Assembly: GCF_044704955.1 (NCBI RefSeq)
Contig: NC_091984.1
Coordinates: 147,126,001-147,190,000, forward strand
From: Pristiophorus japonicus
Lineage: Eukaryota
Length of the DNA: 64,000 nt
Reading direction: 5' to 3'
Made by a program: the position numbers and the translations under genes. How positions within the stretch are numbered: the stretch's first letter is position 1; the number at the start of each line of letters is the position of its first letter. This document shows, one piece after another, positions 1 to 64,000 of this stretch. The notes under the pieces were generated by a model. The model made no database searches. It was given only the letters and a program-made list of their open reading frames with translations, and was not told where the DNA came from.

Positions 1-11
1 ATCCCACCACG

Positions 12-205
12 ATCAGCCCCAACACCAGCAGCACCAGGCACACCAGCAGCACCAGGCACAGCAGCATCACCAGACACACCAGCATCACCAGGCACACCAG
101 CATCACCAGACACACCAGATTCACCCAGCACACCAGCATCACCAGACACACCAGCATCACCAGAGACACCAGCAGCACCAGACACACCAGCATCACCAGA
201 CACAC
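12..205. repeat. Degenerate tandem repeat, about 20-nt unit CACCAGCATCACCAGACAC
   Basis: The unit is visibly reiterated about 9 times. Confidence 0.85.
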
Positions 206-759
206 TAGCCACAACACCAACATTATCCATAATCACCTGATGCTGCACAGGACACGGGACATCAGCACCTGAAGACATTGCTGCCCGGGAGGCCAGGGAT
301 ACCCTCACCGTGGCCACATTTACTTCCCTTCACACTGTGCACCAGGCTGTCACATGATGCACCAGGTTGGCACCACACCACAACAGCACCATACAGTATC
401 CCGACAATGCACAAATCATTCCTTTCACACTCAGCACCATTGCGGGGGTTACCTTTATGTCTCGCTGTTCACTGCAACTCATTAAACCACTTCTACTTCC
501 AAGAAGGCAAAATGTTAAAAATAAAGATTTGGCTAAAAGAGCCAAGTGCCTACCCTTGTGTGCTTAGTTGGTATGATTGGACGAGGTGAGGGTGAGTGTG
601 AGGGGTGGCTGGTGAGAAAGGGATGTGATAATGGAGATAGAGAGAGGGAATGAGTGGAGGTGCAAGCTAAGTTGGTGTGAGTAAGGAAGTGCAAGAGTAG
701 GGAAGGCAGTGTGATGGGGATGTGAAGATTGGCACAGCAGGATGAGGTTGAGTGTGGTT

Positions 760-930
760 TTTCAGTGAGGGCTTGTGATCCACTGAGATCATTGAAAGGT
801 TTGCACCACTGCAGCCAGGTCCTCTGATGACATTCCCGCTTGAGTCCTGTGCATTGTGCAACCAGGCTGCATTGGTCTCCTGTGGAGATCCCTTCCGCCC
901 ATTAGAAGGGAAGAGAACCTTCCTGCGCAG
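760..930 (-). mobile_element. Harbinger-type Myb/SANT-like ORF remnant
   Basis: Minus strand reads RRKVLFPSNGRKGSPQETNAAW...CKPFNDL, the same pattern as 58657-59034. Confidence 0.55.
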
Positions 931-2244
931 TATATTACCCGGTTTTAGCGGCTAAATGTTGCATAAATAAAACATGAATTCACTGCAGAATGGGGGACTG
1001 GAGGGTGATCTGATAGTGTTGTGTAAAATATTAACCATTTCTATCGGGTCGATGCAGAGAAACTATTTCCTCTGGTGTGGGATTAAAGACCTGGTGAAAT
1101 AAAGGTACAATTCGATTTAGGCCTTTGAGGAGCCAGGTCCGGAAGCACTTTTCGACAGGAAGTGTAGTGGGAATGTGGGTATTCCCACCCCAATGGATTT
1201 AGGGCCAAGTGGGGCTTCCAAGGCTGAGATGGAAGATATTTGTTCGATAAGGGTATCATGTGATATGGAGCAAGGAGGGAAAATGGAGCTGGCCTGCAGA
1301 TTGGCCAGGATCTATGTGAATGGGGAGCAGGCCCAAGGAGCCGAATGGCCTGCTCCTGTTCCCAATGTTATTATATCCCGAGTCCTAATATCCTATATTA
1401 CTGAAAGGATCAAAGTGGGCCTGCACAGAATGGATAATAATGGACAATGAAGAGCTGAGCACAAACGTTGGACCCACCGCAGCATCCTGGGGGACGGAGA
1501 TCTCCAGACACATCCTGCTTCACACTTGGCAGAGCTTATTGCAATATTGTCCGGGTCCCTATACCTCGGTTCCCGCCCGTCCGGCGTCTGGTGTCTGTAT
1601 CATCCCCTGAAACATTCAGAGCATTTTAATTCCACTGACATTTCAGATCAGCCATGATCTCATTAAATGGTGGAGCAGGGTCGAGGGGCCCAATGACCTC
1701 CTCCTGTTCCTAATCCTTATCAAACCCAGGTTATTTCAGGGCCTGGGCACATTGTTCTGTCTGAGGTTATTTTATTACTTTATTCCTTTATGTTACTTTA
1801 TTCCTCCTGTTGGTCGAAAGCCCGACCTCTTCCTGTTCTAAGGACACAGATTAGTATTCCAATTGTGAAAGCTCAGTGTGAGATGAACAAGAGCGAGTTC
1901 TCATGGTCGGGGGCGGTATGAAGCCTTGAGAGGTGTCTGAGAATTGGGGGAATGCAATTGGTGCATGGCCAGGTGTGAGCCGGGTCCCAGCACAGAAGGA
2001 AAAGGGAGCTGTTTGTGGTTCACGGGCAGTGCTTGGCTCAGAGCCCGGCTTTCAGTACATCCAGACATGGACATGGGACCATCATATTATTCCAATCTTT
2101 GGGCTGTTTCATTTCATAACACCCAACATCAATTTATAAACACTTCATAACACCTTTCCGTGAAGGGAGATGTCCCGCTGTCCCACTGACTGGAAGTAAT
2201 GTCAATGTTGCTATTTGCTGATCCCACGGGAGGTGTTACTCGAT

Positions 2245-2250
2245 TATAAA
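2245..2250 (+). promoter_or_regulatory. TATA box upstream of GPCR exon 1
   Basis: TATAAA about 90 nt before the ATG at 2336. Confidence 0.5.
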
Positions 2251-2335
2251 TAAGGGCTTTCTCTTAATCTCACATCTGACAGTCAGTTGGAGCCCTGTGT
2301 CCAGAGCCAAGAGTCACCATCACTTCTTTGTCAGA

Positions 2336-2435
2336 ATGAGAGATCTGTTCACCGCCTATCCATTCACCGTGCTACCGACACTGACCCAGACAGGAATGAT
2401 TTACTATCCGATTATAGCATTCCTTGGAATCCCCG
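2336..2435 (+). pseudogene. Exon 1 of GPR139-like class A GPCR, splice donor mutated
   Basis: Encodes MRDLFTAYPFTVLPTLTQTGMIYYPIIAFLGIP plus 1 nt. The phase-1 end completes GCT (Ala) with the exon at 22989. The donor reads GGAAGT instead of GTAAGT. Confidence 0.75.
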
Positions 2436-4009
2436 GGAAGTGACGATATTCCGGGACTAATTGTACGGACCAGGGGTTAACTGCATTACTGCTCCTATCT
2501 CGGTAACTATCCTTTTTCGCTGCGTTTTTCCAAGTCCATTCATAGTCAAAAATTCAGTGAATATATTTCCCGCTCTCCCGTGTTCCTTAACTGAGTGTTT
2601 TATTGACATCGAATGTTACTTTTAAACACTATTTATTTCCTTCATTTACTGACTTTGGGACTGGTGCAATTATAGCTGAGAATCCGCGCAGTTTATAATA
2701 CAATGGGTTTATTCACATTACAACAGACAGCCTCTCCTTCCCCTCCACCTGCTGTAATAGCCGGGAATGTCTGACAATTACTGTACACTCAATATGTTTG
2801 AAATTGGCCCAGATTCTCCCCCTCTCACTCCCGCTCCACACATCCAGAAATAGCCGCTCAACACCCGATTCAAATTCACATTGAAGATCCCGTCAGGTCC
2901 TTACAGTGAGCAGCTCGTGAGAATGGCATTTACCTCTCTGTCCCCACATCCCTCATCACCCCTTCCCCCACACACCTATCCCATCCACTTTTATATGGAC
3001 ATATTTGCTGCTTATACACAAACCCTGGAATTGAATCTCAGCCTCACAACTATTTGTTGGAAAGTTTGTCCTGTTCCTTATTCCAAATGTCTTGTACCTT
3101 TGGTGCCTCCTCCTTGAGCCCCCATCCACTGGGAACAATGTGCTTCTACCTCCCATCTCCCAACCTTTCACAACTTGATGCAGTCCTGTCACCCCGCCCC
3201 ATAATCTGTGTCTGTCTTACATTCTCCTCCCGCACAGTTACAGTTCCGCGTGTCAGAGCCCAGTGTGTGAAAGCGGCCAATGTTAAACCGTTCGGTCCGA
3301 TGGATATGCAACTTCAACAGGAAACTTACATCTCACATTCAGTCAATGAGTTCCCGCCACCGAATGCGACCCAACCTCCCAGGTTTAATGTGAAAGAAAT
3401 GTGAGCAGCTTAAAACTCGGATATTTCGGCTGTTAGATTGTAAAAATCTGCAGTCGATTGAAAGATGTAAGCTCAGAGTGAAGCGAGTTTGACTGCCCCA
3501 CTGACTGTCTCCATTCCCAGGGTCAATGCAGTCCAATAATCCCACTGGAAGATAGGCGCCTGTAATAATAAGGCTTTCTGGAATATATTAAGGCCCAGGG
3601 TCAGTTGTAGCCCTGTGTCCAGCACCAAGGTCACCCTCAATTCTCAGAGACAAACCCAGTTGAATTTATTGCTCTGATCTTGAATGCATTGCCTGAGAGG
3701 TTGGCTCAGCAGATGCAATAATCACTCGCAGAAGAGAATTGGTTATCTACTTGACAAATAAAACTTTCCGGGATGTGGGGAAGGAGCAGCGACTGGGAGG
3801 AATTGGCCAGATCTTTCAGGGAGCAGGCCCGGGTACAATGGTCAAAATGGCCTGCTTCTGTACGGTCCCATTGGCTGATATCCCTGTGACCTGCTCCAGT
3901 TGTAAAGGCTGCTTTCAGTGTCCCCGGGAACTGCTAATTAAATGACTTACTCTGTGAAGCAGGGCTTCACTTTATGACTGCGCTTGCTGCGGGCCCGAGG
4001 GATTGTTCT

Positions 4010-6876
4010 TGTCATGTATCTCACATTACTGTATATAACTGTATCTTACCATGCTATACATGACTGTAACTGGATAAGACCTGTAACAATAAGCATACCT
4101 TACCACCAGGGGTGCACTTGCAGGAGACACTCCATACCTGTCCCACTGAGGTATTTTAAGGGAGGTCTCAGGCAAGTGCAGCACGGGAGAGCTGGAATTA
4201 AAGAGGCAGGTCCTGACTGACTTTGACTTCAGCATGTGTCTTGTGTAAGTCAGTACATTAGAGTCAGGACTTAACAGTGGCGACGAGTTACGGGATCACA
4301 GAATCCACAGAATGGCTACCAACAGCTCAGATGAGAAATACAATGCTGGAGACAATTGGGATGACTTTATAGAAAGGCTCCAGCAAAGCTTTGTGACCAA
4401 AGACTGGCTTGGCGATGATAAGGCAGACAAGAAAAGAGCCCATCTCTTGACCAGCTATGGCTCGAAAACATATGCTTTAATGAAAGACCTGCTGGCACCC
4501 GAGAAACCAGCAAGCAAGTCATTTGAGGAGTTGAGCACACTGGTAAGAGACCATCTGAAGCCAGCGAGCAGCCCACACATGGCCAGACACAGGTTCTACA
4601 ACTACAGATGCTGTGTGGGCCAAAGCATACCCGACTTCGTGGCGGAACTTCAGAGGCTGGCTAGTTCATGTGAGTTCCCCGATGAATTAAGGAGAGAAGT
4701 ACTGACAGACTTTTTTATTAAAGGAATAGGCCACGCAGGCATATTCCGAAAGCTTATAGAGACTAAGAACTTAGTCTTAGCAGGCGAGGAGGAAACGAGG
4801 CTGATCTATACTTCAGGTACGACAACCAACGAGGTATTGGAACAAGGGGTTCACATTGTGAAACAAACCACTACCCCGACACACAGACAAAGGCAGGAAA
4901 GCTGGTCTTCAACAGCAAACAGTGGCACCAGAAGCCATCAAAATCAAGGGCCACATGAACGGCCAGTCACACCTCATCAACCCACAATGCGAGCAATCAA
5001 CAACAGATTGAGAGAAGCTCAAGGGAGATCAGCTAGATGCAGCTCATCCTTTGTAAAACAATGGAAATGGTCTGTGTTGGAGATGTGGGGGAAGGCACTC
5101 AACCAGGGTGTGTCGATTTCAGCATGCCATTTGCAGAAACTGCAACTACACAGGGCATCTGGCTCGCATGTGCAGTAAAACAGCAGCTCGGCTGGTACAC
5201 GAATCAGAAGGGTCGAAAAGCGGACCAGAAGACGGTTGAAACAGTGCACGGGACGCCGAGGTACAGCGGGTTAACTCGATCAATGTCCACTGTTCTTACA
5301 CCAAGACGCCTCCAATTATGATGAGGGTTCTACTCAACGGGATACCCGTCAACATGGAACTGGACAAGGGGGCCAGTCAATCCCTCATGAGCGTTCAACA
5401 ATTTGAACAGCTGTGGCCGCACAAAAGCAACAGACCAAAACTCACAAAGATCGACACCAAACTAAGGACCTATACTAAAGAAATCATCCCAGTCCTTGGA
5501 AGCGCCATGCTCTCAGCCACACACAAAGAGATGGTGAACCGACTTTCCCTGTGGATTGTCCCCGGGGATCTCCCAGCCCTGTTGGGGAGAAGCTGGCTAG
5601 CAGAACTTAATTGGAAATGGGATGATGTTCACGCCATGTCGTCAGAGGAACGGACCTCCTGCTCAACAGTTCTAAGCCGTTTTGAACATCTCTTTCAGCC
5701 AGGTGTGGGCACCTTCAAAGGGGCTAAAGTTAGAAACTACATCACACAGAATGCTAGACCGGTCCATCACAAGGCTAGAACTGTGCCTTATGTGATGAGG
5801 GAAAAGATTGAAAACAAACTGGACCGGCTTCTGCGGGAAGGCATAATTTCTTCCGTGGAATTCAGTGACTGGGCAAGCCCCATCGTCCCCGTCATGAAGC
5901 CTGATGGATCCGTGCGAATCTGTGGGGATTACAAGTCTGCCATAAGCAGAGTCTCCCTACAGAACCAATACCCACTGCCCAGAGTGGAGGACCTATTTGC
6001 CACGTTAGCTGGAGGAAAGCTTTTCTTGAAACTTGACCTCACATCTGCGTATATGACGCAAGAACTGACCGAAGAGTCTAAGCTACTCACCACCATCAAA
6101 ACACATCGAGGCCTTTTTGTGTACAATCAGGTTGGCAGCTGATATATTCCAGCGCAACATGGAGAGAGTCTGCTCAAGTACATTCCGGGGACGGTTGTGT
6201 TTCAAGATAACATACTCATCTCCGCAATCTTGAGGAAGTACTAAGTCGATTTGATCGAGTAGGCCTAAGAGTTAAGAAATCCAAGTGTCTGTTTCTCGCA
6301 CCTGAAGTTGAATTTTTGGGCAGAAGGATTGCCGCTGATGGAATCCGCCCAACCGAATCCAAAACTGAAGCACCCAGGCTCCAGAATGTCTCGGAACTGC
6401 ACGCCTTTCTCAGGCTACTCAATTACTTGGAAACTTTATGCAGAACTTGAGCACGCTGCTGGAGCCTCTCCATGAGCTACTCAGAAAGGGGTGCGATTGG
6501 TTTTGGTGGGACGCCCAAGAACGCGTCTTTAATAAGGCACGCAACCTTCTATGTTCCAAGAGTGTTTTAGACTTTTTCGACCCAGGTAAAAAGTTAATCC
6601 TTATGTGTGATGCGTCAGCGTACTAGGTCGCGTGCATTTTACAGCACGTCAATGATGCGGGTAAATTGCAGCCCGTTGCTTATGCCTCCAGGTCACTTTC
6701 GCGGGCGGAGCATGGGTACGGTATGGTTGAGAAGGAGGCACTCGCTTGTGTGTACGGTGTCAAAAAGATGCACCAATACCTTTTCGGGGCCAAATTTGTG
6801 TTAGAAATCGACCACAAACCCCTCACGTCCCTACTATCCGAGTGCAAGGCAATCAACGCTAATGCCTTGGCGCGCT
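4010..6876 (+). mobile_element. Ty3/Gypsy LTR retrotransposon, 3'-truncated (5' LTR 4010-4276, PBS, gag, protease-RT-RNase H)
   Basis: TG...CA LTR, then TGGCGACGAG PBS at 4278-4287. Gag ORF 4312-5178. Protease LDKG and RT WASPIVPV..RICGDYK in 5318-6142. RNase H PVAYASRSL..EKEALA 6666-6878, with frameshifts. Confidence 0.92.
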
Positions 6877-6962
6877 GAACTTTTGCTGCCGGACCGGACA
6901 CATTGGTCCCGGCTCCGACCCTTTCATTTCTGGCTCACCCTTCTCTCCCTGCTGCCAAACCG

Positions 6963-8520
6963 AGTTAGATTTAGGGTAGTTATGGAAAAGGACAAAGATA
7001 GAGCAGGAATACAAGTTCTCAATTGGGGAAAAGTCAATTTTGCTGAGCTGAAATGAGATTGGGCGAAAGTGGACTGGAAACGGCTACTTGAAGGTAAATC
7101 AGTGTCAGAGCAGTGGGAGGCATTCAACGGGGAAATCCTGTGGTTTCAGAGTAAGTCTGTTCCCTTAAAGAAAAAGGGTGGAACTAACAAATCTAGAGGC
7201 CCTGGATGTCAAGGGAAATACAGTGTAGGATAAAGTAAAAAAGGGAGGCTTATGACAGATACCAAGGGCTCAATACTGCAGGAACTTTAGAGGGTATAGA
7301 AAGTGCAGGGGTGCAATTAAAAAGGAAATTAGGAAAGCAAAGAGAGAGCATGAAAACATTTTGGCAAGTAAAATCAAGGAAAACCCAAAGATGTTTTATA
7401 AATATATTAAGAGCAAGAGGATAATTAAAGAAAGAGTAGGGTCTATTCGAGACCATAAAGGTAATCTGTGTGTGGAGGCATAAGACATGGGTATGGTTCG
7501 CAATGAATACTTTGCGTCTGTTTTCACAAAAGAGAGGGGCGATGCAGACATTGCAATCAGGGAGGAGAAGTGTGAAATATTAGATGAAATAAACATAGTG
7601 AGAGAAGAAGTATTAAGGGGCTTAGCAGCTTTGAAAGTGGATAAATGCCCAGGCCTGGATAAAATGTATCCCAGGCTGTTAAGAGAATCAAAAGAGGAAA
7701 CAGCAGAGGCTCTGACCAACATTTTCCAATCCCCTTGGCTACAGGTGTGGTGCCAGAGAACTGGAGGATTGCTAATGTTGTACCTTTGTTTAAAAAGGGA
7801 AAAAGGGATAGACCGAGTAATTACAGGCATGTCAGCCTAACCTCGGTGGTGGGAAAATTATTGGAAAAAATCCTAAGAGAGAGGAAAAATCTTCATTGAG
7901 AAAAACGCAGATTAATCAAGAGATTGCTAAGGGAAGATTGTGTCTGACTAACTTAAGTGAATTCATCGAGGAAGTAATAAGGAGGGTCGATGAGGGCACT
8001 GCATATGATGTAGTGTATATGGCTTTCTGCAAGACTTTTAATAAGGTGCCACAAAACAGACTGGTCACAAAACTAAAAGCCCATGGGATCCAGGCCAAAG
8101 TGGCAAGTTGGATCCAAAATTGGCTCAGAGGCAGGAAGCAAAGGGTAATGGTTGATGGGTGTTTTTGTAACTGGAAGACTGTATCCAGTGGGATTCTGCA
8201 GGGCTCAGTTCTAGGTCCCTTGCTTTTTTTGGCTTATAGGGGGTATGATTAACAAATTTGCAGATGATATTAAAATTGGCCGTGTGGCTGATAATGAAGA
8301 AGAAAGCTGTAGATGGCAGGAAGATATCAATGAAATGGTCAAGTGGGCAGAACAGTGGCAAATGAAATTTAATCCAGAGAAGTGTGAGGTAATGCATATG
8401 GGGACGGCTAACAAGGCATGGGAATACACATTAAATGTTAGGATACTGAGAGGTGCAGAGGAACAAAAGGACCTTGGTATGCATGTCCACAGATCACTGA
8501 AGGTAGCAGGCCAGGTAGAT
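6963..8520 (+). mobile_element. CR1-type LINE ORF2 fragment
   Basis: NEYFASVFT, KCPGLDKMYPRLL and KFADD RT motifs, with stops and frameshifts. Confidence 0.9.
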
Positions 8521-8959
8521 GGGTTTTTACGACAATCCAGCAGTTTCATGGTCACCATGACTGACACTAGCTTTTTTTCCCAGATTTATTTATTTAACTG
8601 AATTTAAATTCCCCAGCTACCATGGTGGGATTTGAACTCATGTTTCTGTATCATTAGTCCAGGCCATAGTAGTCCATAGCTCTTTCAAAGAACCAGCACA
8701 GGTTTGATGGGCTGATTGGCCTTCCTCTGTGCTGTGAGTTGCTGTGATTAAGAAGCGGTGCTCCAACTAACGTAGGCAATGTGGGTTCAAGGGTTGAAAG
8801 CAGGGGTTTGGGTGGAGTCCATATAGATGTACCACAAGGGGGCGCTACAGCATCGATTGATCCAATTATTGGCAGCGGGGAAACCGGGGACGGAAATATC
8901 TTCAATAAAATATGTGCTGTGATTTTTAAAGTGGTCAACACCACAAGCACGATCATAGA

Positions 8960-9725
8960 ATCACAGAAAATTACAGCATGGAATGAGGCCATTTCGGCCC
9001 ATCATGTCTGCGCCGGCCAACAAAGAGCTACCCAGCCTAATCCCACTTTCCAGCTCTGGGTCCGTAGCCCTGTGGGTTACGGCACTTTAAGGGCACATCC
9101 AAGTACTTTTTAAATGTGGTGAGGGTTTCTGCCTCTACCACCCTTCCAGACCCCCACCACCCTCTGGGTGAAGAATTGTTTCCTCATCTCCCCTCTAAAT
9201 CTTCCACCAATTACTTTAAATCTATGCCCTGGTTATTGACCACTCTGCTAAGGGAAATGGGTCCATTCTATCCACTCTATCCAGGTCCCTCATCATTTTA
9301 TACACCTCAATAAGGTCTACCTTCAGCCTCGTTTGCTCCAAGGAAAACACCCCCAGCAGATCCAATCTTTCCTCATAACTAAATTTCTCCAGTCCTGGCA
9401 ACATCCTCGTGAATCTCCTCTCTACCCTCTCTCGTGTTATCACATCTTTCCTGTAATGTGTTGACCAGAACTGCACGCAGTACTTTAGCTGTGGCCTAAC
9501 TAGTGTTTTATACAGTTCAAGGATAATCTCCCTGATCTTGTATTCTATGCCTCGGCTAATAAAGGCAAGTATTGTGTATGCCTTTTTAACCACCTTATCG
9601 ACCTGGCCTGCTCCCTTCAGGGATCTGTGGACATGCACTCCAAGGTCCCTCCATTCCTCCACCCCTCTCAGTACCCTCCCATTTATTGTGTATTTTCTTG
9701 CCTTGTTTCCCCTCCCCAAATGCAT
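8960..9725 (-). mobile_element. CR1 LINE 3' fragment
   Basis: ORF 9222-9827 contains LYKTLVRPQLKYCVQFWS and DLIEVYKMM. Confidence 0.9.
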
Positions 9726-10128
9726 TAGAACAAGGCTGCAGTTAGAGCAGCCTTTCCACCCACTGACAGTGCTCACTGAGTCTGACTCATGGCATCGATC
9801 AGCTGGACATTGATCTGGAAACACCATCTCCCTGGTGAGGGAATCAAGGGTCTGATGCGACTGATAAAAGTCAAGATGAGGTTGCGGAGATGTGCACAGC
9901 TGCTGTTGGACACAATGAACAGGAGGAGGCCATTCAGCCCCTCGAGCCTATTCCCCCATTCAATCCGATCACAGCTCATCTGTATGTGAACTCCATCTAC
10001 CTGTCTTGTTCCACAAGTTCCAAGGCCTATTCTATAGAGTTTAGAAGAATGAGAAGGGATCTCATTGAAACATACACAATTCTGACAGGACTTGACTGGG
10101 TAGATGCAGGGAGTCGAGAACCAGGAAA

Positions 10129-10470
10129 AAGGAGGGAGGGGAGGAGAGGAGGAGAGGGGCGAGGGGAGGGGGAGGGGGGTTGGAGAGGGATGGGAGGGGA
10201 AAGAGGCTTGAGGAAAGGGGAGGAAGGAGGGAGTGCGAGGGATGGGGAGTGGGGGAAGGAGGGATTGGGAGGGGAGGAGTGGTGGAGGAGAGGCACGTGA
10301 GGGTGATGGGGGGAGAAGGGGGAGGGAGAGGGAGTGTGGAGGGAAAGGAATGGGAGGGAAGGGAGAAGTGAGGAATGGGGGAGATGGGGGGGAGGGAGGT
10401 ATTGAGAGGGGGCGACTGGCTCAGGCAGGGAGCCTACTGCGGGAAACGGAGGGATGGAGGGGGGAAGACA
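10129..10470. repeat. G/A-rich low-complexity tract
   Basis: Purine-rich GGA/GGG runs. Confidence 0.8.
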
Positions 10471-11880
10471 GAAAGCAGAAAGCAAACTATCGACCAGTTA
10501 GCCTAACATCTGTCGTTGGGAAAATGCTGGAGTCCATTATTAAGGAAGCAGTAGCAGGACATTTGGAAAAGCATATTTCAATCAAGCAAGTCAGCATGGT
10601 TTTATGAATGGGAAATCACGTTTGAAAAATTTGCTGGAGATCTTTGAGGATGTAATGAGCAGGGTGGATAAGGGGAACCAGTGGAGTGGTGTATTTGGAT
10701 TTCCAGAAGGCATTCAATAAGGTACCACATAAAAGGCACAAGATAAAAGTTCATGGGGTTGGGGGTAATATATTAGCATGGATAGAGGATTGGCTAACTA
10801 ACAGAAAACAGAGAGTCGGGATAAATGGGTCATTTTCCGGTTGGCAAACAATAACTAGTGGGGTGCCGCAAGAATCGGTGCTGTGGCCTCAATTATTTAC
10901 AATCTAGATTAATGATTAGATGAAGGGACCGAGTGTAACGCAGTCAAGTTTTCTGATGATACGAAGATGGGTGGAAAAGCAAATTGTGAGGTGGATACAA
11001 AAAATCTGCAAAGGGATATAGAAAGGCTAAGTGAGCGAGGAAAAATGTGGCAGATGGAGTAGAAGGCAGGAAAATCTGAGGTTATCCACTTTGGCAGAAA
11101 GAGTAGAAAAGCAAATTAATTTTTAAATGGAAACAAATTGCAAAGTGCTGCAGTACAGAGGGACCTGGGGGTCCTTGTGCATGAAACACAAAAAGTTAGT
11201 ATGCAGGTACAGCAAGTAATCAGGAAGGCAAATGGAATGTTGGCCTTTATTGCAAGGGGGATAGAGTATAAAAGCAGAGAAGTCCTGCTACAACTGTACA
11301 GGGTATTGGTGAGACCACACCTAGAGTACTGCGTACAAGTTTGATCTCCATCTTTCAGGTAGGATGTATTTGCATTGGAGGCAGTTCAGAGAAGGTTCAC
11401 TCGGTTGATTCCGGAGCTGAGGAGGTTGACTTATGAAGATTGGTTGAGCAGGTTGGGCCGATACACATTGGAGTTCAGAAGAATGAGAGGTGATCTTATT
11501 GGAACTTATAAGATAATCAGGGGGTTCGACAAGGTGGATGCAGTGAAGATATTTCCACTCATAGGGAAAACCAAAACTAGAGGACGTAGTCTCAGAATAA
11601 GGGGTGCCTATTTAAAATTGAGATGAGGAGGAATTTCGTCTCTCAGAGGGATGTAAATCTGTGGAATTCTCTGCCCCAGAGAGATGTGGTGGCTGGGTCA
11701 TTGAATATATTTAAGGCAGAGATAGACAGATTTTTGAGCGATAAAGGAGTGAAAGGTTATGGGGAGCGGGCAGGGAAGTGGAGCTGAGTCCATGATCAGA
11801 TCATCCATGATCTTATTAAATGGCGGACCAGGCTCGAGGGGCCAAATGGCCTCCTCCTGCTCCTATTTCTTATGTTCTTA
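10463..11880 (+). mobile_element. CR1 LINE RT and 3' end
   Basis: YLDFQKAFNKV, SGVPQ, RPHLEYCVQ and MRGDLI motifs, with a TTCTTATG tail. Confidence 0.9.
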
Positions 11881-12812
11881 ACACGCACCTACAGACAGTG
11901 CTGGGTAAAAGTCTCACACACATACACAGACACACACACACACCAACAGACAGTGCTGGGTAACAGTCACACACACACACACACACACCCCGACAGGCGG
12001 TGCTGGGTAAGCCACACTAACACTCAGGGACATGTACACGGTGATACACCGACTGCTCCTCTCCCGAAGCTGAGGCCTCACTTGGTACAGTTTTGTGCTG
12101 CTGCCACGAGCCACACGTTAAGGAGAGAGAATTCAACGTTGTGACTGTGGCGTCCTGCCCCCAGATTCCCCCCAGCAATCAGCACAGAGTGCACAGTGCG
12201 ATCCCCCAATCGGGGACTGCCCCAACACCCGCAGTGTGCAGTGTGAGAGCCAATGCTCAAACTGGGTGGGTTTAATCTCAGCAGCTTTTAGTGTCTCTGA
12301 GTTTAATCTTGTGCACTCCAGGGGTTCGAGGTAAAACTGATCGTTTTAAAATGATTGATAATTGGCTTTGAATCAAATCTCCTGCTGACCTGCCATTGAT
12401 TGACAGCCCACCCAGCCAATCAGGACAGACACTTACTGAAATGCAGCCAATCCAGCTGAGGGAGAAGTGGGACATTTCCAAAGCACTCGCCAGACACAGA
12501 TTGAATATACTTCACGTTTATTGCCTTTTACAGATTCACATTTACAGAAACAAGACTTGAATAAACAGCCCAGCGAGAGCGAGCTGGAGACATTCACAGG
12601 GAGAATGCAGCTTTATTAAAACAGTTGTGGGGATTTTGTCCACACCGTGAGAATCCTGTCCCTTTAAACGGGGACAAAACCTTGAATTGTAGCAGCAGGG
12701 TGAGCAGGGAAGGGGTCTGCTTACTGAAGCGGCACTTCGCAATTTAACATTAGTTTTACTCTGCTGACAGTCTTCAGCATCTTCGAGAGGTTTTACTTGG
12801 CAGCACGAGTCA

Positions 12813-13005
12813 ACACTGTCCCAGCAAACCCTCCCAGGGCAGGTACAGCACGGGTTAGATTCAGAGTAAAACTCCCTCTACACTGTCCCATCAAACCTTC
12901 CCAGGGCAGGTACAGCACGGGTTAGATTCAGAGTAAAGCTCCCTCGACACTGTCCCATCAAACCCTCCCAGGGCAGGTACAGCACGGGTTAGATACAGAG
13001 TAAAG
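12813..13005. repeat. Three copies of an approximately 66-bp satellite (ACACTGTCCCATCAAACCCTCCCAGGGCAGGTACAGCACGGGTTAGAT...)
   Basis: Direct tandem copies. The paralogous site at 47418-47490 has about one copy. Confidence 0.85.
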
Positions 13006-14239
13006 TTTCCTCGCAGTTCTGGTCAATGCATGTCCCGTCTGCTGCTGGAAGTGTGACTGGAGATGTCCTCAGTTCACGTTGTTTATCGCCATATTCTCAA
13101 ATTGTATCACTCACTTCTTTCCCTGTCTCCACACCCCGAGTCATCGCCATTTCTCAAGCAGGAGTTACATTCATCTAAATCCATGTTCAGTGTGAGTGTA
13201 AACTCCAGAGTATCAAATGGTCTGTGATTGTATTCTTGCAGTCCTTACAGTCCCCGGCAAGTCACTGTAAGCTGTTGCTAATTGTGTGAATCCCTGCCCA
13301 CTGTATTACTGCCCTTCTGCCGGCTCTGGGAACTTGCTGTTTGCCCTGCACTTGGTATTTGTTGCTGATTTCCGGTTAGTGTCAGAAATTCAGAAATATC
13401 ACCTGCTCCCTTTTCTCTCTCCCTTTGGAATATGTGCATTGATATTATAATGTTCTTTTAACCTACAACTAAAGACCCAGTGATGTTGTACCTTGTGTGT
13501 GTCAGGATGATGTCTCTCAGTGAGAATGGGAGGATTCACACAGTGGCATGTTGTCAGTTTATGTAGTGGCAGATCTGTGGCAGAGACAGGGAGCCGGGCT
13601 GTGCTGGGAGAATCGGGCTGGCCTTCTCCTGCTGACTTTCTCTGCCTCCCTTCTCTCCCTCACCTTTAACTGGGACTGACAGTACCTGTACTCCATGACA
13701 AGTCACACGGTTTGAATTGACATTGATTTATATTACTCGGTATTCTCGGGAACGGAAGTAAGTATCTGCTGAGAGCCGGCGATGGGCCAACACTGTTAGT
13801 GTGTCAGTCACAAGTGTTACATCACACTGTAGTTCTGGGAAATGAAAGGGAATCTGTGTTGTGTGGGTCGCCATTCACAGTTCCGTGTTATCAAGGAGCT
13901 CCTGAAACCAAGTCCAGGAGAAAGTCCACTTATGGCCGCAAAAAATCCATGATTATAAATTTGCCGTCAGGTATAAAACACATTGCAATGTGAATATTCG
14001 GAACATTGCACGGACAGTCAATCCTGAGACAGACGGGATGGAGAGTGGATCAAATATACACATATGGTATTATTTTTATTTTGAGTTGATAACATTGGTG
14101 CTTAGATTCTATGAGTGTTGGACATTGCTTTCTGAGTCTCGATCCTTGTACAACCCTGGAAAATAGAAACATGTGTCCTTGTTCGCAATCGTTTTATAAC
14201 CAGATGAATTGTTAATGAAGTGTCACCACAGTTTAAAAT

Positions 14240-14962
14240 AAGAACAGAAGAAATTGGAGTAGGAGTAGGCCGTACGGCCCCTCGAGCCTGCTCTGCCATT
14301 TAATACGATCATGGCTGATCCAATCATGGACTCAGGTCCACTTCCCTGCCCGCTCCCCATAACCCCTTATTCGCTTATCATTTAAGAAACTCTATTTCTG
14401 TCTTAAATTTATTCAATGACCCAGCTTCCACAGCTCTCTGAGGCAACAAATTCCACAGATCCACAACCCTCTGAGAGAAGAAATTTCTCCTCATCTCAGT
14501 TTTAAATGGGCGGCCCTTATTCTAAGATTATGCCCTCTCGTTCTAGTCTCTCCCATCAGAGGAAACATCCTCTCTGCATCCACCCTGTCAAGCCCCCTCA
14601 TAATCTTATACCTTTTGATAAGATCACCTCTTATTCTTCTGAATTCCAATGAGTAGAGGCCCAACCTACTGAACCTTTCCTCATAAGTGAACCCCCTCAT
14701 TTCCGGAATCAACCTAGTGAACCTCCTCTGAATTGCCTCCAAAAGTATATCCTTTTGTAAATATGGAAACCAAAACTGCATGCAGTATTCCAGTTGTGGC
14801 CTCACTAATACCCTGTACAACTGTAGCAAGACTTCCCTACTTTTATACTCCTTCCCGTTTGAAATAAAGGCCAATATTCCATTGGCCTTCCTGATCACTT
14901 GCTGTACCTGTATACTAAGCTTTTGTGTTTCATGCACAAGTACCCCCAAGTTCCGCTGTACT
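14240..14962 (-). mobile_element. CR1 LINE 3' fragment
   Basis: ORF 14491-14949 contains LYRVLVRPQLEYC and RGDLIK. Confidence 0.9.
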
Positions 14963-16822
14963 TAAATATAACTCTGTTTAAGTAGGGCAGGCCGAAATTA
15001 ATAACTCACTGAAACACTGCTCGAATTGTTGCATAAATTAGTGGTTTGACGAATAATGGTTTGGGTGACTTGATTTAGAAATTTTTATCATGCTGCTGAC
15101 TTTAGATCAATAAATTATTGACAGGTTTCGCTCATTGCAAAATATCAGTAACATTGCAAAATATTATCCGTTGATATTTGCTGGCACCGTCAAGGGGTCA
15201 CAATACTGAAAGATGTTGCCGAGCAACACTGTGGGTACATTCACCAGGTGGACTGCAGCGTTTGAAGAAGTGGCCCCACCCCCACCTTCTCAAGGGCAAC
15301 GAGACGGGATTCCCCATCTATTGTCCCCAATTCCGGGGTCCTCATCCTTTTATCTGTTATTTCCCACTATACTTCTGTATCCATGGCAACACCCCCACCA
15401 CCATAATCAATAGACTCAACTTATATTCTCCTAAAATCACCTGATACAATTTGCTTCTAAAAGTCTATTGTGTAACCTCAGTTCTACAGGAATACAGTTA
15501 CTTATTCCATCTCAGTTCCCTTACTGTGCTCAGGCTCTCTGCTCTGCACAGAGATTTCTGTATCCATTTCTATCTATCTATCTATCTGTCTATCTATCTC
15601 TAACAGTATCTCTCTATTTGTCTCTGTCCCTTCCTCTCTCTATACATCTCTAATTATCGCTCTGTCCCTTCCTCTCTCCAACTCTCTCGTTCCGTATGTC
15701 TCGTTTTCTCGATCTCAACAACAACTGTATTTATATAGCGCCTGTAACGCAGTAAAATGTCCCAAGGCACTTCACAGCAGTGTTATAAGACAAAACAGAT
15801 AAATTTGACACGAGCCACAAAAGGAGATGTCAGGGCAGGTGACCAAAAGCTGGGTGAGAGGTCGTTTTTATCTTTTCTTTCTCCTTCCCTCTCTTTATCT
15901 ATCAATCTCTGGCTTTTTCTCTCTCTCTCGATATGTCTCTCCCCCTCAATACACATTAACCCACAACATGCCTTAGCAATATCAAGCTGATAACCGGGTA
16001 TCTGACCAACTATCCCACACATCAAAGGCATCTGAGTCAAACAGTCCTGAATAGCGCTTCTAATGTGGATTGATTTGGAAGCCCGGGTACATATGGTGTC
16101 CATACTCCCTGCAATTTACTCTTGGATAACCCTCCACACCAGGGCGATCAATTCTCCACAGTGATCATGGGTCACAGTAAGATTACACATGGGTCCAATT
16201 CACAGGTAAGACCTTTGCAGTCATTGACCGCAATCGTTGTGTATGAGTCTCAGTATGTAGCTTCCTGTCCTGTATGGAACCACATCCTCTATAGTCACTT
16301 TCAATGGTCTATGCTGTGAACAAGGGATCACTGACATTACCTCGCTCTGACGTTTGCTACATTGTCAGAGGTGTCAAAGTGAGCTGGGGACTGTGGCTCT
16401 GGTTGCATGGTGTTTGGATGGTCCATTTTATCCTGGCTTAATATATCAAGGGAAGGTTGTGTTGTTGCTGCTTACTGATCACCTTCTCCCCCTTGTGGTC
16501 ATTGCTGCACTTTCCCCACATGGTGTTGCACTGTTGAAATCGCCGATGAGAAAAACCTGCCTTTGTGAGCGAGGCAAAGTCTGTTGACCATGTGAGCTCT
16601 GTGATCTATTTAGCACTCAAATCACTGACGCCACACAGTCTGGTGTTGTAGTAACTGCTGTGACCTTAGTCCTTTATTGTGTAACTCCAGAGTGTCTCTC
16701 AGGTGTGGTGGGCAGCCTTTTATACTCTGTCTTGTAGGTACTTTCAGCTCTCCCACCACAGCGCCCTCTGTGGCACACAATTGTAACCATACATTTAATG
16801 TACCTGGACAATACATAACATC

Positions 16823-17250
16823 TCACTCCCCCCCCAATTCCAAAAGCCTTTGCCGGTAACCTCGGCATTGTTCGTCCTGGTTGATTTGTGAGTATAAGTC
16901 CATGACCATCCACTTCACTCTTCTCCCCATGTAGAGATTATGCTTGCGATCCAGTGCAAGCATGTGGTATTTGCAGTCCTTACATGGGTGATGAAGTACA
17001 CGAGCATAACCTCCAACAGAAAGCAGGTATACATAGACAGTTCATTTGTATGGTACATATAGATGCATTGAAGAATTATAACAAAAGGTTGCAGGTACAC
17101 TGAACAGTTATTTAATCCCAGCTCCACTGGGTGAGGTACAGTGGGGCCATAGAGCCCCTTTTTGCCTGAGGTAATGGGCTGCGCTGAGACAGGGTATCGC
17201 AACTAGTGCATTGCCTCTGTTCTCACAAAGTAGTCACCTTTGCGGCTCAT
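16823..17250 (-). pseudogene. Unknown degraded Cys/His-containing ORF at the 3' end of the LTR element
   Basis: ATG at 17250. An open frame 17041-16823 (...VLHHPCKDCKYH...LLELGGE*) ends inside the PPT. The upstream part is interrupted by stops. Confidence 0.4.
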
Positions 17251-17534
17251 CTGCAGCCGCTGAACCATTACATGAATCACCTAAAATCGGAAATCGCATT
17301 AGTCCATTAGTCATGTGAGTCACAGATCCATTAACCCTTTTAATTGTACCTTGTGGTAATAACTCTTTTCATAAATCATATCCATCATTTTAAACACAGT
17401 AATCATTTCAGCTTCAAAATATTAACTTGTGTCATAAATCACGTCATCATACAAATCACATTACTCATTTAGACTCGCTCTTGCCTTACAAAAGTCTCTT
17501 TGTGGGGACTGCTAATGGTGTAAGGCCCTTTTAA

Positions 17535-18084
17535 GACTCCCGGGTTCATTTCCCTTTTAAGACGCCATCTTGTTTTTCCCACGAGGCTTCCATTGGGCAC
17601 CGCCATTTTAGATGCTCTGCTTGCCTTTCTCTGGAGAACTCTGCTGCCAACAGGGTTGCCACCATCTTGAGCTCGCTGCGCCCCTTTACATTGAAACAAC
17701 TCCGCCAACAGTTGCAGCCAATTACAGAAAAGGAGGTTCCAAGCCAAAAGAGACATAGCGTACATGAAGAAATGGTACAGAAAAGGCGTAGGTTAAACAC
17801 TCATTTTGTTGAGGAGGAACTTCCTGCAATTACTGAACCAATTGAGGATGTGAGTGGCTTGACTGCACTGCTGAGCGAGTTTGAGAAGAAAAATGTGAAT
17901 CCCGTTTCTGCTCTGTATCTATTTTGCAAGCGCAGAGGATGCCATCTGCATTTCCAAGAGGTGGAGAATTCAGAGGCTTCTGGCATGACATGTTACTTTC
18001 TTCGTGCAGTTGTGGATGGGGTTGAGTTTAAAGAAGGAATAGGTGTCAGCAAAATAAATGGCCAAGAACAATTGTGCTGAAGCC
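17535..18084 (+). pseudogene. NLS plus dsRNA-binding domain (ADAD1/ADAD2-like dsRBM) ORF inside the LTR element
   Basis: Stop-free frame 17535-18077 with QKRRRL, then NPVSALYLF...AVVDGVEFKEGIGVSK. Removing 1 nt near 18055 restores KKMAKNNCAEA, matching the dsRBM KKxAK helix. Confidence 0.8.
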
Positions 18085-18222
18085 GAAACCGCGGGACGCT
18101 TGGGTGTCCTTGATCACTCACACCTCGGAGATCTGCCCGTACCTGGAGAGCACTTCTTCCAGGGCCGGCTCGTCTGTGTCGAGATTTAGACCGCCGATGA
18201 ACAGATTTCCTTCTCCGGACCC
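18079..18222 (-). pseudogene. CIRBP: Processed CIRBP/RBM3-like RRM fragment inside the LTR element
   Basis: Reads [46 protein letters not shown], containing RNP2 and most of RNP1. The start codon is lost and there is a stop at 18118-18120. Confidence 0.85.
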
Positions 18223-20899
18223 TTTTGCGAGGTTGGTTTGCTGGGTGTTTTCCCTGCTGTATTCTAGCCTGCTGCTGCCTATCAGTTCACTCTCAACTCT
18301 CTCTCGGGATCTACCACACTTGACCGTACCCGGGAACAATAACACACCGGCCCCCGCACCGCTGCATCCACAGGAGCCGGCCTCTGCCCGCGGGCCAACG
18401 GTGCCTGCTGGAGCAGCCCGTCGAAGCCCTTCTTTCTCCTCCAGCTCGGTCGGCGCTGCTCTTTGGGAATCCGGGGGACAGCGGTTTGTGGAGGATTGAA
18501 GTCTTCCCAGCTCCCACGGACCTTCCCCATCCACCTCCTGCCGAGTAGCGTCGGCCCATCGCCTGCAATGATCTACAAAGGTAAACCGCACGTCTCGCCC
18601 CATGATATACCTGCACCTCCGCTCTGCCAAGAACAGGTATCAGTTACTTGGTGTAGGTGCACAGCTTTGCCGTGACCGGGACCATCTTGGGTCGTGCAGC
18701 TGGGTTGATCCATTGTTTATCAAAAGTTTCCTGACTCATCATCGACTGACCCGATCCAGTGTCCACTTCCATACTCACTGGGACTCCGTTAATCTTGACT
18801 TCCAAAACCACTGGGGCTGAATCGTCGGTACAAGTATACAGTCCAAACGCCTCATCTTCTTCTACCTTCTCCTCGCTGGATAGTAGATCATCTACCATCT
18901 CCTCAGCCACACCGATGAGTCAGGTTTCTTTTGCACATATGCTGAAGGTGGCCTTTCATGTGGTAGACATGGCACGTATACTCCGCAAACCTGCACCGGT
19001 GAGCCCCATGGCTTCCTCCGCAGCGCCAGCATGGTGCTACTCGATTAGGCCCCCTCGGCGGACTCTAAGTTCCAGATCCGTGCTCTCTACCCTGGGCAGA
19101 GCCATGTTGTGCAGTTTTGTCCGTGACAGGCGCTGTCCTGTGGACATGCCTGCCGATTTCGAGACTGTGTGGATCATTTGCTTGGTGCTGCAAGTCGAGG
19201 TCATAAATGCCCAGCTGATGATGATGGCTTGCTGCAGGCTGACTGTAGGTTCAGTGGATAGCAGCTTGTGAAGGAGATCCTCATGGCCAATCCCCATAAC
19301 AAAAACATCTCGCAACGCCTCTTCAAGTTGTGGACGGCACCGCGAGTCTCCAGATGTCCGCAGCATATTTGGTGACATCCTGGCCCTCAGGTCTGCAGTG
19401 GTGGTAGAATTTGTGCCTGGCCGTGAGGATGCTCTCCTTCAGTTTCAGTTGGTCATGAATAAGTTCAATCAGCTCCTCATATGACTTGTCCTTGGTGCTC
19501 GCGGGTGCCAGCAAATCCCTGACGAGACAGTAAACCTCATCGCCACAACTGGACAGCAATATCGCCTTACGCTTATCTCTCAGTGCGTTCGTGTCCCCCG
19601 TCAAGTCGTTTGCTATAAAGTAGTACACGAGCCTTTCCATAAAGGCCTCCCAATCATTACCCACTGTAAAATCCTTTAGCGAGCCCAGATTAGCCATGGT
19701 TGCGTGAAGCTCATCAGTGCCCTCATCGCCAATGTGATGTATGTAGCACTCAAATCGCTGACTCCACACAGTCTGGTGTTGATATAACTGCTGTGACCTT
19801 AGTCCTTTATTGTGTAACTCCAGAGTGTCTCTCAGGTGTGGTGGGCAGCCTTTTATACTCTTGCAGGTACTTTCAGGTCTCCCACCACAGCGCCCTCTGT
19901 GGCGCACCATTGTAACCTTACATTTAATGTACCTGGACAATACAGAACAAGCTCTTCACCTGGTGGATAGTAAACACAGACCGTTGCTACTTGCACCAGT
20001 TGACCTACAACAAATCCCCTTCTAACATGCTGTCTGATGCGCTGTCGACCCCAGTCTTTCATCACGGCCCCCAGTTTGAGAATAAAATCTGACAACTGCG
20101 ACCAGCGGCTGGTAATGTGCTCCCTTCTCCTGATCCTGGACACAAACCCAGCCAGCAGTGCTCATCCTCCATGCTCTCCATTTTACACTGAACACATTCC
20201 GGACCTGCTTCATGCTCACTGCTGCCCATTCATTGTCTCTCTCCCAGTTTACAATCCAACACTTAGCACTTATTTGTCGCTTTCTCAGGTTTTATTTTCA
20301 TTACTTCATTTGTTCTTCCGTCACAGAAATGCTACTTATTTTAATTATGCATAATTTATTGTAATTATGAACAAATATGATGTCGCGTTCCATTTGCTGG
20401 TGTAATGAAACGGCCGGTAATTTAATCCGAGCTGTTTGCACCGCACTTCCCATCAAGTTGTGGCGACGGAGCGAGAGCAGCTCCCAGTAAATTCCCAGAG
20501 TTTGTGATTCACAGCATCAGATATTCATACAACAGTACAGCAGAGAAGGAGCCATTCGGCCCATCGAGTCTGCGCTGGCTCTTACAAAGAGCAATCCAGT
20601 TGTCCCACTACCCCGCTCTTTCCCCATATCCATGCAACTTTTTCTCCTTCAAATTTTTCTCCAGTTCCCTTCACAAGTTTACCGTTGAATCTGTCTCCAC
20701 CAACCTCAGGCAGTGCATTCCCAATCCGAAGCACCCGTTGGTAAAAAAGTCTGTCCCAATGTCGCCTCTCATGTTTTGAACAAGTGTGTAACACTTACAA
20801 TGCTCCAGTCCTCTGGCACCAACCTTGTGTGTAATGCGGATTGAAAGATTGCAGCAAGCCCACTGCAATTTCTACCCTGACTTCCGTCAGCAACCTAGG

Positions 20900-22720
20900 A
20901 AGCTTCCCACCCACACCGGGTGACTCCCCCACTGTAAGTAATGCCCTCCTTTCTTACTTCCTGTTCATCTATTTTATCTCACCTGCTTAACATCCTTATT
21001 TACCAGAGTGTTGGCAAAGTCTGCTTCTTTAGTAAACAGTGATACAAGTTGCTCATTTAGTACATCAGCCATGCCTGCTGCCTCCACCAATAGATCTTCA
21101 TTTCAGTCCCTAATCGGCCCCACCGCCCCTCTGACAACCCTTTTACTGTTAATATGTCGACAGAAGACTTTGGATTTATTTATATCTCAGACGCCAATAT
21201 AATGGTGTCCTGTGGCTTTGCCCCTCTTATTCTCCTTTGTACTTCCCCTCTATACTTTTTATTATTCTGCCTGATTCTCCCTTGTATTATCAAGCTGACC
21301 TCTGTCATATGCCCCATTTTTCTGCTTCATCCTACTCTCTAACTCCTCTTCATCCCCAGGGAGATCTGGCTTTGGCTGCCGTCCCTTCCCCCTGTGGGAT
21401 TGTACATAGTCTGTACCGGGACCATCTTCTCTTTAAATGCCACCAATTTCTCCAGTATGTTTCTGACTGTCAGTCTATGACTCCAATTTATCCAGGCCAG
21501 ATCCCACCCCAATTCCCTGAAATTAGCCCAACTCTAGTTAAGTATTTGTATTATAGATTGTTCCTCTTTCGTCAAATCTAATCTGAACCTTCCTCTATAA
21601 TGATGGCTATTCCCGGGATGTTCCCCACTGTGACATGCTCCACTTAACCCACTCCATGTCCCAGGGCTAGGTCCAGCAGTGCCTCCTTGCTCGTTGGGCA
21701 GGAAATATATTGTACAAGAAAATTCTCCTGCACACACATTAAAAAGTCTTCCCCTTCTCTGCCTTTTATCCAATCACTGTCCCAGTCAATATTGGGAAGT
21801 GAAATTCTCCCATTCCCACTGCTCGACAGTACTCAGTCATTTCTGGGGGAATCTGCTCCTCTATCTCCTTCCCAATATTTGGTGGCCTGTGAAATACACC
21901 AAGTAGTGTAATAGCTACTTTATTCTTCCTTAACTCCAAACAACTAGTTTCTGTCTGTGACCCCTCGAGAACATCCTCTCTTTCCAGCATTGTAATATTT
22001 TCCTCATTCCAAACTGCCACCCATTCCCCATTCTCCATCCCCTTCCTTACCCAATACCTTCTGCATTGAAACATTCAACATCCAATCCTTCCCTTTTTTG
22101 AGCCAAGTCCCAGTTATCAGCACAAGCATTGTAATCCCACTTGTCATTTGCGATTGCAGCTCATCAAACATATTAACCACATTTTATGCAACTGCAGACA
22201 TGCACTCCAAACCCAACTTGGAATTCTTTCATAGTTGTTATGATGCCACCAATTCTGTATTATTTCTAACTCTCTCTGACTCTCCCGGTCCTCTGTTCAC
22301 AATGTTTCTACTTTTTAATACTCCTTCTTGTTGCCCAGCTCCCCAGACTAATTAGTTTAAACCCTCCCCCACAGCACTAGCGAACCTGTCCAAAAGGATA
22401 TTGGTCACAGCTCTGTTCAGTTGCAATCTGCCCAACTTGCACAGGTCCTTCCTGCCACAGAACTGGCCCCAATGTCCCAGGAATCTGAAGCACTCCCTCC
22501 TGCACCACCTCTCTAGCCACGTATTAACCTGCCATATTTCTACTCTAACTAGCTTGCGTCACTGGATCAGAGATTACTACCTTTGAGATCCTGCTACATA
22601 AATACTTCCCTTGTTCCATAAGCTCTGACTGCAAGATGTCTACCCTTTTCTGTCGCTGGTTCCGACATGGACCACTGCTTCTGGCTCTTCATCTCCCCCA
22701 TGTGCACACCCTCACCCCAC
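20900..22720 (-). mobile_element. Old degraded CR1 LINE (ORF1 end, APE, linker)
   Basis: ORF 21766-22074 contains ELRKNKVAITLLGVFHRPPN; LLDLVLG-like motif near 21670. Confidence 0.7.
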
Positions 22721-22988
22721 CTCAGCACTTTTGGAACATTCTCCATGATGTCTCTGCCCCTGGCACCAGGGAGTACATACCATATACTTTAACCCACATT
22801 CTTCACATGTTTCACTGCAATTCCATGTTACAATCACTCTCCAGTCGACAGATCAAGCAGGAATAAAGCATCAAGTTCCCATCCGGATTCTGCAGTAAAG
22901 CTGTACATTTCACCCAAACACTCTGAAAGGCCTAATGTGTTGTACCCTGCTGGCTGATTCTCTATTTCTGTTTGTTTCCCATTTACAG

Positions 22989-23898
22989 CTAACGTGATGA
23001 CGATTGTGATCCTGTCCCGGGGAAAGTGTGATCTCTCCGGATGTGTCACTCGCTACCTGGTGGCCATGGCAACAGCTGATCTACTGGTCGTTATCATTGA
23101 CGTGATACTGTATTGGATTAATGATTATTATTTCCCTCCTACCTTCCTGTTGATCACCCCTGTGTGCTCTGTCCAACGTGCCCTAAAAGATGCCGTCACA
23201 GACATTTCTGTCTGGTTAACCGTCGCTGTCACTTTCGATCGATTTGTTACCATTTGTTGCCAGAAGCTGAGAACTAAATATTGCACCAAGAAAACGGCCG
23301 CCGTGGTGATAGGAACCGTGTCTCTGCTGTTCTGTTTAAAACCATTCCCTGGTACTTTGTAATGGAACCCTACTATACAATCGACAACATATCCTGGGGC
23401 TGCCGTGGTAAACTAGAGCATGATCCTGCAACTGCTTGGGTAGCATTTAGCTGGATTCCCCGCTGTGTCACCCCATTGCTCCCGATATTGCTGATATTGT
23501 TGCTCAATGGTCTGACTGTACGACACATTTTGATGGCCAGCAGAGTCTGCAGGAGGCTGAGGGGCAGCAGGAATGATGTGAATCACAAAGATCCAGAGAT
23601 GGAGAAGCGAAGGAAATCCATCATCTTGGTCTTCGCTATATCCGGCAACTTCATCCTGCTCTGGGTGGTGAACGTGATAGTTTTATTACTCACCTGAATT
23701 ACAAAAAATTATTATTCAACAGGTGTCAAAGACCCGCTGTTGATCACAGATCAAACCGCCTACATGCTCCTGCTCTTGAGTAGCTGCACAAACACGGGTA
23801 TTTATGCAGTGACCCAGACTAAATTCTGAGAGGAGCTGAAGAATGGGGCGAAATATCCACTGAATCAAATATTGAGATTAGTTAAACATGCACAATAA
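22989..23898 (+). pseudogene. Main exon of GPR139-like class A GPCR pseudogene
   Basis: Polypyrimidine-CAG acceptor ends at 22988. Motifs NVMTIVILSRGKC, LVAMATADLLV, TFDRF and SCTNTGIY. 1-nt frameshift near 23341; premature TGA at 23695 and 23827; final TAA at 23896-23898. Confidence 0.9.
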
Positions 23899-23970
23899 CA
23901 GGACAATGACAAGCATTAGACTTTTCTCTCTTAGGCCGTCCCCCAGAATCGAGGTGACTTGCTTCCACAC

Positions 23971-26900
23971 TGAAATGGAGTATTTAAATAAACACTCGAT
24001 ACCAGGTCTGTGTTCGAAGATTTAAGCTGTCTTTATATTGCACCGGTGGGGAGGTGACCTGCTCCAGGTCTAACCTGGTCACTGTCCAACGATACATCAG
24101 TTTCAACAGCTTTTTATACACTTAAACAGACATGCTCAACCTCACCATTCTTTGGCACCATTTGATTCGTTCAAAACCCATGTGCACAGTGGCTGATTGG
24201 TTACCTATTTTTATGCCGAGCTCACGTAACATTCAAAGTTTGTCTGAAGTTTGTGGTTTGTACATTTGAAGCCGTTACTGCTCCTTAGACTAGTCGTTTA
24301 CCAACCACATCCCGTGCTTGTGCTTCGGACGTTATTTTACAGGATTCTTTGTAGCTTAAGCCTGTCTGCGGTTTATGTGTATATGCCCTTTCAGCCATTG
24401 AAGGTAGTTTGCAGCTTGCATTTTTAACCCCTTAATTCCTGAAGGTTGCAATGTCCCACTTCAGTCCCCCCTTTTGGTACTTGGGTACCCAGCCCAAGAA
24501 TACGAACCTAATTCTGCTCCATCCTGTGTCCCCTGCCCCATTCTGTGGGGGCCCGGGACGTAACCTACGTCTCAGAATATTTCAGGGTGCTCGGCTAGTA
24601 ATTTCCGCTGTTCCATAATCAACGACTTTGCTTTCCTTTTCCTGCATGCCAGAAATAACGCAATTCCACATCCCACTGCTAATCCTAACTGTATAACCAC
24701 CAGTACATGAGAAGCTATAGGAATCCATGGATGGATATCCACACTCATTCCCCAATCCCATACATGTTTCCACCACTGAGTGTCCTTTAGGGTTTCTTCG
24801 ATGTCCTTCGAATGCTTTATGGTATCTTCCAAAATCTCCTGATAATGTACTTTTACTTTCTCAGTGGCCTTTTCCAATTGTATCAAATGTTCTTCGAGAC
24901 GGGGAATGCTCTGCCAGCTGGGTATCTCGAATTGTTTCATTTCATCATTCCATTCTGGGTTGTTCAAAGTCCTCCTTTTGTGGGAATAGGTATCGATGGC
25001 CTATCTGGACCACAGCTTTGGACGTAAAACAGAAATTAAGTTGTGGGATCGCACATATGACATTACCATGCTTGTACTCATTTACCTTGGTAGGTATGCA
25101 GTACGTCCCATCATCCCGGGCTGCCACCTCAGTCCCTCCCTGACTAAGGGGGCTGATTTCCAGCGTGTAATTAACCCTCTGATTGACCCCGCATGCTGTA
25201 CGTTGCCCTCCTTCTATGGTGTGTGCAGACACTATCACATCTGAATATTGCGTGCAGCTGTCGATGTGCACCCCTTGGAAAGGGCCACTTATTTTCATCA
25301 CATGGGGAGGGGGATATCGTAAAATAAAACCCAGGATTGACCTTGTATCTCGCCAATGTTCCATACTGTCAATTGGCCCAATTAACTATCCAAATTCATT
25401 ATATCTTCCCTTTGGCAGTTACATGTTTAACTCTATTCTTACAGTGATATTTACTTGCCTATGCAAATAAATACTTAATGACACCCGTGCCCCAAGTCTC
25501 ACAGTTTGGACTGGGGTAAAACAAACATTCCCGTCGCGATGGGACAAGTCAGGTTGGTACCGTACTGGTATTCCCGGTATAAGGTGCTGACACAATATTG
25601 ATACTTCCCTCTTTATACGGATCCTGCAGGAAAATGCTGTCCTTCATGCTGCAGTTCCATGTTATCCCATCCCAATTAAACCTGCCTGCAGAGGCTGCAA
25701 GTTCTACCAGGTTGTAGAGGCAAATGTCCTGAGCTTGAGCACATCCAATTCAGCCTGGGGCTACACATGTTTTTCCTATCCACCCGGGTTACATCTCCGG
25801 TCTTCATTGTATCCTATTACATTTTCTCAGGCATGATTGGGTAATACCCTACTATCTCTAACAGGGTGGTGTCATTCTGTTCCTGTAAATGGCACTCGTG
25901 CCACCGGGTACATCTGTACCAACCTTCTGACTTGCCACAGAGTCTCAGTAAGTTGATAAGTCGAACTTGCCCTCAGATCTCGATCAGTTACCCAGAAAGG
26001 GAGCTTTCCCTCTACAATATGCTGCAGTTTACCTTGGGCTTGTTCCACTAACCAAGATCCATACATTACTTCCAGTCGTTTCATTGAAGATGATTTGTTC
26101 ACCTTCTACAATCTGGTTTACCCCCTTTTTAGCATTAAACCAGTTGCAACATATTAATCAGGCCTCACTGCCTTCTGTTATGATTCTCCCCAATAGTCTC
26201 GACACCATTCTTGTCAAGGTACGATCAAGCCCATCTCACTCCCTAAATTCAGTGCAGGTTGTACTGGCCCTCTCCCAAAATCCCTTGATCATTCTCCCAT
26301 GTAGCCACGCTGTTTTAGGCTTGCACCACCCAGGTAGTCCCACTTTGGTCAGACTCAATATTACAGGTAACACTTTGTGATGCACATCATGGTACAATAT
26401 CATCTGAGTTGAGATTACCATTAGCCCAGTTGTTGGCCCTGGAATGTGTTTATGACAGACAATTTGCCTTTCCCACAAATTGTTTATTCATTGGAGAAGG
26501 ATCCTTAGGTTGAGTTTAAAAAAAAACTCTACTGCTTTTACAACTCCTGTCCTTGCACACCTTGATATACTGGACGGTTAGAGTGGGATGATTACCATGC
26601 TCTGTAAATGTACCCTTATCCTATACCCTCGGCCATCCCTACTTCCACCATTCACAATTTGTCTCTTACTACATTGTGGGATTGGCGGGGTTTGCGAGGT
26701 ATGTCTGTGTACAGGAGGTGGATCCAGATCTGGGACCCGAGGAGATTCTTCCACGTCCGTGTCCTGTCCACTTCCCTTTGGATCATACTGTACCTGATTA
26801 GGTGGGCGTATCCCTTCTTCCTCATCCCCCTGGAGAGGACGAAACCCACTCCCCATGTTCATAACCATTTCCTCTTGTCTCAGTACCTGTTGGTGAACTG

Positions 26901-29473
26901 AAAAAATTTAATCTGGTTAATATAAAACCATTTAATTCTCCTAGTTAACCGGGCTGCATATACCATGCGACGAGCTTTATCAACAATATTATACGGTCCC
27001 TTGTTCCGGAGTTCAAAACTTCAACCCTGACATAGTTTTGTTCTATTATCTGGCCCCCCACCTCCCACTCCTGAGATTTACTCAGGGCCACATGTACTCG
27101 GTTACGGTGGTGTGGCATCCTGATCCCTCAGGCGCAATCCACGAACCCGTTTCTTCCCGATGGTCACCAACTTAAAACAAAAGAAACAGAGAATCTCTGG
27201 TGATTCTGCTTAAGAGCCTGAGGGGTTAATTTGTAATATGATCCTAAAATTCCTTCTACCCCAGGAGCAAATATTCTCTTCAAATTAAGAAAATCTCCAA
27301 TATTCAAAAGGTATTGCCCACTGAATTAAAACAGAGTTCACAGCTGCCTGTGAAAGGGTTAACTTCCTTTGTTTCGAAAGCCGACAAACACAGACACCAT
27401 CAATCAATGTCAACCTTCGTCCCACAGCTTGCAGCCTTTCCAGTTTAACCTCTCTGTGTGTCTACATTTAAAGTAAGCTTAAAATAAACATTCAGAAACA
27501 CAACTCTGCACACAATCGCATTTCATGTTTTTCTTCCCAGATACACATTGGTCAGAATTTTTTAAACGATACCAATTATTGATGTGAAATGCCTTATGTT
27601 CGAAACTAAAGTCTCTCCACACAATTTACACCAACCAGAATTTTATCGGCCAGAATAAAAGTCTGATTTTTAATAGGTTCATTAATTTCAGTAATTCCAA
27701 TCTTAAACTCTCCAATGCCACTTGGAAAAGGGGGAGGAGCCACAATCACATGAAGGAGTATGCCTTCCCAAAAACTTTAAACACAGAAAAACACCAGAAC
27801 AGTGAAGAAAAACATAATCTTCCCTTTTCTCCTTTTAATTGACTCATAACTATTCATTATTCCTTAAACCAGTTTCAATTTCTGATCCCCGTACACTCCA
27901 AGTGCACCTCTGATTACCTTTTAAATGTGGTGAGGGTTTCTGCCTCTTCCACCCTTTCAGGCAGTGAGTTATAGATCCCCACCACCCTCTGGGTGAAGAG
28001 ATCTTCTCTAATCCTCCCCCCTTATATGTTGTCATCCTGACGTGTGCTGTCACCATCACACCTTCTGTCGGTTTATTTCGTCACTTCTCAGTCAATAGTC
28101 TAGTCCGTCTACTTAATTCTCAATACGCGCTGGTCAATAAATGAGGACTTTCTCCTCTTTTTGTTTCTTTTCCGACTCCCACCACTTCCTTTGTGCCGCA
28201 GGTGCATCGTCTGGTTTCCAATTTAGTTTAATCTTTATTTCAATTAGTTTTCAATTTTTATCTGTTAGGTACAATGTCAGAGACCGCTCTAGTCCCAACT
28301 CGAGTTTCTCACTTCCCATGGGTAGATGTTGTCAGCTGTACATTCCTTAATTACTCGCCCTGAGTGAGACCGATACTTGCAACCCTATCCTCTTGGTTGT
28401 CAATGGTACGCCCCTTACTTACTCCTCACAATTGAGACCGATACTTGTAGCATTTACCAACTATCAATGGAAATAGGAGGTGGGTGGGGTGGCTTGACCC
28501 ATCCACCTCCACGGAGGTGTGTGGGGGGCCTGACCCATCCACCTCCATGGCACGAACCTGGTATTGCAGTACTTCCAGGAACGGTGCAGTGGCTCTAGGC
28601 CTTTTGGCTAAGAGCATTGGCGCAGAGTGATCCTTGATGTGTGCAAGGTTTTTGTGATTTGATTTGTGATTTGTTTGTGGCGTTTGTGATTTGACAAAGA
28701 ATTGGAAAGATTGGCTACGAATTAAAAAAAAAAAATTTACCAACTATCAATCGCAACATTAATCAAACACACTTTTATATTACCGATCGGTTTACCTGGG
28801 ATCTTCCACTGACTACTTGAAGTCTTGGCCAGACATGCAGATTCAGATCTCTCAGGCAGCTGACAACAGACAGATTTCTGCCCTTGTCCTAACTGTGCAT
28901 GGTAATTAAATTGTAATCACACCTTTGACATGGCCTCTATCCGCCGGTGTCCGCTGTCTGCTTGAGATACTGCCGACTACGCCAATTGAAGTGGAGTATT
29001 TAAAATAACCACTCGACACCAGGTCTGTGATCGAAGATTCAAGTAGTCTTTATTTTGCACTGATGGGGAGGTGACCTGCTCTGGGTCTAACCAGGTCACT
29101 GTCCAACGATACATAAGTTTCAACAGCTTTTTATACACTGAGAGGTACATGCTCAACATCACAATTCTGTGGTACCATTTGATTCGTTCAAAGCCTGCAT
29201 GCACAGTGGCTGATTGGTTACCTATTTTTATGCCTAGCTCGCCAAACATTCAAAGTTTGCCTGAAGTTTGTGGTTTGTACATTTGAAGCCGTTACTGCTC
29301 CTTAGACGAGCCGTTTACCAACCACATCCCGTGCTTGCGCTTCCGACATTAATTTTGAGGATTCTTTCTAGCTTCAGCCTGTCTGCGGTTTATGTGTACA
29401 TGTCCTCTCAGCCATTGCAGCTAGTTTGCAGGTTGCAAACCTTAATTCCTAAAGGATGCAATGTCCCACTTCA
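23971..29473 (-). mobile_element. Endogenous retrovirus-like element: LTRs, tRNA-Ser PBS, integrase tail, degraded env; gag-pol largely deleted
   Basis: LTRs at 23971-24463 and 28987-29473 (TGAA...TTCA). PBS TGGCGTAGTCGGCAGTAT at 28967-28984. PPT AAAAGGGGGGAC at 24464-24475. GPY integrase motif near 26990. Env-like ORF pieces 24572-26478 with a C-terminal TM segment. Confidence 0.9.
28469..28734 (+). mobile_element. U2 snRNA-derived poly(A) retroposon, copy 1
   Basis: 17-bp TSD ATTTACCAACTATCAAT at 28452-28468 and 28735-28751. U2 3' stem-loop IV sequence at 28557-28588, U2 5' sequence GGCCTTTTGGCTAAGA at 28598-28613, then an A-tail. Confidence 0.85.
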
Positions 29474-29660
29474 GGGACCAATAGGAAAGAGCCATGTTTC
29501 CTGGTCCTTATTGGGGGACCAACAGGAAGGAAACATGTTTCCTGGGTCCAATTGGGGGACCAATAGGAAGGAGCCATATTTCCTGGTCCCTATTGGAGGA
29601 CCAATAGAATGGAGCCATGTTTCATGGTCCCTATTGGAGGACCAGTGGGACATGGAGTCC
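29474..29660. repeat. Minisatellite, about 40-bp unit GGGACCAATAGGAAGGAGCCATGTTTCCTGGTCC...
   Basis: About 4-5 direct copies. Confidence 0.8.
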
Positions 29661-30377
29661 ATGGTAGTCATGGAGTGTGGACCCTTCCTGTTGTAAATGT
29701 GGGATTGTCGGCACCTGATCCCAGTAAAAACACCCTGCCCCGGAACAGGACCATGGAAGGGGAAGGAGACGGGAAGGGATTCGAAGATGTTCTGATCAGA
29801 CAGGATGGGGCAGCGGGTCAGACTCTGTCCTGTCGCTCCAGCTCACACTGATGGGGTGAGGATCTCCTCCCTCTGCTGGGCCTTCATGAAATGAGCTTTC
29901 TGTCCAAACCGGTCCCCACTGAGAATAGGCCCACAGCACAGAACGTCCCTTCATTGGGCAATAAACAGCCAGTGTACTGAGAGAGGCCAAGGGATGGCCA
30001 CTGTGGGGAATGGGGCCTTACTCCAGGAGAAGGCATGCTCTGGGGTCAAGGGTTAACATCCATTGGTGGGGCAGGGCACAGTGAGGTTTACTTTGCATTT
30101 CAGTGTGCTGCAGCTGGGAGTCTGTGGGGAAGGGAGAGCGAGAGGGAGGGAGAGAGACAGAGTGAGAGAGAGAGAGAAACAGGGAGAGAGAGGCTGTGAA
30201 TCAGAGATAGAGAGGTGTAGAGGGAAGCTGTGCGACAGAGGGCGATGAAGGCTGAGACAGACAGAGAGAGGGAGATGGAGGAAGAGGAACTGGTCAAGAG
30301 GTAAAGCGATATGAAGAGGGAGGGAGAGGTATGGAGAGGGAGGTGAAGAGGGAGGGAGACAGAGGAAGAGAAGAAGA

Positions 30378-30472
30378 GGAAGTGAAATGTGCTGATGTGG
30401 CTTTCTCTGTGTGAAGACATTTACATACTGAGGGATGGGCAGTGAGACTCTCACAGGCTGCAGGTTTATAAA
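30378..30472 (+). promoter_or_regulatory. Ig V promoter: ETS-IRF composite, octamer variant, TATA
   Basis: GGAAGTGAAA at 30378-30387, ATTTACAT (one mismatch to ATTTGCAT) at 30419-30426, TATAAA at 30467-30472. Confidence 0.7.
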
Positions 30473-30526
30473 GCAGAGCCCAGGGCAGTTTATCAGTAAG
30501 CAGGCACAGGGACAGGAGCAGACACC

Positions 30527-30574
30527 ATGTTTCACCCATCCGGCTGATCTGGCCTCTGGCATTCTGCATCACAG
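30527..30574 (+). pseudogene. Ig kappa-type V leader exon with apparent 1-nt deletion
   Basis: ACCATG...CAG|GTACC gives a 48-nt exon reading MFHPSG*. Adding 1 nt gives the signal peptide MxSPIRLIWPLAFCITG in phase with the V exon. Confidence 0.8.
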
Positions 30575-30761
30575 GTACCAATCTCTCTCCTTCCACGTTT
30601 AATATCTCCCTTCTGTCGATTTCTGTCCAACTCTACTGACCAGTGATTGAAGGGCAAATGCTGACACTAGAGGAGAGCTCAGTGTCTCGAGCAATCTCTC
30701 ATTTTACAGCGTCTTTCTGTGACAGTGCTTACTTCACTTTCTTTCCCCATTTCCCCCTCAG

Positions 30762-31060
30762 GTATCAGTGGGGACATCATCATGACCCAGTCTCCCCCGG
30801 TGCTGTCAGTGAGTGAGGGACAGACTGCAACCATCACCTGTACCGCCAGTGCATCCACCAGCAATTATGTTAATTGGTACCAGCAGAAAGCCGGGCAGAA
30901 ACCCACTCTGCTGATCTATGACGCAACATCTCGTTTCACTGGAACCTCCGATCGCTTCACCAGCAGTTACCAGTCCAACACGTTCACCCTGAGCATCAGC
31001 AAAGTGCAGAGCGAGGATGTCGCAGTCTATTACTGTCAGCAACGTCAAAGCTTCCCTCGA
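30762..31060 (+). CDS. IGKV: Ig light chain kappa-type (NS4/type III-like) V segment, unrearranged
   Basis: AG acceptor at 30760-30761. Open frame DIIMTQSPPVLSV...TITC...WYQQK...LLIY...EDVAVYYCQQ. Confidence 0.97.
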
Positions 31061-31088
31061 CACTGTGATACACAGCCATACAAAAACC
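31061..31088 (+). other. 12-bp-spacer recombination signal sequence
   Basis: CACTGTG, then ATACACAGCCAT (12 nt), then ACAAAAACC. Confidence 0.95.
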
Positions 31089-31126
31089 TCAATATACACA
31101 GCCCCACCTCCTGCACCGTGCTGTCG

Positions 31127-34012
31127 GCCCCCAACACTGCCCCGCTCCCACCCCCAACACCGCCCATCTCCCAGCCCCAACACTGCCCCGCTCCCACCCC
31201 CAATAGCCCCCCTCTCCCTCCCCCAACACTGCCCATCTCCTGCCCCCAACACCGCCCCTCTCCCATCCCCAACACCGCCCCTCTCCCATCCCCAACACTG
31301 CCCCTCTCCCATCCCCAAAACCGCCCCACTCCCTTCCCCAACACCGCCCCTCTCCCATCCCCAACACTGCCCCTCTCCCATCCCCAACACCCCGCTCTCC
31401 CACCCCCAACACTGCCCCTCTCCCATCCCCAACACTGCCCCTCTCCCATCCCCAACACCCCCTCTCCCATCCCTAACACCGCCCCTCTCCCATCCCCAAC
31501 ACCCCCCTCTCCCATCCCCAACACAGCCCCTCTCCCACCCCCAACACCGCCCCTCTCCCATCCCCAACACCGCCCCTCTCCCATGCCCAACGCCGCCCCT
31601 CTCCCGCCCCCAACACCGTCCCTCTCCTGCCCCCAACACCGTCCCTCTCCCGTCCCCAACACCCCCTCTCCCGCCCCCAACACCGTCCCTCTCCTGCCCC
31701 CAACACCGTCCCTCTCCTGCCCCCAACACCGTCCCTCTCCCGTCCCCAACACCCCACTCTCCCATCCCCAACACCGCCCCTCTCCCATCCCCAACACCCC
31801 ACTCTCCCATCCCCAACACCGCCCCTCTCCCACCCCCAATACTGCCCCTCTCCCATCCCCAACACCGCCCCTCTCCCATCCCCAACACAGCCCCTCTTCC
31901 CATCCCCAACACCCCCCTCACCCATCCCCAACACTGCCCCTCTCCCACCCCCAAAACTTCCCCTCTCCCATCCCCAACACCCCCTCTCCCATCCCTAACA
32001 CCGCCCCTCTCCCATCCACAACACCCCACTCTCCCATCCCCAACACCGCCCCTCTCCCACCCCCAACACCGCCCCTCTCCCATCCCCAACACCGCCCCTC
32101 TCCCATCCCCAACACAGCCCCTCTTCCCATCCCCAACACCCCCCTCACCCATCCCCAACACTGCCCCTCTCCCACCCCCAAAACTTCCCCTCTCCCATCC
32201 CCAACACCCCCTCTCCCATCCCTAACACCGCCCCTCTCCCATCCACAACACCTCCCTCTCCCATCCCCAACACCGCCCCTCTCCCACCCCCAACACCGCC
32301 CCTCTCCCATCCCTAACACCGCCCCTCTCCCATCCCCAACACCGCCCCTCTCCCATGCCCAACACCACCCCTCTCTCGCCCCCAACACCGTCCCTCTCCT
32401 GCCCCCAACACCGTCCCTCTCCTGCCCCCAACACCGTCCCTCTCCCGTCCCCAACACCCCCCTCTCCCATCCCCAACACCGCCCCTCTCCCATCCCCAAC
32501 ACAGCCCCTCTCCCATCCCCAACACCCGCCTCTCCCATCCCCAACACCACCCCTCTACCATCCCAACACGGCCCCACTCCCACGCCCAATACTGCCCTTC
32601 TCCCATCCCTAACACCGCCCCTCTCACATCCCCAACACCCCCCTCTCCCATCCCCAACACTGCCCCTCTTCCACCCCCAACACCACCCCTCTCCCATCCC
32701 CAATGCCGCCACTCTCCCATGCCCAACACCACCCCTCTACCATCCCAACACGGCCTCACTCCCATCCCCAACACCCGCCTCTCCCATCCCCAACACCACC
32801 CCTCTACCATCCCAACACGGCCCCACTCCCACGCCCAATACTGCCCTTCTCCCATCCCTAACACCGCCCCTCTCCCATGCCCAACACCACCCCTCTCCTG
32901 CCCCCAACACCGTCCCTCTCCTGCCCCCAACACCGTCCCTCTCCTGCCCCCAACACCGTCCCTCTCCCGTCCCCAACACCCCCCTCTCCCATCCCCAACA
33001 CCGCCCCTCTCCCATCCCCAACACAGCCCCTCTCCCATCCCCAACACCCGCCTCTCCCATCCCCAACACCCCACTCTCCCATCCCCAACACCGCCCCTCT
33101 CCCATCCCCAACACCCCTCCTCTCCCACCCCCAACACTGCCCCTCTCCCATCCCCAACACTGCCCCTCTCCCATCCCCAACACTGCCGCTCTCCCATCCC
33201 CAACACCCCCCTCTCCCATCCCCAACACCGCCCCACTCCCATCCCCAATACCCCCCTCTCCCATCCCCAACACTGCCGCTCTCCCATCCCCAACACCCCC
33301 CTCTCCCATCCCAACACCGCCCCTCTCCCATCCCCAACACGCCCCTCTCCCACCCCCAACACTGCCCCTCTCCCACCCCCAACACCGCCCCTCTCTCACC
33401 CCCAACACCCCCCCTCTCCCATCCCCAATACCCCCCTCTCCCATCCCCAACACTGCCGCTCTCCCATCCCCAACACCCCCCTCTCCCATCCCCAACAACC
33501 CCCTCTCCCATCCCCAACACTGCCCCTCTCCCACCCCCAACACTGCCCCTCTCCCACCCCCAACACCGCCCCTCTCTCACCCCCAACACCCCCCCTCTCC
33601 CATCCCCAACACCCACCTCTCCCATCCCCAACACCCCCCTCTCCCACCCCCAACACCCCCCTTTCCCACCCCGAACACTGCCCCTCTCCCTCCCCCAACA
33701 CCCACCTCTCCCATCCCCAACACCGCCCCTCTCTCATCCCCAACACCGCCCCTCTCCCATCCCCAACACCGCCCCTCTCCCATCCCCAACACACCCCTCT
33801 CCCATCCCGAACACTGCCCCTCTCCCATCCCCAACACCCCCCTCTCCCATCCCCAACACCGCCCCTCTCCCATCCCCAACACCCCCCTCTCCCATCCCCA
33901 ACACCCCCCTCTCCCATCCCCAACACTGCCCCTCTCCCATCCCCAACACCACCCCTCTCCCACCCCCAACACTGCCCCTCTCCCATCCCCAACACCGCCC
34001 TTCTCCCGCCCC
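31127..34012. repeat. 2.9-kb C-rich minisatellite, about 22-nt unit CCCCTCTCCCATCCCCAACACCG
   Basis: More than 100 variant copies. It explains all long Pro- or Gly-rich ORFs here. Confidence 0.97.
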
Positions 34013-35659
34013 ATTCACTTTTTTACAACAAATGAATAAATTTCAATCATTTCTCCGCTCCATCTATTCTGGCGGAAATCCGACATTTTGCTCGAATTAT
34101 CCGCCCCAAACGGTTCAGAGGACAATTTCCAGCCCATCGACCTGTATCTGAATCGCTGCCAAGCCATTCAACAATCAAAGCAGAATTAATTTGTTTACAC
34201 ATGTGTTAGTAGAAAGCTGGAATTGTCTCCCACATAAGGCAATGGATTTTCGGACAATATGGAGATTTCAAGGCGGAGATAGAGAGATTTTTGTTGGGGT
34301 AGGGTATGAAGACATAGGGAGCAATGGAGTTGAGGTTCAGATCAGCCATGATCTAATTGAATGTTGGAGAATACCCGAGGGGCTGAATGGCCCCCTTCTG
34401 ATCCTCATGTTCCTATGTTCCTGTACTAGAGAGTTTTTCCCAAACGGTGGGCGCAGGCAAAACTGGGGTTGGAAGGTTGGGGGTCAGGGGTCATACAATG
34501 AATTGGCCAATGATGACAGCCTTGTCAGTGATTGAGAGCGTGGAAGTAGTGAGGCCAGGAGAGAAGGCAAAGTATAGGGGGTGGCCCATGGTGATGGGTG
34601 GGAGTGTTTTAGGGGCAACAGGAGGTGCAGTGAAATCAGAGGAGACTGGATAAGGGGAGGTGAGATGGAGATTGAGATCAGTGAGGATGAAGAGTCACTG
34701 AGTATCGAGGCTGAAGGAGGAAAGCAGGGAGGATATGTGGGGGAGAAACCTGGGCTGGTCGGCAATAGATGGCCATTTTAAAGGGGCGAAGACTGGAACA
34801 CATGTCACAGTGGACCGCTCTGATGTCACAACAAAATGCTCTGATGTCACAACCACTTCCTCATGACGTCATTAAACAGTTTCAATCCTCAACACATGAA
34901 AAACCCAATTTGGGTCAATGCTGCTGGAAATGTCTGTGGGACACTCCCATTTCTACACCTTTTGCCACAAGTCTGTGGTGCGGAGGGCTGTCTATTAGGA
35001 AGTGCCAGCTGCTCAATCCAGCATGGCTGCCCAGGGATGTGAATGTTGCCTTGTCCGTATGGTCTGTATCTCAGGTCTGGGCCTTCACCCCCAACACCCA
35101 CCTTAAACTGACACACACAGCGGGCAGGACTTATATGGGCACATGACCCCCGCGGGACACATCACCACTGAGGGCTCATGTCCCCTGGCCTCACAATGAA
35201 AACTATGGCAACACAGAAACCGCAGGGGTGGACCAATCACAGCAAAGTGGTACAGACTGTGCATTTGTGCCTGAGAGAGCAACTACGAGAGAGTCTCAAT
35301 CTATTTAACCCTTCGAACCCTGGCTGTCATCTGAAAACTAAGCCCGAGTTGGCAGAGGCAGTGACTACATTATTCCCGCTGTTATTCTGCGTCCTGCTCA
35401 TTCATCTCAACCCCTGTGATAATGTTTCTCTGCTCAATGGTACTGCTCCCCACGGCAAATCCAACCAGAGAGATTTCTCAGCTGGGTGTGAAACATGGAG
35501 AAGCAGAGATGGGCATGGACTGTGTGGGGGCACTAAAGGACCCACTGGCTCCGACCAATAATAAAACAGTCGGTAAGGACACGGTGAAAAGGGGGGGATG
35601 GGACCAGATGATGGACCTGGGCAAGTCTGACAAGGTGGCTGTCCTGCCGGGGGTGTGAG

Positions 35660-35935
35660 AGCTGAGGAACATACCATTATTGTCCTGGTGTGGGAGGTAA
35701 GAGGAGGGGGAGAGGTGAGGAACATACAGGTGTTGTCCCGGGTGGGGGGGGGCGGGGGGGGATGAGCGGGAGAGTTGAGAAACATACAATTTTTGTCCCG
35801 GGGGGGGAACGAGCGGGAGAGTTGAGGAACATACAATTTTTGTCCCGGGGGGGGAACGAGCGGGAGAGTTGAGGAACATACAATTTTTGTCCCGGGGGGG
35901 TGGGGGAGAGGAGAGAGAGAGATGAGGAAAATACC
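35660..35935. repeat. Short minisatellite (GAGTTGAGGAACATACAATTTTTGTCCCGGGG...)
   Basis: Three close copies and several degenerate ones. Confidence 0.8.
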
Positions 35936-36215
35936 ATTAGAGAATAGGATTGACTGGCAGGAGTTCAAGCCGGGCAAACCTGACTAAGGTGGATTCATAT
36001 GCAACCGGACATTTCACACTGACAGGCTGGGTGGCAGGGAACCCAGGCACATTGATGTCATCACCATCTAAAGTGATACTGGGAACAATACCCCGAGAGG
36101 TAACTCAGAGACACTGTGCCTTGACATTATTAAAGCACAGTCACGACTCAGTCCCAACCCAAACTGGTGCAAGGCAGGAAATGGCTTTGCCATTGTCTTC
36201 CAGGAGTTAAGCCAG

Positions 36216-36925
36216 CCCTCAGTGCAGCCCCATCGACAGTGCGGCACTCCCTCAGTACTGCCCATCTGACAGTGCAGCACTCCCTCAGTACTGCCCATCT
36301 GACAGTGTGGCACTCCCTCACTACTGCTCCACCGACAGTGCAGCACTCCCTCAGTAATGCCCCTCCGACAGTGCAGCAATCCCTCAGGACGGCCCCTCCG
36401 ACAGTGCAGCACTCCCTCAGTACTGCCCCACCGACAGTGCAGCAGTCCCTCAGTACTGCCCCTCCGACAGTGCAGCACTCCCTCAGTGCTGCCCCTCCGA
36501 CAGTGCAGCAGTCCTTCAGTACTGCCCCTCTGACAGTGCAGCACTCACTCAGTGCTGCCCCTCCGACAGTGCAGCACTCCTTCAGTACTACCCCTCTGAC
36601 AGTGCAGCGCTCCCTCAGTACTGCCCCTCCGACAGTGCAGCACTCCCTCAGGACTGCCCCTCCAACAGTGCAGCACTCCCTCAGTACGGCCCCTCCAACA
36701 GTGCAGCGCTCCCTCAGTACTGCCCCTCTGACAGTGTGGCACTCCCTCAGTACTGCTCCTCCGACAGTGCAGCACTCCCTCAGGACTGCCCCTGTGACAG
36801 TGCAGCACTCCCTCAGTAATGCCCCTCCCACAGTGCAGCGCTCCCTCAGTACTGCCCCACTGACAGTGCAGCACTCCCTCAGTACTGCCCCTCTGACAGT
36901 GCAGCACTCCCTCAGGACTGCACAG
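36216..36925. repeat. 33-bp minisatellite CAGTGCAGCACTCCCTCAGTACTGCCCCTCCGA
   Basis: About 21 tandem copies. The unit resembles SINE sequence at 39818-39855. Confidence 0.95.
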
Positions 36926-38537
36926 TAGTGTATGTCTTTATTTTACACTCAGGTCCCTAGAGTGGGGCTTGAACCCACGATACAACATTGCATCACTGGA
37001 TGCCGCACAGTCTGAGCTGTGAGTCTTATCCCGACCTCGGTTGGAACAACTAACTCAGAACAAACAACAACAGCAACTTTTATACAGCACCTTTAACACA
37101 GTAAAACTCCCCGAGCGCTTCACAGGAGCGTTATAGAATAAAGATTGACAGCGAGCCACGAAAGGAGACATTGAAAATTGCAGCTCAGTCAAATTGTGAG
37201 GGAAATTGGCAGTGCTGTCTTCATACCAAAAGGGGGCGATGTTGGTTCTGAAAAGACCAAATTTTAGGACAATTTCTGTGTCACTCAATTGATTGGTTTG
37301 TAAAACCCGTTTGTACCAAACCTCCAGTCAGGTTTGCAGAATCATTTCCAGTTCCCCACGTGTCATTTGATGGTGGATCTCAGCGTGTATCTCCTCGTCC
37401 GCACGTGAGGCGGTGTCTCAGACCGATTGGTGGGTCAGCAGCCACTCCGCACTGCAGCGAGCATCGGCAAGCCATTCCACTGTGGAAGGCCTCACCGTGG
37501 AGCTCGGTGCACGGGGTATATCCACACAGAGATGCTCTGCCGCCAGGTACAGCAGCAACAACCTGCATTGCTATAGCAACTGGAACATTAGAACAACATC
37601 CCGAGGCAGCTGACAGAGGCGTAATCTGGTCAAAGTGGTGCTGAGCCAAAGGGGGAGGGGCTGGGAGGAGGATCAAAACCCTCAGTCACAGATTGGGTTT
37701 GAAGGGAGGTCTTTAAAGAGGAGAGGGGTGGAGTGGCAGAGAGGTTTAGGGAGCAGGGAGTTAGGGCCCAGGCCCAGGCAGCTGAAGGCATTGCCCCCCA
37801 ATGGAGGGGGAAGGGAAGGGGGGTTGGATAAGAAGCCTGAGCCAGATACAGTGGCCCCTGAACACAACAACAACTTGCATTTATATAGCGAGTGTTGTGA
37901 CAATGACAGACAGTGAGAATATAACCCTGATAATGTAACACAGTATTTGCAGCACTTGACACTGTGGGGAAAGCTTGCAATTTTAAATCCATGAGCTGTG
38001 CATCAGCGAGAGCAGAACCTGTTTGTGGCCGGTGCCACAGTGACCTCCTGTACTAGTTTCCATCGCCCGGGGGTGGGTGGGCGTCGGAGAGGAGTTTTCC
38101 AGATTTATTTCCCCTAATGGGTTTTTTATCTGTTTTTTTGCCTCTCCCAGGAGATCAGGTAGTTTTGGGTGGGGTGGAGAGTCGAGACTGTGATACACAA
38201 GGTATCACAATTGTGTGGGACAGGCTGGATGGGCCACAGGGTCTTTACCTGTCCGTCACTGTCCGCGGGTTTGGGTTTCAAAGATGTAGAGCTGAATTGG
38301 AAAGAAAAACTTGCATTTATATAGCGCCTTTCACCACCTCAGGACGTCCCAAAGCGCTTTACAGCCAATGAATTAATTTTGAAGTGTAGTCACTGCGGTA
38401 ATGGAGGAGACACGACAGACAGTTTGTGCACAGCAAGCTCCCACATGTGACTGTGACCAGATAATGGGCCCAAATTGCGTATCGCCCCGGTTGGGGCGGT
38501 AACTTTTCCCACGCCCATTCCCGCCGCGGAAGCGAAA

Positions 38538-39695
38538 CGGCTCACGGGGAGCGGACACTGCTCACGGGGAACGGACACGGCTCACGGGGTGTGGATAAGG
38601 CTCACGGGGAACGGACACGGTTCACGGGGTGCGGACACGGCTCACGGGGAACGGACACGGCTCACGGGGAACGGACACGGCTCACGGGGAGCGGACACGG
38701 CTCACGGGGAACGGACACGGCTCACGGGGAACGGACACGGCTCACGGGGTGTGGACACGGTTCACGGGGTGTGGACACAGTTCACGGAGAACGGACATGG
38801 CTCACGGGGAGCGGACATGGCTCACGGGGTGCAGACACGGCTCACGGGGAGCGGACATGGCTCACGGGGTGCAGACACGGCTCACGGGGTGCGGACGCGG
38901 CTCACGGGGAGCGGACATGGCTCAGGGGGTGCGGTCATGGCTCACGGGGTGCAGACACGGCTCACAGGGAGCGGACATGGCTCACGGGGTGCGGACGCAG
39001 CTCACGGGGAACGGACGCGGCTCACGGGGTGCGGACGCGGCTCACAGGGAGCGGACATGGCACACGGGGTGCGGACGCGGCTCACGGGGAACGGACACGG
39101 CTCACGGGGTGCTATCCATTTCGCTTCTCTGCTAAATTCCGCGGGAGCTGGTAGCACCGCCCACCCTCCCCCGGCCCCGCCTCCAGGGAAAACACTGTCA
39201 CATCCCGTTAGCGCTGCAGGCGACGAGTGTCGGACTGCACCATCGCGGCACCGAACCCACCACATCGGCACAGAAAGCCCCGACCGGGAAGTCGGCAATA
39301 ACAAGAGCGAAGTGCGGCCCGTTTCGTGACCCACAGGCCTCGCGTGGACACGGCTCACGGGGCGCGGTCACAGCTCACGGGGCGCGGACACGACTCACGG
39401 CGCGCGGTCACGGCTCACGGAGCGTGGTCACGGCTCACGGGGTGCGGTCACGGCTCACGGGGTGTGGACACGGCTCACGGGGCGTGGACACGACTCACGG
39501 GGCGAGGACACGGCTCACGGGGTGTGGACACGGCTCACGGGGCGCGGTCACGACTCCCGGGGCGAGGACACGGCTCACGATGCGTGGACACGGCTCACGG
39601 GGCGCGGACACGGCTCACGGGGCGCGGACATGACTCACGGGGCGTGGACACGACTCACGGGGCGTGGACACGGCTCACGGGGTGTGGTCACGACT
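38538..39695. repeat. Two arrays of a 20-bp CpG-rich minisatellite (CGGCTCACGGGGAACGGACA) at 38538-39112 and 39345-39695
   Basis: Strict 20-nt periodicity. The arrays lie in an insertion starting GGGCCC near 38466 that splits a SINE. Confidence 0.93.
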
Positions 39696-40099
39696 GATTG
39701 AGGGATAAATATTGGACGGGACACCGGGGAGAATGCCCCTGCTCTCCTTCAAAATAGTGGCATGGGATCATTAACGTCTGCCTGAGAGAGCAGAAAAACC
39801 TCTTGCCTGAAAGACAGCCCCTCCAACAGTGCGGCACGCCCTCAGTACTGCACTGGGACTGTCAGTCTAGATTTCTGAGCTTAGTATCTGGGGTGTGACC
39901 CACAACCTTCGGACTCAGAGGTGAGTGTGCTGCCCATTGAGCCACAGCTGACTGAGTTGAAAACTTAAGGCCCATTAATGGCCCATCGATGGTGTTCGCC
40001 CTCACTGGGGTGAATAAATCCAGAAATTATGGCCTGAATGATGTAGGCCAGACCATTATTTGCTTTTTTTAAATTTTAATTTATTTCTGCTAAGTTAGT

Positions 40100-43000
40100 T
40101 CTCAGTCTATTAAATAGAGGCATTGCAGGGCAGTTCTGTCCCATGGAGAGCACATCCTGTGCCATGTGGGAAGTCCTGAACACTTCTCGTGGCCTGGACG
40201 ACCACATGTGCAGGAAGTGTCACCAGCTACAGCAACTCGAGCTCCGCCTTTCGGAGATTGAGCGGCGGCTGGAGTCACTGCGGTGCATCCGCGAGGCTGA
40301 GAACTTCGTGGATAGCACGTTTCTAGAGGTGGCCAGAGAGTGCAGGCAGAGAGGGAATGGGTGACCACCAGACAGAAGAGGAGGTCCAGGCAGGTAGTGC
40401 AGGAGTCCCCTGAGTCCATCTCGCTCTCCAACCAATATTGTGTTCTGAGTACTGGTGGGGGCGATGGTTCCTCCAGGAAGTGCAGCCAGAGCCAAGTCCA
40501 CGGCACCACGGGTGGCCCAGCTGCACAGGGGGGAGGAAGAAGAGTGGAAGAGCAATAGTGGTAGGGGATTCGATAGTTAGGGGAACAGACAGGTATTTCT
40601 GCGGTCGCAGACGTGACCCCAGGATGGTATGTTGCCTCCCTGATGCGAGGGTCAAGGATGTCACTGAGTGGCTGCAGTACATTCTGAGCGGGAGAGTGAA
40701 CAGCCAGAGGTTGTGGTCCATATTGGTACCAATGACATAGGTAGAAAGAGGGATAAGGTCCTACAGGCAGAGTTTAGGGAGCTAGGAGAGAGATTAAACA
40801 GTAAGACCTCAAAGGTAGTAATCTCCGGATTAGTCCCGGTGCCACGTGCTAGTGAGTACAGAAATAGGAGGATAGAGCAGATGAATGCGTGGCTGGAGAG
40901 ATGGTGCAGGAGGGAGAGCTTTAGTTTCCTGAGGCATTGGGACCGTTTCTGAGGGAGGTGGGACCTGTACAAGACGGACGGGTTACACCTCAACAGAGCC
41001 GGGACCAATATCCTCGCGGGGGGGGTTTGCTAGTGTTGTTGGGGAGGGTTTAAACTAGCTTGGCAGGGGAATGGGAACCGGAGAATGGATTCAGTGGGGA
41101 GAGAAGCAAAGCTGGAATTAGAAAGCAGAAAAGTAGAAAGTGAATTTAGAATATAGAGGAAACAAACCTAGAAATTAGACAACAAGGCAGTTTGGCAGTG
41201 CTAAATGGGATATACTTCAATGCAAGGAGTATAGGGAATAAGGCAGATGAGCTGAGAGCACAGATAGACACTTGGGAGTCCGATATTATAGCTATTACTG
41301 AGACATGGCTGAAAGAAGGGCAGGTATGGCAGCTCAATATTCCTGGTTACAGGGTTTTCAGGCGGGATAGAGAGGGAGTAAAAAAGGAGAGGGTTCTGAA
41401 TCAATTGAAAGAAACAATTGCAGCTGTGAGGAGGGATGATATGTCTGAAGGATCATCAAATGAGGCCATATAGGTCAAATTGAAGAACGAAAAAGGGGTA
41501 ATCACACTGCTTGGAGTGTACTATAGACCCCCAAACAGTCATAGGGAGAGAGAAGAGCAAATATGTAGGCACATTTCTGATAAGTTACAAAAACTATAAG
41601 GCAGTAATAGTCGGGGATTTCAACTGCCCTAATATTAACTGCGATAAAATTAGTGTGAAAAGTATAGACGGCACGGAATTCCTAAAATTCATTCAGGAGA
41701 ATTTTTTTAGCCAGTATGTAACAAGCCCAACAAGGGAGGGGACGGTTCTGGACTTGGTTTTGGGGAATGTAGAGGGGCAGGTGGAAGGGGTATCAGTGGC
41801 AGAGCATTTTGGTGCCAGTGATCATAATTCAGTTAGATTTAGTGTAGTTATGGAAAAGGACAAAGGTAGACCAGGAATAAAGGTTCTCAATTGGGGAAAA
41901 GCAATTTTGCTGAGCTGAAATGAGATTTGGCCAAAGTGGACTGGAAATGGCTACTTGAAGGTAAATTAGTGTCAGAGCAGTGGGAGGCATTCAAGGAGGA
42001 GATCCTGCGGTTTCAGAGTAAGTCTGTTCCCTTAAAGAAAAAGGGTGGGACTAACAAATCTAGAGGCCCCTGGATGTCAAGGGAAATACAGTGTAGGATA
42101 AAGTAAAAAAGGGAGGCTTATGACAGATACCGAGGGCTCAATACTGCAGGAACTTTAGAGTGGTATAGAAAGTGCAGGGGTGCAATTAAAAAGGAAATTA
42201 GGAAAGCAAAGTGAGAGCATGAAAACATTTTGGCAAGTAAAATCAAGGAAAACCCAAAGATGTTTTATAAATACATTACGAGCAGGAGGATAGCTAAAGA
42301 AAGAGTTGGGCCTATTAGAGACCATAAAGGTAATCTGTGTGTGGAGGCGTAAGACGTGGGTTTGGTTCTTAATGAATACTTTGCGTCTGTTTTCACAAAA
42401 GAGAGGTGTGATGCAGACATTGCAATCAGGGAGGAGGTGTGTGAAATATTAGATGAAATAAACATAGTGAGAGAGGAAGTATTAAGGGGCTCAGCAGCTT
42501 TGAAGTTGGATAAATCCCCCAGTCCGAATTAAATGTATCCCAAGCTGTTTAGAGGATCAAAAGAGGAAATAGCAGAGGCTCTGACCAAAACTTTCCAATC
42601 CTCTTTGGCGACAGGTGTGGTGCCGGAGGACTGCTAATGTGGTACCTTTGTTTAAAAAGGGAGAAAGGGATAGACCGAGTAATTATAGAGCAGTCAGCCT
42701 AACTTCATGGTGGGAAAATTATTGGAAGAAATTCTGAGAGACAGGTTAAATCTTCATTTAGAAAGACTCGGATTAATCAAGAAGTCAGCATGGATTTGTT
42801 AAGGGAAGATCGTCTCTGACTAACTTAATTGAATTCATCGAGGCAGTAATAAGGAAGATCGAAGATCGTATGATGTAGTGTACATGGATTTTATCAAGAC
42901 TTTTGAAAAGGTCCCAAATGGTAGACTGGTCACGAAAGTAAAAGCCCATGCGATCCAGGGCAAAGTTGCAAGTTGGATCCAAAATTAGCTCAGAGGCAGG

Positions 43001-43405
43001 AAGCAAAGGGTAATGGTTGATGGGTGTTTTTGTGACTGGAACGATGTTTCCAGTGGGGTTCCGCAGGGCTCAGTACAAGGTCCCTTGCTTTTTGTGGTAT
43101 TTTTCACCGATTTAGACTTAAATGTCGGGGTATGATGTAGAAGTTTGCAGATGATACTAAAATCGGCCGATTGGCTGATAATGAAGAAGAAAGCTGCAGA
43201 CTGCAGGAAGATATCAATGAAATGGTCAGGTGGGCAGAACAGTGGTATATCGAGTTTAATCCAGAGATGTGTGAGGTAATGCATTTGGGGAGGTCTAACA
43301 AGGCAAGGGAATACACATTAAATGGTGGGACACTGAGAGGTGCAGAGGAACAAAGGGATCTTGGTTTGCATGTCCACAGATCCCTGAAGGTAGCAGGCCA
43401 GGAAG
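40100..43405 (+). mobile_element. Near full-length degraded CR1 LINE (ORF1 zinc finger plus SGNH esterase; ORF2 APE plus RT)
   Basis: VVGDSIVRG and VHIGTND in ORF1; FNARS, ITETWL, VGDFN and KFADD in ORF2. Confidence 0.93.
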
Positions 43406-43837
43406 ATGGGTTTTTACGACAATCCGGCAGTTTCCTGGTCACCATTACTGACACTAGCTTTTTATTCCAGATTTATTTAATTAACTGAATTTAAATTGCC
43501 AGCTGCCATGGTGGGATTTGAACTCGTGTCTCTGGATCATTAGTCCAGGCCATAGTAATCCATAGCTCTTTCAAAGAGCCAGCACTGGTTTGATGGGCCG
43601 AATCACCTCCCTCTATGCTGTGAGATGCTGTGATTCAGGAGCGGGGCTCCAGCTAGCGTAGGCAATGTGGGTTCAAGGGTTGAAAGCAGGGGTTTGGGTG
43701 GAGCCCATATAGATATACCACAAGGGGGCGCTACATCATCGATTGATCCAATTATTGGCAGCGGGGAAACCGGGGACGGAAATAGCTTCAATAAAATGTA
43801 TGCTGTGACTTTTAAAGTGGTCAACACCACCAGCACG

Positions 43838-44600
43838 ATCATAGAATCATAGAAAATTACAGCACGGAAGGAGGGCATTTCGGCCCATCGTGTCCGCGCC
43901 GGCCAACAAAGAGCTACCCAGCCTAATCCCACTTTCCAGCTCTGGGTCCGTAGCCCTGTGGGTTATGGCACTTGAAGTGCACATCCAAGTGAGTGTTTCT
44001 GTCTCTACCACCCTTTCAGGAAGTGAGTTCCAGACCCCCACCACCCTCTGGGTGAAGAATTGTTTCCTCATCTCCCTCCTAAATCTTCCACCAATTACTT
44101 AAAATCTATGCCCCCTGGTTGTTGACCCCTCTGCTAAGGGAAATGGATCCACTCTATCTCGACCCCTCATCATTTTATACACCTCAATAAGGTCTCCCCT
44201 CAGCCTCCTCTGTTCCAAGGAAAACATCCCGAGCAGATCCAATCTTTCCTCACAGCTAAAATTCTCCAGTCCTGGCAACATCCTCGTGAATCTGCTCTGT
44301 ACCCTCTCTAGTGCAATCACATCTTTCCTGTAATGTGGTGACCAGAACTGTATGCAGTACTCTAGCTGTGGCCTGACGAGTGTTTCATACAGTTCAAGCA
44401 TAACCTCCCTGCTCTTGTATTCTATGCCTCGGCTAATAAAGGCAAATATTCTGAGTGCCTTTTTAACCACCTTATCGACCTGGCCTGCTACCTTCAGGGA
44501 TCTGTGGACATGCACTCTAAGGTCCCTCCGTTCCTCCACCCCTCTCAGTACCCTCCCATTTACGTGCATTCCCTTGCCTTGTTGTCCCTCCCCAAATGCA
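43838..44600 (-). mobile_element. CR1 LINE 3' fragment (paralog of 8960-9725)
   Basis: ORF 44099-44569 contains RPQLEYCIQFWSP. Confidence 0.9.
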
Positions 44601-44871
44601 TTAGAACAAGGCTGCAGTTAGAGCAGCCTTTCCACCCGCTGACAGCACTCACTGAGTCTGACTCATGGCATCGATCAGCTGGACATTGATCTGGAAACAC
44701 CAGCCCCCTGGTGAGGGAATCAAGGCTCTGATGGGACTGATAAAAGTCTAGATGAGGTTGCGGAGAGGTGCACAGCTGCTGCTGGATACAATGAACAGGA
44801 GAAGGCTATTCAGCATTATTTACAATCTCTATTAATGACGAAGGGACTGAGTGTAAAGTAGCCAAATTTGC

Positions 44872-45390
44872 TGGGAGGACAGACGCACCAACATTAGTGG
44901 CCTCGACCAGGCCAACATTCTCAGCATTGAAGCACTGACCATACTTGATCAGTTCCACAGGGCAGGCCACATTGTCCACATGCCAGACACATGACCCCCA
45001 AAGCAAGCGCTCTACTTGGAACTCGTTCACAGCAAACGAGCCAAAGGTGGGCAGAAGAACGTTACAAGGACACCCTCAAAGCCTCCCTGATAAAGTGCAA
45101 CATCCCCACTGACACCTGGGAGTGCCTGGCCAAAGATCATCCTAAGTGGAGGAAGTGTATCCGGGAGGGAGCTGAGCACTTCGAGTCTCTTCGCTGAGAG
45201 CGTGCAGAAATCAAGTGCAGGCAGCGGAAGGAACGTGCAGCAAACCTGTCCCACCCTCCCTTACCCTCAGTGACTGTCTGTCCCACCTGTGGCAGGGACT
45301 GTGGTTCTCGTATTGGACTGTTCAGTCACCTAACGACTCATTTTAAGATTGGAAGCAAGTCTTCCTCGATTCCGAGGGACTGCCTATGAT
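44872..45390 (+). mobile_element. RTE-type LINE 3' fragment inserted in CR1
   Basis: RYKDTLKASLIKCNIPTDTWECLAKDHPKWR, a C-terminal C2H2-like motif and a GATGAT tail. Confidence 0.75.
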
Positions 45391-45911
45391 GGTGGCTGGG
45401 AAAGCAAATTGTGAGGAGGACACTAAAAATCTGCAAAGGGATATAGACAGGCTCAGTGAGTGGGCAAAACGTTGGCAGATGGAGTATAATGTGGGAAAAT
45501 GTGAGGTTATCCATTTGGCAAAAAGAATAGGAAAGCAATTTATTTTTTTAAAAGGAGAAAACTTGCAAACTGCTTCAGTACAGAGGGACCTGGGGGACCT
45601 GGTGCATGAAACACAAAAAGTTAGTATGCAGGTACAGTAAGTGTTCAGGAAAGCCAATGGAATGTTGTCCTTTATTGTCAGGGGGATGGAGTATAAAAGC
45701 AGAGATGTCCTGCTACATCTGTACAGGGTATTGGTGAGACTCCCTGAGAACACCCCCCTGATCACCCTGGTCCCCACCGTTCCACACAAGGTCAGCCCCT
45801 GATCATCGCCCTGGTCACCCCTCCACTCCCCTCCTCCCCCACAGTCCCCTAAAGACCTCCGACATCCCCAGGAGCTGGAGCATCACCGCGGAGCACTCCT
45901 CAGGCCGACAT

Positions 45912-46640
45912 AACAGTGCTGGGTAACACTCACACACACACACACCTACAGAGGGTGCTGGGTAACACTCACACACACACACACCTACAGAGGGTGCTGG
46001 GTAACACACACACACATACACACACACACACCTACAGAGGGTGCTGGGTAACACACACACACATACACACACACACACCTACAGAGGGTGCTGGGTAACA
46101 GTCACACACACACATACACACCTACAGAGGGTGCCTGGGTAACAGTCACACACACACACACCTACAGAGGGTGCTGGGTAACAGTCACACACACACACCT
46201 ACAGAGGGTGCTGGGTAACAGTCACATACACACCTACAGAGGGTGCTGGGTAACACACACACACACACACCTACAGAGGGTGCTGGGTAACACTCACACA
46301 TAGGAGGTGGGTGGGGTGGCCTGACCCATCCACCTCCATGGCACGAACCTGGTATTGCAGTACTTCCAGGAACAGTGCTTGGGCTCTAGGCCTTTTGGCG
46401 AAGAGCATTAGCGCAGGGTGATCCTTGATGTGTGCAAGGTGACCTCTGGCGTTTGTGATCTGACAAAGAATTGGAAAGATTGGCTACGAAAAATAAAAAA
46501 AAAACACACACACACACACCTACAGAGGGTGCTGGGTAACAGTCACACACACATCTACACACACACCTACAGAGGGTGCTGGGTGACAGAGAGGGTGCTG
46601 GGTAACAGACACACACACACCTACAGGCGGTGCTGGGTAA
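45912..46640. repeat. CA-microsatellite-containing minisatellite (CCTACAGAGGGTGCTGGGTAA(CA)n)
   Basis: More than 10 units. A shorter paralog lies at 11880-12010. Confidence 0.9.
46300..46504 (+). mobile_element. U2 snRNA-derived poly(A) retroposon, copy 2
   Basis: Colinear with 28469-28734: CCTGGTATTGCAGTACTTCCAGG, GGCCTTTTGGCGAAGA, the same 3' tail and an A-run. Confidence 0.85.
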
Positions 46641-47216
46641 GCCACACTAACACTCAGGGGCATGTACACGGTGATACACTGACTGCTCCTCTCCCTAAGC
46701 TGAGGCCTCACTCGGGACAGTTTTGTGCTGCTGCCACGAGCCACACGTTAAGGAGAGAGAATGCAACGTTGTGACTGTGGCCTCCTGCCCCCAGATTGCC
46801 CCCAGCAATCAGCACAGAGTGCACAGTGCGATCCCACCATGTGCAGAGTGAGAGCCAATGCTCAGACTGGGAGGGTTTAATCCCAGCAGCTTTTAGTGTC
46901 TCTGTGTTTAATCTTGTGCACTCCAGGGGTTCGTGCTAAAATTTATCGTTTCAAAATGATTGATAATTGGCTTTGAATCAAATCTCCTGCTGACGTGAAA
47001 TTGATTGACAGCCCACCCAGCCAATCAGGACAGACACTTACTGAAATGCAGCCAATCCAGCTGAGGGGGAGGTGGGACATTTCCAAAGCACTCGCCAGAC
47101 ACAGACTGAATATTCTTCACGTTTATTGTCTTTTACAGATTCACATTTACAGAAACAAGACTTGAATAAACAGCCCAGCGAGAGCGAGCTGGAGACATTC
47201 ACAGGGAGAATGCAGC

Positions 47217-47222
47217 TTTATT
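47217..47222 (-). terminator. Likely polyadenylation signal of the Ig C transcript
   Basis: AATAAA on the minus strand about 430 nt after the C stop codon; a second at 47122-47127. Confidence 0.55.
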
Positions 47223-47652
47223 AAAACAGTTGTGGGGATTTTCTCCACACCCTGAGAATCCTGTCCCTTTAAACGGAGACAAAACCTTGAATTGCAACAG
47301 CAGGGTGAGCAGGGAGGGGGTCTGCTTACTGAAGCGGCACTTCGCAATTTAACATTAGTTTTACTCTGCTGACAGTCTTCAGCATCTTCGAGAGGTTTTA
47401 CTTGGCAGCACGAGTCAACACTGTCCCATCAAACCCTCCCAGGGCAGGTACAGCACGGGTTAGATACAGAGTAAAGCTCCCTCTACACTGCCCCAATAAT
47501 GTGCCTTACCCCCTGACCCTCAGATGCTTTCCCTGACCCAGTCCCGAGAAGGAAGAGATCAGAAATGCAGTGCTGACAATGACCTTTGGCCTCCCGGCTC
47601 ACTCCCTGTTCTATTTAAAGTTGCGTCTCCCCCGCGGACTGTCCCTGACACA

Positions 47653-47963
47653 CTACGCACATTCTGCTCTCCTGACGCCCTTGCTGAGGGGAGAGGAGAG
47701 GCTCTCTTGGGTGAGGCTGCAGGAGAAGCTGGCGTTGGACTCCCAGTCGGAGCCAGAGAGGGTCAGCAGGCTGCTGACACTGTAGGTGTTGTCCGAAGCT
47801 CGCAGGTAGTCCGAAATGGTCGCCCCGTCCTTCTTCCACTCCACCTCCACCGCATCGGGGTAGAAGTGATCGGCGAGGCACACCAGGGTGGCAGTGCCCT
47901 TGGTCGTGACCTCCTCCGGGGAGGGGGGCAGCAGGGTCAGCGTGGGTGGTGTCTTCCCTCGGC
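47653..47963 (-). CDS. IGKC: Ig light chain kappa-type constant exon
   Basis: CTTTCAG acceptor. Open frame RGKTPPTLTLLPPSPEEVTTKGTATLVCLADHFYPD..WKKDG..YSVSSLLTLS..FSCSLT..AECA*, with both domain Cys and the terminal Cys. Confidence 0.97.
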
Positions 47964-49194
47964 CTGAAAGGGAGGATAAGGATGTTTAACAGGTGTATAT
48001 TAGTCTGTGTGTGTGTCTGTGTGTGTCACTGTGGGTGTTTCCGTGTGTGGATAATTTACATCTGGTATCGGAGAGCTGGGTTAATGAACTCCTGGCTGGC
48101 GAGCAACACAAATTCTTAATCTTCTTTGCCTCGCTTGATAAGTTTTATCTAAATATAAATGCGTTTGATGTTAAGGTGATTAAAAAAAAGAAAGCCTTGC
48201 ATTTATATAGCGCCTTTCACAACCACCGGACATCTCAAAGCGCTTTACAGCCAATGAAGTACTTTTGGAGTGCAGTCACTGAAGCAATGTGGGAAACACA
48301 GCAGCCAATCTGTGCACAGCAAGCTCCCACAAACAGCGATGTGATAACGACCTGATAATCTGTTCTTTTGTCATGTTGGTTGAGGGATAAATATTGACCA
48401 GGACACCGGGGAGAACTCCCCTGCTCTTCTTCAAAATAGTGGCATGGGATCTTTTACATCCACCTGAGAGGGCAAACAGGGCCTCGGTTTAACATCTCAT
48501 CTGAAAGAGGACACTCCAACTGTGCTGCGCTCCCTCAGCACGACACTGCAGTGTCAGCCTAGATTTTTGTGCTCAAATCCCTAGAGTGGGACTTGAACCC
48601 ACAATCTTCTGACTCAGAGGCAAGAGTGCAACGCACTGAGCCACGGCTGATACTCAAAATCATATTGGACTGTTGTATAAACATCTGCAGTGCAGGGTTG
48701 GCACACATTCAGCACTGAATTGGTTAACAGTAAGAGTCGGTAAAGACTGAGTGTTCCGTTAAGACACTGTTCACTGGCAGGAAGCTCGAACTGTAGATGG
48801 GTGGATACAGGGGAAACAGGCTCAGCAGTGAGAAAGCTCAGATCACACACAGATCGGGAGAACTTTATCTGGGAACATTGCGGCACACTTGTATAAACAC
48901 ACTTCAGCAAGGCTTCATGTTGGGTGTCGGTGTAAAAGCTTCTAGATTGCATTTAAAAGCTTGCTGCCCAGCACCGGGGTGAGGTCAAGGGTGAGGCTAC
49001 AATTAGCCTCAGTGTACCAGGTTCAGGCAGGGTCACTGCTCCCAATGATCCCGTGACCTCCTGGAAGGTCAGAGTGCGCGGACAATGGGTGAGGGTCAGG
49101 ATCAGGGCCCTCCCACTTCAATGAAAGAAAGCCTTGAATTTATATAGCGCCTTTCACAATCTCAGGACGTCCCAAGGTGCTTTACAACCAATTG

Positions 49195-52100
49195 CATACA
49201 GGAAGATTTACGAGGATGTTGCCTTTACTGGAAAATTTTATCTATGAGGAAAGATTGGGCTGGGGTTGTTTTCTTTGGAATAGAGGAGGCTGAGGGGAGT
49301 GTATAAAATTATGAGGGGCCTAGATAGAGTGGATAGGAAGGACATATTTCCCTTAGCAGAGTGGTCAACAACCAGGGCATAGATTTAAAGTAATTGGTGG
49401 GAGGCTTAGAGAGGATTTGAGGGGAAATGTCTTCACCCAGAGCGTGGTGGGGGTCTGGAACTCACTGCCTGAAAGGGTGGTAGAGGCAGAAACCCTCACC
49501 ATATTTAAGAAGTACTTAGATGCACATTTGGAGTGCGGTAACCCACAGGGCTATGGACCAAGAGCTGGAACGTGGGATTAGGCTGGATAGATCTTTGTCG
49601 GCCGGCGCGGACACGATGGGCCGAATGGCCTCCTTTCATGCTGTAAATTTCTCTGATTCTATGAAGCTCCCAGACTGCAATGAGATCATGACCAGATCAT
49701 CGGTTTTAACTATGTTAGGTGTGGGATAAATATTGGCCAGGACACTGGGAAGAACTCCCTTGCCCTTCCAATAGTGATTCTGAGATCTTTCATGTCCACC
49801 TGAGAGGATAGATGGGACTTCGGTTTAACATCTCATTTGAAAGACAGCACCTCTGACAGAGGGATGATATGTTGGAAGGATCATCAAATGAGGCCATATG
49901 GGTTAAACTGATGAACATAAAAGGGGCGATCATACAGCTGGGAGTGGACTACAGACATCTAAACAGTCAGAGGGAGATAGAAGAGAAAATATGTCGGCAA
50001 ATTGCTGAGAAGTGCAAAAACAATCGGGCAGCAATAGTCGGGGATTTCAACTCCCCTCACATTAACTGGGATGGAATCAGTGTCAAAGGTATAGAGGGCG
50101 CAGAATTCTTAAATTGCATTCAGGCGAACCTTTATAGCCAGCATGTAGCAAGCCCAACAATGGAGGGGGCGTTTCTGGGCTTAGTTTTAGGGAATGAAGC
50201 TGGGCAGGTGGAAGGGGTATCAGTGGGAGAGCAGTTTGGTGCTAGTGATCATAATTCAGTTAGATTTAGCGTAGTTATGGAAAAGGACAAAGATGGAACA
50301 GGAATAAAGGTTCTCTATTGGGGATAGGTCAATTTTACTAATCTGAGAGGTGATTAAGCAAAAGTGGGCTGGAAACAGCTACTTGAAGGTAAATCAGTGT
50401 CAGAGCAGCGGGAGGTATTCAAGGGGGAGATAGTGAGGGTTCAGAGCAAGTATGTTCCCACAAAGGAAAAGGGTGGCACTCCCAAATCAAGAGCCCCCTG
50501 GATGTCAAAGGGCATACAGGTTAGGATAAGGCAAAAAAGGGAAGCTTATGTCAAATACCCAGAGCTAAATACTGCAGAAAGCCCAGAGAAGTACAGAACG
50601 TGCAGGGCTGAAATTAAAAAGGAATTTAGGAATGCAAAGTGAGGGCATGAAAATCTATTGGCAATTAAAGTCAGGGAAAATCCAAACATGTTTTATAAAT
50701 ACATAAAGAGCAAGAGGATAACTAAGGAAAGAGTTGGGCCGATTGGAGACCAAAAAGGTAACCTGTGTGTGGAGGCGGAAGATGTGGGTATGGTTCTCAA
50801 TGAATACGTTTATCTGACTGCACAGAAGAGAGGGACGATGCAAATATTGTAATTAAAGAGGAGGTGTGAAATATTAGATGAGATAAACATAGTGAGAGAA
50901 GAAGTGTTGAGGGGTTTAGCAGCTTTGAAATCCCCAGGCCCGGATGAAATGTATCCCAGGCTGTTAAGAGAAGCAAGGCAGGAAATACCAGAGGCTCTGA
51001 CCATCATTTTCCAATCTTCTCTGGCTACAGGTGTGGTGCTGGAGGACTGAAGGACTGCTAACATTGTACATTTGTTCAAAAAGTGAGAAAGAGATAGACG
51101 GAGTAATTACAGGCCAGTCAGCCTAACCTCAGTGGTGGGAAAAGTATTGTAAACAATTCTGAGGAACAGCATAAATTGTCATGTAGGAATGGATGGATTA
51201 ATCAAGGACAGTCAACATGGATTTGTTAAGGGAAGGTCATGCCTGACTAACTTGATTGAATGTTTTGCGGAGATAACAAGGAGGGTCAATGAGTTTTGCA
51301 CCTTTGATGTAGTATACATGGATTTTTGCAAGGCTTTTGGCAAAGTCTCACATGGCAGAAAAGTAAAAAGCCCATGGGATCCAAGGGAAAGTGGCAAGTT
51401 GGATCCAAATTTGGCTGAGTGGCAAAAAGCAAAGGGTAATGGTCAACGGGTGTTTTTGTGACTGGAAGGCTGTTTCGAGTGGGGTTCCGCAGGGCTCAGT
51501 ACTAAGTCCCTTGCTCTTTGTAATATACACCAATGATTTAGACTTCAATGTAGGGAACATGATTAAGAAGTTTGCAGATGATACAAAAATTGGCTGTGCG
51601 ATTGATAGTGAGGAAGAAAGCTGTAGACTGCAGGAAGATATCAGTGGACTGGTCAGGTGGGCAGAACAGTGGCAAATGGAATTCAATCCGGAGAACTGTG
51701 AGGTAATGCATTTGGGAAAGTCTAACAAGGCAAGGGAATACACATTAAATGGTAGGACACTGAGAATTCCCTGGATACTGAGGAGGTCCCAGCAGATTGG
51801 AAAAGTGCAAATGTATTGCCCCTACTTAAAAAAGGAGGCAGATAAAAAACAGGAAACTATTGATCAGTTAGCTTAACATCTGTGGTTGGGAAAATGTTGG
51901 TGTCCATTATTAACGAGGCAATAGCAGGACATTTGGATAAGCAAAATTCGGTCAGGCAGAGTCAGCATGGATTTATGAAGGGGAAGTCATGTTTAACAAA
52001 TTTGCTGGAGTTCTTTGAGGATGCAACAAACAGGGTGGATAAAGGGGAACTGGTAAATGTGGTGTATTTGGACTTCCAGATGGCATTTGACAAGGTGCCA

Positions 52101-54810
52101 CATAAAAGGTTACTGCACAAGATAAAAGTTCGCGGAGTTAGGCGTAATATATTAGAATGGATCGAGGATTGGCTAACAGAAAACAGAGAGTCAGGATGAA
52201 TGGTTCATTCTCGGCTTGGCAATCAGTAACTAATGGGGTGCCACAGGGATCAGTGCTGGGACCCCAACTATTTGCAATCTATATTAACGACTTGGATGAA
52301 GGGACTGAGTGCAACGTAGCCAGGTTTGCTGATGATACAAAGTTGGGAGGAAAAACAATGTGTGAGGTGGACACAAAAAACCTGCAAAATGACATAGACA
52401 GGCTAAGTGAGTGGGCAAAAATTTGGCAGATGGAGTATAATGTTGCAAAGTGTGAGGTTATGCACATCGGCAGAAAAAAAATCAAAGAACAAGTTGTTAT
52501 TTCAATGGAGAAAAATTGCAAAGTGCTGCAGTACAGCGGGACCTGGGGGTACTTGTGCATGAAACAAAAAAGGATAGTATGCAGGTACAGCAAGTGATCA
52601 GGAAAGCTAATGGAATCTTGGCCATTGTTGCAATGTGGATGCAATATAAAAGCAGAGAAGTCTTGCTACAGTTATATAGGGTATTGATGAGGCCACTCCT
52701 GGAATACTGCGTACAGTTTTGGTTTCCATATTTAGGAAAGGATACATTTGCTTTGGAGGCATTTCAGAGAAGATTGACTAGGTTGATTCCGAAAATGAGG
52801 GGGTTGACTTCTGAGGAAAGGTTGAGTAGGTTAGGCATCTACTCATTGTCAATCAGAAGAATGAGAGGTGATCTTATCGAAACATGTATGATTATGAGGG
52901 GGCTTGACAAGGTGGATGCAGACAGGATGTTTCCACTGATAGGGGAGACTAGAACTAGGGGGCTTAATCTTAGAATAAGCAGCCGCCCATTTAAAACTGA
53001 GAAGAGGAGGAATTTCTTCTCTCAGAATCTTTAATCTCTTATTATTCTCTAATGTCCGGATTACTCCCGTTGCCACGAGCTAGTGAGTACAGAAATAGGA
53101 GGGTAGAGCAGATGAATGCATGGCTGGAGAGATGGTGCAGGCGGGAGGGCTTTAGTTTCCTGAGGCATTGGGACCGTTTCTGGGGGAGGTAGGACCTGTA
53201 CACGCCGGACGGGTTGCACCTCAACAGAGCCGGGACCAATATCCTCGAGGGGGGCGTTTGCTTGTGCTGTTGGGGAGGGTTTAAACGAGCTGGGCAGGGA
53301 GCTGGGAACCTGAAAATGGATTCAGTATGGAGGGGAATAAAGCTGGAATTAGAAAGCAAAAATAAAGAAAGTGAGTTTGAAGGAGAGAGGAAACAAGCAG
53401 GAAAAGAGCGTAAAAAAACAAATTTAAAGGCTCTTTGTCTGAATAACAAAATGGATGAGTTGACGGCACAAATAGATACAAATGAATATGATCTGATATG
53501 CATTACAGAGACGTGGTTGCAAGGTGAGCCGGATTGGGAACTAAATATTCAGGGGTACTTGACAATCCGGAAGGACAGACAGAAAGCAAAAGGAGGTGGG
53601 ATAGCTCTGCTGATAAAGGATGGAATCACTGCAATAGTGAGAAATGAAATTGGCTCAAATGATCAGGATGTTCCCTTTATTATTCCTTATCTCCACCCAG
53701 GATGTGGGTGGAGATAAGGAATAATAAAGGGAAAAAGTCACTGGTGGGCGTAGTCTATAGGCCCTCTAACAGTAGCACCTCTGTTGGTCAGAGTATAAAC
53801 CAAGAAATAGTGGGGGCTTGTAAAAATTGAACAGCAATAATCATGGGTGAATTTAACCTCCATATTGATTGGACAAATAAAATTGGTCAGGGTAGCCTTG
53901 AGGAAGAGTTCATAGAGTGCATAAGGGACAGGTTCCTTGAGTAGTATGTGATGGAACCAACCAGGGAGCAGGCAATCTTAGATCTTGTCCTGTATAATGA
54001 GACAGTATTAATAAACAATCTCCGAGTAAAGGTATCCCCTTGGACTGAGTGATAATAACATGGTTCAATTTCAAATTCAGATTGAGGGTGAGAAATCTGA
54101 TCTCTAACCAGCGTACTAAGATTAAATAAAGGAGACTACAAAGGTATGAGGGCAGAGTTGGTTAAAGTGGAAAATAGATTAAAGTGCAGGACGGCTGATG
54201 AACAGTCATATACATATAAGGAGATATTTCACAACTCTCAAGAAAAATATTTTCCAGTGAGGAGGAAAGGGTGTAAAAGAAAAGATAGCCATCTGTGGCG
54301 AACTAAAGAAATAAAGGATGGTATCCAATTAAAAACAAGGGCATACAAAGTGTCCAAAACTAGTGGAAGGGCAGAAGATTGGGAAGCTTTTAAAAGCCAG
54401 CAAAGAATTAATAAAAAAATGATTAAGAAAGGGAAGATAGACTCTAAAAGTAAACTAGCACAAAATATAAAAACAGATAGCAAGAGTTTCTCTCGGTATG
54501 TAAAAAGGAAAAGAGTAGCTAAAGTAAATGTTCGACCCTGAGAGGACAAAACCAGGGAATTAGTGATGGAGAACAATGGAGATGGCAGAAACTCTGAACA
54601 AATATTTTGTATCAGTCTTTACGGTAGAGGACACTGAGATGAGGAGGAATTTCTTCTCAGAGGATAGACAATTTCTTAATAAGGGGTTATGGGGAGCGGG
54701 CAGGGAAGTGGACCTGAGTCCATGATTGGATTGGCCATGTACATATTAAATGACGGAGCAGGCTCGAGGGGCCGCGTGGCCTACTCCTGCTCATATTTCT
54801 TATGTTCTTA
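49195..54810 (+). mobile_element. Cluster of adjacent CR1 LINE fragments (about 49195-49660, 49858-51765, 51766-53030, 53050-54810) with SINE pieces
   Basis: Repeated GDFN, SCLTNL, GVPQGSVLGP, FADD and RGDLIE motifs. Confidence 0.9.
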
Positions 54811-55384
54811 AAGTGAGGGGTAGTGGGACTAATTGGGTAATTCTTTCAAACAGCCGGCACAGGCACGATGGGCCGAATGGCCTCCTTCTGTGCTGTAAGA
54901 TTCTAGGCTGTGAGCGCATTTCACAGTTTTCTCCCGTGTTATTAACAAACATACAGCTGTGAAAACCTCCCTCTTTCACTTCCTCTGTGGGTGAAGTTTC
55001 ATTCTTCTGATCTGACAGTCTCTTCAGTTATTTTTTGCACGGGGGATTTCTGCTGTGGTCTGAGTCTCTAATAATAACTGTCCAATCAGGCAGAATAATA
55101 GCAGCTTGGACCGGCTGGGACAGCGGACCCAGGCTCAGTGCTGACCCTGCAATGTCCTCCTCACCAACATCTAGGGACTTTTGCCAAAAGTGGGAGAGCT
55201 GCCCCACAGACTAGTCAAGCACCAGCCTGACATAGTCCTACTCACAGAATCAAACCTTTCAGCCAATGTCCTACTGCAGCACTCCACCCCCCCACCCCAG
55301 AATCCTGTGAACCCTTAAACAGGAACCCTTTTGAAGAACAGTCTGTTCTGAGATTCTGGGTGTGAGATACTCTGTGCTGAGAAA

Positions 55385-58300
55385 ACAATCACTATCACCA
55401 GAGAAAAAGTACTTGGTAAAATAATGGAACTAAAGGTGGACAAGTCCCCTGGACCTGATGGCCGGCATCCTAGGGTCTTAAATGAAGTGGCTGCAGAGAT
55501 AGTGGATGCATTGGCTTCAATCTACACAAATTCCCTGGATTCTGGAGAGGTCCCAGCAGATTGGAAAACTGCAAATGTAACGTCCTTATTTAAAAAAAGA
55601 AGGCAGACAGAAAGCAGGAAACTATAGACCAGTTAGCCTAACATCTGTCGTTGGAAAAATGCTTTGGAGTCCATTATTAAGGAAGCAGTAGCAGGACATT
55701 TGGAAAAGCATAATTCAGTCAGGCAGAGTCAGCATGTTTTTATGAACGGGAAATCATGTTTGACAGATTTGCTGGAGTTCTTTGAGGATGTAACGTGCAT
55801 GGTGGATATATGGGAACCAATGGATGTGGTGTATTTTGATTTCCAGAAGACATTCAACAAGGTGTCACATAAAAGATTACTGTGCAAGATAAGAGTACAC
55901 GGGATTGGTGCTAATATATTAGCATAGCTGGAGGATTGGCTAACTAACAGATAACAGAGAAACATAGAAAAATAGAAATTTACAGCGCAGAAGGAGGCCA
56001 TTTCGGCCCATAGTGTCCACACCGGCCAACAACGAGCTGCACGGCCCTTGGTCAGCAGCCCTAAAGGTTACATATAAACCTATGAACAGTGACGGAAAGG
56101 CAGAGAGCACCCAGTCTAACCAGTCCGCCTCACACAACTGCGACACCCCTTATACTGAAGCATTCTACACTCCACCCCAACCGGAGCCATGTGATCTCCT
56201 GGGAGAGGCAAAAACCAGATTAAAAACCCAGGCCAATATATGGAGAAAAAATCTGGGAAAATTCCTCTCCGACACATCCAGGTGATCGAAACTAGTTCAG
56301 GAGATCACCTTGGCCATATTATATGCCCTGCAGTACTTACCATTATATCTGCGCCAGCCAACAAAAGGTCATCCAGTCTAATACCAAATACCAGCTCTCG
56401 GTCTGTAACCCTGCAGGTTACGGCACTTTAATTGCCCATCCAACCATCTCTTAAAAGTGGTGAGGGTTTCTGCATCCACCACTCTTCCAGGCAGCGAGTC
56501 CCAGATCCCCACAATCCTTTGTGTAAAGAAGTCCCCCCCTCAAATCCCCTCTAAATCTTCCACCAACCACCTGAAAACTATGCCTCCTTCTAATAGACCC
56601 CTCCACCAATGGAAATAGGCCCTTACTATCCACTATGTCCAGGCCCCTCAATATTTTGTACACCTCAATGAGGTCTCCTCTCAACCTCCTCTGTTCCAAT
56701 GAGAACACACCAGCCTATCCAATCTGTCCTCATAACTAAGATTCTCCATTCCAGGCAGCATCCTAGTAAATCTACTCTGCACCCTCTCTAGTGCAATCAT
56801 GTCCTTCCTATAAAACGGCAACCAGAACTGTACACAGTACTCCAGCTGTGGCCTAACCAAAGTATTATACTATTTAAGCATAACCTCCTTGCTCTTATAT
56901 TCTATGCCTCGGACAATAAAGGCAAGCATTCCGTATGTCTTCTAACTACTTTCAGGGATCTGTGGACAAGCACTCCAAGGTCCCTTTGTTCATCTACACT
57001 ATTAAGTGGCCTACTGCTTAATGTGTATACGCTTTCCTTATTAGCCCTCCCAAAGTGCATCGCCTCATACTTCTCTGAATTAAATTCCATTTGCCACTGC
57101 TCTGCCCACCTGACCAGTAGATTGATATCCTCCTGCAGCCCATGACATTCCTCTCCATTATCAACCACACAGCCAATTTTAGTGTCGTCTGCAAACCTCT
57201 TAATCATACTCCGTATATTCAAATCTAAATCTTTGATATATATCACAAAAAGCAAGGGGCCCAGTACTGGGCCCTGCAGAACCCCACTGGAAACATCCTT
57301 CCAGTCACAAAAACATCCATCAATCATTACCCTTTGCTACCTACCTCCAAACCAAGTTTGGATTTAACTTGCCACTTTGCCCTGGATCCCATGGGCTTTA
57401 ACCTTCATGACCAGTCTACCATGTAGGACCTTATCCCAAGAGTCGGGATAAATGGTTCATTTTCCGGTTGGCAAACGGTAACTAGTTTGGTGCCACAGGG
57501 ATTGGGGGATGACTTGGATTAAGTGACCAAGTGTAATGTAACCAAGTTTGCTGATGATACAAATATAGATGGGAAAGCAAGTTTTGTGGAGGGCACAAAG
57601 AATCTGCACAGGGATATAGAAAGGTTAAGTGAGTGGGCAAACATTTCACTGATAGATTATAATGTGGGAAAGTGAGAAGTTATCCACTTTCGCAGGAAAA
57701 ATAAAAATGCAAATTATTATTTAAATGGGGAGAGATTACAAAATGCTGTTGTACAGAGGGACCTGGGGGTCCTTGCGCATGAAACACAAAAAGTTAGTAT
57801 TCAGGTACAGCAAGTAATCAGGAAAGCAAATGGAATGTTAGCCTTAATTGCAAGGGGGAAGGAGTATAAAAGCAGGGAAGTCCTGCTACATCTGTACCGG
57901 GTATTGGTGAGGCCACACCGAGAGTACTGCGTACAGCTTTGGTCTCCTTATGTAAGGAGGGATATATTTGCATTGGAGGCAGTTCAGAGAAGGTTCACAA
58001 GGTTGATTTCTGAGATGAAGGGGTTGACTTATGTAAAAAAATTGAGCAGGTTGGCCCTATACTCATTGGAGTTTTGAAGAATGAGAGGTGATCTTATTGA
58101 AACATATAAGATTCTGAGGGGGCTTGACAAGGTGGATGTAGAGAGGATGTTTCCGCTCATGAGGGAATCTAGAACTAGGGCGCATAGTTTCAGAATAAGG
58201 GGTCGCCCATTTAAAACTGAGATGTGGAGAATTTCTTCTCTGAGGGTTGCAAATCTGTGGAATTCTCTGCCCCAGAGAGTTGTGGAGGCTGGGTCCTTGA

Positions 58301-58640
58301 ATATATTTAAGGTGGAGATAGACAGATTTTTGAACAATAAGGCAGTAAAGGGTTATGGGGAGTGGGGAGGGAATTGGAGCCGAGCACAGGATCAGATCAG
58401 CCATGATCTTATTGAATGGAGGAGCAGGCTCCAGGGGCCAAATGGCCTAGCCCTGCTCCTATTTCTTAAGTTCTTATGTTTCTTTAGCCTAGAATTCCAT
58501 TGGTGTCTGTCACCGGTTATGGGGAGTGGGCGGGGAAGTGGAGTTGAGGCCAAGATCAGATCAGCCATGATCTTATTGACTGGTGGACCAGCTCGAGGGG
58601 CCGTATGGCCCACTCCTGCTCCTATTCCTTATGTCCTTGT
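55385..58640 (+). mobile_element. CR1 RT region interrupted by an opposite-strand CR1 (about 55961-57437)
   Basis: Plus-strand RT stops at ...AACAGATAACAGAG and resumes at AGAGTCGGGATAAATGG. Minus ORF 56902-57327 has FADD. Confidence 0.88.
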
Positions 58641-58654
58641 GTATGAGTCCTGAT

Positions 58655-59280
58655 TGCTAGAGATTGTTGGTAGTGGGTGATGGGGGTGTGGTGCATTGAG
58701 CAATGTGTGAGACTAGTGGTGCAGTTGGTGGGACACGGCATTTGAAGATGAATTCACCGACCTTGACCACTCTCGTGAGGTCATTGAACATTTGGCGGCA
58801 CTGCATCCCGTCCTCGGGTCCTGGTCTCACTGCCTTCGAAACATTTGTCTGGTGGAGCCTCCTCGCCCCCTGTGGATAGAGAACATCTCTCCCCCTCTGC
58901 ACCTCCTCCCCCAAGGCCTCCAGTACAGCGCTGGAGGATCTTGGAGCCGGCTCTCTCCCCTGTTGTGTCATCAGTACGTCTTGGTCCAGGTCAGAATGTC
59001 TTCCACAGCTACTTCCAGCACCTGCTCCAGACAAATTTCACTTGTCCATTATGAGGTGCAGGCCAGCTTTAACTGGTGCCAGCCTCACACAACCTTGGGC
59101 CCCGGGCGCTGAGGCCTGTAGCCACTCAACAGCACAGTTAGTGCTGGGTGCACGCACCAATCATGTAGGTTAGCAGGCAGCACAACTTTGGCCTGCTGCC
59201 TGCATCGGTAGCTACGGGCGTGGGTTAATCCCGCATCATGATCCTCGCGCCCATTTTCAGGGCCTATCGAATTTATCCCC
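58655..59280 (-). mobile_element. Harbinger-type DNA transposon remnant, Myb/SANT-like ORF
   Basis: REPAPRSSSAVLEALGEEVQRGRDVLYP...QCRQMFNDLTR. Confidence 0.7.
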
Positions 59281-59924
59281 CATAGAGTCCGTGATCATAG
59301 AGATTCTGCGCCGTGTATGGGAGGGAATTCAGTGGGTGGTAGGGTCCATGATAGGGTGGGGTGTACATGGTGTGTGGGAGGAGATTCAATGGGTGGTAGA
59401 GTCCATGATAGGGTGGGTGTACATGGTGTGTGGGAGGGGATTAAATGGGTGGTAGGGTCCATGATAGGCTGGTGTGTACATGGTGTGTGGGAGGCGATTC
59501 AATGAGCTAATGGGTAAAAGGCCTTTTCTCATTCCAGGTATTTGATATTCTGAAGGAAAATAAAACATGGGAGCATTCAGCTCGCTTCCCCGTGACATTG
59601 GTAATTACAGTTGGGTGAAAGAAAGAAAGAGACAGACTTGCATTGAGATAGTGCCTTTCACATCCTCAGGATGACAAAGCACTTTACAGCCAATGAAGTA
59701 CTTTTTGAAGTGTAGTCACTGTTGTAATGTAGGAAATGTGGCAGCCAATTTGCGCACAGCAAGCTCCGACAAACAGCAATATGATAATGTGCTGATAATC
59801 TGTTTCAGTGATGATGGTTGAGGGTGAAAGAGGAAAGTGTGTCCTATTCTCCTGAACTGTCATCCCATGGGTTTTTTATTAATTCATGGAATGTGGGCGT
59901 TGTTGGCAAGGCCGGCATTTATAA

Positions 59925-61180
59925 TAAGAACATAAGAAATAGGAGCAGGAGTAGGTCATTTGGCCCCTCGAGCCTGCTCCGCCATTTAATAAGATCATGG
60001 CTGATCTGATCATGGATTCAGCTCCACTTCCCTGCCCGCTTCCCAGAACCCTTTCTTCCCTTATCGCTCAAAAATCTGTCCATCTTCGCCTTAAATATAT
60101 TCAATGACCCAGCCTCCACAGCTCTCTGGGGCAGAGAATTCCATCGATTTACAACCATCTGAGAGAAGAAATTCCTCCTCATCTCAGTTTTAAATGGGCA
60201 GCCCCTTATTCTGAGACTATGCCCCTTAATTTTAGTTTCCCCTATGAGTGGAAATATCCTCTCGGCATCCACCTTGTTGAGCCCCCTCATTATCTTATAT
60301 CTTTCGATAAGATCACCTCTCATTCTTCTGAACTCCAATGAGGATAGGCCCAACCTACCCAACCTATCTTCATAAGTCAACTCTCTTATCCCTAATTGCC
60401 CTTGAGAAGGTGGTGGTGAGCCACATTCTTGAACCGCTGCAGTCCTTGTGGTGAAGGTATTCCCACAGTGCTGTTATTGAGGGAGTTCCAGGATTTTGAT
60501 CCCGTGACAATGAAGGAACGAATATATTTTTCTAAGTCAGGATGGCGTGTGACTTGGAGGGGAACATGGAGGGGGCGGTGTTCCCATGCGCTGGCAGCCC
60601 TTGTCCTTCTCAGAGGTAGAGGACGTGGGTTTGGGAGGTGCTGCCCAAGAAGCCTTGGCAAGTTACTGCAGTGCATCTTGTAGATGGTACACACTGCAGC
60701 CACGGTGCGCCGGTGGTGGAGGGAGTGAATGTTGAAAGTGGTGGATGGGATGCCGATCAAGCGGGCTCCTTTGTCCTGGATGGTATCAAGCTTCTTGAGA
60801 ATTGTTGGAGCTGCCCTCATCGAGGCAAGTGGAGAAGTTCCATCACACTCCTGACTTGTGCTTTGTAGATGGTGGAAAGGCTTTGGGGAGTTAGGAGGTG
60901 AGACACTCGCCACAGAATACTCAGCCTCTGACCTGCTCTTGTAGCCACAGTATTTATGTGGCTGGTCCAGTTAAGTTCTGGTCAATGGTGACCCCCAGGA
61001 TGTTGATGGTGGGGGGTTCGGTGATGGTAATACCATTGAATGGCAAGGGGCAATGGTTAGATTCTCTCTTGTTGGAAGAATGCTCATTGCCTGGCACTTG
61101 TGTGGCGTGAATGTTACTACCAAGCTTGAATGTTGTCCAGGTCTTGCTGCATGCGGGCACGGACTGCTTCATTATCTGAG
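59925..61180 (-). mobile_element. Two LINE 3' fragments (CR1 59925-60390; CR1/L2-group 60392-61180)
   Basis: ORFs 60018-60380 and 60392-60913 (LDTIQDKGARLI..SLHHRR..SWNSL). Confidence 0.8.
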
Positions 61181-61575
61181 GAGGATTAATTAAGGAACGC
61201 CAACATGGATTTGTTCAACGCAAATTGTGTTTAACTAAATTAATTGAGTTGTTTGACGAGGTATCAGAGAGGGTTGATGAGGGCAATGCTGTTGACGTAT
61301 TCCAAAAGGCGTTTGATAAAGTGCCACATAATAGGCTTGCCAGCAAAGTTGGAGCCCATGGAATGGGGAATGGTAGCATAGCGGTAATGTTACTGGGCTA
61401 ATAATCCAGAGACCTAAACCAATAATTCACAGACATAAGTTTAAATCCCATCATAGCAGCTGGCAAATTCAAGTTCAGTTAATTAAATAAATCTACAATA
61501 AAAAAAAGCTAGTGTTAATAATGGTGACCATGTGGTTAACACTTAACTACCCTGTGAAATGGCCCAGTGAGTCAC

Positions 61576-62333
61576 TGTAAGATGTGTGGATTTACCCCTC
61601 ACCCCATCCAACAGTTTATAGAGTTTGGACCTGTGGAACAGACAGCTCAAGACAAAGATTTCTGGAATAAGTTATTTTTACTCAAAATCAACAAGAGGTT
61701 ACGAGTAAGCTTCTCGTAGTACTGTTACACAGAGTAATCCCGGATTATAAATAAACCTCTAATAGTACTGTTACACACAGTAATTCCAGATTATAAATAA
61801 ACTACTTCTGTTACACACGTTCGCAGCCCTTTTTATACCCCAAAACTGGGCAGTCCCTCAGTGTGTCCGTGTCCCATTCGATGGGAGTAATGGGCAGTCC
61901 CTCAGTGTGTCCGTGTCCCATTCGATGGGAGTAATGGGCAGTCCCTCAGTGTGTCCGTGTCCCATTCGATGGGAGTAATGGGCAGTCCCTCAGTGTGTCC
62001 GTGTCCCATTCGATGGGAGTAATGGCCATAGATGTTCTTCTCTTCTCCTGATCAACCAGCTAGACAGTTAATCAGTGGGCCTCAAAACTGGAGACTTCAT
62101 GTGTGCTGATGTTCCTGTTTCTGAGTCTGTTCTCGCAAAGCTCTCACGGTCTGAAGGCCACTATTTCCCTTACCTGTGAAACACAGCTTTCGAAGTAGCT
62201 TAACCACAGGACAGCTTGCAGCGTTCAGCAGCTTTAATGGACATTTGTGCAGCAGAAAGTCCTGTTGGCCTCACGAGGCATGCTGGTACATAAAATCTGG
62301 TCAAGTTACAGCAAACTTGTACAAAATCTTACC
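61576..62333 (-). mobile_element. Solo LTR with internal tandem repeats, inserted in a SINE
   Basis: TGTAAGAT...ATCTTACC inverted termini; TCAC/CCAC flanks; minus-strand TATAAAAA near 61830; four perfect 44-bp repeats at 61847-62022. Confidence 0.7.
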
Positions 62334-62674
62334 CCACTCAGTTGTACAAACTGCTATTAAAAAAAGGAACAGCGGTTTTTCTCAAGGGCAATTAGGGATG
62401 GGCAATAAATGCTGGCCTTGCCGGTGACATCTACATCCCAGAAACAAATAAAACAAATAAATGGGACAGTGGCAGCATGGATACAAAATTGGCCAAGTGA
62501 CAGGAAACGGAGAGTAGTGGTGAACGGTTGTTTTTCGGACTGAAGAAGGTATACAGAGGTGTTCCCCAGGGGTGGGACTGGGACCACTGCTTTTCTTGGT
62601 GTATATTAATGACTCGGATGTGAGTACACAGGGTGCAATTTCAAAATTTGCAGATGACACAAAACTTGGAAGTA

Positions 62675-63195
62675 CAGGTTGTACCTCCCTTATCCAGAAA
62701 TCCCTTACCCGGAACCACCCCTCGCCAGACCCATTCCGTCCATTCCGACATGAACAAATTGAAGAAATTGAAGTCCTTCCTTGCTGCCGAGTCTCACAAT
62801 CACTGGCCTGACCCCGTGATCCACCGTACCCCGCCCCCCCCGCCCCCATGATCTTTCTGCTGCATTCCCAGCCCCAAGCCAGCCAGCCCCAATATCCCTT
62901 TGCTCAGTACCTGCACCATCCAATTTAATGTGACCAACCCTCGTCCAGAAAAATCCCTTATCCAGCGATTGCGAGACTCGGCAGCAAGGAAGGACTTCAA
63001 TTTCTTCAATTTGTTCATGTCAGATTGGACGGGAATGGTTCTAGCGAGGGATGGTTCCGGATAAGGGATTTCTGGATTAGGGAGATACAACCTGTACTTC
63101 CAAGTTTTGTGTCATCTGCAAATTTTGAAATTGCGCCCTGTGTACTCACAGCCGAGTCAGGTCATGAGGGTTCTGGATAACGGAGGTTCAACCTG
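62675..63195. mobile_element. Tc1/pogo-type MITE with TA TSD, inserted in a CR1 RT remnant (about 61185-63930)
   Basis: TA|CAGGTTGTACCTCCCTTATCCAGAA ... TTCTGGATAACGGAGGTTCAACCTG|TA. Confidence 0.85.
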
Positions 63196-64000
63196 TACAG
63201 TGATCAGTGAGGAGGATAGTGATTGGCTTCAAAACATAGACAGGCTGGTGGAATGGGCATTGACGTGGCGATGAAATTTAACGCAAAAAAGTGCAAAGTG
63301 ATACATTTTGGCAGAAAGAATGATGAGAGGAAATATAAACTAAAGATTACAATCCTAAAGCGGGTACATGAACATTGAGACCTGGAGGTATATGTGCACA
63401 CGTCATTGAATGTGGCAGGGCAGGTTGACCAAACGATTTCAAGAAAGCATACGGGATCCTGGGTTTCATAAATAGAGGCATCGAGTACAAAAGTGTGGAA
63501 ATTATGATGAACTTGTATAAAACACTGGTTTGGCCTCAACTGGAGTATTGTGTCCAAGGAGGTGAAAGCCTTGGAGAGGGTGCAGGGGGGATTTACAAGA
63601 GTGGTTCCAGGCATGAGGGACTTCAGTTACGTTGATAGATGGGAGAAGCTGGGATTGTTCTCCTTGGAGCAGAGAAGGTGGAGAGGAGATTTGATTGAGG
63701 TGTTCAAATCATGAGGGGTATGGGCAGAGTAGATAGAGAGAAACTGTTCCCATTGGCGGAAGGGTCGAGAACCAGAGGACACAGATTTAAGGTGATTTTG
63801 TAGAAGAACCAAAGGCGACATGAGGGAAAACTTTTTTACGCAGCGAGTGGCTAGGATCTGGAATGCTCTGCCTGAAAGGGTGGTGGAGGCAGACTCAATC
63901 ATGGCTTTCAAAAAGAGAATTGGATAAGTAAACATAGAAACATAGGGCCCAAGTTTCCACAAGAAAAAAAACGGGCGCCCCTCCGAGCAGGTCGCCTGTT

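Follow-up and report, generated by a model that had tools for sequence, protein, structure and literature searches.

The element at positions 16600-19949, on the minus strand of the window (the whole 64,000-nucleotide stretch of Pristiophorus japonicus DNA that was analysed), is a decayed LTR retrotransposon with TG..CA ends, an exact AGCTC duplication, a PBS and a PPT. It is probably the fossil of an LTR-mediated retroposition event in which part of a CIRBP-like mRNA and a one-turn copy of an ADAD1 circular RNA (circRNA) were captured in place of pol.

The 3′ LTR (221 bp, TG..CA, 16600-16820, minus strand) and the 5′ LTR (217 bp, 19733-19949, minus strand) are direct repeats of each other, identical at 204 of 217 aligned positions (94.0%) with one 4-nt indel and a K2P distance of 0.062. 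As read from the sequence, the PPT (GGGGGGGGAGTGAGA, 16821-16835, minus strand) adjoins the 3′ LTR and the PBS-like TGGCGATGAGGGCAC (19717-19731, minus strand) lies 1 nt from the 5′ LTR; its first 11 nt presumably correspond, apart from one CpG-type change, to the 3′ end of tRNA-Ser(GCT). The two AGCTC target-site copies, likewise read from the sequence, lie at 16595-16599 (left) and 19950-19954 (right), and in one contig of the DNA run 16594 is followed immediately by 19950, so that 3355 nt (the element and one target-site copy) are missing and the other copy is kept. This empty site, together with the duplication, bears out the view of the earlier note that one integration produced both ends. 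The same note had stated that removal of the element restores the frame of the LINE that it interrupts, which held in part: the stretches ..VYYPPGE.. and ..FLIGDFNS.. (endonuclease-like) are collinear, but their frames differ by one base. Pfam support for this LINE was weak (Exo_endo_phos, E 0.09).

Gag, zinc knuckles and protease, previously noted from 19697 to about 18490, were identified there by an ATG, the DTGSG motif and Pfam protease matches. Gag begins with the ATG at 19697 and occupies two frames (19040-19697, minus strand); it was recognised from its translations and its atlas neighbours, which include Retrotrans_gag and Ty3_capsid clusters (score 0.90-0.95), and gave no match in Pfam or PDB. 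The adjoining part (18441-19064, minus strand) comprises two zinc knuckles (about 19040-18930) and the protease, which has its DTGSG motif at 18763-18749 and a tail, IIAGDGPTLLGRRW, reaching about 18500; it was matched by Pfam gag-asp_proteas (E 9.5e-6), Asp_protease_2 (E 2.9e-5) and RVP, with retropepsins as atlas neighbours. Reading through gag and protease needs at least four frame changes, and stops are present. No RT, RNase H or integrase (IN) was found in 16600-19949, in agreement with the earlier description of a non-autonomous LTR element whose pol (RT-RNaseH-IN) is replaced by host-derived sequence; the element, which carries no RT or IN to place it, is probably Ty3/Gypsy-like. The region 16836-17676 (minus strand), previously regarded as cargo in the form of an unknown ORF ending at the PPT, turned out to be backbone, a non-coding 3′ internal region that belongs to the family itself. 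It is repeated as highly as the LTRs, and each listed site has 29-75 variant contigs. In other copies the region is connected to the LTR (joint 19917->16850), and it has no Pfam match and no protein-family support. The high-copy signal stops near 17676 and starts again at about 18435-18452.

Copy-number contrasts were taken from summed contig depths in the DNA run, which are not copy numbers, and these amounted to 1e5-3.5e5 over LTR, gag and protease (about 1e5 over the 3′ LTR vs about 2e2 in the flanks), 3e4-7e4 over 16876-17663, 755-2,900 over 17664-18057, 5,484 over 18058-18254 and about 150-260 in the flanks. In these sums, read as depths and not as copy numbers, the backbone exceeds the cassette about a thousandfold among the read contigs, and on that ground a Gypsy family with accessory genes was not supported. 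Recurrence of the cassette, a possibility raised in the earlier note, was observed: further contigs carry the ADAD1/CIRBP chimeric junction, each with its own differences.

The first host-derived piece (about 18079-18440, minus strand, in sense orientation to the element) is the 5′ part of a CIRBP-like mRNA, and the CIRBP-like RRM noted earlier is indeed present (PDB CIRBP 1x5s, E 9.6e-8; RBM3, 9e-6). It covers Pfam RRM_1 positions 1-28, its second part is collinear with CIRBP residues 42-55, and it ends at about residue 52 of about 80. The coding part (18079-18225, minus strand), assigned from PDB and Pfam matches, contains the former start codon position, RNP2, a TGA at 18120-18118 and RNP1 (RGFGF), so that it is stopped after codon 36 and cut just past RNP1; its coverage was very deep in the RNA-like runs X5 and X7. 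The adjoining GC-rich stretch (18226-18440, minus strand, upper boundary +/- about 30 nt) is of low to moderate copy number, with 17 variant contigs at 18295, gave no protein-family match and was read as the 5′ UTR of the CIRBP-like mRNA. By the three nucleotides GAA (18079-18081) the CIRBP-like piece overlaps the second piece.

The antisense dsRBD ORF (17667-18080, 137 aa) reported earlier was also found and derives from ADAD1, Rhinoraja ADAD1-like being matched at E 7e-29. The ADAD1 piece itself (17686-18081, plus strand, antisense to the element) has 95-100% protein identity to the P. japonicus ADAD1-like protein (P0010) and consists of three spliced exons totalling 396 nt. From 17686 it begins with the tail of exon b (17686-17732), made up of 2 nt of codon I188 and TLKQLRQQLQPITEK, which is 100% identical over 15 aa to P0010 aa 189-203. 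The 66-nt alternative cassette exon c (EVPSQKRHSVHEEMVQKRRRLN, 17733-17798) follows, with 78% identity to Heptranchias perlo ADAD1 aa 185-220 (E 3e-14); neither H. perlo isoform X3 nor the proteins of P. japonicus and Rhincodon contain this exact block. Directly after it stands exon a (THFVEEELPAITEP..FQEVEN, 17799-17969; 95% to P0010 aa 95-178, 84 aa, E 5e-54), whose start was placed at the point from which H. perlo X4, the Hemitrygon model and Narcine X3 all skip. The head of exon b (SEASG..GVSKK..AKNNCAE, 17970-18081; tblastn frames 1 and 2) completes the piece, with the a|b boundary taken from Narcine isoform X3. An extra A near 18055, where the host contig is one base shorter, shifts the ADAD1 frame and ends the ORF. 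Between backbone and ADAD1 copy lies a 9-nt filler (tgcgcccct, 17677-17685), which matches neither ADAD1 nor, visibly, the backbone and which shares 4/9 positions with TGTGCTGAA, the 9-mer found at the opposite end of the insert.

The order of these exons is circularly permuted: native ADAD1 reads ..HFVEE..NCAE-I-TLKQL..ITEK-(EVPS..RRRLN)-AQAPED, and the window reads TLKQL..ITEK-EVPS..RRRLN-THFVEE..NCAE. Both outer ends fall in the same codon and are adjacent in the host transcript, where 18081 is followed by A and then by 17686 (contig of the RNA-like run X5, depth 575). The inner junction, 17798|17799, lies on exon boundaries that were inferred from the predicted isoforms of other elasmobranchs and not from the host's own ADAD1 locus: precisely the 22-aa cassette is missing from H. 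perlo X3 and precisely the circle's exon set from H. perlo X4, and the acceptor from which the Hemitrygon and Narcine models skip is the same one. Exons of 110 and 22 codons give 396 nt, the observed length of the unit. A junction of this kind, at which the first dsRBD exon begins directly behind the end of exon c, would be a back-splice, and the template would therefore be a circRNA copied through exactly one turn, which the earlier note had missed. One contig crosses the c|a junction (17680-17818, depth 6), although a transcribed copy of the element may account for it equally well. Between host transcript contig and window 6/186 positions differ (3.2%), which is about half of the 0.062 that separates the two LTRs and would be expected of an ADAD1 capture about as old as the insertion.

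A permuted ADAD1 copy could also arise from a gene or transcript with repeated exons (exon duplication or trans-splicing) or from two switches between linear ADAD1 RNAs. Non-colinear junctions do have other possible origins (Dong et al., 2016, PMC4897178), the junction ..LN|THFVEE resembles native ..LNAAHFVEE, and a microhomology-guided switch at TTAAAC is conceivable, but this origin was considered unlikely, given that the inner c|a junction falls on inferred exon boundaries on both sides, that both outer ends fall on the same mRNA nucleotide (expected in about 1% of cases if a 396-nt unit were broken twice independently), that the unit length equals the sum of the exon lengths and that the P. 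japonicus ADAD1 protein contains just one dsRBD and shows no repeated exons. Somewhat less probable again is that a dead element broke, lost pol and was patched with stray cDNA by end joining, its further copies arising through segmental duplication. The opposite orientations of the CIRBP-like and ADAD1 fragments and the short overlaps and 9-nt filler at the joints, which resemble end joining, would fit this scenario. However, the ADAD1 piece has diverged from the host transcript by at least half as much as the LTRs from each other, and hence the piece is not younger than the insertion. The contigs also suggest several diverged cassette versions: there is a form without the 396-nt ADAD1 unit, one version is about 15% diverged, some contigs join 17676 to 18073, and a 337-nt contig joins ADAD1 17841-17885 to CIRBP 18064-18321 with 16 mismatches and a 178-nt deletion. 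These versions, with the 17 variant contigs at 18295, suggest a small family rather than a single duplication. Later insertion of the LINE type is argued against by the cassette itself, which has no poly(A) and no A/T run >5; it also has no target-site duplication of its own.

The notion of a working vector or of accessory genes, with functional RRM and dsRBD modules acting for example as a suppressor of host RNA defence, was judged highly improbable. It would account for two donors that both encode RNA-binding proteins, for transcription of the element family in RNA-like runs and for the 137-codon ORF that stays open over the ADAD1 piece, but the latter is open merely since the circle comprises 132 codons and has decayed little, and it is read in antisense to the element. 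An in-frame TGA interrupts the RRM piece, which ends past RNP1; the dsRBD is permuted, breaks off in helix alpha-2 and shifts frame ahead of KKxAK, with the KKxAK part lost, and it gave no match to Pfam dsrm even at E 1. No proteins of similar size to the ADAD1-piece ORF were found among 5.8 billion, and the gag and protease frames are broken. The earlier proposal of a vector that packages and moves RNA-binding modules was accordingly abandoned, both modules being incomplete and the third 'ORF' not being cargo, and no protein function is expected because neither captured piece encodes a whole domain.

Under the favoured explanation of LTR-mediated retroposition, a high-copy LTR family with gag and protease would have given rise to a non-autonomous derivative in which RT, RNase H and IN, from the end of the protease to the non-coding 3′ region, were swapped for copies of host RNAs by RT template switching. 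The 5′ part of the CIRBP-like mRNA (UTR, RNP2 and RNP1) would have been captured first, and its sense orientation fits a switch onto a co-packaged mRNA during minus-strand synthesis. In antisense, the testis gene ADAD1 would then have contributed a full single turn of a circular RNA of three exons and 396 nt, the circle being entered where it shares 3-9 nt of microhomology (GAA / TGTGCTGAA) with the CIRBP piece's end and left at the nucleotide of entry, within codon I188. The antisense orientation is not predicted by the simplest minus-strand template-switch model; the circle may have been copied by the growing plus strand or, alternatively, captured as cDNA. Removal of the copied template by RNase H may be the reason for stopping after exactly one turn. 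With LTRs, PBS and PPT retained, the chimera would have been mobilisable in trans, and this copy would then have inserted into a LINE fragment with a 5-bp duplication and decayed.

LTR-mediated retroposition chimeras are known from maize Bs1, yeast Ty1 cDNA chimeras and HERV-K/FAM8A1. Those described by Tan et al. (2016, Genome Res, PMC5131818) are flanked by LTRs, have ORFs replaced, show microsimilarity, draw on several parental genes and are non-autonomous-like. The present element resembles such chimeras in its intron-less host RNA copies inside a discontinuous LTR element, where they replace part of the ORFs, in the microsimilarity or filler at its joints, in the lack of poly(A), in having more than one parental gene and in a product that may act non-autonomously; it differs in that one template would be circular, copied for exactly one turn and antisense to the element, and its host is a shark, a group outside that work. 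With circRNA-derived pseudogenes (Dong et al., 2016, Cell Res, PMC4897178), which have reversed exon junctions and LTR-rich flanks, it shares a reversed non-colinear junction, circle exons only, no poly(A) and nearby LTR sequence. The mechanism of the mouse cases was called mysterious, and their link to LTRs is a statistical enrichment in the flanks, whereas here the copy lies within a defined LTR element, both switch points are readable, and a complete single turn is opened at one nucleotide. Trans-mobilised non-autonomous elements (mouse ETn/MusD and MaLR/MERVL; plant LARD and TRIM) likewise have LTRs, PBS and PPT without RT/IN and a backbone common to a high-copy family, but here a broken gag and protease are retained, the filling is identifiable host RNA and amplification of the derivative appears small. 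As in retroviral oncogene transduction by copy-choice recombination, host mRNA replaces pol, RT switches at short homologies and a helper is needed; in contrast to it, no read-through fusion transcript is required and the captured pieces are small, non-functional fragments. The kind of event is thus already known from LTR-mediated retroposition and circRNA-derived pseudogenes, of which this is an unusually clean variant, and the element shows in detail how a circular RNA may be copied back into the genome.

The region 16600-19949 of the window was found to be a dead, non-autonomous LTR retrotransposon on the minus strand, in which two host fragments, both retro-copied and both broken, have been captured. 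The 3' LTR (16600-16820, 221 bp) and the 5' LTR (19733-19949, 217 bp), both on the minus strand with TG..CA ends, are direct repeats of each other with 204 of 217 aligned positions identical (94.0%; 4 transitions, 9 transversions and one 4-nt indel; K2P 0.062), and form the sole internal repeat of note in 15500-21000. A search inside the 64-kb window, which is free of N, returned no third LTR copy and no second copy of the foreign internal cassette. The target-site duplication AGCTC lies directly outside both LTRs (16595-16599 and 19950-19954), a PBS-like site, TGGCGATGAGGGCAC, is placed 1 nt inside the 5' LTR and a PPT, GGGGGGGGAGTGAGA, abuts the 3' LTR, both on the minus strand. No tRNA gene was detected in the 64-kb window by tRNA scan, and in Rfam searches no family reached its gathering score anywhere in the window and no U2 match was obtained at E 0.1 or better in 28452-28751, where the only hit was a chance Prion_pknot (E 0.0013).

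The gag region starts with an ATG at 19697 on the minus strand and runs in two frames into two zinc knuckles, followed by a retropepsin with the motif DTGSG (Pfam gag-asp_proteas E 9.5e-6, Asp_protease_2 2.9e-5, RVP 0.01) and by the protease tail IIAGDGPTLLGRRW at about 18570-18500 on the same strand. For the gag piece, language-model (Atlas) neighbours comprise, among others, Retrotrans_gag and Ty3_capsid clusters; the protease has retropepsin neighbours, RVP_2-type ones among them, and PDB sequence searches with gag and protease returned nothing useful. Reading from gag to the protease tail requires at least four frame changes and encounters several stops, so this copy of the element is dead. 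Judged from these neighbours, the backbone (the family's own parts) may tentatively be called Ty3/Gypsy-like; reverse transcriptase (RT), RNase H and integrase are all gone from this copy. The observation in the earlier note of LTRs, PBS, PPT and an exact AGCTC duplication, with gag, zinc knuckles and protease between them, is largely right; the coding parts are frame-broken.

DNA-run contigs of the same organism were placed on 15300-21200 at a likeness of at least 85%. One contig joins 16594 to 19950, skipping 3355 nt (the element and one AGCTC), and represents an empty site; the insertion is thus a single event. The depths in this run of the empty-site contig (63), of a contig specific to this copy (18232-18418 with one difference; 82) and of the flanks (about 190) would by themselves fit a heterozygous insertion, in conflict with the 6% LTR divergence. 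With LTRs this divergent the insertion is probably old, and the empty site is more simply, and more probably, explained by a paralogous LINE copy that was never interrupted than by an allele; insertion polymorphism was put aside despite depths of 63 and about 82. On the minus strand, remnants of a LINE endonuclease can be read in the flanks (upstream ..VCVYYPPGE.., downstream ..FLIGDFNS..), with a weak Pfam match to Exo_endo_phos (E 0.09). They were joined in silico solely for translation; the two halves are collinear once the element is removed but are one base out of frame, so that the restored LINE frame of the earlier note is only an approximation. Another repeat, with a DNA-run summed depth of about 40,000, is located just past the LINE flank at 20422-20815 and was found also in the RNA-like runs. 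Summed contig depth peaks, by a wide margin, at 15694-15890 (324,231 in the DNA run, with high values in the other three runs as well), where loose contig ends enter A-rich and CAACAACAAC-type sequence on both sides; this is probably a very abundant SINE-like repeat.

Backbone and cassette were distinguished by summed contig depth in the DNA run, which is not equal to copy number and yields only rough copy numbers, and which differs between them by three orders of magnitude. Depths of 1e5-3.5e5 were obtained for the LTRs, gag and protease and of 3e4-7e4 for 16876-17663, compared with 2,903 for 17664-17860, 755 for 17861-18057, 5,484 for 18058-18254 and 18,032 for 18255-18451, and about 150-260 for the flanks. 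The listed variant sites of the backbone are each represented by 29-102 contigs, and none is listed in 17664-18254. Backbone homology ends at about 18440, just past the protease, and restarts at 17676. The region 16836-17676 is the family's own 3' internal region, because its depth and variant-contig counts resemble those of the backbone, and only about 17677-18440 is foreign. The ORF ending at the PPT, which had been counted among the cargo, therefore belongs to high-depth backbone; Pfam gave no family signal on either strand of 16836-17676, nor any in 18285-18572.

The cassette carries neither a target-site duplication nor a poly(A) of its own, the longest A/T run being 5; either feature would have pointed to later insertion of host sequences into a dead element. 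An assembly chimera, the other concern raised, was rejected: independent contigs span both the joint between the two captured pieces and the junction inside the ADAD1 piece, and one of them shows just one difference over 18232-18418. In a 337-nt contig, 17841-17885 is joined to 18064-18321 (16 mismatches, 15 gap positions), which represents another copy of the chimeric joint that has decayed independently. Mobilisation of the chimera is likely. Contig joints at 17711/18892, 18861/19191 and 17885/18064 suggest that several more derivatives of the element family with internal deletions exist, in one of which the 3' region leads straight to the N-terminal part of the protease with 7 other letters between. 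Contigs of the run from organism B (X6) placed on 16482-20027 at a likeness of at least 85% cover the LTR, gag, protease and 3' region, and none falls on 17861-18254. The element family thus appears common to both species; the cassette was not seen in organism B, which is weak evidence from a small run.

The first captured piece (about 18079-18440) is CIRBP-like and lies in sense orientation to the element. The minus strand of 18225-18121 matches residues 1-36 of human CIRBP (PDB 1x5s, E 9.6e-8), and also RBM3; after a TGA the frame resumes collinear with CIRBP 42-55 (RNP1 motif) and ends at 18079, confirming the RRM piece of the earlier note. The GC-rich stretch upstream, to about 18440, is read as the 5' UTR of a CIRBP-like mRNA. 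RNP2 and RNP1 are contiguous in the piece and collinear with abundant mRNA contigs, and the host CIRBP gene presumably has an intron between them. In two small RNA-library-like runs (X5 and X7), depth is zero on the unique flanks and 212,758 and 33,947 on 18058-18254. Since coverage by these runs is limited to the CIRBP coding part, and one run diverges from the window at 18213, the donor may have been a paralogue with lower expression, or drift may have altered the UTR. The sense orientation, the complete or almost complete 5' end and the truncated 3' end of this piece would be expected if RT had switched onto an mRNA and run to its 5' end. The 173-aa frame comprising protease tail, UTR and CIRBP had no match within its length band in a homologous-protein search, a result which says little owing to the length rule.

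The second piece (17686-18081, antisense to the element) is derived from ADAD1. A profile-free scan of 1.84 billion representatives identified a single strong relative, the ADAD1-like protein of Rhinoraja longicauda (dsrm and A_deamin domains, E 7e-29), and the best match among elasmobranch orthologues is the P. japonicus ADAD1-like protein P0010, of which residues 95-178 are 95% identical (17802-18053) and residues 189-203, TLKQLRQQLQPITEK, are 100% identical (17688-17732), with AKNNCAE matched in a shifted frame at 18061-18081. Residues 185-220 of the Heptranchias perlo protein align to 17691-17798 (78%, E 3e-14). The antisense dsRBD ORF that had been described is accordingly real. The dsRBD is interrupted in helix alpha-2, and its KKxAK part is missing; the 137-codon ORF gave no match to Pfam dsrm even at E 1, only PKR dsRBD1 (E 0.22) in a PDB sequence search, and no match within its length band in the homologous-protein search, which under the length rule again says little. 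With both host fragments broken, the functional reading of the earlier note, a vector of RNA-binding modules or a family with accessory genes, is not supported.

A linear copy would not show the ADAD1 segments in this order. In the native protein the order is ..AHFVEEELPAITEP..GVSKKAAKNNCAE-I-TLKQLRQQLQPITEK-[EVPxQKR..RRRLN]-AQAPED.., and in the window it is (TT)-TLKQL..ITEK-EVPSQKR..RRRLN-THFVEEELP..AKNNCAE. In the mRNA the outer ends, 17686 and 18081, lie side by side but for a single base, the A of codon I188, which the copy lacks. Independent support for this adjacency is provided by an X5 contig (depth 575, in the class of the other X5 ADAD1 contigs) which has the native linear order, reading from 18081 through an A to 17686, with one base fewer at 18055; the extra A of the window at 18055 is thereby shown to be the frameshift that terminates the ORF. 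At the inner junction (17798/17799), ..RRRLN is joined to THFVEE.. at exon ends on both sides, exon boundaries having been inferred from isoforms and models of other species rather than from the host gene. Exactly the 22-residue block EVPG..RRRLN is missing from H. perlo isoform X3 and from the P. japonicus and whale-shark proteins. What H. perlo isoform X4 is missing, EELL..IASK together with the 22-residue block, is precisely the exon set of the piece. Skipping starts at the same acceptor in the Hemitrygon model and in Narcine isoform X3, the latter of which sets a further boundary at ..FQEVGN/SGVS... Exon a thus corresponds to 17799-17969, exon b to 17970-18081 plus 17686-17732, and the alternative exon c to 17733-17798, which is joined back to exon a. 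The exon lengths (110 + 22 codons) give 396 nt, which is also the length by which read joints go back or skip. Of these 396 nt the copy comprises 395; it has no ADAD1 sequence beyond exons a, b and c, and the joints a/b, b/c and c/a are seamless.

Given outer ends that coincide and an inner junction bounded by exon ends, the simplest template would be a circRNA a-b-c of 396 nt, of which exactly one turn was copied. Were the outer ends independent breaks, their coincidence within one base would have a chance of about 1% (reasoned, not computed), and chance is an even less likely explanation of an inner junction with an exon end on either side. The locus has a reversed exon junction at isoform-inferred exon ends, exons of the circle only, and no poly(A). 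The unit length of 396 nt is divisible by three, so that the reading frame continues across the back-splice junction; hence the 137-codon ORF. A 139-nt X5 contig (17680-17818, depth 6, 7 mismatches) spans this junction and may derive either from a transcribed copy of the element or from the parental circRNA; a literature search found no report of an ADAD1 circRNA.

At the joint of the two pieces, the ADAD1 and CIRBP homologies overlap by GAA (18079-18081), and a 9-nt filler, tgcgcccct (17677-17685), lies at the other end of the ADAD1 unit. In two contigs, one closely similar to the window sequence and the other about 15% divergent from it, 17676/17678 is followed at once by 18073 onward (the short side of these joints being only 21 letters); these contigs carry the CIRBP piece without the 396-nt unit, with TGTGCTGAA preceding the CIRBP sequence. 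If such copies are ancestral, the joint overlap reaches up to TGTGCTGAA, and a growing plus strand ending in ..GGCTTCAGCACA could have paired with UGUGCUGAA on the circle, copied it once and returned; copying would have been confined to a single turn by removal of the template behind the enzyme by RNase H, or by the enzyme meeting its own product. Pairing of the plus strand onto the circle would explain the antisense orientation, the single turn and the point of insertion. A history in which CIRBP was captured first is consistent with the CIRBP bin being deeper than the ADAD1 bin. Between the host ADAD1 contig and the window, 6 of 186 positions differ (3.2%), about half the LTR-LTR distance of 0.062, as would be expected if capture and this integration were of similar age.

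LTR-mediated retroposition has been described in fly, mosquito, zebrafish, chicken and mammals, with retrocopies that take over part of the ORFs of an LTR element, several possible parental genes per chimera and products acting as non-autonomous elements (Tan et al., 2016, PMC5131818). As in those chimeras, the host copy here replaces part of the ORFs instead of interrupting a continuous element, and the host copies are spliced, as judged from the seamless ADAD1 joints at isoform-inferred boundaries and from the contiguity of RNP2 and RNP1. A median microsimilarity of 6 bp and occasional filler of 2-26 bp were reported for the joints of those chimeras, in a paper in which the word "circular" is absent; the GAA overlap and 9-nt filler here, which may or may not follow this pattern, concern the two ends of the ADAD1 unit. 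CircRNA-derived pseudogenes, in turn, have been defined by a reversed exon junction and described with few terminal adenosines and LTR-rich flanks, their mechanism being called mysterious (Dong et al., 2016, PMC4897178), and an LTR-mediated route was suggested as possible in a 2017 review (PMC5408686). The present locus falls into both classes at once and links them at base resolution.

The interest of the locus lies in the probable one-turn circRNA copy. Its ORF serves as a warning for annotation, as a 137-codon "dsRBD protein" can be an accidental product of a frame-preserving circle. ADAD1 is a male-germline gene, and chimeric transcripts of the sub-family, which carry 396 nt antisense to its dsRBD exons, were found in the same RNA-like sample that expresses it, so that pairing with ADAD1 mRNA or circRNA is possible; that such pairing feeds small-RNA or editing pathways acting on the host gene, making the capture regulatory rather than neutral, is considered very improbable. 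To our knowledge, the route by which circular RNAs return to genomes is still unexplained. The whole event can be read at this locus: the LTR element is defined, the two switch points are resolved to the base, the copy makes exactly one turn, and three spliced exons form the back-splice junction. A vague association with LTRs may thereby be turned into a testable model, in which the RT of an LTR element, having switched to a circRNA that is packaged or close by, is made to leave it after a single round, and the phenomenon would be extended from mammals to cartilaginous fish.

Follow-up and report, generated by a model that had tools for sequence, protein, structure and literature searches.

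A truncated copy of a young U2/U1-headed SINE in Pristiophorus japonicus, and the probable part of U2 gene arrays and a Keno-type LINE in its spread

The window analysed here is a stretch of 64,000 nucleotides of the Pristiophorus japonicus genome (contig NC_091984.1, positions 147,126,001 to 147,190,000 of the forward strand). It contains a short retroposon inserted antisense to a decayed LTR-bounded retroelement, within the 5' leader of that host. The parts of the insertion, named after the U2 stem-loops, are as follows.

23971..29474, minus strand: decayed LTR-bounded retroelement, the host; LTRs about 90% identical; context, not part of the SINE
28452..28468, plus strand: left target-site duplication, 17 bp; single at empty paralogous sites
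28469..28734, plus strand: 5'-truncated SINE copy of the A-type subfamily; whole members are about 110 nt longer on the 5' side
28476..28510, plus strand: U2 stem-loop III derivative, first copy; stem more perfect than that of U2
28513..28546, plus strand: U2 stem-loop III derivative, second copy; the duplication is common to subfamilies A-D, not private
28550..28589, plus strand: U2 stem-loop IV and U2 3' end; matches the genome's own U2
28594..28616, plus strand: second, internal U2 stem-loop I (U2 nt 7-29), 21/23 match; also in sister families
28617..28723, plus strand: family tail; its T-rich stretch at about 28649-28677 is slippage private to the window copy
28724..28734, plus strand: A-tail
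28735..28751, plus strand: right target-site duplication, 17 bp; single at empty paralogous sites

The insert between the 17-bp repeats measures 266 nt and ends in 11 A. In five of nine paralogous flanks (L153, L155-L158) the repeat is present once and the site is empty, and a SINE is present in the other four, bearing out an earlier note, made from the letters of this DNA, that had read the 17-bp duplication and A-tail as the marks of an insertion; the duplicated GC hairpin that it reported is likewise real. Element nt 42-121 align with nt 109-186 of the genome's own U2 (61/78, score 78, shuffle maximum 31) and nt 126-148 with U2 nt 7-29 (21/23, score 38, shuffle maximum 31), which upholds the proposed succession of stem-loop IV and stem-loop I. 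In U2, the loop of stem-loop IV is the U2B'' binding site. The insert is more stably folded than any of 200 shuffles (z = -5.66). An Rfam search, which the earlier note had recommended as a check, gave no U2 match at E <= 1 for the window copy alone but placed whole copies over the U2 cut-off in all 10 loci scanned; matches of the window copy to a prion pseudoknot and to snR13 fell below the cut-off and were taken as chance. The permuted U2 order that the note described does exist in the window copy, but it is not the design of the element: whole copies begin at U2 nt 1, and the apparent permutation is therefore that of a 5'-truncated element with an internal, older head. The window SINE amounts to the 3' two-thirds of a longer element, one beginning at U2 nt 1 and including U1 sequence, and its internal stem-loop I is likely the older head of an ancestral element.

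The two LTRs of the host (approximately 23971-24464 and 28987-29474) are identical at 438 of 485 positions, and primer-binding-site-like and polypurine motifs are present. One minus-strand ORF resembles an envelope transmembrane remnant, as judged by eye, but a Pfam search of the host's ORFs gave no match; consequently the LTR-bounded, minus-strand element that had been called an ERV is only plausibly one, judging from its sequence. This host element has many paralogues, several of them within duplicated segments of the same chromosome. In three paralogues (L150-L152) two other SINE copies occupy the site of the window SINE, and the site has therefore been used independently more than once. 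Elsewhere in the window, on the plus strand, rhodopsin-family GPCR sequence in two reading frames (22958-23694) adjoins the LTR element and appears broken, an immunoglobulin V-set exon is followed by a 23-bp minisatellite that leaves the frame open (30671-34039), and weak matches to retrotransposon gag and aspartyl protease lie near the Pfam cut-offs (4249-6142).

The window copy belongs to a large family. An exact 31-mer of the SINE has 4,828 matches genome-wide (reversed control 0), a lower bound on copy number, and a DNA similarity search returned 694 candidate loci. A whole SINE is about 350 nt long. It opens with the U2 5' end and a U1 5' piece, continues with the U2 Sm site, the two copies of stem-loop III and one of stem-loop IV, and closes with a second U2 stem-loop I, a tail of about 95 nt and poly(A). 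Long copies reach about 110 nt further upstream than the window copy, to the first U2 bases. U1 nt 3-57 are recognizable in the A, B and F types (45/54, 45/55 and 47/54; scores 63.5-75 against shuffle maxima of 30-39.5), and the C and D types gave no U1 match over threshold and keep, by eye, a shorter U1-like stem. Loci L006 and L008 have an extra U2 piece upstream of the SINE. No tRNA, 5S or 7SL match at E <= 1 was found in the 10 loci scanned with Rfam, and the element holds an internal run of 5-6 T; it has no head with an internal promoter and is not a classical Pol III SINE. Nor is it a functional U2 snRNA gene, its middle being replaced by U1-derived sequence and, unlike in such a gene, stem-loop I and the tail following the U2 3' end.

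Along one chromosome, 73 copies were taken in order as an unbiased set; 43 of them begin at nt 1-18, four in mid-element, 22 around the end of the Sm T-run (-5 to +20) and four further 3'. Four subfamily types are represented among them, at 94-100% identity to a reference copy. A target-site duplication was called in 74 of 143 copies, with a median of 16 bp, some of these calls being false. Tandem copies of different subfamilies that share one duplication are frequent (L049, L062, L108, L113, L117, L135); of such copies the newer is the upstream one, with a duplication that often extends into the first bases of the older. The 31-mer count and the subfamilies indicate amplification from source copies rather than a sum of independent chimeras. 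The thousands of copies, the mosaic and the subfamilies support the earlier proposal of a U2-based SINE akin to the crocodilian SINEU instead of a simple U2 pseudogene, and we regard it as virtually certain that this is a real, young, SINEU-like family of which the window holds a truncated copy.

The earlier note further held that the element retains snRNP-protein binding structure, and this stands in part. Stem-loop IV persists, loop included, and stem-loop III has become a more perfect and stabler stem, giving the 3' domain of the SINE a folding energy of -35 to -43 kcal/mol compared to about -30 in U2. However, the hairpin covariation that had been suggested as a test amounts to a two-sided change in one of 21 pairs among nine aligned sequences, and only between two native U2 types, and the Sm-site A is lost in the commonest subfamilies (A/B).

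The window copy begins at the first base after the Sm-site T-run, which is position 0 of a zone in which 5' ends pile up: 22 of 30 truncated copies (from L049-L118) start within 26 of about 230 positions (p = 3.5e-15 versus uniform), as do three of five truncated copies of a sister family. The Sm ring protects the corresponding part of U2 (PMC9610496). As a simple rule, though, the Sm ring is unsupported as the cause, because the subfamily with the canonical Sm site is the least clipped: D copies with that site are rarely clipped (none of 11, and four of 30 in the D subset), and copies with the mostly-A tail, from which the Sm-site A is missing, often are (14 of 32). Candidate causes of the pile-up are a protein roadblock, RNA processing, and a hairpin in the RNA or the cDNA.

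Besides the main family, the genome holds at least two other SINE families that derive from U2 and whose tails are related; one of them is very homogeneous. A search with the tail core and a different preceding base gave 535 matches; among 30 tail-core loci examined, 18 belonged to a sister family, 11 were intermediates or variants of the main family and one was unrelated. The sister family (L142, L120-L147) consists of a whole U2 (165/178), then U2 nt 4-30, then the related tail, and in a more U2-like form (L130:1570-1730 and L223:6680-6930) the tail follows from about U2 nt 36-38. Arranged from U2-U2-tail to U2-U1-U2-U2-tail, the forms make a series of repeated 5' addition of U1 and U2 pieces, which were likely gained through template switching. 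In such an ancestry, a short insert at a U2 target site would have become a U2-headed element, a whole U2 would then have been added in front through a template switch, and U1 pieces would subsequently have taken the place of the U2 middle.

Searching for junctions between an A-run and U2 nt 39 onward returned 107 matches, which overlap one another and cluster in U2 arrays (control 0). These arrays contain a partner LINE of 5.7 kb, which has a U2-like head of its own; its ORF1 is ZCCHC3-like/zinc-knuckle, its ORF2 (endonuclease-RT-zf-RVT) is open over 1147 aa, and its relatives include proteins named Tx1-type. Its 3' flank starts at U2 nt 39, the 3' flank described for Keno and Utopia (PMC4640811, section 6), and because its endonuclease is APE-type it is Keno-like, an assignment made from domains and target site rather than from an RT tree with named Keno sequences. 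It shares with Keno the Tx1 domain set (APE-type endonuclease, RT, Tx1-type ORF1) and the flank at nt 39 (PMC4640811, PMC4494074). It differs in that it also inserts widely outside U2 genes, and as the putative autonomous helper it is itself no SINE.

The SINE and this LINE share target sites. SINE targets comprise U2 genes and mixed repeats, and its dispersed sites, with their median duplication of 16 bp, show a loose R-Y/A-W nick that fits the U2 site, although this consensus is weak, the method itself partly dictates its A and the preceding base, and some of the listed duplications are false calls. The commonest off-target site, occupied by the SINE in at least seven of 159 loci, was hit by the LINE twice genome-wide (control 0), and at L280 LINE and SINE stand in tandem within one duplicated target. 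These shared sites make it very likely that a Keno-type LINE is the helper, and other L1/Tx1 families may also serve. In the C9 U2 cluster (L182, L229, L286) the LINE sits in the U2 nt 38/39 site of sister-family SINEs, which keep the target word; in the LINE's own head and in the heads of the A-D SINEs this word is altered, which may protect from insertion or avoid interference with splicing.

Whole SINEs of the D type are also found in the arrays. They begin at the U2 start site with the native upstream flank immediately in front of them, and after an A/T tail of 26-70 bases the sequence resumes at U2 nt 39 and runs on to the native 3' end. In counts that may miss units crossing piece ends, the starts behind the native flank are occupied by 11 LINEs, five SINEs and one U2 in array C19, by 24 U2 and five SINEs in C1832 (one more SINE lies at the edge of the piece), and by 26 U2 and four SINEs in C1868; array C1003 has 44 U2 starts, no SINE, and one LINE downstream of a U2 start. 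On C9, a U2 flank of a second type precedes one further SINE (L228). Two types of U2 gene occur in the genome (L032 versus L182); they differ in upstream flank and in their variant of stem-loop IV, and one lies in a short tandem unit that has a microsatellite spacer, the other in a long repeat unit. At C19:69.62-69.73 Mb (L231-L242), 16 of 17 U2 starts are taken by a LINE or a SINE, and most of the LINEs have an open ORF2. The 14 array copies measured fall into two sequences (12 and 2), so they may represent one insertion spread by array turnover, and C1832 and C1868 may be duplicates of the C19 array. The open ORF2s, the A/T tails of 26-70 bases and the near-identical copies make the LINE/SINE system look recently active.

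These observations are probably best accounted for if the window holds a 5'-truncated copy of a young U2/U1 SINE, with a Keno-type LINE as the likely mobilizer and the copies in U2 genes as likely transcribed sources. At integration, the U2 head of the SINE would pair with or replace U2 nt 1-38, so that the external Pol II promoter of the U2 gene would be captured. Transcription would continue across the SINE, in which stem-loop I takes the place of the U2 3' box, and on into the genomic A-tract. Transcripts from snRNA promoters are normally not polyadenylated, which weighs against this read-through step. Endonuclease and reverse transcriptase of the LINE would then copy the SINE in trans, which the shared sites suggest and for which no shared tail would be needed; the targets would be U2 genes as well as loose R-Y/A-W sites throughout the genome, duplicated over about 16 bp. 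Dispersed copies such as that in the window would be promoterless dead ends. The DNA anatomy of such a capture is seen in one subfamily, the mechanism is suggested by that anatomy, and we think it fairly probable, from sequence, that the U2 promoter has been captured.

The same SINE and helper might instead be transcribed mainly from dispersed copies through flanking host or transposon promoters, the array copies being only sinks; read-through of this kind was proposed for SINEU (Kojima 2015, PMC4494074). Several subfamilies appear active side by side, and only D-type copies are promoter-linked: A/B-type heads, those of the window's subfamily, gave no match behind either type of U2 flank. The sources of most copies are thus unseen, and those of the window's subfamily may have been lost by array turnover, may be unassembled or may be of another kind. 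The D-subgroup tail marker occurs 204 times, and of 30 dispersed D-type copies compared with the array variant 28 differ from it, which favours dispersed sources. However, L269 is identical to the array variant over its whole length, private changes included, and L278 carries the one diagnostic base of that variant that it covers, matches that do not fix the direction from array to genome. Whole copies moreover start at U2 nt 1-18, with a shared 5' extension in none of the 43 inspected by eye, and the promoter of U2 is the only one seen ahead of any copy. We consider dispersed sources an improbable explanation.

It is considerably less probable still that the SINE comes from a LINE, as a non-autonomous derivative or as its 3' end, in the manner of the R2 SIDEs, with U2 pieces added on top. 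LINE and SINE both begin with U2 nt 1-33, the heads of the LINE and of the C type share a T-to-C change at U2 nt 39, and the tail of the oldest sister family starts at about U2 nt 36-38, the Keno site. Against such an origin, SINE tails compared with 30 L1/Tx1 3' ends gave no match better than E 0.94, and 10 of 12 comparisons with the intact LINE stayed within 60 shuffles, the other two being slightly above (scores 29 and 31 versus 27.5 and 28). No LINE was present among the 30 loci fetched by the tail core. The 3' end of the helper is thus not retained, derivation of the tail from the partner LINE was rejected, and the earlier note's alternative of a LINE 3' end finds no support, as the search that it advised for a partner LINE sharing the tail found none. 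Another reading, in which the copies are processed U2/U1 pseudogenes or chimeras that arose independently, or else members of a variant snRNA gene family, would agree with the passage of the Rfam U2 cut-off by whole copies and with the position of some copies behind a promoter flank in U2 arrays. It is scarcely credible, however, and already largely refuted by the 31-mer count, the subfamilies and the array anatomy. Thousands of copies have in common the mosaic, the doubled hairpin and the tail, and diagnostic bases divide them into subfamilies; types A, B and D have an altered branch-point pairing sequence; and the array copies are inserted into U2 with an A-tail instead of replacing it.

Among known systems the closest are SINEU-1, -2 and -3, short, A-tailed retroposons with U1/U2 heads and repeated 5' additions of U1 and U2 pieces, which the additions suggested here would parallel step by step (Kojima 2015, PMC4494074). 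In both, tandem copies can lie within a single duplication, the element contains a T-run and shares its tail with no LINE, and the helper, a probable one in the present case, is a Tx1 element related to Keno (PMC4494074). The present family likewise has a U1/U2 head, a length under 500 nt, poly(A), target-site duplications, amplification from source copies and sites shared with a Tx1 element. SINEU is reported from crocodilians alone, with a Mariner element as target (PMC4494074), and a 2017 review places it only there (PMC5381603), whereas the targets here are U2 gene nt 38/39 and loose sites; neither a preference for Mariner-N4_AMi nor a crocodilian host, which would speak for descent from SINEU-1/2/3, applies. 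Further differences are the position of whole copies behind the promoter flank of U2, the intact state of the putative helper, and a layout of U2-U1-U2-U2-tail in which stem-loop III is doubled. Two stretches of the SINEU-2 head given in PMC4494074 are, by eye, unlike the U1 piece of our SINE. We conclude that this SINE works like SINEU and, as target and host differ, likely had an independent birth. No report of a SINEU-like element in cartilaginous fish or of a SINE in U2 genes was found in the literature covered by our searches, and the family may already be catalogued, for instance in Repbase/Dfam.

R2 SIDEs and R2/R1 hybrid SIDEs resemble the SINE as non-autonomous elements in a tandem RNA-gene array at the site of their helper, and are co-transcribed from the host gene (PMC3414825), which would have its counterpart in the U2-array SINE. 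They are described there as internal deletions of a LINE that keep its 3' end and ribozyme and are confined to rDNA, in contrast to a SINE made of snRNA pieces, without a LINE-shared tail and at thousands of dispersed sites. Processed snRNA pseudogenes and snRNA/L1 chimeras have in common with it the snRNA pieces joined by template switching, the A-tail and the duplication, but are one-off events as presented in PMC4494074, and the present family amplifies and has subfamilies.

More tentatively, one could envision a Pol II SINE with two habitats, whose sources are renewed by homing into U2 arrays, the U2 head restoring the start, and whose RNA is a mimic snRNP, with the 3' domain routing it through snRNP assembly to the LINE proteins and the pile-up being the particle's footprint on reverse transcription; we regard this fuller scheme as rather unlikely.

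How snRNA-headed SINEs are transcribed was left open by Kojima 2015 (PMC4494074), a puzzle because the promoters of U1 and U2 lie outside the RNA. Borrowing of the promoter from a U2 gene would explain the transcription of such promoterless elements, and the combination of whole copies at the U2 start, the probable helper's site and apparent recent activity makes promoter capture directly testable. If true, this finding would mean that snRNA-headed SINEs also arose outside crocodilians, and independently, and the U2 arrays would be seen to be burdened by two parasites, a LINE and a SINE.
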